This document shows positions 1 through 64,000 of a stretch of DNA of 64,000 nt, piece by piece; positions within the stretch are counted from its first letter, which is position 1, and each line of letters starts with the position of its first letter. The translations under genes were made by a program, and so were the position numbers. The notes under the pieces are model-generated. The model was not told the DNA's origin. It ran no database searches and worked only from the letters and a program-made list of their open reading frames with translations. Source of the DNA: Yuukianura sp. NJ FZ-2021 (taxonomy: Eukaryota); the NCBI GenBank assembly GCA_046563655.1, contig CM102285.1, positions 2,170,001 through 2,234,000 of the forward strand. Reading direction: 5' to 3'.

Positions 1-5797
<5,797 letters not shown>

Positions 5798-6813
5798 TTT
5801 GGTAAAGTCAACGGTTGAAAAATACAAAAATTTATCAACAATTAGTTGGAAAGTAGTGAACTATTTAATATTCTTTCAATATTAAAAATGTTGTAAAGGC
5901 GCGACTCACGAAACAAAAGAATATAAACCAAATTTAAACACTAAAAAAGTAAACAAAAAATTTGTAAGCGTGTATGCATAACCTTTACGTTGATGCACTA
6001 TTCCACCAAAAAAAAAGTTGAGTCGTGTTTTGCTTAGCAGGTTTTCCTCCTCTTGTGTCCTATGAAATGTTCCTTGGGGCTTTGTAGCTGGGATGAAAAT
6101 AAATAAGGGATTTCACCGTAAACAAAATCACATCTTTACCTTGTTTTCATCTAGTGTTGGTAATGTTTGCTTTGCTTTCTTCGTTTCTTGGGTATCAATA
6201 GATGTATATTACAACATAATATGAAGGTGGATTTAAAAAATTATGTTTTTTTTTGTTAGATTCCAACTTAAAAAATTGCAAGTCAGATTTCGATAATCAA
6301 ATGTGGTTGGATATACCCAACTAGGGTAGGATCAAACTTTTAATATGAGTTACTGAGGAAATGAATCACTCTAAACTAAAATTCGCCAAACAAATTTATC
6401 TTTGTGATAAGATCGATAGATTGGCAATTACTAACCGTTCGTAGATTCTTCTTGATACATTTAACTTTCAAGCTGCTGAAAGTTGCTCTTGAAGTGAACG
6501 GTTATTGTCATCATATTAAAAGTTCAGCGAAAATATTTTTGTAATGGCAACAAACAAATCCAATGTTATTTCTAGCCTTTTTGAAAACGAAGCAATGTCG
6601 ATGGGGATAATACTTTCGTGCAGTTTGTCCGAACTGCCCATAGAGGTAACGCAGTAAAATTGACTTTTGAAATCGAAATTTAATGTGAACAAGAATATTG
6701 GAGTTATAATCAGAATGCTTTGAAAGTACAAATTGCAAAAAGCAAGCAAAAAACTGATGCAGATTTTGTTCGTCTAGACTCGTATAACAAATTTTAGTTC
6801 GAACGTCAAGTCA

Positions 6814-7656
6814 ATGGTGATGGGAATGCGAGTTTCAGGCGAATTCAAAGAATTACCAGTTGAGGTAAGTGAAGTATACACTGTATAGCGGCGGTATTTG
6901 CTGTTACTTACAGTTGATTCATATTTTACATATTAATATTTTACTTACGTACTATATTTGCTTTCAATTTGTTAGTTACTGAAGAATGTCCTAAAGCACG
7001 TTGATGACAAGCATGACCTTATCACCTATCGCGCTGTGAACTCTGTTTGGAGAAAAGTTGCGACTGAAATCTTCAAAACATTCAATGAGGAAGAATTTTT
7101 AACCTCAATCGACATTGCGGGATGCAGATGTCAGGGAAAAGATTTAGAAGAGTTAAATATACTTTTGAAAAATGGAGCAAAACTTGGAACACTCCAGTTT
7201 TTCCCCTGCACAATGTTTTGGTTCAGCAATACAAACTTGGATTGTGAAACAGTCCAAACTTTCTTTAACGTTTTCGGACCCTATGTTACCTTCCTTCGGA
7301 TGTACTACTGCTGGAGTCACGTGGACAAAACATCACGCCAAGTTAAATCAATCTATAAACTTCTGACTGTTCAACTTCCAAATTTAAAACGATTGTTCAT
7401 GGACCTGCAACATATCCGACCAAGAGGAGTTCATCGTCCTACATTCTTCTTAACTAAAACAAGTGAACTGGATAAAGAAGAAACGGTCAAAGCTACTTTG
7501 CCAAATTTGGAACAACTTGTTGCTGAAAATTGTTACCTGGGACAAGCTGGAACTGTTGAAAAAGAAATTGCCGCTGCGGCGCCAAATCTTCAAATTTCGA
7601 AGATTTATAACAAATGGTACTGCGGAAGGTACCCATTTAACCATATGTGGACGTAA
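6814..7656 (+). CDS. F-box domain protein with degenerate LRR-like C-terminus (2 exons: 6814-6864, 6976-7656)
   Basis: Splicing gag|gtaagt to ttag|ttactg gives FKELPVELLKNVLKHVDDKHDLITYRAVNSVWRKVA (F-box consensus LP.E...I...L....L......V...W); LPNLKRL and LPNLEQL motifs follow. Confidence 0.8.
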
Positions 7657-7961
7657 GTTGATTGTTCAAAATATAATTCTATTATTTGAAATCCAATCTG
7701 TATAATTTATGTTCCAGTTAATCGGTTTATGTCTATTTCATGAGTTGTTGTGACCTAACATTACTTAAAATATTGCTTAAAAAGATTAGTAAAGTAGGCT
7801 TGCTTTGATTATAGAAGTCGATTTGGATGCATTATGTGACTTCCTCCGACTTACTGTTCAACTTTCAAATTGATAGTTTTCTTATATTCAACATGTTTAA
7901 TACAATCGAGTTAAGTCAAGTGAGACAAGGTCAAGCGATTCAAGTAAGAAATAGACCAATT

Positions 7962-9763
7962 TTAAAAATCAAATTCATCTCCAGTTTCAGAAGAGGCCGG
8001 AGACATTTTGGAGTCAACTTTGCATTCATTGGAAAGAACTGACGGAGAAGTTGTAGTAGTCCTTGACACAACTGCATTTTCTTCATCCGTATCTTCTAGC
8101 TTAAACTCAGTTTCACTTCCAGTGGCACTGTCGTCGTCAAGGCAAAGCAATTTTTTAAAATTCGACTCCTTTGTGGTACCCCTGGTTCCTCCTATGATTA
8201 GCTTGTCATTTCGATCTTCTGCCACTTGTTCCGATTCCTGGATTTTCTCAGAATCACTTTTAGTTTCTGCTGCATCTTCACTGTCAGTATCATCCATTAC
8301 AAATGTTCCTTTCTTTACAGGAACTCTTGACCTCTTGACGTCTGGACTTTCTTTAGTGACGGCATTTGCCTTAGGCTGTCGACGGTTGGCTGGAGGTGGT
8401 TTCGGTTTGGACTTGATATTCTTATTAGAAGTGGACGGGACTGCCTCTGCGTTATCTTCTAAATCGCCTACGTCGACGTCGTAGTCGTCGATAACCAAAC
8501 GACTCTTTTTAGGCCGACCTCGTGTCGGCTTCGTGGGTTTGACCTCTCCTATTGCTTTCGGTGGGCGGCGGTTGTTTTTTACTGGTGTAGTTTTTGACTT
8601 GACATTTTTCTCTGGAGTGGACACAGCAGGCTCCTTGTCGTCCTCTTCTAAACCAAAGTCACCCTCACTTCCTGTCTCACTTTCATTGGTAATCAAACGG
8701 TTATTCTTGGTGGTTTCACTTTTTGATTCGGCAGCTGCTCTAGACGGAAGATGGCTGGTTTCAGAAGTTGGTATTCGACTTAATCTGGATCCGAAGCCAG
8801 GGTTATCCAAATCCGTATCACGACCATACTCATCGGAACTGTTAGCTCCGGAATCTGAAGTGTTCAGCTCAGCGGATTCATCCGAACTGTTAATTTGAGC
8901 CCTCTTCGATGCCTTTTTCTTGTCAAATTGCACTCCCTCCAGTTCACAAATTCTCCGCTTCTTGGTGTTTAAGATTTTTGTAAAGGCACGATAGTGGCAG
9001 TCTTCCCATCGGGCTTTCGAAACAGTCATTTCATCAAGGAGCTTTTTCAGCTGTGCATTCTCCTTTTGCAATGTCTGGATTTCTGTTTTTGTTTCAGTCG
9101 ACTGTTGCGACAGTTTAGAAGAATTGAGAATGATGCGGGATAGAACCAGAATACCTTCAGAAGCCTTGATCTGGAAGAAGTAGAAAAATTGGACGTTACA
9201 TATCAAACTAACGACGGTAACTTTCCTTGAATATTAATTATGAGTCCAACTGGTGCTACCTCCTCAAGTTTGGCTTCCAGAATGGTTTTGGGATTCTTTG
9301 TATCCATTAGATTAACAAGGACCACTTTCTGAGGAACTTTAAATCTATAAGTGATCTCGAAGGTAAAACTGTCAGATGATCCAACCAAGGCTTTTCCAAT
9401 TTCTTCTAGAAATAACGGACGTGTCAACTCTGCGTTCATTGGATCTGTGTGCCAGTCTTCAATGATTTCTTCCGTAATCTGAAACATAAACATGAAGCTC
9501 ACTGTAAACACTGCAAAAAGATACAAGTTATAAATAAGTATGAATAATTGCGTGGAGCAAAATTCCTGGTATAGATGTAAACTGGTAGATCTAGTTTTAC
9601 CCAACGTTCTTACCATTGCCTTGAATGCCATGAAATTGTTAGTTACGAAGGGATTAGTTAGAATTACTGCTGTGCTTGGAGCAGTTCCAGTAGACATCAG
9701 GTATATTTCTTCCGTACTAGTCGGACGGAGTATGTGGACATGACAGTAGCTGCTAAAATCCAT
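7962..9763 (-). CDS. XRCC4: XRCC4-like NHEJ DNA repair protein (about 3 exons)
   Basis: N-terminal head, coiled coil ending EDCHYRAFTKILNTKKRRICELE (resembles the XRCC4 ligase IV-binding region LYKRFILVLNEKKTKIRSL), then a long acidic/basic disordered tail with YGRDTD- and DDTDSE-type motifs. Confidence 0.75.
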
Positions 9764-10371
9764 TGCATGCTAAGTGGAATGTAATAATTTAATGAAACGT
9801 TTACCGATTTTAACTTTAAATTTGGTTATGTATGTTGAAACGCGTTCAACCGGCTTCCTAAAGTTAAAAATTTCTAAACTTACTTAACAACAACAAATCA
9901 CACAGCAGTTGATAATTCAACTAGGCACACCAATACTCTGAAAGATCGGAAAACGGTTGAGATGAACCAGCTCTTGCCGCTCTTGTAACCGTTTAAGAAA
10001 ACTGTCTTTATGCCCAAAACATATATTGCGGTAATCTAAATAATTAACGCGTTATCTGAAATAATTAGTATATGATAATCGTAGTTGTGATAACCACTTA
10101 AGAGCCACTTCACGTCAACTAAAAGGTCCAAACGTACGCAGTGCTCATATATTAGTATGTTTACACCAAAAACGAGAAACGCCTTCACGCTATGTCGCAG
10201 GGTGAGCGGGCCTTGGTTGATACTGCTGATACTAATTTTTTTGGAGTGACCTTTGACGTTTGCCTGTAGTGAATACGGCGCAGTATTCCAGAATTAATCA
10301 AAGATTCAAATCGAGATTCAAATCAAATGGAGTTCGAAGGAGTGTGAATGCTTCTCAATGCAGGGCGTCAA

Positions 10372-10676
10372 CGGTCTCTAATTGTAACAGGTTTGAAATC
10401 ATGGACACTATTTGAAAATCGGCATTTCGAGTCTTATCTCAAGGGACGTCTTTTTGCCTGATACCGCAACTACAATGGCAAGATTCATATTAACCTCACA
10501 ACTACACTCCAAGTCTCTTTCCAAATTTATATGATTTGAATCCACCAATTCCATGTGGATTCTGTGCATCAGTCCAAATCGGATTGTGCAGTTGGTTCCA
10601 AACTGGTCCAAGTCCCAAGAAGACAAGATTATATAGGCAACTTTTATGTAACCTAATTGTCGAACTCACGATTTAA
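10372..10676 (+). pseudogene. Decayed paralog of the secreted beta/gamma-crystallin-domain genes at 20054 and 26349
   Basis: RSLIVTGLKSWTLFENRHF, then after a frameshift SFCLIP...*PHNYTPSLFPNLYDLNP; aligns to GSLIITGKNPWTIFD...VCLQP...STPSLISDISDFNP of the intact copies. Confidence 0.6.
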
Positions 10677-10858
10677 TTAAAATTGAAATTCTGACAACGT
10701 CGTCGACAAGTTCCCTATTTTGTTAAAAATACCTAGAATACAGTGCGTTCAAAAGTTTAGAGAACTTTCGCTAACACAAATAAAGTTTTCTTTTTCTAAA
10801 AGAAGCAGAGTGTTTCATCAAGAAGAATTCTTGTATTGTCAAAATAATTCAGCATATT

Positions 10859-11186
10859 AGGCAGTTTCAAATAAAGCGATTATAATCGCTTTTCAGATTA
10901 ATCTGCCAAGTCAGATTAATCTGAGCCCGCGCGCAGGCGCAATGCGCCACTTTTTGGATTATAATCGGCCAAAAAAGAATCCACAAAAACCACGATTCTC
11001 TTGGATTAATCTGCTCCCTCCACCCGACCATCACCACCCACTGTTGTTATTTTTGAAATTTTCAATTCCCGCCCTTCCACATCAGCTGATAATCGGCCGA
11101 AAAAATCGGATACACTCAAATAAATCGATTATAATCCAAGCCGGGTTAATCCGCGGAGGATTATAATCTTTTATTTGAAACTGCCT
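10859..11186. mobile_element. MITE with ~28-bp TIRs
   Basis: AGGCAGTTTCAAATAAAGCGATTATAATC ... GATTATAATCTTTTATTTGAAACTGCCT; internal GATTATAATC/GATTAATC repeats; TSD not clean. Confidence 0.75.
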
Positions 11187-11214
11187 TGTTGTTGTTGCCA
11201 ACTCTCAGGTTTCA

Positions 11215-14200
11215 TCATTCTAGTATTTCTATGCCCGAATATGCCTTAATCCAACCAGTATACTGCGTAACATCGAGCTAAACCGGAATAAAAAAGAACA
11301 TTCGTTCAATATCTATAAAATTAGCTTTCATTGTTTAAAGTTTCATTTGATAATCATTGTAATATACAGTATATACGTCCTTACATACAGTCCTGGGATG
11401 CCTAGGGTACCACAACCAATACCTAAAATTTAAATCAAACAGCGATATTCAATGTACTTTAAAATAAAATAATTTAAATAATATATAATTGTTTAGAATA
11501 ATGCTAATGCTAGTAAGCTAACAATAAGCTTTGTAATTAGTTGTAGTTGTACCGCTAACTATGATACCGCACAAAACATTTTCGTTTGCGCCGGCTTTCT
11601 TGTTGAATGCTGAACATGCCAACGGCCCTCCCACGTCTCCCTTCAAACAACATATTAAAGTAGTGCAAAAAGTTGTAATTCTTTTTAGCTGGAATACGCT
11701 GGAACATGAAAAGTTATTATTTATAGTATAAAATATATTATGTAATATAATATAATAATAATGCAATATTATTATTACTATCGTATCATTACATAATATT
11801 ATAATACAATATTGACAATTGTGGTCATCTTACCTTACAGGGGTCAACTGTTACATTTTTAACGCCGGCACTAAAATTTAAAAAAGATAGCGTTGTTTAA
11901 AACATTTTAACACTCCAAAGTGAAAAAAACTTTTAAAATCCTGAAATCGATTACTTTTTCAAATTTATACTTTAGTATACGCCTGGAAATTATATAGTAA
12001 CTAGAATCTTCGGTGGCCTACGGCCACCGAAAGATTCTAGACTGTTGCGTATGTTCCAGTTTGACTGACTAATCGCACAAAACACGATTACCCAATAGTT
12101 AAATTTACAAAAAGACGGGCCAAAAACAAATGTTGGGTACAATTATCCAATGTTTAGTTTATTTCAACCCTTGTTGTCATGCGCGCAGCGGAGGGTAGAT
12201 TCGCTATTGGGAGAGTAAATGAGGAGAGTGGATGGATAAGAAGACCACTACTACGACATATAGCTTCTTTTCCTCGTGTGCTTGAGTGAGAGTTAACTGT
12301 TTATGTTATGCTCCTATTCACACACAGTGAATGGGAGAGCATTGAGTTAACTCTCACTTCACTCACATGCGGCCGTCCTAACTGCAGACGGTTGAGTTCG
12401 ATCTGTGTTTTATGTGTATGATATTAGCAGGTTTTTGGATTTGTACACTATTTTTTTTAAAGTTATTCTAAACCGTGCGCTAGAAACAAAAAAAATAACC
12501 GAAACTAGACGGAACTACAGGTGACGATGGTTTTATGTATTTGGAATTAAGTTATGTTCACACTTACCAAAAGTGGTAGTTCTTAACGAATGTAGCTAAT
12601 TTTGTGTGTTCAGAAGAAGATAAATACATCTTGACGCAGTCCTGCCTGGTAAAAGTACTCACAGTAGCTGTCAGTAGCCTGTGAGGAAAAAATGACTCGT
12701 CGAATGCTTCACCTTGCTTTATCCTTTTTACATAACCCCATCCAGCTACCGTTGCAGTAACCTCTGCAAACATAAATTGAGACGTGTATACTGATAATAA
12801 ATAAAACATTATGATTCTATTCAACTGGGCTGAATGTACTGTACATTATATTACTATAAATAATAACGTTTCCTAGTAGCGCATAACCGCCGAAGCAGTA
12901 ACTGCTGGTTAATAAGAGCCAAAAACAACAGCAGCTTATTTTACAATCTGCCTAGGGTGAGCTGTTTTAACAATTTTAAATTCCTGATATAGAAAGTAAC
13001 ACAATGAGTTCATCAGATTTTTTGGCTGCGGCATGTTTTTCTTTTACGTACCATCTTCTCCCATAACACCCGCATACCCAGGTTTGGCCACTGGAATGGG
13101 CTTCACAAATTCGGTGAAGGTGAGCTTGCCGGTGAACACCAAGATTGCAATGTCGTGGTTACCCGAAGCAATACTGTACAAATCATGTACTATAATCTTC
13201 TCCAGTTGCATAACTTGTTCATGGTTCTCGTCTATTCGCGTGTCGTATTCTCCAGCCACGAAGCTGTAGTCCTTCTGAAGAATGCCCAACTCAATGAGAC
13301 CATCAGGCGTGTGAAAACAACCTACATTGTAGTGTGATTTATGAACCAAGGATGTCATAATTTTGAGCAAGTTACCAGTACATGGAATCTGTTTTCAAAT
13401 ATCTTCCTCCATCCCCAACAATTATTACATACTGCTGGGGTTCCTTAGGTTAGAAACCCACTACTACAAAAATTGAAAAAACAGATCGCGCGACAAATTT
13501 GTATACGTCATGGGGAGATTTTTTGCGCGCGATCTGTTTTTCAAATTTTTTTTAGTGAGTTTCTTTAGGAACCCCAGCAGTAGCATAACAAAACATGTAC
13601 TCAAAACACTCAAAAGGGTCTGGGGAAAAGTCAGAATGCTCAGAAAACCTGGTAAAAGGGTATATGTGAACTTTACCTATACTTATCTGGTATACTATAC
13701 TATACTACAATACACTATACTATACTATATTAAACCTTACTACTGTATCAGTTTTTCTGACTTTTCTGACTGTCAGGAAATTCTGACTGTTCCCATGACC
13801 CTACTCAAAACTTACTGGCCGCTGATAGTGCCATTTTGTCCGAGATAATTGATGCTCCGCAGACGACTTTTTTCACATCATCACTCTTTTTCACAGCAAT
13901 CATGTACGGAACGTCTCCAGGGTTGGATACATCTGCGTGATGTATTTTCTTTGATGGAATGCGCGATATTGGTTTCTCACAACCTTCTGTTTATGACAAA
14001 CATGTTCAGTTAAAGACCAAAGTAAGCATAGTATAGTTTATCAATGTTGTGCATAGTAAAAAAAAAGATTTTAAAAAGGAATGTCAAAAAAGGTTAATAA
14101 CATATTTCAAACTCCTATTACAGTATTATCAAATATGATAAAATTTTATGAAATATTAAATCTAACATGGCAAACAATACACAGCGTGCACAGCAATTGC

Positions 14201-14478
14201 AAATTGCAATGTACCGATTCATACTAACTTGTTATTTTTACAGGCTCAAATTGAAATCGAAAAATTTCGCCGTTCGGGCTAACACGCACTAGAAGTAATG
14301 AAAAACACTTGTGAAATATTATTCATAATTTAAAAAAATATAGTTGTGTAGAGTCTTATTAATTTTTTTTACCCAGTTGTTCTTCCCAAGTATCTCCATC
14401 GCTTCCCTCGTTGTACTCATCTTCGTAATGCTGTGCAAGTACAATTGAGAAAAACAAAAATATCAAATAGACAAACAT
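11215..14478 (-). CDS. Secreted trypsin-fold serine protease homolog, catalytically dead, multi-exon
   Basis: Signal peptide MFVYLIFLFFSIVLA; VCGASII..ALSAASC (TAAHC His to Ser), HDIAIL, TVAGWG, GDVGGPLAC (GDSGGP Ser to Val), GIGCG..GIPGLY, DVTQYTGWI. Confidence 0.85.
12001..12421 (-). mobile_element. Non-autonomous Helitron in an intron of the protease homolog
   Basis: On the minus strand it starts A|TCATACACATAAAAC and ends CTAG|T, with the terminal hairpin CTAGAATCTTCGGTGGCC-TAC-GGCCACCGAAAGATTCTAG (12001-12040); no TSD. Confidence 0.7.
13432..13580. mobile_element. Tc1/mariner-type palindromic MITE
   Basis: TA|CTGCTGGGGTTCCT ... AGGAACCCCAGCAG|TA; nearly the whole element is an inverted repeat (CAGATCGCGCG / CGCGCGATCTG). 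Confidence 0.8.
13615..13802. mobile_element. Degenerate MITE (possibly hAT-derived)
   Basis: AGGGTCTGGGGAAAAGTCAGAAT ... ATTCTGACTGTTCCCATGACCCT imperfect TIRs; ACTCAAAA occurs on both flanks; internal (TACTA)n. Confidence 0.5.
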
Positions 14479-15063
14479 TTTTTTAAAGCTTGAAAGTTTG
14501 CTCTTCACCCAACTTTTAAATTTTCTAAAATTTCAAATAAAATTGGATTTCAAGAACTAACAAGGACGGTGACAACACCAAATTGTTTTCAGTAGTGAAG
14601 GTTGTTTATCAATTGTTATTCGGCGTTCGAATCTTTTGTTTTACTTTCAAGGAAGTTTTACATGTGAGTAATAATTTCCTATGCGGTAGGTCTATGTTTG
14701 CAACCTTGCGTATGCGCCTTCAAAGTTTATTAAAATGCTAACTATTAATTGGGCATTTTCCACTGTTTTGAATCAAAACCACCGTATTTTTCATTTCACA
14801 AAAATATTTTAAGTTTTTAATTGCCACTGTAATTTTAATTTACAAGACAAATTAAATTGCCTTTTGAAACTTCCTGGGTTGAATTTATAGAAGAGTAAAA
14901 CTTTTAGTCATAACTTTGACTTTTGATGAACTTTTTAGCATAAGTCAAAAACGTTTTGCTGGTTTACGGGCCTTATTATTGCTTCATGTTTCGTTAACTT
15001 TCAAATTTCGAAGTATTTCCTAATATCAGTTAACGTTCGGATATATTGTCACTTCACCAACCC

Positions 15064-15278
15064 AAGGTTCCTTGACAACGAAACATTAATTTTTTTAGCA
15101 GGTGGAGTACTACCTGGCAAATTGTTGACAAAACATGAAAAAAAAAGCAGAAAACAAAAATTAGTAACCAATTCGCTTGTGAAATTTAAAAAATGTGGCT
15201 GTATTGCGATGAGTACGATGCCCGTAAAGGACCTTTTTTTGCAAATTCGATTAAAAATGAGGTATTACTCAACCTGTC
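15064..15278. mobile_element. Diverged, 3'-eroded copy of the MITE family at 48866-49162
   Basis: Shares AAGGTTCCTTGACAACGAA, GTACTACCT, TTAAAAAATG..TTGC.ATGA.TACGATG and ATGAGGTA.TAC.CAACCTG with the intact copy. Confidence 0.65.
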
Positions 15279-15525
15279 AAAGTAAATCAAAGTCAACAAA
15301 CCTTGTAACCAACCGTTTCAACACTTTTTAATTTTTTCTATTCTAAACTTTCTACTTGTTTAATTGCCTTTTGTTATATAATTCACAATTCGTTATAACT
15401 TTTCTTACCAAAACTTGAGCGTTTGAAGTCAAATGCAATTTTTGTATCATCGTAACTTTTAAACAAATATATCAAACTTACGGACAATATTATTTTTGTA
15501 TATTTTGGAATTTCAGGCGCTTAAA

Positions 15526-18500
15526 ATGAGAATTTGTTTGTACCTGTGCGTTGTATTTTTCGTAAAAGTGATCCTACTATGTTCCTTAGTAGTTGCCGAG
15601 TGTGATGAAAACGGAAACGTTTTCATCACCGGCGACGTAGTAAGCTTAAAAAATTTGTTTGACACAAATTCGTTTGTTTGCGAACCTGATCGTCTTCCAA
15701 AATCCATTACCATTTTGGCGTCTGCACTCTTTGAAGTGGATACAGAGGAAGCATGGGGTCCGATTTTGGTACAACCCAGAGGCTTCTTTACATTGGTGGC
15801 CAAGATTGTGTTTCAATCGGTAGGTTTAGTACCAAACGGTGGAGAACGACGCAAACGCAGAGAAGTCAGTTCTTCTTTGCGTAAGTATTGGCAAGGGTCA
15901 GAGAGCGGGAACTTTATAGGAGTAGCAATGGAATGGCTCACAGGTGACCTGGGAGTGACCTATGGCGTTGCCAAACGGGAATGTTACTGGAAACCACTGT
16001 TTAACTTTGATGATAGCACAGGTTACTATTACAAACTGTAAAAACATTATTATTAAGTAGCGAATTTAGTTGATGCTTCATGTGTTTCCCGTGTCTGTCT
16101 GTCTGTCCGTCCGCCTGTCTGCCTACGCGAGTCTATAATTCTGAAACCATTGGACCGATTTTCAATCTATTTTAACAAATGAACTTCACTTTGTCTCAGG
16201 TGAATAATCGGTGTCCAATATGAACAGAAGGTCTTTAATTCCGGGTCAAAGGTCAAGGTCAAGTACATTGTTGGCGGAGATCAAAAAAATCACTCATGCA
16301 AAAGTTGTTCATCTCGTCGAGACAAATAACTTTTGTGTATCTGACCTTGACCTTTGGCCTGGTGCTTCAAATGAATGAATCTTTCCCTTATAAACCTTCT
16401 GTATATTTCGCTAGCTACATACGACGCTTACAACGGTTTATTCCAATTGTTTCTTTTAGATTTCGATTGAATTTATGAATACTTCTAATTCAGTTTTTGT
16501 AAAAAGTTTCAGCCACTATCACGATTGATGACAGAACGCTGGCTCAGGTGCAACTTACTGAAGATGAAACGTACTACAAATTGGAGTTTGAGAAAACCGT
16601 GACTGTGGACGGGAGTGATTTCGTTGTGTCCACTGCCTCAGGGATGTTCAAGCTCGAAAAAACGCCGTCCATTGGTTGCCAGCCTGATGGGAAAGACTGC
16701 GAAGAAAATTTTTATATAGCCGGTGAAAACTCTGAACTTGTCAAAAAATCTTCAAAGTCCGACACTGCACATGGCTCCGACTGTCAACCAATCCCCGAAT
16801 CAGAAAATAAAGCAACTGTTTACAGCAACGGTTATTGGTGGGTGGATATTACGCAGTACGTCAGTGACACTCCAGAAACGGTTGCCAAAACGGCGCTTGA
16901 CGTTGTAACCAAAATTCGTCACTGGACCTTTGACCTTACTCAAAAACAAAATCTGATGTCAGCTAGTGAGATTACAGTGCTGACCGGTTTAATTGACACC
17001 GTAGTTGACCAACTTCCAATCCAGCGTGACATTCTGTTTTACAACGAGTTGAAACTAATAGTTGAAAATTCGCGAAAAATTGAAAATCGTCTGGAGTCGG
17101 AATTCTTGCGCCGACTCTGTGGTAGAATTTCAGCGTCTGACGGTGACCAACGACGCTTGCTTTGGTTGTACTCGGCAGCCGCCGGGCACCGAAATAGAGT
17201 TGACCGCCAAGATGACCTTATTATTGACTTGAAAGCTTTTGTCGAGCCGATTGAAGCTGCAATTAAAGAAACAAAAGATGCGACAGATAGAAACAAATAT
17301 TTGACGCAATTAGGTGAGGATTACGAAGCTCAAACAAACATTCAAATTCACGAAGCCACAGGTTTGGTGGAAGACACACTTTTGCCAGAATTGAAGGTGG
17401 TCGAAGATAAACTTGCAAGTGGTTTTGCCGCTATTAAACAGGAAATTTCGAAAGAACTTGAAAAAGCCAAAGCAGATCAAGAAACGCTTGAAACTAATTT
17501 GAAAAATGCCATTTCATTGCAAGTCGCAAATGCTATATTTGGTGTGTTTAGTACGGTTGCGGCTGGAGTCTCAGTCATTGCTCCTCCAATTGGAACTATA
17601 GTAGGCACCGGCCTCAATATCGGCGCCACAGTTGGAAAAGGAATTGTTGACGTAAAAAATCCACAGAGACCGGTCGGCGGTTACGTATTTCCAGCTTCCA
17701 TCAGACAGCAAATGGCTCCTGTTACAAATTTTATCGAACGGAAGCGGGAGACCCTTGAGCGGAAACTCGTTCAGCTAAAAGAAAAATTTCCCAGCGAAGG
17801 TTCTTTTCAAAAACTACTCGAAAAAGCAGTTAACCTGGCAAACGAACGAAACAATCGAAAAAAATTAGCGGAAGTGAAGTTGATCGACGGTGAAATGATG
17901 TCCATCGTGCACGCAATGTCCTCGGAAGCGTCAAAAACCTCGCGCATGCGAGCGACCAGGCAAAAACCACCAACCGAGACAAACTTCACAGCCATCGCAG
18001 GCAGAGTAAAAGTGGCAGGCGATATTCTTACTTCAGCAACTGGGGCGGTGCAGGAGTATTTTGCAGCTGAAAACAACATTAAAACAATTAAAATTCAATT
18101 AGGCAAAGTTAAAAAAGAAGTTGAAGAAATGATTGAATTTAGAGACAAAACCTTCGAAAAAATGATGCCAATGGCGTTGGATTTACTGGACAGCATGAGT
18201 TTAACTGCCGAAGAATTCAATGATGAAGGGCTTGCTGCCATTGACGTCTCAACCTGGAACATAAAACAGGCCATTGGTGATGTCAAGCTTGAAATAGTCA
18301 AAATCCTTGCAAGTTTTCTCGCTGTAAAAGAAATTGAACACTCTTTCGAAAAATTGGAAGCCGTCATAGCAACTGTTGGACTCGTTTTTGAGCGCGTAGC
18401 GCAAATGAAAGAGCAACAAAGATTTGCAAATCTTGTTGTCGGCTTAGCAACAAAGGCAAAGCCAGCAGATCCACTCCAAGAGGAAATGCAACGCGTAATG

Positions 18501-19576
18501 GACGAAGCAACGTTTTCGAGTTTGGGAGAAAAAGTTACTTTTGCATTTCGGATGTGGGCGTTTCCATTTGCCAAAGTTTTTCTCAAACCGATCGAGGAAC
18601 AAACAGGAGCATTTGGACGGCCATTGGAAGACGTCGCAAAAGAAACTGTTGCTCAAGTGGCTGAAATCAAAGATGCGTTACATAAATATACTACAACAGT
18701 TAACGCAGAAATAGATCATCATCGGCGCGCCTTTGATTTTTACAAGGAAGCAGGTTTCGAAAATGATCCATTCTACGTTTGGAAATGGGCTACCCACAAG
18801 CAAGAAATTCTGGATCTTCTGAGCGGGAAAACTGTATCGCTTGATGCAAACATTTTGCACTTCCGGGACGATGGCATGCATTTTGAAAAAGAAGCGTTTA
18901 AATTTGGCGCAATCAGTTTGCACTTTTCCGTTGCGAATAACGACACGGTAGTTCAAAATCGCCTGAACGAAGGGCTTGTTGAATTCTATTTGAGCATCGT
19001 TCACATGGGCCTCAATTACTATCACTTTCAAGGGAAAAACTACGTTTTTAGAACAGGAGTAACCAAGTTTGGTGTATCGGGAGGCGACTTTAGTGAAGAT
19101 AAAAAGAGGTTTGATCACCAAACATTTTCAATGACAAAATATGCCGGTGGAGATGCAACGCTGAGTCCGTACACTACATGGAAGTTTAAACTTACAAAGA
19201 CGCGGGAAACTTCGGACTGGAACAAATTGAAACTTTTGGAAGGTGAGGAAATAAACTTGGAACTAATTGGAACGGGATATTTGGTTCAGCCATTTTTGGG
19301 AGAATTCTACAAGGATGACACTATGGCTGACTTTTTTGAGGTAAATTAAAACAAATTAATTAAAAGTGCTATAACGTATTGCATTACATGTTCCAGATTT
19401 TTGCCTTTTAATTTTTATAGCCGATTGGCGATGGAGAAATTGGCGCGAACAGGCGTAGTGGATACTCTGGTTCACGGCTCAAAAAATGCCGACCAAAAGT
19501 AATGGATGTTGAGCCTCACCAACATTTCGCTCAAGACGCTGCAGGCGAAGTACATGAACTTAGCCATTCCACCTAA
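15526..19576 (+). CDS. Large secreted coiled-coil protein (~1,150 aa), putative alpha-helical pore-forming toxin-like; 3 exons (~15526-16021, ~16513-19340, 19421-19576)
   Basis: Signal peptide MRICLYLCVVFFVKVILLCSLVVA; RRKRR furin-type site; 933-aa open exon with long heptad helices flanking the hydrophobic hairpin AIFGVFSTVAAGVSVIAPPIGTIVGTGLNIGATVG; beta-rich C-terminus with LSPYTTWKFKL; donor gag|gtaaat and acceptor ttatag|ccg give a terminal exon. The first intron boundaries are uncertain and the function is inferred. Confidence 0.7.
16045..16442 (+). mobile_element. Short HINE/DINE-1-like (Helentron-associated) non-autonomous element
   Basis: TAGCGAA ... TTCGCTA subterminal inverted repeat, (TGTC/CGTC)n microsatellite, GGTCAAAGGTCAAGGTCA and AAAAGTTGTTCATCTC.TCGAGA...AACTTTT shared with the element at 20868. 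Confidence 0.55.
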
Positions 19577-20053
19577 CATAATAATGTTGTGATAACTTAC
19601 CCTAGTTATAAGAAAAACTGAATCAAAATTTGGATTGGTCAGTTCCTATAAATTTCTCACCTTTATGTTTATCATAGTAAAAAAATTACCGAGTTTTTGC
19701 ATTCAAAAACGAACTGAAATTACTCTTTTATTTTGTGGGGTCTTTAAAAAGAGTCGTTAATTTTTTAGCTGACTTTCAAAGAATATGAAGTAAAAAGTAT
19801 ATTTCAGTTTGAATTACTTTTTGAAAATAACTTTTAATAGCTACGTATAACCAATATTAACGTTTAGCAATTCCATGCTCATTATAACCTTGACCTTGAT
19901 AAATACTCAAATTTTATTTGTAGAGGAAGCATTGTTACTGCCTAAAATTCATAGCATTCAATTCAACACTCTTCTCTCGAGTTGAGTAGAGCACATACAA
20001 CACAGGTTGTGGTAAAGTTGTATAATTTATTTGCCCCTTCGCAATTTTGCAAA

Positions 20054-23000
20054 ATGTTTTGTAGCCTGTGGACGGTAGTTGTAGTCGTCTCCGTTCAAGC
20101 TCAGTTGATATGGTCAGTCGACAACCCCGCTCCTTACCGACCAGTAATGCCGCTTTTTCATGAGCCCAATTGCGAAGGTCCATATATCGAGGAATATCTG
20201 GCAGGCACAAATGTGTCTAAACTTCTCGATTCTAGCAATCGGGCAAAATCAGTCCGACTATTGGGAGCGTAAGTTTTTTGATCGAGTTTTGAAAATGATT
20301 TTTGAAGCAAATAAAAATTATATTCGGTAAGTTTATATAGAAAATGAAATACAAAACAAACTTCAAAGTCAGACAGAATTTGTAAACTTTGTTTCGTTAA
20401 AATTCAGGCTAGAATTTGCCGCAAACTTAATTTACTGCAAATTGAGAGCAGAAAATGAATGTGACATCTGATAGATAAGCCATTTTGCCGAATAAATGTT
20501 TCCGACTCACATTCCTCTGAATGAATTACTGCGAAAGTATTTACTCCGACCAGTGTTAGAAGTTAAATATTTCACTTTTCAGTGAAAAGTGAAAAAAAAC
20601 TGAAATTAACTGAAAAAAACCCTAAACGAAGAAAACCTCCAAGTGAAAGAAACTAAACTAAAGAAAACAGCTGTAGTTTATTTAAGTTTTTTTCAATTTT
20701 TCAGTTTTTTTCATTTATTTCAGTTTCTTTCACTGAAACGAAATTTTGCTTTGAGTGAAAGATTGCCTTAAAAATAGGGGGTATTCAATGCTCAATTATT
20801 TACAATTATTTTGGTCAAAATTATTTTTTGAACACCCTCCAAAATTAAATTTTCAATTATAATTAGAAATAATTGACTCGACACGAGAGTCAATTATTAT
20901 AATAGCGAAGCTATTATTATAGAAGACGTCTGTCTGTCCGTCCCTCTGTCCCTCTGTCCGTCCGTCCGGATCATGTTCCTCGGAAACTACTGGTCCGATT
21001 TGATTCCGGTTTTCACCAGTGACTATGTCATGACCCGGGCTTGGTCACTATTCAATATGACCCCCGTGTGTCAACTCCTTCCGGGTCAAAGGTCAAGGTC
21101 AACCGGTTTCATCCCCGGTAACATAGAAAATGACCTCTACAAAAGTTGTTCATCTCATCGAGATGAACAACTTTTATGTGTAATGTGTGACCCTAGGTCA
21201 CCTGCTTCCGGGTCAAAATTGATTTCAAAGGTCATTTGTAATGCAAAAGTGGGTAAAAAAAAACTCTGCTTCTGAGACTGGAAAGGCAATTGGCATGGGA
21301 CTTGATTCTCTGCTTAGCAAAAAATCTATTACGCAGTTGACATGTACACGTGTGCCCAGTCGCCTATCCATTCGTTCTGTTGTTGCTTCATCCAGATCCC
21401 ACCTCTCCACAGTCCACATCTTTGTTTGAAATCACTGCGACACCCCATGCAGGGGTGACAAAGTGGGGGAAACACCCCCTCTCTCCCGGGGCAACCACTC
21501 CCTCTCCCCCGGGGCACTCACCCGCTCTCCCCCGGGGCACTCACCCCCTCTTCCCCGGGGCACTCACCCCCTCTCCCCCGGGGCACTCACCCGCTCTCCC
21601 CCGGGGCACTCACCCGCTCTCCCCCGGGACACTCACCCCCTCTTCCCCGGGGCACTCACCCCCTCTCCCCCGGGGCACTCACCCGCTCTCCCCCGGGGCA
21701 CTCACCCCCTTTCCCCCGGGGCACTCACCCCCTTCCTCCCGGGGGAACCACCCCCTCCCCCCCCCCGGGGAATCACCCCCTCTCCTGCCGGGGCACTCAC
21801 CCCCTCTCCCCCGGGGAACTACCCCCTCTCCCCCCGGGGAACCATCCCCTCTCCCCCCGGGGAACCACCCCCTCTTCCCTCGGGGAACTACCCCCTCTCT
21901 CCCTGGGGAACCACCCCCTCTCCCCCGGGGAACCCACCCCCGCGCTCCCTGGGGTGTGGAGCAAAAAAGTGCGGGGAACACCTCCACTCCCCCTGGGGGG
22001 CGGGAAATTGGGGGGAACACCCCCCGCGCTCCCTGGGGTGCGGAGCAAAAAAGTGCGGGGGAGGGGAACACCCACACTCCCCCTGGGGGGCGGAGCAAAA
22101 AAGTGCGGGGAACACCCACACTCCCCCTGGGGGGCGGGAAATTGGGGGGAACACACCCCTACTCCCCCGGGGGGGGGGGGGGCGGAAAAGTGGGGGGAAC
22201 ACATCCCCTTCGGGGGGCCCTATCTTCGCTATTATCATTATGGGCGGTTTACAACCGGTTTATTTCACCCCAAAACCATACGTGGGTATGTTGTTGGTAT
22301 GTTGTGGGTATGGTGGTATGTTGTTGGTATGTTATGGGTATGTTGTTGGTATGTTGTGGGTATGTTGTTGGTATGTTGTTGGTATGTTGTGTGTATGTTG
22401 TTGGTATGTTGTGGGTATGTTGTTGGTATGTTGTGGGTATGGTGGTATGTTGTTGGTATGTTGTTGGTATGTTGTTGGTATGTTACGGGTATGTTGTGGG
22501 TATGTTGTAGGTATGTTGTGGGTATGTTGTTGGTATGTTGTTGGTATGTTGTTGGTATGTTGTTGGTATGTTGTGGGTATGTTGTTGGTATGTTGTTGGT
22601 ATGTTGTTGGTATGTTGTTGGTATGTTGTTGGTATGTTGTTGGTATGTTGTGGGTATGTTGTTGGTATGTTGTGGGTATGTTGTGGGTATGTTGTGGGTA
22701 TGTTGTGGGTATGTTGTGGGTATGTTGTGGGTATGTTGTAGGTATGTTGTAGGCATGTTGTGGGTATGTTGTTGGTATGTTGTGGGTATGTTGTTGGTAT
22801 GTTGTTGGTATGTTGTTGGTATGTTGTGGGTATGTTGTGGGTATGTTGTTGGTATGTTGTTGGTATGTTGTTGGTATGTTGTGGGTATGTTGTTGGTATG
22901 TTGTGGGTATGTTGTGGGTATGTTGTGGGTATGTTGTGGGTATTTCAGTTTCAGTTAATTTCAATTTTTTTCATTTCTTTAAGGTGAAACGAAATTTTGC

Positions 23001-23752
23001 GTTCCCAACCTAAATTTATGGACTGAAAGAAAACAGCTGTAGTTTCTTTCAGTTTCTTTCAATTTTCAGTTTATTTCATTTTTTTCATGCATCCTGTTTC
23101 AATGTCACAACCTGTTTTTAGATGGCTGTTTTATGATCTACCAGACTATAACGATGGCATTGGTGCTATGGAGTACATTTTTGAAGCGTTTCCAACATGT
23201 TTTGACTTTGGAAACAAACTGGCTGGTAAAGTATCTTCCCTTAGATCAGTTGGAGATCCTCAGGATTATACTGCCTCAACAGTCACAATCTTTGAGTACA
23301 GGGATTTCCAAGGACAAGCAGCATTCGTTTCACATGAGTTCGCTCCTCCAGGAGGCAACTACCAACAAAACCTAATCTAAATCAAAATTTCAATTAATCC
23401 AAATTTCTTACCTTATTTTATTTTTTTTACTTTAGAATTTGTGGGTTTTGCTGCCCTTCGGCGTATTGGGTCTCTGATTATCACTGGGAAAAATCCCTGG
23501 ACAATTTTTGACAGATATGATGATGTTGAAAAAGTAAATAGAAATGTGTGTCTGCAACCGGAAACGTTGGCCCTGTTTCCATACTCGGATTCAACGCCGT
23601 CACTCATTTCAGATATTTCTGATTTTAACCCAGCATCTCACATTAAGAAGATAAGTGCTCTCGAAGCTGGGTGTACCAAGGCTGATACTACAGCCACTCT
23701 TCGCAGACAAATTCGTCGGGGCAAAAATGATGATACGTATGAGAACCAGTGA
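20054..23752 (+). CDS. Secreted beta/gamma-crystallin-domain protein, copy A1 (exons ~20054-20268, 23122-~233xx, ~23436-23752; first intron expanded by nested repeats)
   Basis: Signal-like MFCSLWTVVVVVSVQA; Greek-key-type motifs LFHEPNCEG, AKSVRLLGAWLFYDLPDYN, VSSLRSV, VTIFEYRDFQG, IGSLIITGKNPWTIFD. Confidence 0.7.
20868..22262 (+). mobile_element. HINE/DINE-1-like (Helentron-associated) element carrying an expanded GC-rich minisatellite
   Basis: 5' hairpin AATAATTGACTC..GAGTCAATTATT (20868-20898); subterminal IR ATAATAGCGAAG (20899-20910) / CTTCGCTATTAT (22224-22235); (GTCC/GTCT)n microsatellite; 3' small hairpin CGGTT-TAC-AACCG. Confidence 0.6.
21470..22200. repeat. GC-rich minisatellite (~22-23-bp unit CCCCGGGGCACTCACCCCCTCTC grading into a GGAGCAAAAAAGTGCGGGGAACAC-type unit)
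   Basis: Direct reading; explains the Pro/Gly-rich ORFs found in all frames. Confidence 0.95.
22283..22942. repeat. 11-bp tandem repeat (GGTATGTTGTT/GGTATGTTGTG)n
   Basis: About 60 near-perfect units read directly. Confidence 0.97.
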
Positions 23753-24388
23753 CAACAAACTATACAGATTATAGTTTCTGGTAAGTAAAAAAGTGTAAAA
23801 AGACATTAGCCTTTTGAACCCGCTCATTCGATGTTATTAGGGGTTATAAAAAGAAACTGACTGTTAAAATTTTTCTTAGCTTCAATAACGAATATCGTTC
23901 AAAAGTCGAGTATCTGACAAAATTGGGAACAAAAAAATGTGTTTTAACTTAAACCAAACTCTGTGTAATCTAGCGAGTTTAGCAAAACCAAAAATAAACT
24001 CAAAGCTTTGACGATAAACGAAAAACATCTCTTACGTAGCGATGGTTCAAAAGAAGCATTTTACTTTTCATTGTGCCGTTTGAGGCAAATAAAATAAGAG
24101 GACAATATTATAAAAATGATGTCTATTAAATTAGTACTTAAGAATACTTTATTTAAAAGAAAAAGTGTTCCTCAAATTATAAACATTTGAGTTTTCCACC
24201 ATCGCGGTTTCGGGCGGCGGTTTGGATGACCTTCAAATTTAACAATTTTTGTTGTCTTAGAGGTTGTGAGACAATGGTTTTAAAATACGTGATTTTTAAA
24301 TTTGATTACCAATTGTTCTTAAGTTTTAAATGTAATTGTCCACCATACTTGTCATATGAGTTGTAGGAGTCGCACGGTTCTCTTGAAC

Positions 24389-25737
24389 ATGGCAATCACG
24401 AAAGGGATAATACAGCTACTAGCTATGTTTATCTTCCTACTGCCACTTAAGCGTGAGTATTATTTAAAACCAAGCAGAAAGAAATTTTGAAATGCGAAAC
24501 TTGTCTTATCATAAGTTTTACATTCCCTTAACTTTATTTTCGTATAGTCTGCGCACAGGACAGAAGTGATGTTGCACATCGAGGCGAACGAGTGTCACCA
24601 AACAAAGATAGCCCTGGTAATTCTTTCAATACTTACGAGGCAACATTCCCAACCGGTCGTCAAGTTTTTGAATTTAAAAATACATTTATATTCTGTATGT
24701 CAACGTAAAATTTTCCGCACTATTTTTGGTTGCTAACGTCAAAAAGAATTACCCCGACCTGGGCTCGAACCCGTGACATCACTCCAAAGAAGAAAAAATT
24801 ATTTATGTGAAATTCTTCAACAGAAAACGTGTTTAAAATGTTATATCATACAATCTTGACGTTTTCTATTGAATAATTTGACATCAAAAATATTTTTTCT
24901 CTTTTTCTGAACTAGGGCAATGGGTTCGAGCCCAGAGCGGGGTACTGTATTTCTGGTGTTGGCACCCGAAACTACCGCAGAAAAGAATTTCTTTGGACAT
25001 ACCGAATACGACTGTGTTTTTTGAAATTCAAGAACTTGACGATCGGTTTCGTTAGTTTATATTTTTTCAGTTATTGCAATAACCTGAAATTAATTTGAAA
25101 GTATTTTTAATGGTTATTCAGTAATTCAACTTTATCCATTACTCCAGGCTACCCAGTGTCAATGACATCAGATGAGGTAAAAGCTATCAAGTTGAAATTA
25201 AATTGCGGCCAAAATGGAACTAAACTTCAGAGTCGCAGCGGAAACAAATGTACTGACGATGGGTTCAAAGCACCCAAAGAAATTAAGGACCGTCCAGTAT
25301 ATCGCATAACCCCAGTTGGAGTGGGTCAAGCTGACTACAGGGTTTGTCGGGTTTTATTTAGGAGCGAAGCACATGGTACATATTTTATCATGGGACAAGC
25401 ATGGTTGGAAAATGACAAATGGAGATGTGCATATCCTTACGGCGGAGTTGCTAACAAGGATGACAGTGGCACCTACTTTGAAATACTGACAGGGGATAAC
25501 TACAAGCAGGTAATTGTAGAAGGTGAAATTCCGCCTAATGCAGTGCCGGGCGGCGTCACTTTTGAGGTGGGCAAACCCAGAACAGTCGTGAATTGGGTGG
25601 GATTGCATATTGAAAGGACTTACTTTTATGTTGGTAGGATACCAATTGAGACTCCTAATTCCATCTACTACATGTATCACGATGGATATGAATATAGTGA
25701 GTACTCACCATTTCTTATATTGGCGTGTAAAGAATAA
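24389..25737 (+). CDS. Secreted DM9-repeat (DUF3421/natterin-N-like) protein, copy B1 (3 exons)
   Basis: Signal-like MAITKGIIQLLAMFIFLLPL; VCRV..., CAYPYGG...YFEILTG, GEIPPNAVPGG, YVGRI match DM9 repeat patterns. Confidence 0.7.
24651..25048. mobile_element. Foldback MITE in intron 2 of B1
   Basis: AACCGGTCGTCAAGTTTTTGAATTT ... AAATTCAAGAACTTGACGATCGGTT; inner IR GGGCTCGAACCC / GGGTTCGAGCCC; absent from the equivalent intron of paralog B2. Confidence 0.75.
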
Positions 25738-25880
25738 ACTCAATGCTAAATTTCCTCCGAATGCTAAGTTTCGGTTGGATTATACCCATGTGGGCGCATG
25801 TTAAAAACTTAGAAAAATTTCGAGAAAAAGGTCAATGACATCACCAAACAACCCAAAAAATGACCTCTACAAATGTTGTT

Positions 25881-26228
25881 GGGCAAGCATGGTTCGAAAA
25901 TGGCACATGGAGATGTGCATATCCATACGGCGGAGACTCACACAAAAATGAAAATGACACCTACTTTGAATTACTGACGGGGCTTGACTATGACCTATTT
26001 CGCCTCTTGGGTGGAAGTGAAATTCCGCCGAATGCAGTTCCGGGTGGTACAATTCTTGAGCAGGGCCAACCCAGAGAAGTAGTGAACTGGGTGGGATTGT
26101 ACGATGGACACCCTCGCCATTATGTTGGAAGAATTCCAATTGAGTATCCCAATTACATCTACTACATATATGGCAATGGATATGAACGCAACGTATACCG
26201 ACCATTTTTTATATTGGTTTGTAAATAA
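25881..26228 (+). pseudogene. 5'-truncated DM9-repeat gene copy (B') fused to a repeat fragment
   Basis: GQAWFENGTWRCAYPYGG...FILVCK is clearly paralogous to B1/B2; upstream sequence ATGACCTCTACAAATGTTGTT matches the HINE-like element (21070-21150 region) and not the gene. Confidence 0.65.
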
Positions 26229-26348
26229 AATGAGTCCATTGTTCTATGAACCATTGTTCAATCTCCACCCGAATTGCTTACAGTACATTTGAAACAGTTT
26301 TTTTTTGGTACAGGTGTGTATATCTTATCATTTTTCCAATTCAAGAAA

Positions 26349-27387
26349 ATGGTTTACACTCTGTTCATGGTAGTTGTAGTCGTTTCCGTTCAACCTCAGT
26401 TCACATTGTCAGACGACAACTCAGATCCTTACAGGCCAACAATGACGCTGTTTAGTGAGGCGAATTGCCAAGGGAAACCTCTTGACTTTCTGGGAGGCGT
26501 CAATTTGCCTAACCTTGATTATGACGGCTACAGTCTCAATGTCGCAAAATCAGTTAAAATATTAGGATCGTAAGTTTTGTTGTTTTTTTTTATTATAGTT
26601 CAAAACAATAATAATTTTGTTTCCTATATTATATATTAAAAAAACTGTAAAAATTGAAGCAAAATGCAGAAAACTTTATTTTCGCAGCGATGTTGCTGGA
26701 ACTAACAGCAGAATACTTTGATGTTAGCTAGATATTGTATTCGATACTGCTTTAATGTCAGAAAATTTTTTTTTAGATGGTTGTTCTATCATCTATCCAA
26801 CTTTAACAGTGGAATTGCTCCTATGCAGTACATTTTTGACGCGTTTCCAATATGCTATGACTTTGGAGACAAAATGGGTGGTAAAGTATCGTCGTTAAGG
26901 TCAATTGGAGATCTTCGCGGCTATACTGACCCAACAATCACAATTTATGAATTCAGGGATTTCCAAGGAGAAGCAAAATTCGTTTCACAAGGTCCTTGGA
27001 AATACAACTTAATCTAAATCAACATTTTAAACGAGTTACGTTGTATTTCTATTTATTTTTTTTTCTGTAGAGGGAAGAGGTTTTGTTAGTCTACCTCGCG
27101 TTGGGTCACTGATTATCACCGGACAAGATCCATGGACAATTTACGACAAATATGATGAGGTGGAAAAAGTCAATAGAAGCCTATGTCTGCAACCGGAAAA
27201 ATTGACCCTGTTTCCATACACGATCTCTACGCCGTCAGTCCTCTCAAATATTTATGATTTTGAACCAGCATCTCACATTAAGAGGATAAGTTTTGTCGAA
27301 GTTGGCTGCACAAAAGCTGATTCGAAAGCCACAATCCGCCGGCAAATACGCAAAGGCAAAAATGATGATGCGTATGACAACTATTAA
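26349..27387 (+). CDS. Secreted beta/gamma-crystallin-domain protein, copy A2 (3 exons)
   Basis: MVYTLFMVVVVVSVQP signal-like; LFSEANCQG, WLFYHLSNFN, VSSLRSI, TIYEFRDFQG, GSLIITGQDPWTIYD; same exon structure as A1. Confidence 0.72.
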
Positions 27388-27736
27388 CAAAAATTAGTTA
27401 GAAATTTTTGTGTTTCTGGTAGGCAGAAAAGTGTCCAACGGCATTATATTATATCTAGATGACAATATATTATATTATAAAATTGTGTCTTTCAAATCAA
27501 ATAAGTACTTATTAGGAAAAGTATTTCTCATGTTAAACAAATATGGATTCAACTACCTTGGAGACTTTGGACGGCGCTTTGGTCCGCCGTCTCGTTCGGC
27601 AATTTTTTGTGTTAAAAGTTGCGAGACAATGGTAAATAGGTAACTCTTAATTTGATTACCAATTGTACTAAATTTGTGAACGTACTTTTTCAAACTACAT
27701 GTCATTTCAGTATTAATTAGTAGTCCCACAGCTCTC

Positions 27737-28766
27737 ATGATCACGGAAATCATGAAGGGGATAATAACGGTCGTGTTTGTCTTCCTGCAACCACGTAAAG
27801 GTGAGCAAATTTAAAACTAACGTTAAGTACTAAACTTTTGAAACAATAGATTTGTTTAGTACAAGTTTTAAATTTTTTTAATTTTATTTTTGTCAAGGCG
27901 TTTGTACAAAAATAGTATTTTACTTCTTCTATCTTTTCTTAAACAAGAGTGATTCCATTGTTTTTTAACCTTGATTTTTGTAGTATGCACACAAGATAGC
28001 AGTGATGTTACACCTCAAGGCGAACGAGCGGAGCCAAACCAAGATAGCCCAGGTAACTAATTAAATATTTACACTTTCGTTTTTGACATTTGACAATTAT
28101 TACAGTATTTTGAAATTCATTTCAATGTTTTTAATGGTAAGTCAATTAATGACTTTTTAATCACCCCCAGGTCACCGCGTGTCAATGACATCCGAAGAAG
28201 TAAAAGCTATCAAGTTAAAATTAAATTGCCGTCAAAATGGAACTAAACTTTAGAGTCGCAGCGGAAAAAGTTGTACGGATGATGGATTCAAAGAACCCAA
28301 AGAAATTGAAGACCGTCCAGTATACCGCATAACCCCAACCAACAGTGGTCAAGCTGACTACAGAGTTTGTCGAGTTTTATTCAGTAATGGAGCACATGGT
28401 ACACATTTTATCATGGGACAAGCATGGTTGGAAAATGACGAATGGAAATGTGCATACCCGTATGGTGGAGTTGCAAATAAAGTTGAAAGTGGCGACTACT
28501 TTGAAATACTGACGGGGGATGGCTATGACCTAGCACGTATAAATGTGCGAAGTAATATTCCGTCAAATGCAGTACCGGGAGGAGTGACATTTGAGGTGGC
28601 CAAACCGAAAAAAGTCGTGAATTGGGTAGGGTCGATATTGCAATACAGTCACTATCATGTTGGGAGGATACCGATTGAATATCCTAATTACATCTACTAC
28701 ATGAATCCCGACGGATATGAAATTTATGAAAAACCACCATTTTTTATACTGGTTTGTAAAAAATAA
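27737..28766 (+). pseudogene. DM9-repeat gene copy B2 with an in-frame nonsense codon
   Basis: Collinear with B1, but AAACTTCAGAGT (B1) is AAACTTTAGAGT (TAG at 28251-28253). Confidence 0.65.
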
Positions 28767-29618
28767 ACTCAATTCAAAAACCTGTCTAAACGCTAAAGGT
28801 TTGGCGGGTTCAAAACTTTTGTAAACAATCAATTCATTTGCTCAATGTCGTAAGCAGACAACTTGTATGCATGATAAATTGTTTAAATGGTAATAATTCA
28901 TTAATAACAGTCATTTCGTAAGCGTGGATAACCCTGCTGGATCTTAAGGTAAAAACTTGCTATGTCATCTCGCTTCCAAAAAATTTTTTAAATACGACAT
29001 TATATTTTTAAAAAAAAAAAGTATAAAGTTCGATAACCTAGCTCAGCATAGCATAAGAAAATATGAGTTAATTCGAATGAAAACATTGTGCGTGCAGTAA
29101 CGTCAATTTTTTACTATGATGTAGTGATTTCAAGATTTTGGTAAAATCAGTGCTTACAAAAACTTGAGTTTACGAATTGACCATTTGTTACGCACGCCCT
29201 GCGTATGAATTGAAAATTCAGACATTTCAATATTTGCCTCACTCGAGTTACGGGTGACTTTTTTACGTTTCCTTGATTGCAAAAAGACAAATTTTTCACA
29301 ATTTAATTATCGAAAATACCTTGAATACATAAAATGAACCAATGAGACACGAAAATAATAACGTTATTGTACATTAGTTGCTCCTACAAATTAGTGGCTT
29401 GTTATGAAATGGAAACATTTTTTTTAATTGCTAAACTATAGAACTCTCCTCTTAGCGGACTCGATATATAGGTCCTTGCTTGCATATCATCTTATTAGAT
29501 TAGAAAAATTAGGCAAGCAGAAAAGGGATATGCAGTATATTTAGGTCCACAATAAATGAGGTAAGCGATAATTAAGTTAATTTTAAGCTATGTTTAATTA
29601 AGTTAGATTAGGCTGGTT

Positions 29619-29779
29619 ATAAATTGAAGGCGTTCGCGGAAGAAGTTGCAAACTCGTTTCGTAACTAAGGGAAACCGAAAATTTTTCAATTGTTAGCAGG
29701 GAGAAATCCATTTAAATTTGTTGATGCCAAAATTGTGATTTTGAGTTTGCAACTTTTTCCGCGAACTACGTCAATTTAT
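29619..29779. mobile_element. MITE with ~35-bp imperfect TIRs
   Basis: ATAAATTGAAGGCGTTCGCGGAAGAAGTTGCAAACTC ... GAGTTTGCAACTTTTTCCGCGAACTACGTCAATTTAT. Confidence 0.7.
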
Positions 29780-30730
29780 GCGTTACGCACGTATAATTTA
29801 TTTATAATTTATAATAATTTATTTACGTATAATTTATTAATCGCTTAATGTAATTATAATTGCATTAGGTAATTAACTAACTATGTACGTCACATTACAT
29901 TTGTAAAGCAGCAACTTAAAAAATTAAAAACAACCCACTTAAAAAATAATTTACTTTGATTTTGCATATATTTTTACCTGTTTTAGTAAATGTAATACGA
30001 ATCTATTAATTTAAGACAAAATGAACAGTACGGTTTCAAATGACCTTAATGAATTGGCAGTCAATGTGTCGGTGAAATTGAAAAAAATTAATACATTTTT
30101 TAATTAGTTGAATGCTGCTGCTTTGCGATACTTGGATGGTATCAACTCTTGAACGGTTACTTACAAGTTAGACTCTAATTTACTTCCGTTAGTGACAAAG
30201 TGGAGTGGAAACAAAACCGGGAGTAACACAGATTCTATCTTGCAAAAGTTGTGTTGTTTATGCTCTAGTGCTCTAATTCGTTCAAGGCTGAGAAGATCAT
30301 AGTAAAAAATGTTATTTTGAAAGGAGTAGTTTTTGAACTCAATTTTTTTAACGTGACCTTTGGCAGTTTGGGCATTCGGTTTAATCTTCACCAAAAAAGA
30401 AAAATTTTCTTGTACTTTTTAATTAACGTTTCCTGCCCACTGGACGTAGTATAGGTCAAACTGCTTAGTATAAAGAGATTCACTCGGCTCAATTCAGTGT
30501 CAATCGGGAGTCTGACCAGGCTCTCAGCCATCAAATTCACACACAAAATCCACATTTTTGTTAAAAAATTTAGTTATAAATTTTTAGATTTTGTACAAAG
30601 TTTGCAAAATATACTTAAAACCACTACCCTTGCCCAAGTGTTTTAATTTTATTCGGACATACTAGTATTAGTGAGACGCAGAATTTGAATTTCGCGGAAG
30701 TCTTTGTTCCCGGAATTTGAATCTTTCAGT

Positions 30731-31347
30731 ATGTTAAGCATTGCGTTTCCAGCGGCGATTCTCCTATTGGCACCCGTGAGATCTGAAGATTCATCGCTCA
30801 TTACAGATGGAACAAGTCGTGGGGGGCATGGAGGAGGGGGAGGGGGAGGGGGTGGCGGAGTAATGGGAGTCGATGGTCCATACTCCAATCAATATCACTA
30901 CAACTCCTATGGGGGTCAAGGCCAAATGGGTGGAGGGACGACTATGGGGGGCATGGGAGGAGGGCAGATGATGAATTCAATGGGACAAACCTATGCTGGA
31001 GTTGCGTTTGACGCAAGTACGGGTCTGTTCCTTATCCTTGGAGCCATCATTGTATTACTTGCGGTTGCTGCTTGTAAGTTTTTCTTCACAATTATAAAAA
31101 AAGTAGTTTGTATGAATTTTTGGAAGTAGTTTTTCAAAAAAAAAAAACTACTATTGGTTGAATTTTTTTCTCAGTTGCGAATAGAGGTTCGGGCGGCATG
31201 GGTTCATCAAGTTCGGGATCATCTGGGTGGGGCTCAGACAGCGGACAGACGAGCAACACTTGGAGGTCATATAATGTGGCAGGAGCTGCGGAAAAAGTAC
31301 TTAACGCAGTTGAGAAAGTTTATGAATCCTATAGCAAAACTCACTAA
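30731..31347 (+). CDS. Small Gly-rich protein with signal peptide and one TM helix (2 exons: 30731-31073, 31175-31347)
   Basis: MLSIAFPAAILLLAPVRS; poly-Gly/GGM region; TM GLFLILGAIIVLLAVAAF; spliced tail ...RSYNVAGAAEKVLNAVEKVYESYSKTH*; TATA-like TATAAA near 30469. Confidence 0.65.
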
Positions 31348-32816
31348 CAATGGGTAAATAAATTTTGAACTTCTATGCTTTAAATAAGTTTCAAGAATTA
31401 AAAAAATTCATATAAAAACAATTGTGTGCAGCAAACTTAATTTTTTTTTCACAAGCATTTTCGTGCTTCTATTTGCAATTTTCAAAATCAGACTTTCGTT
31501 ACGTAAAACGTAACAAATTCAATTTTAATTTTTTTTTTCAATTTTTTTTTGCAGCATTCAATTGAAATAATCGAAGTTGGAGGTCAAATGAGTCCGTAAA
31601 ACAATCCAACGGTTAACAGATTTTTTGAACAGTTTCGAATGATGGCAAGACACTCTAACATTGACATTGACTCCCGTAAAAACAACAATTTTTGACTTGA
31701 CAGGACACTTTTGCGTTCTTCTGGACTTACGATTTCACGAAAATTACATTTGTTTCCTTGTTTTTACTAGAAAGTTCTCTTTTGACGTATTTTTAGATGA
31801 CAAGACGATGTCTAGTGTAACGCAGTTTTGACAACCCTTTTCTATTTTCAATTTACATTACTAACTTAATGACAATGCCATTTATAGTTGACTGACGTCT
31901 GACGTCGACGCTTAACTGCCATTTTTGGACTAACTTCGACTGCTTTAGGACAATTTACATACAACATTCTTTGTTATATTTATTATTATTTTTCTACAAA
32001 GTTTATAGTATGTTGTCTATTGACGAAAAACTGAAACCTCAAAACACTTTAAATTGTTTAGCTACTAAAAAAATTACTAAACCAACAAACTTAAAAGTAA
32101 CAATTAAATTAGTAGATAACAGACGCTCCTTTAACACAGCAAAGTTAACTTAAACTAATAAAAACTAAATAAACTTAAGTAAAACTGGTCTTTTTGTTAT
32201 ATATTTGATTTACCAGTTAAATATTTGGAATGGACTTCTGGAATTTCCCATTCTCATTGTGGCTTATGGCCCCAGGCTTTTTCAGACTTGCTTTTCCTGT
32301 GTTGAGCAAAGTTTTGCAAAAAGAAAAATTCAAGATCAAGGTTGCTCACGATCAGATACACCCAGCAGAGCAAAATTTTCACGTGCTGTTTTTCTTTGCT
32401 CTTTAAACTGGCAAGCCAGTCCACTTTAAAGATTGGAAGGAAGAGAAACTAGTAGGAACAAGAACCAGAAAAAAAAATTATACGACGTTAAACAAATTTA
32501 AATGTATATCAAAGCCTATACTTCGTTGTTAGATATTTCAAAGGTCAGATTTGATGTATCTTATCTGTATTGCTATTTTCATCAACAACAAGGTTTGAGA
32601 TTGCAACAAAATATGCTTTGATTTGCAGCTTTTCTGAACGTGAATCATTTTCCTTTTGTCTGTGACGGAAAACGTGTTAACGCTTTAGTATAAAATTCAA
32701 TTTTTTCCTATTACAATTTAAGGGATTTTCCGCTCAAAAGTGGGGGCTCTTGTGGGTTCAATCAAATAGTAACGTTTTTTTTAAACACTAACAACTACGT
32801 ACCACATTTTGGCATT

Positions 32817-34076
32817 ATGTCATCAACTAAAGACATTTCAAAAATGTGCAATCAGGTGAGTAGACAAAAACGACTGTTTCTAATTCATAAAACTTTTTTT
32901 TTTGAATTTTGAAGTTGCAATTTTTTTGTACTTATTTTGTTGAAGCTTAGAGAACTTTTGAAAGACATGACCCTAGATGAATACTATAAAAATGATGGAT
33001 ACCTTTTTCGTTGGTTGCAGTGTATACTACACATTAATATTCTAAACGAATTTATACAAAAACAAAAGGAATGAAATTTCTTTGCTTCAAATTATGGTTT
33101 AACTTTTTAGATACAAACTATGACGTGCAGAAGTCAGCTGAAGCACTGAAAAAAGTTAGTTTTTTTTTCAGAATTTGTTTTTCACAAAAAGGCAACAGAA
33201 AATTTTGAAATTTTCAGAGCCTTGAATGGCAGAAAAACGTGGATTTGGAGGCAATTGCAACCGAAGATTTCTCTGATCTCGTGGAAAGATTTCCTTTAGA
33301 TTTGATTGAAACGGACAAACAAGGTCGAGTGGGTAAGTCACAGTTCATACAAATTTTAGACGATTTAGTTTACATTAGAATTTACATTTTAATTAAAATG
33401 ATTTTAGTGTTGATATTTAGTTGTGCAAGTTTTGTTTCACAACTTTGATTGCAAGAATTTTGATTTTGAGAATCACTGGGATCGTTGCCTCCGTTTTGCT
33501 TGGTGGAATCAACTCCAAATTGAAAATCGCATAAAGTCGCATTACGAAACGGCTGGAAGACTTGCATGCCAATATGTGGCTCTCCTCGATTGCAGGAAGA
33601 TGGGTGACCTCGCAAAACAAGTTGGTTTAAGACGTATGGTTAAAGGTTAGTTTCAAATTTTGAAACAAAAATTTAGAAATTTTCAAGTTGTGATTGTTTT
33701 GTTTCAAATTCCAAAGAAGCTTTATCCTTGAGCCGATTTTTTAAAACAGGAATGATAATGGTGAAACAAATTGTATCCACAATTGAAAACAATTTTCCGC
33801 GTGGCATGATTGTTACTCATGTGATTAATGGTAGGAAGTCTAACATTGACAATATTTGAATAATTTAACATTACAAAAATGTGAGGTTATATTTTTAATT
33901 TTTGTCTTAATAACTTATTTTATTACTGTTGTGTAGCTCCCACGATCTTCTTCATGGTTTACTCAGCCATAAAACCTTTGTCTTCGGCGGCAACTATGGA
34001 AACCTTTCGTATCCATCGAAATCAAAATTCATTTGACTGGCGTCTTGAAGTACTCGGATCTCAATGTATAAACTGA
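32817..34076 (+). CDS. CRAL-TRIO/SEC14-like lipid-binding protein, copy 1 (7 exons)
   Basis: DGYLFRWL..YDVQKSAEALKKSLEW (CRAL-TRIO N), TDKQGRVV, QYVALLD, IENNFPRGMIVTHVINAPTIFFMVYSAIKP. Confidence 0.85.
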
Positions 34077-35177
34077 AACCTTCGAGTTACAAGTCTTTGA
34101 GTCTTTTAGTTACTAAAATTGCTCAATTTGGAATAATTGCTTAGTTAAGTCTTACTGACACACTTTGTCTACAATAATTTTGGGTTAGCTTAAAAATAAT
34201 GTTAATGTTAAGATGATGTTAAAAATAGTTTTGACTTAACCTAGTATAAAACCCACTGTGAGACAAACACAGCGTCTGTAAGCTAACGCCAAAATTTAAT
34301 GAAACATAATTATTATGATGCCACCCGAATTAAACGAATCTCAAACGTCAAATCAAGGCGCCCGTTATTTTTCGCTTGAAAAGTGGGTTTACTGCTGATT
34401 TTTTTTTAATTCCAAACCCAATTACATAGTAGCTCAGCTTTAACACTGTACAATTGGGAATTATTATAATGATAATGAATCATACAAAAAATTATGGCAT
34501 TTTACATAGGAAGTACGATCCTCTGCATTTTGAAAAATTCCACTTTAAGCCGTACAGCCCTTCAGGGAAAATGTCTACAAAAATATTAAAAATAAGTTTC
34601 AAAAATAAACTTTAAAAAGTACTAAAAACCTTTCAGCTTCAGCACCGGCGTGGAATTTTCCATTCTGATTGTGGCTTCTAGCCTCAGGCTTTTTCGTATT
34701 AGCTTTTCCTGTTCTAAGACAAGTTTTAATCTTCACATTTTTTTTTGTAGCCAGTCACTTTAAAGGTTTTAAGAAAACTAAACTCGTGGGAGCAAGAACC
34801 AGAAAAAAAAATTTGAACGACGTCAAGCGTATTCAATTTAAATAAATATCAAAATCTGGGCTTTCCGTTGTTGGATATTTGGAGGTCAAAGGTCAGATTC
34901 GTATCTTATCTGTATCGCTATTTTCCTTAACACAAGGTCAACTTTGAGATTGGCAACAACACATGCAGCTTTGTTTTGCAACTTTACTGAATGTGAATCA
35001 TTTTCTTTTTGCCAGTGACTGAAAACGTGTGCACGCTTTAGTATAAAATTCGTATTTTTTCTCGTTTATAATTTAAGGCATTTTTCAGTGGAACTTTGCT
35101 GGGGTCGGGTCAACCAAACTTAAAACGTTTTTTCTTCTTCAACAATAACAGCTACAACCAAAAGTTATATTCACATT

Positions 35178-36563
35178 ATGTCGCCAACCAAAGATACTTC
35201 GGAGATATGCAATCAAGTAAGTAGAAAACACACTTTCTATCTCATAAGACTTTCATTTTTTGAGTTTTGTTGCAATTTTTTTACTTATGCTTTTTGAAGC
35301 TGAGAGAATTTTTGAAAGACGTGACTCTAGACGACTACTATATATTAAGTGATGGATACCTTTTGCGTTGGTTACAATGTATGTTACACACTTCAATTCT
35401 AAGTTAATTTATACAAAAAACAATTTGAAATTATTATTATTTGTCAAATTATGATTGAATTTTAACTCCTTTCTTAGATACAAGCTTCGACGTCCAAAAG
35501 TCAGCCGCCGCATTGAAAAAAGTTAGTTTTTTTTTCAACTAGATGATTTTTTGTCGACGAAGCTGCGTCAATTGAAAACTTTAAAATTTTTAGAGCCTTG
35601 AATGGCAGAAAAAAGTGGATTTGGATGCAATTGCAACTGAAGACTTTTCTGATCTAGCGGAAAGATTTCCGTTAGATTTGATTGAAACGGACAAACACGG
35701 TCGAGTGGGTAAGTAAAAGTCCAGACAATTTTACACGACTAGCTTATACCAAAATTGGCATTTAAATTAAAATTTCAGGAATTAATTTTACTGTTGTTAT
35801 TTAGTTGTGCAAGTTTTGTTTCACAAGTTTGATTGCAAGAACTTTGATTTTGAGAATCAGTGGGATCGTTGCCTCCGTTTTGCTTGGTGGTGCCAACTCC
35901 AGATAGAAAATCGCATAAAGTCGCACTACGACAAGGCTGGACAAATTGCATGTCAGTATGTGTCTATCATCGACTGTAGGAAGATGGGTGACCTTGCAAA
36001 ACAAGTTGGATTAAAGCGTATGATTAAAGGTTAGCTTTAAAGTCAATTTTTAAACAAAATTTTTTTAACATTTTTATATTGTGTTTCAAAAGTTGAAAAC
36101 GTGTTTTATAGCAAACCGATTTTTTGAAACAGGAATGCTATTGGTGAAAGAAATCGTTTCTACAATCGAAAACAACTTTCCGCGTGGCATGGTTGTTACA
36201 CATGTGATTCATGGTAAATTTGAATTTGAATTTTATTTATTATAATTTTATATTATAATTTATTATAATTATAATTTATTATAATTTATTTGAATTTGAA
36301 AATTATAGTCTAAGACTGACAATTTTTCTACAATACGTAACCAAATGTAATGTTATATTTTTAGGTTTTGTATTAACTCATCATATGACTTTTGTGTAGC
36401 TCCTAGGGCCTTCTTTATGGTTTACTCCGCCGTGAAGCCTTTGTTTTCGGCGGCAACTGTAGACACTTTTCGTGTCCATCGAAATCACAGTTCATTTGAC
36501 TGGCGTCTTGAAGTACTCGGATCTCAATGTAAAACTGAAACCTTCCTGTTAGAAACTTATTAG
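35178..36563 (+). CDS. CRAL-TRIO/SEC14-like protein, copy 2
   Basis: Collinear exon-by-exon paralog of copy 1; a 1-nt deletion near the end extends the C-terminus (CKTETFLLETY*). Confidence 0.82.
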
Positions 36564-37789
36564 GTATCAAAATTTCTCAATTCGGCTTGGTTAAGTCTAA
36601 GTCATTCTGACATAGATTGTGAGTTAGTACCTTAGGTACGCTTTTACGGCAAATCTCTGATACTTTTCGCACCCTCAAACGTTAGCAGAAAACGTTATGA
36701 TCATGATGCTCGCCGTCATTACGATCGGTGGCCATTTCGAAAATAACATTGCAGGAGGATGTCGCTCTTGCTCTCCACGTGGCCCCAGCGTTTGTGGTCA
36801 TTGATGACCATGTCAAAGGTCAAGGTCGTCTTAGCCTTGCATAGAATGGAGGCACTTGTTGATATCATTTTTGATTTTATTTTTATGTATATGGCTGCAG
36901 ATGTGGAGATCTATGACCATGTCAAAGGTCAAAGTCGCTCTTGACTTCCCTGGAATCGGCGAAGTTGTTGATTTCATTTACGGCTGTAGATGTCGACATC
37001 GGTAGACATGTCTTTATCTCGGTACTTCACAGATTCACTGATTTTTGGTCATTTGTGACCTTTCACATGAGCGGAAGCCAATGCCAGTGACTCCCATTTG
37101 TTCCCAACGGAGCCCGCTGTTAGCGCCTCCCAGAAGATGAGTGCATGAAACACCACTGTTTTAGGCACAGTTTTTTACAATTTTTACTTACTTTTACCTT
37201 TGTTAACCTTTGGTGACCTCCAGGTCACTGGATCTGCTCACAAACGGTCGCCATGTGTAACGCCCTACGACGCTAAACAACTGGAAAATGCTCCCCACGA
37301 GACTACTCACTGAGCCCACAGACTCACAGATCCAATAACCTCCAAGAAACCACCACTGAAAACCACGTCGATACATAAATATATGAAGATATATTTATTG
37401 TATCGATAAATACCGAATAACACAATCATGACGAAACTGATCTCCAACTCAATCGAACACCAAATCAGAACTAACGACTAAACTCTAATATACAAAATCT
37501 CCTTTCTCTCTAAACCACACCGCATCTCAAATCTTTCGCGGCTCAACTCGCCGCATCCTAACCTAACTAATCGCCAGAGTAGCAGACGTCAACAAACAAA
37601 AAAAACGAAAAACAACACTTCCTGTCTGAGAAAGACGAGTCCGTTGTACGGCAAATCTTTCTGCTTCGCGTACCCCATTTTTACGAGGGCGAGAGCACGT
37701 CATTTCCTGCGTCTTTGAATGGGTATTCCCGACTTTGTATTTCTTTTCCAGATTATCTCTCTTTTTGCTCCTGCGACCGGAAGTTACTC

Positions 37790-37975
37790 ACCGCCAGGCT
37801 GCTCACTTTCCTTGGTGAGTAGCTCTAGGTCCGTTTGCGAATCAAGGAAATATGATGCCACGTACTTCCTATCGACGAGAAACAGTGCGCAATGACTTAC
37901 ACACGGTGCAACAGCGTTATCGTTCCGTTCGCTATACTCCTTGAGGTGGATATGTTCCACCGGAATCAGTATCCT
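37790..37975 (-). pseudogene. Exon resembling a clan CE cysteine protease (Ulp1/SENP or adenain-like) inside the TIR element
   Basis: Bounded by cttcatag| and |gtgagt; reads ILIPVEH...VSHCALFLVDRKYVASYFLDSQ (compare Ulp1 I.IP.....HW.L..ID.....YYDS). Confidence 0.4.
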
Positions 37976-38577
37976 ATGAAGCAGAAATCCGCAGAGTTAG
38001 TTCCCGATTCAATGGAAACTTTTCTAGCAACGGGATAATCACTTCTTCCTTCTGATTAAATTCACACAGAATTGCGATTTGAAATTTCTTGTTTCGCTTG
38101 CAAACAATGAACACTCCATAGTTATAGAGAACGGGCAGAGCCGGTGCACAATCATTGATTATGCTCTAAATTATGTAGTAAGAAAGAGATTCGGAAAAAG
38201 ACTGATGATTTATTCGGAGATTCCAGAAATATTTATACTAAGCAAAAAGGTACTGTCCTTAGCTAAGGGTTTGTTTGTAACATAATAAAAGACCAAAAAG
38301 TATAAAACTGGAATTGAGAACGAAAACAGTTTTTGGGGTCACCCAATGCTATTGCATGGGTGACCGTCATATGAGTACTTTTATGACACAGCACTTAGAC
38401 AATTGGAAAAACAGAGATTGAAAAAGGGATTCGGCGAAAGTCAAAGGGACTTCAAAACTGAAACAAACAGGATGCAAGGTTTATGGTCAGGTCGATTGAC
38501 CTGACCTTACAGTTTTCACAAAAACAGATAAACTTATTTTTAATTATAAATTACGATTCCAGTTGCAGTAGTAACAT

Positions 38578-40150
38578 CACAGAGAATATGGCATGCCGAA
38601 TTTTTTGCGGAGAACTCTGTCAATGTTAATTCTTACATTGTAGAGCTTTGCTGGTGCGAGCATGTCATACATGTAGGCACACCTAAAATAAAAAGCAGTA
38701 TATTTAATCACAAGTTGGCCAAAGTTCTAAATAACCTAACTCGATTAAATGAAAACTAATTTAGCGTGCTCACACCGCTACCTCGAATAAATATGGCCGC
38801 TGCCACGCCCTCAGACTCCGAATCACTGATCCGCAGATCCCACAACCTACCGAAAGACCAGAACTCACCAGAACACAAAACACATCGCTGAAATAAAAAT
38901 ATAAGTATATATTTATTGTAGCATGTAAATAAACTGAAAATGATCACTGAATAATACAACGTGAATACGAACTGATCATCTCACCTCTGATCTCTCTCCC
39001 ACCAAAGCACAATACAGACTAAAAACTAAACTATACACAAAATCCAATCTTCCTCTTCACCTCGCCTCTCTTCGAATCTCCCACAATACACATCCTCATC
39101 TCATCGTACCCCTACTCTGAATCTGTACACTAACCTAATGATACTAACAATAGGGTAATCGATGAGCAGCCACTTCACTAACCAGTTTTTAATGTCGATG
39201 ACCACCAACAGGATATGCACTGGAATTTTTACAGATACGAGCACGATCTCGGTATCCGATGGTATGGCCAAAAACGTTACCTCCATAATTCCCAGAACGT
39301 CCATCGTAGGGATGACGAATGATGTTGCTTTTAGGTCGCTGTAATGACAGCCTAAATCCAGCTCGCTGTATTCCGATACATTGAAATGCACAGAACGAAA
39401 TGCCTGTTCCGTTGGAATGTAGTGTATTTTTTTTGGCGAAGTGCATACTTTCTGTATCAGTTTCTACAAAACAAAAAGAATTAGAGTATTAAATATTTGT
39501 TTAAATATTAAGAAACTAAACTGACCAACATTCATAAACGCGCAAAAAATCACAGGACGAGTTCCTTTGTCTGTCTCAGCTGCAAGTTCATCCACCAGTT
39601 GTTTCCCTACCTTGGCCCCGTGGTCGTAGTGTTCGTCTTTGCATTCGATGGACTTCTAAACGTGTTCTGGAGCGGTTGCACGTTAGGTGAATCCATCCAA
39701 TCAAGGCGATGTGAAGCCGGGACATTTTTCATCATGAAGTATGAATGCACTTCATGAAGTCCGCGCTGAGTACAGACGAGATCATTCACTCTGTATATGA
39801 GTTCGTCACGATCGGTTGTTGTGTTTCTGAAATTTTGAAATAAAATTTTAGATGGACACATTCTAGCATAGTCTACACATTGAATTTTAGTAACTATTTG
39901 TAATTAGTAAAACAACTTATTAATGTTAAACTTGCCCTATTTGTCGAAATTTGTCCACCACTATTGAGTAATCTTCGCGAATTACCCGAGGAACTCCTTT
40001 GGGCTTCCCTCTCATGTCGGAGGGTAATACTTCCAATACTTCTTCCCAATGTCTGGTGAAGTATGACGGAAGACGCGTTCCGCACTGAAAGCGTTGACAG
40101 ACATTGACAATCAGCGGTGCCGGTGGTGGAGTTTTTGATGTTGATGACAT
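38578..40150 (-). pseudogene. Multi-exon gene of unknown function inside the TIR element, interrupted by stops/frameshifts
   Basis: Collinear minus-strand ORF pieces (39926-40150, 39607-39861, 39101-39460, 38756-38890, 38578-38683) separated by AT-rich intron-like gaps with AG acceptors. Confidence 0.4.
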
Positions 40151-40616
40151 TTTACTTTAACGTTAAACGTTTAGGCTAACTTTACTTGTAATCATCTAGT
40201 GCTTTGGTACAGGTTAGGTTGTGAACTGAATACACAAGAACAGCAAGTCTCCTCCACCATTTCGCTATTTCGAGATAATTTTTAGGATGCAATTCCTAGA
40301 TTTCTCCAACACCCGAGGCTAAACAGCTTGTACCAACGTGTAACTAGACACGTTTGAAGCATGTTTCATTAACACACAGACAAACACCAGCATATGAATT
40401 TTGAACGTTTGAAATTTTAAAAGTAGAATTTTTAGAATGCAAATACTAGAACACCCAGGGCTAACAGGTTGTACACTTATACACGTTAGAAGCAATTTTT
40501 TTAACACAAGGATGCAAGTGCACAATCGCAATTCTCCTCTCAGTTAACTTCCCAGTCCCTATGACGAATCCACGCCAACCGGACGAGTCACACGAGTTCA
40601 TTCACAACCATGTATC

Positions 40617-41912
40617 AGCTAATGGAAGTGGCAGGGAAAAGCCCCTTTTTCAAAATGGCCGCCGTGCTTATCAGCAATTGCATCTACAATGACGTTTTTT
40701 TTTGGATGACGTCATAACCCCACCCACTTCCACACCCCCCTTCTTCCTGCTATATATCCCTCCCCCTATATCCCCCCTAAACGTTACCTCGCCCATACAA
40801 AAAAAAAAATAAAAAAAAATACAACAATGGAAATTTGGCAACAATTGAATTTTAATACAAAAATTTTTGAAAATTTAAAAAAAAATGAAATTTGAAAATA
40901 AAATAGATGTCTAATATTTTTAAACTTGCAAAATCTGAAGTAGCTATTCGTCGCTGTCGCTGAAGTGGTCTGAGGAATCTTGTCCGGAGGAAGCTGCTGG
41001 TTTCTTTGCATACCCAAATCCATCTGGTTTGTGAATACGCTTAGCAAATCCTTTCTTGGATCGTAGAACATGCAAATGATTCTTTCTTGCATTCGTTCCG
41101 ATGACATGGTGAGTTGTGTCTGGGCAATTACATTTGTCAATCTTGTATCTTTATATCTCTTATATCTCCCCCCAAAGTATGTCACCTTTGTTCAATGCAA
41201 TGCGGCTGCGCACCTTGATGATATTTCGTCCTTGCAGTCTTCCACCATAATACCTCACGTTGCGTACCTTGGGATTGCAGGCGTGGTTGATAAACCTAGC
41301 CAGATTTCCTTGTTTCTTTGCATCGATGTACTTGCCCTTTGCCACCTCAAAAAGATAATTGGTCAGCACTCAAGAAAAGAGTAGCATATGATTCAACTCA
41401 TCCATTCGCCTAACCCAACCCGTAGTTAAATTCGTACCCATCTTTTCTCCCCTTTGTCATGCAGCATTCTCTTCCGCTTCCATTTGTAGTTTTTCTTCCT
41501 CTGTGATTATTTCTCCGGCGTACAATAATAAATCAGTGTTGGCCGGAATATCTTTTGCCGATTTGAGCCCAAGTCCCTCGACACGTTCTTCATAGTATAC
41601 GTAGAACCACGGAGTAGGCGGGAAGTTTTTAGCATCGACTTCGACGTTGCTGTAAACGATCGATCCGACCCTTTCAAATTTTTGCATGTTATGCAGTTTG
41701 TCTAACTCCTTTTGCGCCTTTTCGTCAGTTGTGAGTAGTGAAACCCCGATGCATGCCGCTGGAAATCAAAAACCGACAGCGATTACGATAGACGGTTCGA
41801 TCACTGGGGGGTGATGACGTCATCCAAAAAAAACGTAATTGGAGATGCAATTGCTGATAAGCACGGCGGCCATTTTGAAAAAGGGGGCTATTCCCTTCCA
41901 CTTCCATTAGCT
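40617..41912. mobile_element. Nested 1.3-kb TIR element with AG...CT termini and perfect 6-bp TSD (Maverick/Polinton-like deletion derivative)
   Basis: TGTATC|AGCTAATGGAAGTGG ... CCACTTCCATTAGCT|TGTATC; ~105-bp TIRs (40617-40721 / ~41808-41912), over 90% identical by eye. Confidence 0.88.
40944..41759 (-). pseudogene. SET-domain lysine methyltransferase gene, spliced, 5'-truncated, with nonsense codons
   Basis: GLGLKSAKDIP...LYAGEII (motif I), YLFEV...IDAKKQGNLARFINHACNP (motif III), then KGDILW and post-SET-like KCNCPDTTHHVIG; phase-1 intron g|gtacg...ttgag; TGA at 41457-41459 and a TAA-containing 9-bp duplication GAGATATAA. Confidence 0.85.
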
Positions 41913-43808
41913 TGTATCGAGCTTGCACTTTTTGACTTTTACGACAAACTTGGTTTGGCAGGAACAAACTGATTAGGACTCATGTTGTACATGTTACAAA
42001 AGTTCAAATATAGAACTTGTAAAACAAAACCTGATTTGATATTTCAGTATAGCTTTATTTGAACAAAAACTTACTTTGGAGAGGACGGTTTGGGTAGGTT
42101 ACATCCGAGTGCCTAGGTATTTTGCTAACCTGAAGTGTTAAGTTTCAATTCTAGATTTATTCAAAGTTTTAGTTTATTGGTTTATTCAAGCAAAATGGGC
42201 AGAGAGAAGATCAAAAGACAAAATCAGACTGTTTTTTAAAATGTGGAAGAAATGATATTTAAAGGCTTCTGAAACAATGTCAAGAAGTAAGAACAGTTAC
42301 AAGTTACTCCTCGAAAATATACATACAACAATGCGGGCCTTGAGTGGCCAAACGAAAAGAGAGATTCGACGGGCAATGTTCGAAATGGAAATAGGAATTC
42401 ATGGAAAGAGAACTGACTCATGAGTGAATCATAGTCCAAAGAGTTAAACTTAAAGTTAAAAAAATGTTATCTTCAACACGAAGTAAGTTTGATCCGAACT
42501 AAACTGAGTCCCAATTTCAACTCATTCTTACAGAGATGGTCTACTGTGCTTAAAGGAAGTCGGCAGAAAACAAAAGGATTTTTGAACTGACTTGAAACAG
42601 AATTCAAAAACAGGATGCTAACTTTATGGTTAGGTCAATTGACTTGACCTTAAGCTTTTAAGAAAACAGTGAAACTTAGCTTTAATTACACATCCTCTAC
42701 CATTCATTCTTTGAAAATGGCCGCCGGTCGCAACGACGGCAACCATCATGACCATAAGCTTTTCTGCAAACGTTTGAGGGTCCGAGAAGAAGCAGCGATT
42801 TGCCCTAAAAGCGTCGCTAATGTCCTAACTTTTGTCTATAATGATTTTGGGGTGATTTAAAAATAACTTTATTTAGGTTAACTTTAAAGCTGCAAAAAAG
42901 CTAATTGTAAAATTTAATCAAAAATAATTACTGTGACATCTGAATTAAACCGAAGAGTGAAAACTTCAAATCAGAGCGTCCCCGTCATTTTTAATTGGAA
43001 AGTGGGTTTACTGCAGATTTATTTTAAATTTCAAACTCAGTTACATTGTCGCTCAGCTTTACTTTTTTACAGTTTTTTACAAAACGCTTTACAATTATGA
43101 ATTATTATAATGATAATGAATCATATCAAAACTTGTAGCATTTCAAGTAGGAAACACGTTCCTCTTCATTCAAAAATGTTGTCTGCTTTAAGTCCTTCAG
43201 AGAAAATGTCTATAAAAATTTTAACGTTTCAAAAATAAACTTCAGCTAGCTAGCTTCAGCACCGGCGTGAAATTTTCCACTCTGAAGATTATGGCTTCTA
43301 GCCTTTTAGGCTTTTTCCGATTAGCTTTTCATATTTTGAGAAAAGTTTTAATTTCCATACAAAAGCCTTGTTTTTTTTTTTGCTCTGTGAGACTGGCATA
43401 TGTAGCCAGTCGCTTTATAGATTGAAAAAAAAATAGAAGCTGTTGGTAGGAACCATAAAAAAATTACAGGAGGTATACTACAGTCATAGCAAATATTATA
43501 TCACTGCCTATACTTCGTTAGTTTGATATTCACAATTCAAAGTTCAAATTTGTCCTACTGTATCTTATTTGTATTGCTATTTTTCCTAGCACAAAGTCAA
43601 CTTTGAGATCCACAACAAAACATGCAGCTTTGCTGGACGTGGACATGAATCATTTTTTTTGTCAGTGTCCGGGAAGGGAAAACAAGATCCCGCTATGTAG
43701 GAAATATGAAATTTCCATTTAATACATTACAATTTAATTACTCTCACCAGTAGCACGTTTCTGGGGTCAAACAAATTGAAAAAGTCACCAACTAAAAACA
43801 TCCCAGAA

Positions 43809-45058
43809 ATGTTCAATCAAGTGAGTAGACAAAAACACTCAAATTCCTGAGTTTTTCATTTTTTGAGTTTTCTAGTTTTACAAGTTCCCATTTTTTTGAC
43901 TTTATGTGCTTCTTGAAGCTCAGAGCGCTTTTAAAAAACGTGGCATTGGATGACTACTTTAAAAGCGATGGATACCTTTTGCGTTGGTTACAATGTATGG
44001 TACACATTTATATTCTAAATTATTTTATTAAAAAACAATTTGAAATTTGTTTTGGCATATTATGAATTCTTTCTAACTACTTCTTTAGATACAAACTTTG
44101 ACGTACCGAAGTCAGCAGTGGCATTGCGAAAAGTTAGTTGATTTTTTTTAAATATAAAGGAACTGTTGTTGATAAAACTGAGTCAAGTCAAAACTTTAAA
44201 ATTTTAGAGCCTCGAATGGAAGAAAAGCGTTGACTTGCAAGCAATTGCAGCCGAAGATTTCTCTGATCTCGTGGAAAGATTTCCTTTAGATTTGGTAGAA
44301 ACGGACAAACACGGTCGATTGGGTAGGTCAAACTTCAAACAATTTTTTTGCACAATTTTATTTACACTGAAATGGACATTTAAGTCAGAATTATTTCAAG
44401 AATTGATTTTAGTGTTGATGTTTAGTTGTGCAAGTTTTATTTCACAAATTTAATTGCAAGAACTTTGACTTTGTGAATCAATGGGATCGTTGCCTCCGTT
44501 TTGCCTGGTGGTATCAACTCCAAATTGAAAGTCGGATAAAGTCGCGTTACGAACTGTCTGGACAAATTGCATGTCAATATGTGGCTATCCTCGACTGCTG
44601 GAAGATGGGTGACTTTGCAAAACAAATTGGTTTAAAACGTATGGTTAAAGGTTAGTTTCAAAATTTGAAACAAAGTTTTAGAAATTTTCAAATTTAGTCT
44701 CTCACAACGACTTACGAAATTTTTTTTTTACAACAGCAATGCTACTGGCGAGGGAAATGGTATCCACAATCGAAAACAACTTTCCGCGCGGCATGGTTGT
44801 TAGTCATGTGATTAATGGTAAGATTTAATCTAACAATGACAATATTTAAGTAACGCTAACAAAATGTTAGGTTATATTTTTCGTTTTTTTATTAACTTAT
44901 TTTATTAAATTTGTGCAGCTCCCACGTTCTTCTTCTTGGTATACTCAGCCATAAAACCTTTCATTTCCACGGCAACTGTTGACACTTTTCGTCTCCATGG
45001 AAATCACAGTTCGTTCGACTGGCGTCATGAAGTACTCGGATCTCAATGCTTAAACTGA
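43809..45058 (+). CDS. CRAL-TRIO/SEC14-like protein, copy 3 (ancestral ATG mutated to AAG; next in-frame ATG used)
   Basis: Collinear paralog of copies 1 and 2; AAGTCACCAACTAAAAAC vs ATGTCATCAACTAAAGAC. Confidence 0.78.
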
Positions 45059-45456
45059 AACCTTCTTGTTAGAGTATTTTCGCTATCAAAATTATAATTC
45101 CGAATGAATGGTCAAGTCGTACTGACACACAGTGCCAGTAATAATTTTCGGTAAGTTAAATAATAGTTCCGACTTAACCTAATCTAAATCCTGCTACTAC
45201 ACAAACTTAACTGACCTAAGCTAACGCATAAAGTTAATTACGCATAATTACTGTGGTTACACCCGCATTAAGACAAGTGCAAAAATTAAATCAAAGGCGG
45301 CCCAGTAATTTTTTGCTTAGAAAGTGGTTTACTGCCGTTTTTTTTTAATTCCAAACCCAATTACATAGGAGCTCACCTTACGAAATTGTAAATTATTATA
45401 ATGATAATAAATTATACCAAAAGTTACAACATTTTATGTAGGATGCACGTTCCTCT

Positions 45457-46723
45457 TCACTTTGAAAAGAAGTTTTCAACTAAACCATAAAGTTCTTCAG
45501 GGAAAATGTCTTGAATCCAATGTGGAGCTTTAGGAATAACTTCCATTCTAAAAACAAAACAACAAACAGCGTTTTCAAAATTTAGAACAGTTAGTTAATG
45601 AAAAAAATTATAAATGAAGTTTTCTCACTTAGCATTTCTGATATGTTTTGTCAGGAAGTCCGAACACTTCCGAGTGATGACAGCGTCTCTACCACCGTAA
45701 ATAATTAGCACAGGAGCAGCGATTTGTTCTAATCCAGCAATCCATGCTGTTTGATCATTTTCAGCGGCAGAATACGATTTTGTAATTAAATCCATCCAGG
45801 TATGCCAGTCAGCTTCATACTGTTCATATGTACTGCCGTTCTCCTTGATCATTTCTTGTAGAAACTGAGTATTTGTGTTTTTCAAATCTCGAAACCCTGA
45901 AATTATTGAAATTTCAAGTTTCTCATAGCAAACTTTTTCGAAATGTAAACTCAAAACGTTCTCACATTGATGTGCTTTCAAATCCGCTTCATCCATCATA
46001 TCAAATGCTCCCCAAATGACAACTTTTTCAACCAGTTCTGGATAGGCTTTTGTGAATAAGAGAGCCATTTGAGCTCCAGCACTCCATCCCATGATGTGAT
46101 ATTTTGCATGTCCAAGAGTCTAAAGACATTTAAATAAAATAAGTTAACAATTTAAATAATTTATTTAGAATTGTTGTGAAGATTACCTTGAGAAATTCAG
46201 CGCAGATTTCAATTTCTTTTTCAAACGAGTAGTCATCATGTCGTCTAGTGGGTGGTTGACTCATGAAGTAGCCTGAAATTTTATTAAACGCAGAAACTTT
46301 AATTTTTTTTTTTTTTTGAATTTTTATAATATTTGAGTTTTACGTCTTTGATTGATTCTAATCTAATTACTTTGCGTTTACCTGGTTGATCCCAAGAGTA
46401 GAACGTAAACTGGTCACCATTCTTGTTGAATTTCTCCAGCAAATTTTTGTACGCAACTCGATAGGAACCTAATAATTTATCAGATGATTAGGAACGAATT
46501 CAAAATTTTACATCCAGGACAATTAAAAAGTTACTATTTCAGGATTTTGGAACTACTGACTTTATAATTTTTGTTTCATAAAAATTTCATGTTTTGTTTT
46601 TTTTAGGTCTTGTAACTTACCCATTAATCCTGGAAATCCAAAGACAATGTTTGGTCCATTTCCAATCTTGACGTAGTGGATGTTGTAGCCTATCACTTGT
46701 GTTTTTGCAGTGTCAAATTCCAT
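45457..46723 (-). CDS. Alpha/beta hydrolase, valacyclovir hydrolase (BPHL)-like, multi-exon
   Basis: IHYVKIGNGPNIVFGFPGLMG, SWDQPGY..SQPPTR, nucleophile GWSAG, PVLIIYGGRD (Asp), PKAPHW (His). Confidence 0.85.
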
Positions 46724-47407
46724 GATGACGATGTTAGATCTCGGTTCCTCCGGGAGGAGACTCTGAATTTATAATTTTTGAATTACAAATAAAATGAAGG
46801 TTAACTTCGGCTATGAACTTGACAGAAGCTCAAAGGTGTGTTGGAATTGACCTTGAGAACAGAAATGAAAACAAACCCAACTAAAACCAGTTTCAAATGG
46901 GTAATCTATTTCTAATTTGGTTTATCGTTTACTTCAAAACTTCAGTTGGAAAAAAAATCCATTTGTTGCTCAGAAAGACGTTTCAACTCAAAGTGCATAG
47001 CTTTACGTCTGCTTTTGTTATAAATAGAAGGGGTAACATTGTTGGCAAGACCTTCCAAGATTGGATTTTAAAAATTTAAGCAAAAATAGAATAAAATGCA
47101 TAAGAATATAAAACTTTACCTATTAACTACTATAACCTATTAAAAATTTCTTTTCTTATTGGCGTTGGATATACTTTTTAAAATTTCTGTTGAAACAGTA
47201 TATACTTCTTTAAAATTTCAGAATTAACAAATTTCATACATCAAATTCAAATTGTGTCTAGGTGAAGCATTAACCTAAATAGAGTATAAGCATCGTCTAA
47301 CTTTTAAATTAAACATTTCAAAAGTTTAACATAATTTTTCAATTGTAACTTTAATGTCAGTTAATTATTTCTAACCTATATGAGTCTATTAGTTGCTATA
47401 TTGGATG

Positions 47408-48701
47408 TTAGAAAGCAGCGGCAGCAACACTATTGCAGTACACTGGCTTGCAGTAGCCTTCTGCTGTGTAATTGTAACCCATTTTGCATACGCATTGCCC
47501 ATCAAACTCTTGCAAATGCTGTTCACAAAATGCGCCGTCGACGCAATGCTGATCCGCCAATGCCACTACTGAAATCTCAGCCTCTGCTCGAGCATTCGGA
47601 TCGTATCGCTTCAAATTACATTTGGAACCGACCAATCCCACGCAGTGACGCAGTTTGGCATGGAAAACAGTGCTGGAATCTGGACAATCGCAAAAGCCAT
47701 CTCGACATTCCAAATCACCTGGACAAGAGTCTCCGCCAAAGAATGGTGCGGCTCCTATTAAAAATTGAAACAATCCAAACGTTAAAGACAAACCTTGAGT
47801 TTTTTGTCGAACGTAATCTGAACGTGTGTCTGTTGTAGAAATTGTTCGATACGAAAAATTGAGTTGTTCATAAAAATTTGAATTTACCGCCGTAAGTACA
47901 CGGACTGCCAATAGTTGTTCCTTTTTCACACTTTCTGTCCGGAGTTGCCAAAAATCCAGCATCGCATGCGCATTGGTTTTTGCCCGAATTTGAATTAAAG
48001 ACGCAAATGCTGTTCTCCACACAGTCTGAATCGGAAGAGCAAAAAGCATGAATTTTACCGAGACATGTTTGACTTTCCCTTTCGAATTCTTGATTTGCAG
48101 CATCCGGACATTTACATTCTCCACTGACACATACAAGTCCATCTGCACATGGCATGACCAAAGTACACCGATTGTTGTGAATTGCACCGCATCTTCCATT
48201 TGTTTTTTGATTAAATCCTTTGTTACATGAGCACATTCCAGAAATACAGGTAGAGTGACTGACACAATGTCCCTCTGGATTACATTTCTGACCCGCCAAT
48301 CCTGCACATTGATTCACAACATCGGTAGTCCATGACTCGTTCTTAACCAGAACGAAACCGTGTGATCGATCTCTGTTACCACGCAGCCACTTTCCGCTGA
48401 TGTACCGGTTTGGTCCGTACTTCGGACGGTACATTGCAGTTCCTCCCCATGTAACTCGTTCACTAATTTCAACTTCCTGTTCGTTCACAACAACATGGTC
48501 TACCGTACCTTTGTACAGCGAAGTAGCAGGGTCGCATCCACATGCTCCGTTGACGCATGTCAGAAACGCGCCGTCATATTGACATTCGTCATCACGTGCG
48601 CACGGTTCTGAAAAGTTTTTAAGTCTCTCACAGTATGAATCTTCAACAACACCACCAACTAAAAATACTACCACCACAACAACCTTACTGTGTAATTTCA
48701 T
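47408..48701 (-). CDS. Secreted Cys-rich EB-module/EGF-like repeat protein
   Basis: Signal peptide MKLHSKVVVVVVFLVGG; repeated C..D..C.....C....C.C modules across two ORFs joined by short introns. Confidence 0.8.
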
Positions 48702-48865
48702 TTTTGCTAATAGAAATTGTGGCTTAGATTGTTCAAAATTTTTAAGTTAGCGCTTCAAGTAGGACGACTGTTATAAAAATGTAAAAGTTAAGAGGGAAAG
48801 TTGATGACTTACAACTGAAAATTTTTCAAGCGTCTCTGATAAAAACCATTGGCACTGACCTCATC

Positions 48866-49162
48866 AAGGTTCCTTGACAACGAAAAGTTGTTGTTTTGTT
48901 TGTTTTTCGTTAACAGGTTGGGTACTACCTCGCTAGTTGACAAAAAAAAACGGAAAAAAAAATTAATACCAATTTAGTACCAATCCAAGAAATTGATACT
49001 AATTCGTATGTAAAAATTTAAAAAAATGGCTCCATTGCTATGACTACGATGTACTCAAACGAAAATGGAAAATTTTCGGCAGAATCGCGAAAACATGAGG
49101 TAGTACCCAACCTGTTGATGAAAAACAAACAAAACAACAACTTTTCGTTGTCAAGGAACCTT
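48866..49162. mobile_element. MITE with ~65-bp TIRs
   Basis: AAGGTTCCTTGACAACGAAAAGTTGTTGTTTTGTTTG...GGTACTACCTC / GAGGTAGTACCCAACC...CAAACAAAACAACAACTTTTCGTTGTCAAGGAACCTT. Confidence 0.85.
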
Positions 49163-49591
49163 AGACCCCATAGTAAATATGAAGGTTTTGATGTATTCAA
49201 GTTCCCATATCTTCTCAGGTCAACTAGAGTCAAGTATCAGGAAAACAAGGAACTATGGAAGTGTGATTGGCGATACCTGTTTTTTTTTATCAAAAGCTTT
49301 CACAAATACTATTTTTCAAAAGTTCGTGTTTGCATGAAATCTCATCCTAAAAGCACAAATCTTTGTTTTTAGCAAAGCCATTTCTCAACACAAGGTAACA
49401 CCAAAAACAGCCGGAATAAAGCAAAACTGCATGGTAAAGCTAAACCAACAGTAGCAGTTTGGGGTTTGCTTCAGTTTCTATCTATCCTAACACCAATTCA
49501 TAGTGAAGAACAAAAGTTTTTCTATTTTTACCGTTTCGGTATTACATTTTTATAATTTATCTTGTTTCAATAGAAGTTGCATAGCCAAGTA

Positions 49592-49981
49592 ATGGAGGAC
49601 GACAACATTTGCTGGTAAGCAACGCTTTGTCTTTATGACTAATTATTTTAGTGTATCATATATATACGTATTTCTATATATTATAGTTACACAATATATG
49701 TATAACCTAATATAGTATTTAACGAATTGACTCATGACCTCAACAGACTTAAACTAGTTGATTTGAATTATCAAATTAGGAATAAGGCTTCAGCTTCACA
49801 AGGCCGAGTGGTCGAAGGACGTAGCGAGAAGAGTAGACCCGATAAACATGTTCGCCGGACCGGCAATAGTTGTGGGGAAAGCAGCAATACTTCCCGCAGT
49901 GGTGGCGGAAGCACCAATACGAGCAACGGAAGCAGCAATACAAAAAGCAATAACAATGGGCGCCAAACCAGTAAAAAGTGA
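49592..49981 (+). CDS. Putative small two-exon Ser/Asn/Gly-rich basic protein
   Basis: ATG..tgctg|gtaagc donor and aaattag|g acceptor join in frame to ORF 49727-49981; no recognisable domain. Confidence 0.35.
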
Positions 49982-50815
49982 CGACAAAAGACATAACAGT
50001 GGCGGCAAAAGCAGTACCAATGACGGCGGTGGTTCGTTTGGATGTGTTCCAGGGATTTACAAATACGAACTCCATAATCGTTAATTATAATTCAATTTTC
50101 ATTTCTTTCTCAAGTTATGAAATTAGAACTGATTTTTCTCCAGAAATTGTATCAAGTATTCATATTTGAATGTGATTCAAATATAATATTATTCATTGAA
50201 ATAACTTCGAGTAGTAGTCCGACTGTAAAAGTGGTTTGGCCACATTGAAGTCATACGTCGTCGTTTGAGTAGTTTTACTACAAAGCTCTCCTTGCAGTTT
50301 CACCATCAACGTTGAAAGGCAAATCGCAGGCAGGAATTGTGACGCCAGCAATCACTTGGTGGTGTGACATAAAATTTATGTTGAAAGCAAAAGCACAATT
50401 TAGCTTTAGCTTTAAATTAAGAGAGAAGTCAATAAAATAGTGCAAGCGAAGCACGATTTTTGTGGGTTAGATTTCATACCCATTGTATTTCTTTTTTTTT
50501 TGTTTGGTGGAGTGAGTGCAGCTGAATATTGTGTTATGAAAACCACAATAAACGGCATGTATTCCGACAGTTTTTGTTTTGTACTCATTCGAGACGGAGG
50601 TTTGTAGCAATTAGCAAACAGTTTCAACGGTGGATATAGAATTCATATTGCGTTTAGTAACCTAATGTACTCCGATTAGTTTTCACAATCCTCATAGCAT
50701 GCGTAGAAAAGCGTTTTCGAGAAAGATTTCAAATAAACTTACTCTTTTCTTAAATTTTTAGTTTTGAGAGTAGGCGAATTATTTAGTGATTTGAACGTTG
50801 AACTTGCGACGCACC

Positions 50816-51063
50816 ATGGAACCAAACACTACTGGCTCAGGAGGTGGTGGCCAAGCAGCTCCACGTGATCTCCGCGAGACATTGTAAGTTAAACAAGGAA
50901 TGTCATAACAATTGCTCTAGGGTAATTAAATTTTCATTTTTAACAACAATATTTGTATTAAATTTTCTTTTGAAACAATATTTCTTGATTAATGAAATGG
51001 AATAGTAACTTCGCTCCCAAGCAACACCCGCCAACGCAGGGGAAACCGAAAACAACAAAATGA
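50816..51063 (+). CDS. Putative 41-aa two-exon microprotein
   Basis: caccATGG context; tt|gtaagt...aatag|t gives MEPNTTGSGGGGQAAPRDLRETFNFAPKQHPPTQGKPKTTK*. Confidence 0.4.
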
Positions 51064-51881
51064 GGAAGAGGACAAACCTCACATATGGCAGACTGACTTC
51101 GGAGCAATTTTAGTTGAAGGAATTTAGAAGCTTTAGAAATTTTTTCGTATTCATCGTTAATTATACATCAATGTAACTTAAGATAATTGAAACACAAATT
51201 TTGGAATTTTTAATTTATACTAAACTAAATTCTAGAATAAATAAAATATTCAAATTTTTGTCTGCTTGGAAATAAATATTCCCCACTTTACCAGACATGT
51301 TCGACCATCCACAGCCATATCAGGTTGACAAAGTCCATCCAGGCTGAATTCTTGTTCACATGCGCATTGACTTGAAAAACAAAATCGATTTATTGTACTA
51401 ACTGCTCTATCGACACATCTTTGACAGGCTGAGCACATCTTGAACTCACGCACCAAACATTGCCGAACTTTTGTCTGGAAAACGGTTTTTTTTACTAAGA
51501 ATTTATGATTGCATCAATGACAAACATTAGACTTATTTGCATTGTCAAAACCCAACATTGTGAAATCGGTAAACAGAATTTTGATTTTCACGCACAATTG
51601 TTACTAACCTCACCTACAGAAGCAGTGACGCGAATACTCGATTGGTGGCGTGAAAGTAAGCAAGCGATTGAAGTTTACCTTTGCATTCTCAGGAAGTGTA
51701 ACAATGAATCTCAGCAGTCCAAACAATTTTGTTTGTTTTGATTTCGTTAAAAAAACCCAACGAATCTTATACTTTATTTTTGCATTTGGGTCTTGTGTCA
51801 TTTAGTATTTATTCGTGAACAGAACTGTTGCATTGTCCTACGCTGATTTTGTTTTATTGGAATTGAAATTTTGGAGACACC

Positions 51882-52223
51882 ATGAATCCCAGCATTGCGC
51901 CACCACGATCGAATCCGGATTCCCGGCTTCAAGGGTACATGTCAAACGACTGTTCCAAAAATTTATTTCTAAAATAGCGTACTAATTTAACTAATCCTTT
52001 TTCTAATTCTAATTGTCGATTGAACTTAATAAATGTTTTTTTGACAATTAGCATGTATAGGGTCTTCCCGAGGTTCATTCCAAAGCAAAACCTTCCAACT
52101 CAAGGAATACCAATACCAATGCCAAAGCCACGCCTCACGCCGAAACCACCACAACCTGAACCGAAGACTGGAAAATTCGGAGAAATTCTTTATAGAATTA
52201 TCTTACGATCTCATCGGAAATGA
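51882..52223 (+). CDS. Putative small two-exon Pro-rich protein, paralog of 50816
   Basis: caccATG; gg|gtacat...gtatag|g gives MNPSIAPPRSNPDSRLQGVFPRFIPKQNLPTQGIPIPMPKP... Confidence 0.4.
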
Positions 52224-52742
52224 AATTTGGTGGAAAGAGTTTAGTTTCAAAAAAAAATTAAACATGTTTCACACACAACGTATCTTACGATGTGTTTATT
52301 TATCCCAATATGTCTGAATCAAAATTAAAGCAGTTATTTCAATTCTTTTATATTCAAATCCACATTAAATTTGTTTCCTCGACTATGCCGATGTGTTTCT
52401 CAAGCCAACACTATCAGCTAGTGAATTTTACTTTATTTTGAGCATCGAATCTTCACATATTAGCATCTTTGTGTGAATTACTTAAGTCCTAATTATGCGC
52501 ATGGCCCAATTCGCGCAAGTATTACGAACCATACATCGAGGTGCATAGCTATTTTAATTATTCTTAAAAGTCAAATAGCACGCAGTTTACACCTATAATT
52601 GTCCTAGACTAAAAGACTTTCGTTTGACGATGAGAGTGCTGCCATTTGTACACCAAAGCCAGTACTACACTATTGGCTATTTACAATAATCTTTTTTCGA
52701 AATTTTTTTTTATCGAAAACGTCTTTCCCTACTTTTTCTACA

Positions 52743-53450
52743 ATGAAAGTAGTTTGTTGCCTTAGTATAGTAAATGGTGCTTCTACTTCACTGTTTTTGT
52801 TAGCAATTCTTTGCGTATGCGCTGACACTAACTACGCTAGTCGTTCCAGTGCATTTCAAAATCAGAGATTAAATACTTATAAATACCAGCAGAAAAAGAA
52901 CATTTTTGGATCCCAAGACAGATCGAAATTTGGTCATGATAGTTCAATCAGTTCAGTTATTTCCAAAGGTCATCGACCTGCACATTCCAGTTGGCGCGGA
53001 GTGTATTCCGATCCAGTGCTTTTCAGACCCCCACTGGGCCAGATGAAAGTAGACAACTTCCAAAGGCTGGGCAAGTATTGTAGTTTAAATTAATATTTTA
53101 CTCAGAAAAGTTACTATGAAACCTTATTTTACTTAAATTTCTACATATTTATATGAAGCTTTAACTTACTATCGTTGTACGATGTTTTTTTGTTACTTTT
53201 AGACATGGAAGTAAAACCAATTTCACGTGAGTGGAGAACGACACAATTAAAGCGACAAATGGAGGAAGCCAGACCGCAAAGTTCGGAGAATTCTGAATTT
53301 GCGCGATTATTACTGCATGTGTTTCCTTTCTACATTCCAGTCATCTTCATCCCTGTTATGGTCACCACAAGTTTAGTACTGATACTTACGACCCAACTGT
53401 ATTACAATGACGTTAAACCAGATTCCACACCAGATACCAGGAAGTTTTGA
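52743..53450 (+). CDS. Small protein with N-terminal hydrophobic leader and C-terminal TM segment (2 exons, probable GC donor)
   Basis: LFLLAILCVCA leader; g|gcaagt ... ttttag|ac join; TM LLLHVFPFYIPVIFIPVMVTTSLVLIL. Confidence 0.5.
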
Positions 53451-53701
53451 TTACACCTACACAATATCATCGACTTGAAAAATGTCCAGCCAAAAAGACC
53501 AAATTCGGTTTTAATTTAAAACAAATAAAAATTGTATGTAAAAAAAAATTCTTCCAAAGATTTTCGAATTTATGGAGCAAAGTACAGTTGTATGGCCAAA
53601 AAGTAAACTTAACTTGGAGTCGTAAAGTCTTATATTTATCACTTTTGAATATGCATAAAGTTAAGTCAATTTTATAACAAATCCCACTTTAGACTCTATT
53701 C

Positions 53702-55702
53702 TTAGATAAGATTCTCTTTCTTGTACTTTTTACCTATTGTTGGATGATAAAATTTGTAATAATACAGCATCAGTGCAACTCCAATGAAAAACAAAACTTC
53801 TACGCATAGCATCAAACTGACCCGACTCCAGAGTTGTCCATTTTCAGACACAAAGCAAAACAGAAAAAGAATAGCCGTGTTTTCCAGAAAAGTGATTAAG
53901 TAAAATGCGATATACAGATTTCTAGTGTCAGCGTAATTGACGTTGTATCTCGAAAAAATGTGAATGAAAGCGTAGGCCATGTTGGCAGTGGCCTTCAAAA
54001 TGGCGACTTTAATCTCAGCCCATTTTGAATTTCCCTCTTCCGCATTTTCCATGGCTTCTCCAGTTTCTTCATTTTCAGATCCTGCTGGATTCTTGTCATC
54101 TTGAGGTTCATTTTGGTGAATTTCGGGAACTAACGAATTCTCTGAATTTTGGGCATTTGTCTGCTTCGTTTTGGTTGGATAGAATTGCAGCCATCCAAAC
54201 ATGCAAATGTAGTGGACAACTACAAACGGAGCGGCAAGGATTCCGAAAGTAGCGAAGAAAATCCCAAAGCTAGTCAACCTAGCACCTAAAACAAACAAAA
54301 CATGCCTCAAATGAATTTAAAAATTTTACTTTCTTCGTTATATATTTCCAATTTTTCGTTTGATTTGATCGGTCGATTTGAACAGTTTCCAAATTGTACC
54401 AAAAAACAACAGTGAATATGAGTTTTAGATTGATGATTTAATTTGGCATTCAAAAAATGACTTTAAACAATCGTAATTGAAAGCTTTTGTTGCATAGTGT
54501 AGTAGATTGTTTGATTGTTATTCTTACTCAGAAAAAATAGTTGCCAGAAGAAGTGTAGCGCCATTGCAGGTTTCGACATCGTCTTCGCACCCTCCCGTGC
54601 CTGTTGCTGTCGTCCGCAAGTATGAAAGGACATTACAGTTAAGGCCAAACTGAGCCAGGAGAATAAAATGCTGACAAAGCCCACAACAAATCCAAATCCT
54701 ATAAAAAAAAATTTAACCTTTTCATTTGTGTGTTTCAAAAGCTTGAAATCAAATTTAACAGGAATACCAAAAAAAAAAAAAAAAAATCAAAAGCACCAAA
54801 TCAAATTTTCTCTACGTTTGTCACCATTTCCAATCTTCAAAAGTTCCAAGTCTTTTTTTCAAAAGCAAAGCCTTTTAACTTTTCTTGTTCCGTATTTTCC
54901 GTAAACTGTTCAATTTCAATACAGTACAGCTTACCCACTGGCTGTTCCGTTTCTAGAAAAATCAGTTGTACAAGAATGGCTGTCTGCAAAACGATTTGAG
55001 GTGCTGCTTCTCCAAAGCCTTCGATGATTTTTAGAAAAGCTAGTTCCGCTTTGGCGTCAGTCATTTCATCATATTTCTTGTTTACGATTTCTTGGTTTGT
55101 TGCTTTTATAGTTTGGAAACTGAACGTCAATATTTCAATAGCCCTTAAAATCAATTCAATAAAATGCATTAGAGATTTAGAAAAATTTGAAACGTTTTGC
55201 AATTTTTTTCAAATTCTGATGAGGTCTGCGCAGTACGCAGTGTATGATAGTGGTTACCGTTGGACAAGTGAAAGTTGAAGCAAGGCCACGATGTAAGAGT
55301 ACCAACGAATTCGCTTTGAATTTTTCTCTGCGTAATCAGCATTTCTGGAAAAAAAAGTCCGAATTATGTTTGTCTTCGGTTAAGCACATAAGCAGTAAGA
55401 TTTCAAACTTTAAAAAAAACTTACAGCAGAAAGCTATAAGCGTTGACAAGAAGGCTCGGAGCCACGACGAATATAACAGTGAGATTACCGTAAGTTGTCC
55501 ATCCTTCACCGTAATACTTACAAGCCATATACAAATCCGAACATAGGTCGACTAAGTACAACACTAATGAGGCAAATGTGAAAATGATCCCAATTACTAC
55601 TGAAGTCCAGGTGAACTTCGCTTCCGGTGTATTTTCTGACTGTAGGTTCTCCTGTTCTGACGAATCGTCAGAAATTATGGCATCTACTGATTCCCTCTCC
55701 AT
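53702..55702 (-). CDS. XK-related (XKR/CED-8 family) phospholipid scramblase, multi-exon
   Basis: LVLYLVDLCSDLYMACKYY, LKIIEGFGEAAPQIVLQ, SILFSWLSLA, FYLITFLENT, LYYYKFYHP: XK-family signatures. Confidence 0.9.
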
Positions 55703-55995
55703 TTCTCTGAACGAATAACTCCACTTTTCAGTATCTTGAAAAAAAGTTGAACTAAACTCAAAAACGCAAGTAAGTCAGGGCAAATGGAACGTTTGTTTTG
55801 ATGAATTCAGCGCCGGCGCGTAATTAGGTTTTCTTTTGTAATGATAACACTCTGCGCAGATATAACTGAAACAATCAAATGAACTGATGCAAAACAGCGT
55901 GGGATGAACCAGTGCCGTCCAATCCTAACTTACGGATTGGGAAAACAAAAGAAAGCAAAGTGACCTTTGATCACCGGACTGAAGTGTAGAATGAC

Positions 55996-56869
55996 CAGAG
56001 GCACATTGGGAAAAGAGAGCTCAAAAAGCGACAAGGTTTTACATGAGTTTAAATGGGACGGCCTGTCGCATTTTGAGCTCCCTTTTCCCAATGTGAGAGG
56101 GGCAAAAAATATGTTGTTAAAACCAGTGAAATATGTATTTAAATATGTACTAAAAATCAGTGAAATATTTACAAACATATTTTTTATTTTACGACATATT
56201 TAACTATTTCCTTGAAATTACTACCCAACTGTAACCTGGATGTGCGTATTAGGAGCACGTATTCCTATTGGAAACGTTTACAAATGTCTATCGAGAGGAT
56301 TCTAAGCGTACATTAGGCTTCCCGTGTCCTTCGTATGCCATCTAACCATTAGTGCAAGCGCACACTGACCCATCTTTCGCATATGTTTTTTCTGGAATTG
56401 GCTTTTAAGCGTACATTTGTTTAAGCGTACGGTTGTTTACGTGTACGATCAATTTTTCTGTATACTTAGGCGATTTTGCGCGTTTAAAATTTTACTGAAA
56501 TAAGATATTGCAACTAAAATATTTTTTTGCGCATTAAAATAATGTGCGCAAATGGTGATTTTTAATTAGAGAAACTGCTTCAAAAGCGCGAAATTGTAAA
56601 ATAATTTTGCCACTGATATCCCTTCATACTATGGAGTGCTGGTTGCGGAAAATACTACGACAAATACATCAACATTAGTCTACTCAGTCGTCGATAAGGG
56701 CAAAATTGATTTGAAATGCCAGAAAATCATCCAAAATTCGACGAAAATACCTGATTTTTGTCAAATTCGGAGAATATTTTGCTAAATATTTTTTATATTT
56801 TTTTTCGCGAAATATTTTTTAAAAATATAAAAATATGTAACATGTAAAAAAATATGTTTTGCCCCTCTG
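55996..56869. mobile_element. Non-autonomous hAT element with 8-bp TSD
   Basis: AGAATGAC|CAGAGG[insert]GGCAAAAAATAT ... ATATGTTTTGCCCCTCTG|AGAATGAC. Confidence 0.85.
56002..56095. mobile_element. 94-bp Transib-type MITE inserted into the left TIR of the hAT element
   Basis: AGAGG|CACATTGGGAAAAGAGAGCTCAAAA ... TTTTGAGCTCCCTTTTCCCAATGTG|AGAGG; CAC...GTG ends with 5-bp TSD. Confidence 0.85.
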
Positions 56870-58752
56870 AGAATGACTAACGTCTTGTTAGAATGACTAA
56901 CGTCATCTTCGTTGTCCTTCCTTCAATCGAACTTTTACTCCAAGAACAAACAGAACCATACCAAAATAGACACAAAACCGATTGGTGACGTAAATGATGT
57001 AACTTTGGTTTTGGTGGTGTGATCAAAACACTGTTTCAAAAGAAGGACAATTGAATTTAACTTGCATTTTATCCGACCCATAGTCTTTTAGGTTAAACTG
57101 GGTCTAAAAAGTTCAAACTGACGATGATGCAGGAAATGTGTGGTTTTGGAGTCTATAGTTTTAATGGTAAAAAAAAAATGAAAAGTACAAATCGAGTTTC
57201 GCTGATAAAAGTGCTGGATTTCAAACCCTAATAAATTTTGTGTTGAAGTCGAAGCAAATCTTATCGTTGTGTTTACAAATGATTAAACACTTTGGAGCCG
57301 TTTTATTATGTTATGACTTCCAATTTGAATATTCAGCATCCAGAGATCAATTTCCAATTCTACTTTGTTAAGCAAATTCCCTGCAGCCTACACAGTCCAC
57401 AAGCATCACCTAGCAACAGCAAGCGTCGATACTTTTTTTTTCTGTTGTGTTAACTCGCCGACAAGAAACAACACGTTTTTTTTTTGTACGACTAACGTAT
57501 TTTTTTCGAAAACGTAAGCACTTTACTATACTAATTGCATTGTTTGCATGGCTTTTATTCAAACGGAACTGATTTTTGTTTTTGTAAAGTCGCGCCAAAG
57601 GCAGTGACGACGCCATGGATGATTCAGGAAGCTCTTCTAATACACAGAATGAATCAAAATCTGCTTCCACTCTTCCAATGACTAAGGATGAACTAACGAA
57701 GTTAATCGTGTAATACTCCACATCAAAACAGTTTTACAAAGCTAAATTAATAGATTAGTTTATTACTCTGTTAAAAACGAATCAAATTAATCTTCTTTTT
57801 TAACTTTAGTTTTAATTCGCCGTTCAACCGCACAATCCAAGGAATAAATGACCAAGTTGACAAGATCGGATCCGAAGCAAGCGGCACGAGCACAGGCAAA
57901 AATACATCTAATTTCACTTCAATCGCTTAACTTTAAGAACCTCTGGGAAAAAAAAAGACATTTGGCCAGGAAAATTATGCACAAAACTTACGGTGTATTT
58001 GTCAATTACTTGAATATATCAATACTTAATTTGATTAATCAAGTTGGTTCTAAGGCAGGATAAATTCCATATTTTGCTAGAATCGCTCGGTTGTCGTTGT
58101 ACAGTACTCACAACGTTTTACGTTTTATCCCCTTTTCAGCGTATTAGTTAACCCTTTGTAAACAAACGCACAAATTCGTTCTTTAAAACGGGATTTTACG
58201 CCAAAAACAAGTTTGCATAGAAAATGTACAGGGTCACCGTTAGTTTAAGTCTTCTTCACGTTTAAGCATTGTGCAAAGCCTTGATAAGAAAGGCAGTTTG
58301 GCCCGGAGTCAATTCTTGAAAGTTTTTACTGGGTTGATTCTTGTTTTTGGTGGACGTGGACAGACGAAGTCCAAGTCCACGGTAATCAGAAAATCGTAAC
58401 AGATGATCGTTTTAACTTGTTGGATCTGCTTCTTATATCTGCACTGCACGTCGTCAGCATGTGAAGAAAGAAAGAACTTGTTCTTGGTAAACATGCCCTT
58501 TGACTTGGACAGTCAGTCAATTTCAATCACACTGGAAGACTGGAACTAAGGAAGAGAGGGGTGAGTGCTCTCTTTTCGTTAGCCTGATTACTTCAACCAA
58601 AACACCATTAGAACACGACGAGTCACTTCAAAGAAAGCCACCGAGTAGAAATTACAATTTGGAGATTTAAGTTTACTTTATTCTTGGTATTAATTTTTGG
58701 CATTCGGCATCCGGATGCTCAGTGAAGGGCACGAACATTTGAGGAAGTGAAA

Positions 58753-61700
58753 ATGACGACAACAAGTGAAGGTAAAATAATTTGTAACTTGACAAATATT
58801 GTTGCCACGTTTATAGGCTAATAACCCTTTAAAATTTTCTTGATGTAGATTTTGCGACTGGGAATGTCGAAACAGAGCAGGCGCCTAGAAGACAAAGGAG
58901 GGTGACCATTTCTTCGGACACTGCAGAAGACAGTGACGGAGACGAGAACCGACCACTTCTGTCGTCGGACAAGGTGATATGAATGAGATACTTCAATTCA
59001 TTAACGGCATCGAGCAAATAGATTTGAATTATAATGTGTTGGGATATTTTTTAGAAACTGCCATTCCCGAAGTCCGTTTTCTTCATTTTTCTCAACGAGT
59101 TTTGTGAACGATATAGTTTCTACGGACTTGAAGCCATATTAGCTCTCTTTCTGCGCAACGTACTCAACTATTCTGAGTCTGCATCTACTATCATTTACCA
59201 TATATTCGTCGTAGTAGCATTCTCGTTTCCATTCCTTGGCGGGATATTTGGAGACTCCATTCTTGGGAAATTCAAGTGAGTAAATTATTTGAAAACCTTG
59301 TTCATTTGTAACTTCGTTGATAGTTTTCTGGATTAGTCGTTTTCATTTCCAGAACGACAGTCTATTTCTCAATTGCTCACTCAATTGGAAGCAGTGCACT
59401 TGCAGTGGGTGCCCTCCCGTTTCTTACTACCAAGATGGGGTAAGGTGAACAAATGTGAACAAATGACTGAACCCACGGAATTCATACTTATCTAAGTTCA
59501 TTGATGCGTTGCAGGACGTTAGTAACCGTAATAGCGTTATTGGTCACCGCCATAGGCATTGGAGGAATAAAGCCGAACGTTGCCGCCTTTGGAGGAGATC
59601 AATTTGTATTACCGGAACAAAGTTATCAGCTGACAGTATACTTTTCTATTTACTACGTTTCCATTAATGTCGGAGCAACTCTATCTGAGATATTTACACC
59701 AATGTTACGAAAAGATGTAGGGTGTTTTGGGGAAGACACATGCTATTCGCTAGCTTTTGGTAAGTCAGCCAACAAGAATATAATCTTGCTGTTATTAGTA
59801 CTGAAGCGATTGATCATAAGAAACACAACTTACTTTATTTCCAGCTGTTCCTGCGGTCCTCATGATACTCTCCTTGGGTAATATTCAACAAAGGCACTGT
59901 TTGACTTATGCATTAGTTATTCTTTAGGCTAAGCTACGAAAGATAACAGTTGGTATTGTTTTCTTGTTTTTTCAGTTACATTCGTCCTTGGGAAAAGAAT
60001 GTACAAAATTAAGCCGGTAACGGAGAGTGTAACCGTGAATACTTTCAAGTGCATTTGCGTAAGCTGCCAGTCACTTTTCGATGTACTATAAAACAATGAT
60101 TAGTATAAAGTACTGCCTATGTTTTCCAAACATCATATTTAGTATGCCATTGGAAATCGAAGTGCAAGACCTCAGGGCGGTCATTGGCTGGATTCAGCTG
60201 GCGACAAATATTCTCAAAGTTTTATCCAAGACATCAAGGATTTTTTCCAAGTCGTAATCCTCCTGTCACCATTGACCATTTTCTGGAGCCTTTGGACTCA
60301 GATGGGAACGACATGGTGAGTTACTGTGTCCTAAGCTAAGGTTTATTTATAAAACAAGTTCATATTTTTCTGTACGTCTGGGTTGTATCAGTGTGTAACT
60401 GTACAGGACATTTCAAGCGACGCGAATGAGCGGCTACCTCACTGAATCATATGCCATAAAGCCAGATCAACTTCAGGTTAGGAGAACAGCGTTGGAAGCA
60501 GTGATATAGAGCTCCGTTGCAGAAGCAATTTTGGTTCGCTGTTGACTACTGTAACTTTTCTAATCTCTTTATTTTTGAATAGGTGACCAACTCGTTCCTG
60601 ATTTTGTTTCTGATTCCATTCTTCGACATGGCGCTGTATCCATGCTTGGCAAAGTGTCATTGTCTGGTGAAACCGATTCAACGGATAGCAATGGGATGCT
60701 TCCTTATGGTGCTGTCATTTGTAGTTGCTGGTGTTCTAGAACTAGAACTGTCTAAGGCCAATCCTGTGATTCCAGCGACTGAGCAAATGACGTTCAACTT
60801 TGTCAATGCCTTACCTTGTGAACTCACTGTTTCCATCCAACCAGCATTCCCAGAAAAAAGCGCAACAGTCACTGAGGAAGACCTTCGTGTACATACACAT
60901 GTACTCGAAACATACGGCAACACGGTAAAAATTAACCGTGTACTAAAATTCCAATTAACTCATGCAATTACTAACTCTTACTTTATTTTTTTTTTACAGG
61001 TATTTTCAAAAATCCCCGCAGTAGACTACAATATGTCCATATCACCCGAATGCAGCTTCACAGGAGATGAAGAGCCGAAAGGCCTTTATCTTTTTCTTAA
61101 CTTTTCATCAAGTTCTTTCTTGCCTCAACCAGGAGAGGTTCAGACATTTCTAGTTACTGCTGACTCAAACTTGAAGGGCATCGTCCGACCTTCTCAGACA
61201 CACGAATCTCTAACAAAATCTGATGAAGCCAATGCAAAAATCAGACTGATCGGGGAAATCCAGGATCCGGGTCCTTACTCGGTCCTGCTAACGTCACACA
61301 TTCTGGCCAATTACTCTCTGGACTTTAACTCTCCTAAAAACCAAGAGTCACTTCCGTTTGAAGTAGATCCAGGAACGTAAGTGCATGCTTTTCTCACTAT
61401 GCCTAACCATGTTGTTAATGTTTCAATTCAGACTATGGAATCTATTTAAAACTAGGTACAATGTTAGCATCGTTCGAAACCGGGTTAACGGTACTAGTGG
61501 AGAAACTGTTTTCCTAGGTCCAATTACTGTATTGACTGGCGGCAGCTATCTTGTTGGGATTTTCCAAACTGTGGTCTCGCAGGTAACGTTGCACTGTAAA
61601 AATCCGAAGCTTCATGTTGAACTAAGATTCATTGCATAATTCATTATTATTTATTATCAGTCTATTCGCTGGAATCTTAAATTGTTGACAATCGCTTTTC

Positions 61701-62202
61701 GTTTGCAGGTTCCGTCCGTTCATGTTTACATGCTCACGAGCCCAAATATAGTTCATGTGCTATGGCAATTACCACAGTACGTTCTGCTAACACTGGCGGA
61801 AATCCTTGTCGCTGTTACAGGTTACCACTTTGCTTATGACCAGGCCCCTCCTTCCATGAAATCCACACTTCAGTCTGGTAAGATTAGTTTCTGAAGGAAC
61901 CTTTTGACTATTCGCCGATCCTTTATGTATTTGTTTTTATGTTTACAGTTTGGTTAATGACAAACGCTGGCGGGAATCTAATCGTTGTGTTCGTCGTTGC
62001 GTTTAACATTTTTCCCAGCATGGCCATTCTGTTTTTCTTCTTCGCTGGGCTCATGACCTTCGGCACTGCAATTTTCATTCTCCTCGGGTACAGTTACATA
62101 CCACGTTCGATTCCCGAAGAAGCACCGACGACTCCGCCATCACGTAGGAGACCTGTTCGCAGAACGTCAATAGCAGAAGCAGTTGCAACTGGAATCAAGT
62201 AA
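58753..62202 (+). CDS. Proton-coupled oligopeptide transporter (SLC15/PEPT1-like, POT family), multi-exon
   Basis: NEFCERYSFYG (ExxERFxYYG), GDSILGKF, GIGGIKPNVAAFGGDQF, YYVSINVG, large extracellular loop, WQLPQY, QAPPSMKSTLQ. Confidence 0.95.
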
Positions 62203-63120
62203 ACTTTTAACTGAATTTTAACTACATACACGTCAAACGCAAGTATCACGTTTTTACTTTTTTAAAATAAACGATATCCGCACCCCTCATCGTAATACTG
62301 AAATACGTTTGTGGAAAAGATTTCACCTTGAACTTCTGAAGTTCATGACGGCTATTGTAGTTATTTTACCGTCCAGTATTGACACATTTTTTCTCTTTCC
62401 TTAGAAATCTCGTGTCGTCAAATGGATTGATTTCTTTTGACATCATTCTCAATACAAACTTCCATCAAATGAAAATAATTTCCTAATTGATTTAGATAAT
62501 TCATTTTCAATGTCACTTGTGTAAATGGGATTTGGAAAAAAAAAATGTCGTTAGTTGAAATTGATTGATTAAAGTAGTCACTGACGATTGATCGATTACT
62601 AATCGGCTAATCAATCAAACTCTACCTCCATGGATCTTCCCATCAATAGAATTGTCAATGGAATCACGAAAAAAAATTCAGTTTTGGGGATGTTGCTTCC
62701 CAATTTTTTCGAAAAAAAAACTGAAATAAGAAAAGAAAATCTACTTGCTTTAAAACATTATAACTTCTTAAATTCTCAACCTGCCATTATTGGCAGGTGT
62801 ATGTTTGTCTTTTATATTAAATTTATAAAACTATGCAGCAAATAAAAAAAAAAAGAATTGAAAGTTCAACAGTGTTTGGTATTATAAGGTCGACGGCCAA
62901 CGAAGAAATGAAAGACAAAGCATTGGAAATTCACAAGACGAGGCAATTTGTGCTTTTTGAATGCTACAAATGACTCAGTCCGTTGTGCTCCTTCAATTAC
63001 ATCACCTTGCTTACATTTCATTTTAGCTGGAGCGTTAACCACTACACCAGGAGAACCCAGTTGGAAGACGAATGTGAAACTCGCGTTATTTCTGTGTAGT
63101 ACGGAAGCGTAAAAGGGACA

Positions 63121-64000
63121 TTGGGTTTCTCACTTCTTACACAACTTTCTCACTGCTTTGCACAACTTTCTCACATCTTAAAACTGGGTTTCTCACTTCT
63201 TCCACAACTTTCTCACTTCTTAAAACTGGGTTTCTCACTTCTTACGCAACTTTCTCACTTCTTAAAACTGGGTTTCTCACTTCTTACGCAACTTTCTCAC
63301 TTCTTAAAACTGGGTTTCTCACTTCTTACGCAACTTCCTCACTTCTCAAAACTGGGTTTCTCACTTCTTGAAACCCGGTGTATAGCTTTCATAATTGTAT
63401 CTGTCGCTGAAATACGTTTCAACTATAGTTATATTTGCCAGGTTAGGTTTCCAATCTCGCTTTAGCGACATAGTGCAACATATGACGAGATGATAATGGT
63501 CAAGTTTAAGCGTTTGTTGACAAAAAAAAAAACAACGTTTTTGGAACACAGCGGAGTTTTTTTTTTAAATATGCAACTGCCTGCATTCCGTTGGCCATTT
63601 TCATGCACTTTGAGTTACGACTCTGTACATTTGTACAGATGTGCAGAGTCGTACATAAATATGTACGAATCTGCTAATCGGATGGATTATGTTACCAGCG
63701 TACGTTACTTACGCTGCATTAGTGGTGGTGCATTCAGTACTTTTCTGGAACAGTACTTTAATTAGCCCAGTTTTACAAATAATCCCATTTCCAAAACTGG
63801 GTACCCAGTTCTACGAAGTGAGAAACCCAGTTTTAAGAAGTGAGAAAGTTGCGTAAGAAGTGAGAAACCCAGTTTTAAGAAGTGAGAAAGTTGTGGAAGA
63901 AGTGAGAAACCCAGTTTTAAGAAGTGAGAAAGTTGTGGAAGAAGTGAGAAGCCCAGTTTTAAGAACTGAGAAAGTTGTGGAAGAAGTGAGAAACCCAGTT
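63121..64000. repeat. Foldback-type element: 42-bp tandem repeat array (63121-63370) and its reverse complement (~63813 to window end)
   Basis: Unit AAAACTGGGTTTCTCACTTCTTACGCAACTTTCTCACTTCTT on the left and AAGAAGTGAGAAAGTTG..GAAGAAGTGAGAAACCCAGTTTT on the right. Confidence 0.85.

Follow-up and report, generated by a model that had tools for sequence, protein, structure and literature searches.

A decayed SET-domain gene as the apparent sole cargo of a small transposon with Polinton-like ends

Introduction

Genes for SET-type, histone-methyltransferase-like proteins are already known from several kinds of mobile DNA, namely the HarbingerS and MuDR elements of Phytophthora, the Helentrons and proto-Helentron, and the Plavaka element PAG2 of red algae, and the cited accounts treat them as genes that were captured or that serve as accessories, one paper discussing a role in countering epigenetic silencing (PMC12730594, PMC4067079, bioRxiv 10.1101/2025.02.11.637652). 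PIF/Harbinger elements, the superfamily of HarbingerS, have a TSD of 3 bp (PMC4482050, PMC2213677). The element described here resembles all these carriers in being mobile DNA with a SET gene of this type. They differ from it in encoding their own transposase or Rep-helicase and in belonging to other classes, whereas the present element, from an animal, has Polinton-like ends and no gene besides SET. Transposon SET genes are among the few candidate cases of mobile DNA that writes chromatin marks itself.

A second point of comparison is the Pack-MULEs, which usually carry gene fragments; the TSDs of MULEs are about 9-10 bp long. Like the present element, Pack-MULEs enclose host-like gene sequence between long TIRs, and these TIRs may supply a promoter (PMC3310237). 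The present element differs from them in its 6-bp TSD and in its apparently complete gene.

Non-autonomous Polintons, or Mavericks, reportedly exist, as Kapitonov and Jurka are said to have noted in 2006. Polintons have 6-bp TSDs (PMC10045372), and Mavericks combine end motifs of the AG or AGT type with perfect 6-bp TSDs, the vertebrate ones ending in (AG)3//(CT)3 or (AGT)2//(ACT)2 (PMC8097293). The TIRs of Polinton/Maverick elements measure 100-1500 bp (PMC10748475). Autonomous members of the family code for a protein-primed PolB, a retroviral-type integrase, capsid proteins, an ATPase and a protease. In the literature searched, we found no link between SET genes and Polintons.

Results

The element is 1.3 kb long and lies in the window, the whole 64-kb stretch of DNA analysed here. 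Its left TIR, which starts AGCTAATGG, occupies 40617-40721 on the plus strand, and its right TIR, which ends CCATTAGCT, occupies 41808-41912 on the minus strand; alignment of the two arms and raised contig depth both mark them out. The arms are identical in 99 of 106 aligned columns, with five mismatches and two one-base gaps (BLAST E 8e-39); they are 93% alike across the full 105 nt and stop at the same inner point. The termini read AGCTAATGGA at the start and TCCATTAGCT at the end, giving AG..CT (AGCTAA / TTAGCT). Immediately outside them lie two identical copies of TGTATC, at 40611-40616 and 41913-41918, which form a perfect 6-bp TSD; by simple arithmetic, the chance of a six-base match beside fixed ends is about 1/4096. 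The preliminary description had reported TIRs of about 105 bp, AG..CT ends and this perfect TSD, and all of these are borne out. With its TIRs and perfect TSD, the locus is a real transposon insertion. No further copy of the TIR was found in the 64-kb window, where only low-complexity matches of at most 36 nt occur.

The element encodes no transposase gene, and SET is the sole gene between the TIRs of about 105 bp. A few short motifs could be read in the remaining sequence. The left TIR has a YY1-like AAAATGGCCGCC at 40652 and a palindrome, TGACGTCA, at 40707-40714, and the same TGACGTCA recurs in the right TIR at 41815-41822, some 35 nt before the point where the SET gene should start. Between the left TIR and the gene lies a spacer (40722-40943, minus strand), pyrimidine-rich and then A/T-rich and of low complexity, which from its position we presume to be the 3' untranslated region of the SET gene and which includes ATTAAA at 40851-40856.

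The interior is, as the preliminary description had it, taken up almost entirely by one SET gene, which lies on the minus strand and is recognisable by GLGLKSAKDI, YAGEII, GNLARFINHACNP and CNCPDTTHH. Pfam SET (PF00856) matches at 45.4 bits (cut-off 22.4; E 1.2e-11), residues 75-199 corresponding to positions 1-91 of the 105-position profile. The motifs named for the cofactor and active site of SET domains, GxG, YxG and NHxC, are all found, as GLGL, YAGE and INHAC; in the alignment of 119 hits, NHxC shows no variation at N and C and next to none at H. The gene is readable as a pseudogene in one continuous frame from 41780 down to a terminal TAG at 40944-40946 (40944-41780, minus strand), with GLGL, YAGEII, ARFINHAC and the post-SET CNCPDTTHH in order.

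This frame is interrupted by four in-frame stops within 40944-41780, one of them in a putative intron, or by five if the 284 codons translated from 40947-41798 are taken. Base composition predicts about 19 stops per 279 codons, against the four or five seen, and no frameshift is needed to read the gene. One TGA lies at 41457-41459 (minus strand), which is also where SET relatives of higher depth in the source sample stop matching. A tandem duplication of nine nucleotides, GAGATATAA twice over (41151-41168, minus strand), gives TAA at 41160-41162 and at 41151-41153; it sits where the C-terminal catalytic-tyrosine motif (ELxF/YDY) is expected, and the Pfam match goes no further than position 91 of the 105. 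A further in-frame TGA, missed by the preliminary description, lies near the expected N terminus at 41766-41768 (minus strand; GF, stop, F), and there is no ATG near 41780, the start point in the closest homologue, P0002; the frame has its first ATG at 41687. With these nonsense codons, and with a duplication that lies in frame where the C-terminal catalytic motif should be, this SET copy is, judged from its sequence, dead and would be unable to make an active enzyme. The earlier call of a dead copy, made on the TGA at 41457-41459 and the TAA duplication, thus stands, with the extra TGA and the missing ATG added to it. We considered whether an alternative genetic code could account for TGA and TAA within the frame and rejected it: read with the standard code, host exons in the window are open, and they match Pfam families.

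One of the stops, TGA at 41370-41372, falls in a 69-nt GT..AG stretch (41369-41437, minus strand) in the variable SET-I region, which the preliminary description had taken for an intron. The stretch has a pyrimidine tract, coincides with a gap when the gene is aligned to P0003, and has a length near those of two introns, about 62 and about 120 nt, read by eye in a fatty-acid synthase gene at the start of the window. On tract, size and alignment gap an intron is plausible, and we keep it as putative.

How complete is the gene? In the preliminary description, its start was a splice acceptor close to the inner edge of the TIR, which suggested an internal-deletion derivative. The reading frame, however, continues upstream of the supposed acceptor AG at 41762. 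By BLASTP, query residues 8-250 align to residues 2-229 of the complete, 231-aa P0002, and this alignment passes through both the supposed acceptor and the TGA at 41766-41768, although similarity is thin over its first 25 or so residues (GFxF, EK). P0003, a protein of 223 aa, is aligned over its residues 19-222. Homology thus lends the acceptor no support, and neither the gene start nor the deletion claimed earlier is borne out. Because complete homologues of 223-231 aa align end to end inside the element, we read it as a complete single-gene cassette rather than a cut gene, and since the gene appears whole, an internal-deletion remnant is not needed to explain it. A transposon with the whole SET gene as its sole cargo is a description in which we have high confidence.

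The protein has only distant relatives. Among 1.84 billion representatives, 145 matched at E<=1e-3, a single one at E<=1e-10 and none at E<=1e-30; the best match is 29% identical, identity to any match does not exceed about 35-40% over short stretches, and the best relatives are singleton clusters. The SET gene therefore does not appear to be a near-copy of a conserved host gene, a source that the preliminary description had allowed for and that the 29% identity of the best match speaks against. A word-indexed protein search with the X-read gene, among proteins of near length or shorter, gave no match at E<=1e-3. In the 119 of 145 matches scanned, no transposase, integrase or helicase domain fused to a related SET domain is among the 22 families found. 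The viral contig set (viral_contigs) gave 88 pattern matches, none of them a confirmed SET relative, and no exact match to the 37-nt TIR core. Nine metagenome loci of SET relatives were fetched: none of the nine is similar to the element at the DNA level, and no TIRs were found in the seven examined for them (all but L004 and L005) or, by a finer search, in L001-L003.

Several features narrow down what kind of SET protein this would be. Its post-SET region reads CxCx4H, which occurs in 4 of the 119 matches examined, against 69 with CxCx4C, and the five rows with CxCx4H require two changes on a 117-row tree, where 0 of 500 label shuffles gave a number as low. Going by these sequences, the cargo belongs to a rare subfamily with CxCx4H in place of CxCx4C. 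The best solved relative is SETD2 (E 5e-8), 35 of the 119 matches contain AWS, and the ESM Atlas model of the homologue P0003 is nearest to ASHH1, SETD2 and NSD, so that by sequence and model the closest recognised class is SET2/NSD/ASH1. The element's protein has in common with these cellular enzymes the core motifs GxG, YxGE and RFINHxC and a post-SET Cys cluster; it differs in being small, in having no AWS, PWWP, PHD or SRI, and in its CxCx4H post-SET. The cargo is thus a predicted SET-domain lysine methyltransferase of about 230-270 aa.

As an observation apart, the only other members of the CxCx4H subfamily seen here are four singleton metagenome proteins.

Three sequencing runs of one sample, probably the source of the window's assembly, were used to gauge abundance, with the proviso that contig depth is not copy number. 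The exact path of the window is present at a contig depth of 19-25 (run X1). The outer 70 nt or so of the TIR, by comparison, reach about 100 times the single-copy contig depth: summed depth at 41862 in run X1 is 2368, where unique sequence has about 20, and the bin 40599-40709 has a depth of 129 (X1) and 136 (X3) against about 20-27. Four contigs have only these outer nucleotides, about 70, in common and diverge inward at 41843. The ends are therefore those of a family that is repeated in the source sample, and the unique TIR pair that the preliminary description had named as a refuting outcome is not what was found. Because the TIR-sharing contigs have other interiors, most members of the TIR family may be without a SET gene.

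The two halves of the SET gene differ from the TIR and from each other. The 3' half (40963-41458) has diverged relatives at about 6-10x, and the higher-depth ones (records 5, 14 and 20) all end at 41458; for the 5' half (41459-41842), no relative at 85% likeness was found in the source-sample contigs. At the site of the 9-nt duplication, a higher-depth relative differs by a net +15 nt, and the 16 substitutions among those listed between it and the window copy, outside the indel patch, fall on third (8), first (6) and second (2) codon positions, a distribution that is not significant. In its own source sample the element is therefore a mosaic, with TIR, SET 5' half and SET 3' half at three abundances, and the multi-copy SET relatives may not be copies of the present cassette at all. 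No contig joint from 40616 to 41919, as an empty site would give, was reported, which contigs cannot turn into evidence of absence.

Which class of transposon do the ends point to? The preliminary description had recognised a Maverick-type signature, and the TIRs of about 105 bp and 6-bp TSD do agree with the published Polinton/Maverick features, as the AG..CT ends may also do. The 6-bp TSD is present as TGTATC on both sides, and the TIRs fall within the range of 100-1500 bp, at its bottom. The ends show a single AG, and the vertebrate (AG)3 and (AGT)2 motifs are absent; the host may not be a vertebrate. In the element and the 64-kb window we found no Maverick gene fragment, and in the window no pPolB, integrase, capsid, ATPase, protease or other transposase (26 of 56 ORFs of at least 110 aa scanned, all 56 inspected by eye). 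The element thus resembles a non-autonomous Polinton/Maverick in its 6-bp TSD, its TIRs of at least 100 bp, its want of replication and integration genes of its own and, as far as a single AG goes, its 5'-AG..CT-3' ends, and it differs from described Polintons in its size (1.3 kb versus 13-25 kb), in its single AG in place of (AG)3 or (AGT)2, and in having no remnant of a Polinton core gene.

Other superfamilies were compared and set aside. IS3EU/GingerRoot elements have 6-bp TSDs with TA..TA, rarely TG..CA, ends (PMC10045372); here the TSD length fits but the element ends AG..CT. Ginger2/TDD elements have TGTNR termini and a 4-5-bp TSD or an RTATAY target (PMC2836005, PMC10045372). The present element ends AGCTA, and its target, TGTATC, does not fit RTATAY. 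Dada elements have TSDs of 6-7 bp. They insert into multicopy small-RNA genes (PMC3706591), and no Rfam match at E<=1 was found in 39600-42900, so there is no small-RNA gene at the target. As for HarbingerS, the SET-encoding PIF/Harbinger clade, PHIS elements mostly have 3-bp TSDs, with none found for HarbingerS-9_PI in the cited account (PMC4482050); the present element is without a transposase, and its TSD is 6 bp, not 3. Among described superfamilies with 6-bp TSDs, Polinton/Maverick is the best fit, being the only one that would accommodate AG..CT ends.

Discussion

We propose that the locus is a dead, non-autonomous DNA transposon in which TIRs of about 105 bp enclose one complete small gene, and we put the probability of this reading, together with the manner of movement and the role of the cargo set out here, at roughly 50%. 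Since the element encodes no transposase, its movement would have depended on an enzyme acting in trans, one able to bind the repeated ends and to join them to a target cut with a 6-bp stagger, giving rise to the TGTATC duplication. The candidate enzyme that best fits the ends would be the retroviral-type integrase of a Polinton/Maverick partner. Mobilisation of this type, suggested by the ends and the TSD, falls a little short of an even bet. The SET gene, starting about 30 nt inside the right TIR, would be transcribed from a promoter within it; given this position, the TGACGTCA palindrome and the YY1-like box, the promoter is probably there, although the sequence offers no more than these two short motifs for it. 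From active relatives the element family would obtain an accessory protein that writes chromatin, and the present copy would have been killed by its nonsense codons and by the duplication, in frame, at the C-terminal catalytic motif. That SET is a functional accessory rather than a passenger is a tentative view, to which we give somewhat less weight than to Polinton-type movement.

The main competitor differs in both the enzyme and the role of the cargo: the element could belong to another, possibly undescribed, cut-and-paste DDE superfamily with 6-bp TSDs, and the SET gene could be a passenger picked up, much as in Pack-MULEs, from the host or another element. TSD length and terminal dinucleotide are weak classifiers, and capture or template switching would lead one to expect just what the source sample shows, three abundances for the TIR and the two halves of the gene and TIR-sharing contigs with different interiors. 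The putative intron is of host size, and long TIRs that bear promoters are known in MULEs (PMC3310237). However, IS3EU/GingerRoot, Ginger2 and Dada each fail one tested feature, the public protein sets hold no close host-like SET relative, and the gene, apparently whole, takes up the element from a point just within one TIR. A whole gene is unusual for fragmentary captures. We regard this as a possible reading, and a minority one.

The remaining explanations question the integrity of the element itself. A large Maverick/Polinton with its own spliced SET gene, reduced by internal deletion to the 3' exons from the acceptor onward, would account for the Maverick-type ends and TSD, for the AG at 41762-41763, preceded by a short run of T, and for the want of an ATG at the start point of the closest homologue; that the higher-depth relatives differ upstream of 41458 could likewise mean another exon structure in the parents. 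Against it, homology persists upstream of the acceptor, with P0002 aligned from residue 2 and GFxF common to three sequences, complete homologues of 223-231 aa leave nothing missing, and a protein started from the ATG at 41687 would likewise include the conserved KFxRxxSIVY block. Neither the element nor the window holds a Maverick gene fragment, and we consider such a deletion unlikely. Less probable by far is that the locus is not one unit but a decayed host SET gene caught between two independent, opposite insertions of a short repeated element. The outer TIR sequence is highly repeated by itself, the surroundings are rich in repeats (contig depth 470-1500 at 42153-42707), and other inverted pairs lie nearby, for example 36622-36762 with 42690-42830. 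Yet TGTATC lies exactly outside both outer ends, where separate insertions would each have brought their own TSD, and the arms, alike as they are over 105 nt, each comprise the outer terminus only and end at the same inner point.

That the SET protein served to manipulate host chromatin silencing, as the preliminary description supposed, is conjecture. The fullest version of the idea would be an animal family of single-gene cassettes mobilised by Polintons/Mavericks, with TIRs that act as both integrase substrate and promoter, in which a SET2/NSD-like CxCx4H enzyme marks the chromatin of the element as 'transcribed gene' and so blunts silencing by heterochromatin; we hold this complete scenario to be improbable.

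If the reading is true, a cassette made up of Polinton-like ends and a SET gene, found in an animal, extends the theme of transposon-borne SET genes to a new class of element. A chromatin enzyme would then have spread on a satellite, the parasite of a parasite. In the fullest version it would be an accessory gene of virus-like Polinton-type elements, carried not on the virus itself but on the virus's satellite. The CxCx4H post-SET subfamily may be a lineage of SET enzymes from mobile elements and would merit biochemical work. The value of this dead copy is that it points to a family to be sought in the full genome.

A transposon consisting of its ends and one gene

The SET-bearing unit at 40617-41912 (1296 bp) is a real transposon. 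Its two arms of ~105 nt (40617-40721 and 41808-41912) match each other in BLAST as inverted repeats with 99 identities in 106 columns, five mismatches and two one-base gaps (E 8e-39), and the element begins with AGCTAATGGA at its 5' end and closes with TCCATTAGCT at its 3' end. Reading of the flanks gives the same target-site duplication (TSD), TGTATC, on both sides (40611-40616 and 41913-41918), so the terminal inverted repeats (TIRs) of ~105 bp and the perfect TSD reported in the preliminary description are confirmed. The element was inserted as a single piece at a 6-bp staggered target cut and has no mobility enzyme of its own. A search of the whole 64-kb window found no further copy of the TIR.

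The gene lies on the minus strand, in one frame from ~41798 to a TAG at 40944-40946. With X placed at the stops, its translation matches the Pfam SET profile over positions 1-91 of 105 (E 1.2e-11, 45.4 bits, cut-off 22.4). Five internal stops interrupt the frame (TGA at 41766-41768, 41457-41459 and 41370-41372; TAA at 41160-41162 and 41151-41153), against ~19 expected from base composition, and no frameshift is needed, so that the decay is recent. Both TAA codons are made by a tandem 9-nt duplication, two units of GAGATATAA, which coincides with the absent last 14 positions of the SET profile. The gene is thus real and, as had been proposed from the TGA at 41457-41459 and the TAA duplication, dead, with the TGA at 41766-41768 as a further lesion; it is nevertheless complete in extent. 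A 69-nt GT..AG stretch at 41369-41437 on the same strand, with a pyrimidine tract and including one TGA, is plausibly an intron: it is about as long as those introns of host genes in the window that were read by eye, and it falls within a gap of the alignment between the window protein and P0003, one of its homologues.

Completeness was judged against homologues. HMMER, run exhaustively on 1.84 billion representatives, returned 145 matches at E<=1e-3, of which only one reached E<=1e-10; there was none at E<=1e-30. All of the top three are small, complete proteins (P0002, 231 aa; P0003, 223 aa; P0004, 176 aa), all singleton clusters and each from a metagenome contig of 1.2-1.8 kb. In BLASTP, window residues 8-250 align with residues 2-229 of P0002, and window residues 28-261 with residues 19-222 of P0003. 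It had been suggested that the gene begins at a splice acceptor just inside the TIR, and hence that the element derives from a larger one by internal deletion. The first suggestion is not borne out, as homology to P0002 continues through the claimed acceptor at 41762 and the TGA at 41766-41768. A GFxF motif near that acceptor is common to all three sequences aligned with MAFFT, with similarity thin over the first ~25 residues; the first in-frame ATG is at 41687, and a start there would still include every block shared with the homologues. Since nothing is missing relative to the homologues, neither an upstream exon nor a larger parent is required, and the deletion origin finds no support. The expected start lies near 41780, ~30 nt inside the right TIR, and ~220 nt separate the stop from the left TIR, among them an ATTAAA at 40851-40856, so the element amounts to its ends and one gene.

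The closest SET relatives are single-exon ORFs on three metagenome contigs of 1.2-1.5 kb (L001, L002 and L003), with 38-40% G+C vs 37% in the window; no TIRs were found on these contigs when they were searched. A single metagenome yielded both L002 and L003, whose SET ORFs are related yet different.

A small SET protein with an unusual post-SET motif

Among solved structures, the best relatives of the gene are SETD2 catalytic fragments (E 5e-8), and the models nearest to that of P0003 in the Atlas are those of ASHH1, SETD2 and NSD (TM 0.63-0.69 by query). A domain scan covering 119 of the 145 HMMER matches found SET in all 119, AWS in 35 and an NSD-type PHD, PWWP or SRI domain in fewer; no transposase, integrase or helicase family was seen among them. 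The canonical post-SET motif CxCx4C occurs in 69 of the 119, and CxCx4H in only four (P0002, P0003, P0004 and P0016), the form also carried by the window gene as CNCPDTTHH. A quick tree was built by maximum likelihood from 117 rows (the window gene and 116 matches, three of the 119 having been dropped for want of an NHxC anchor). In it, the row nearest to the window gene is P0002, and two changes are required for the five rows with CxCx4H; 0 of 500 label shuffles gave so low a value. The rows are held by no starred clade, the program warns of long-branch joins and the motif columns were in the alignment, so the tree hints only weakly at a distinct CxCx4H lineage. In our reading, the gene is a small offshoot of the SET2/NSD/ASH1 class with few domains.

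Diverged relatives in the source sample

Three public sequencing runs (X1-X3), all from a single sample in a single study and available as Logan contigs, were searched for relatives. The sample is probably the one behind the assembly, and the runs are therefore not independent support; moreover, contig depth is not copy number, as the tool itself warns. Contigs along the exact window path have depths of 19-25 (X1) and 23-32 (X3). Over 40963-41279, a diverged relative, which differs by 26 substitutions and 17 gap letters across these 317 nt, reaches 134.6 in X1, and a relative over 41336-41458 or 41075-41458 reaches 167.6 in X1, 235.5 in X3 and 9.3 in X2. At the duplication site, a relative differs from the window by a net +15 nt, a multiple of three. 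The 3' half of the gene (40963-41458) thus has several relatives, roughly 86-92% identical. The three records that reach 41458 all end their match there, at the position where the G of the in-frame TGA lies, with ~240 unlike letters beyond; the break at 41458/41459 could come from an intron that the relatives have, from a chimeric origin of the window copy or from faster divergence of the 5' half. At 85% likeness, 41487-41819 retrieved no X1-X3 contig except those of unique depth, and at that threshold the 5' half is unique.

The ends are more abundant. Summed depth over the right TIR is 2368 at 41862 in X1, and the repetition of the ends is of the order of 100-fold, a figure that reflects contig depth rather than copy number. 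The TIR pair is therefore not unique in these contigs, judging by TIR depth and not by SET cargo or TSDs. Four contigs match 41843-41912 but differ from the window farther inward. Their consensus of 30 letters keeps an AAAAAACGT stretch resembling that of the window, so that diverged TIRs seem a better description of them than unrelated DNA. Overall, with the caveat that depth is not copy number, the element is a mosaic of differently abundant parts.

Insertion surroundings

The window is ordinary animal nuclear DNA (37% G+C, short introns), with exons for a type-I fatty-acid synthase, a trypsin-like protease, an alpha/beta hydrolase, an EB-module protein, an XK-related protein and a POT transporter. 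Of 26 scanned ORFs, chosen from the 56 of at least 110 aa, 13 contain Pfam families; the window ORFs examined showed no family of transposases, integrases, polymerases or capsid proteins. The insertion site is repeat-rich, and Pfam-annotated ORFs are absent from ~39.5 kb to the alpha/beta-hydrolase ORF at 45.6 kb.

Several other features were observed. A 141-nt inverted pair (36622-36762 and 42690-42830, 79% complementary, 5.9 kb apart) flanks the SET element; its second copy lies where contig depth is very high (up to 1500 in X1), and the pair is probably two copies of an abundant repeat. A 66-nt inverted-repeat pair (48866-48931 and 49097-49162, 97% complementary, 165 nt apart) forms a MITE-like unit of ~300 bp, with no obvious TSD in the flanks as read. 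An intronless 948-aa ORF at 16503-19349 (plus strand), of unusual length for this intron-rich window, has no Pfam match at E<=0.001. Tandem paralogous exons on the plus strand form a small local gene family without Pfam match: 23381-23752 and 27031-27387, together with 25111-25737, 25839-26228 and 28254-28766, one set sharing 'GQAWLENDxWRCAYPYGG...NWVG...GRIPIE' and the other 'SLIITGxxPWTI(F/Y)D(R/K)YD(D/E)VEKVNR'. The G+C-rich stretch at 21340-22960, with strong strand skew and several open frames on both strands, is a tandem-repeat array, with proline-rich 'PGHSPPLPRGTHPLSPGALT' repeats first and 'VVGMLLVCCWY' repeats after them. The stretch 63158-64000 holds inverted repeats nested in one another (87-219 nt, 89-98% complementary), which are made up of a short tandem unit and continue past the window end.

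Class assignment and possible biology

Which enzyme moved the element can be argued only from its ends. A 6-bp TSD is characteristic of Polintons, compared with 4 bp for Ginger1 and 4-5 bp for Ginger2 (PMC10045372); vertebrate Mavericks are described with (AG)3//(CT)3 or (AGT)2//(ACT)2 ends and perfect 6-bp TSDs (PMC8097293), and Polintons with lengths of 13-25 kb and TIRs of 100-1500 bp (PMC10748475). IS3EU/GingerRoot elements also make 6-bp TSDs, but their TA..TA ends (PMC10045372) rule them out for an element with AG..CT ends. The TGTNR ends of Ginger2 (PMC2836005) likewise differ from those of the element, and Dada, which targets small-RNA genes (PMC3706591), is excluded as Rfam finds no such gene in 39600-42900. 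With these three removed, Polinton/Maverick is the sole described superfamily left, and we give this class a probability of roughly 0.45, the match consisting of two terminal bases, one TSD length and TIR size. The TSD length and TIR size cited in the preliminary description fit Mavericks, and the ends carry AG and CT, though not the repeated motifs of the vertebrate elements; the class itself is the best available label and unproven. An origin in another or an undescribed superfamily is a serious, if less probable, alternative.

SET genes have been described in HarbingerS and MuDR families of Phytophthora (PMC12730594), in Helentrons and a proto-Helentron (PMC4067079) and in the Plavaka element PAG2 (bioRxiv 10.1101/2025.02.11.637652); a full-text literature search, judged partly by titles, found none linked to Polinton/Maverick elements or polinton-like viruses. 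SET-bearing mobile DNA is thus already known, and this element is a variant of that theme. The element may be mobilised in trans via its TIRs, and SET could be transcribed from a promoter within the TIR, for which MULE TIRs offer a precedent (PMC3310237); TGACGTCA lies at 41815-41822, ~35 nt upstream of the expected SET start, with a YY1-like AAAATGGCCGCC farther out. In active relatives, the SET protein may play an accessory role in chromatin.
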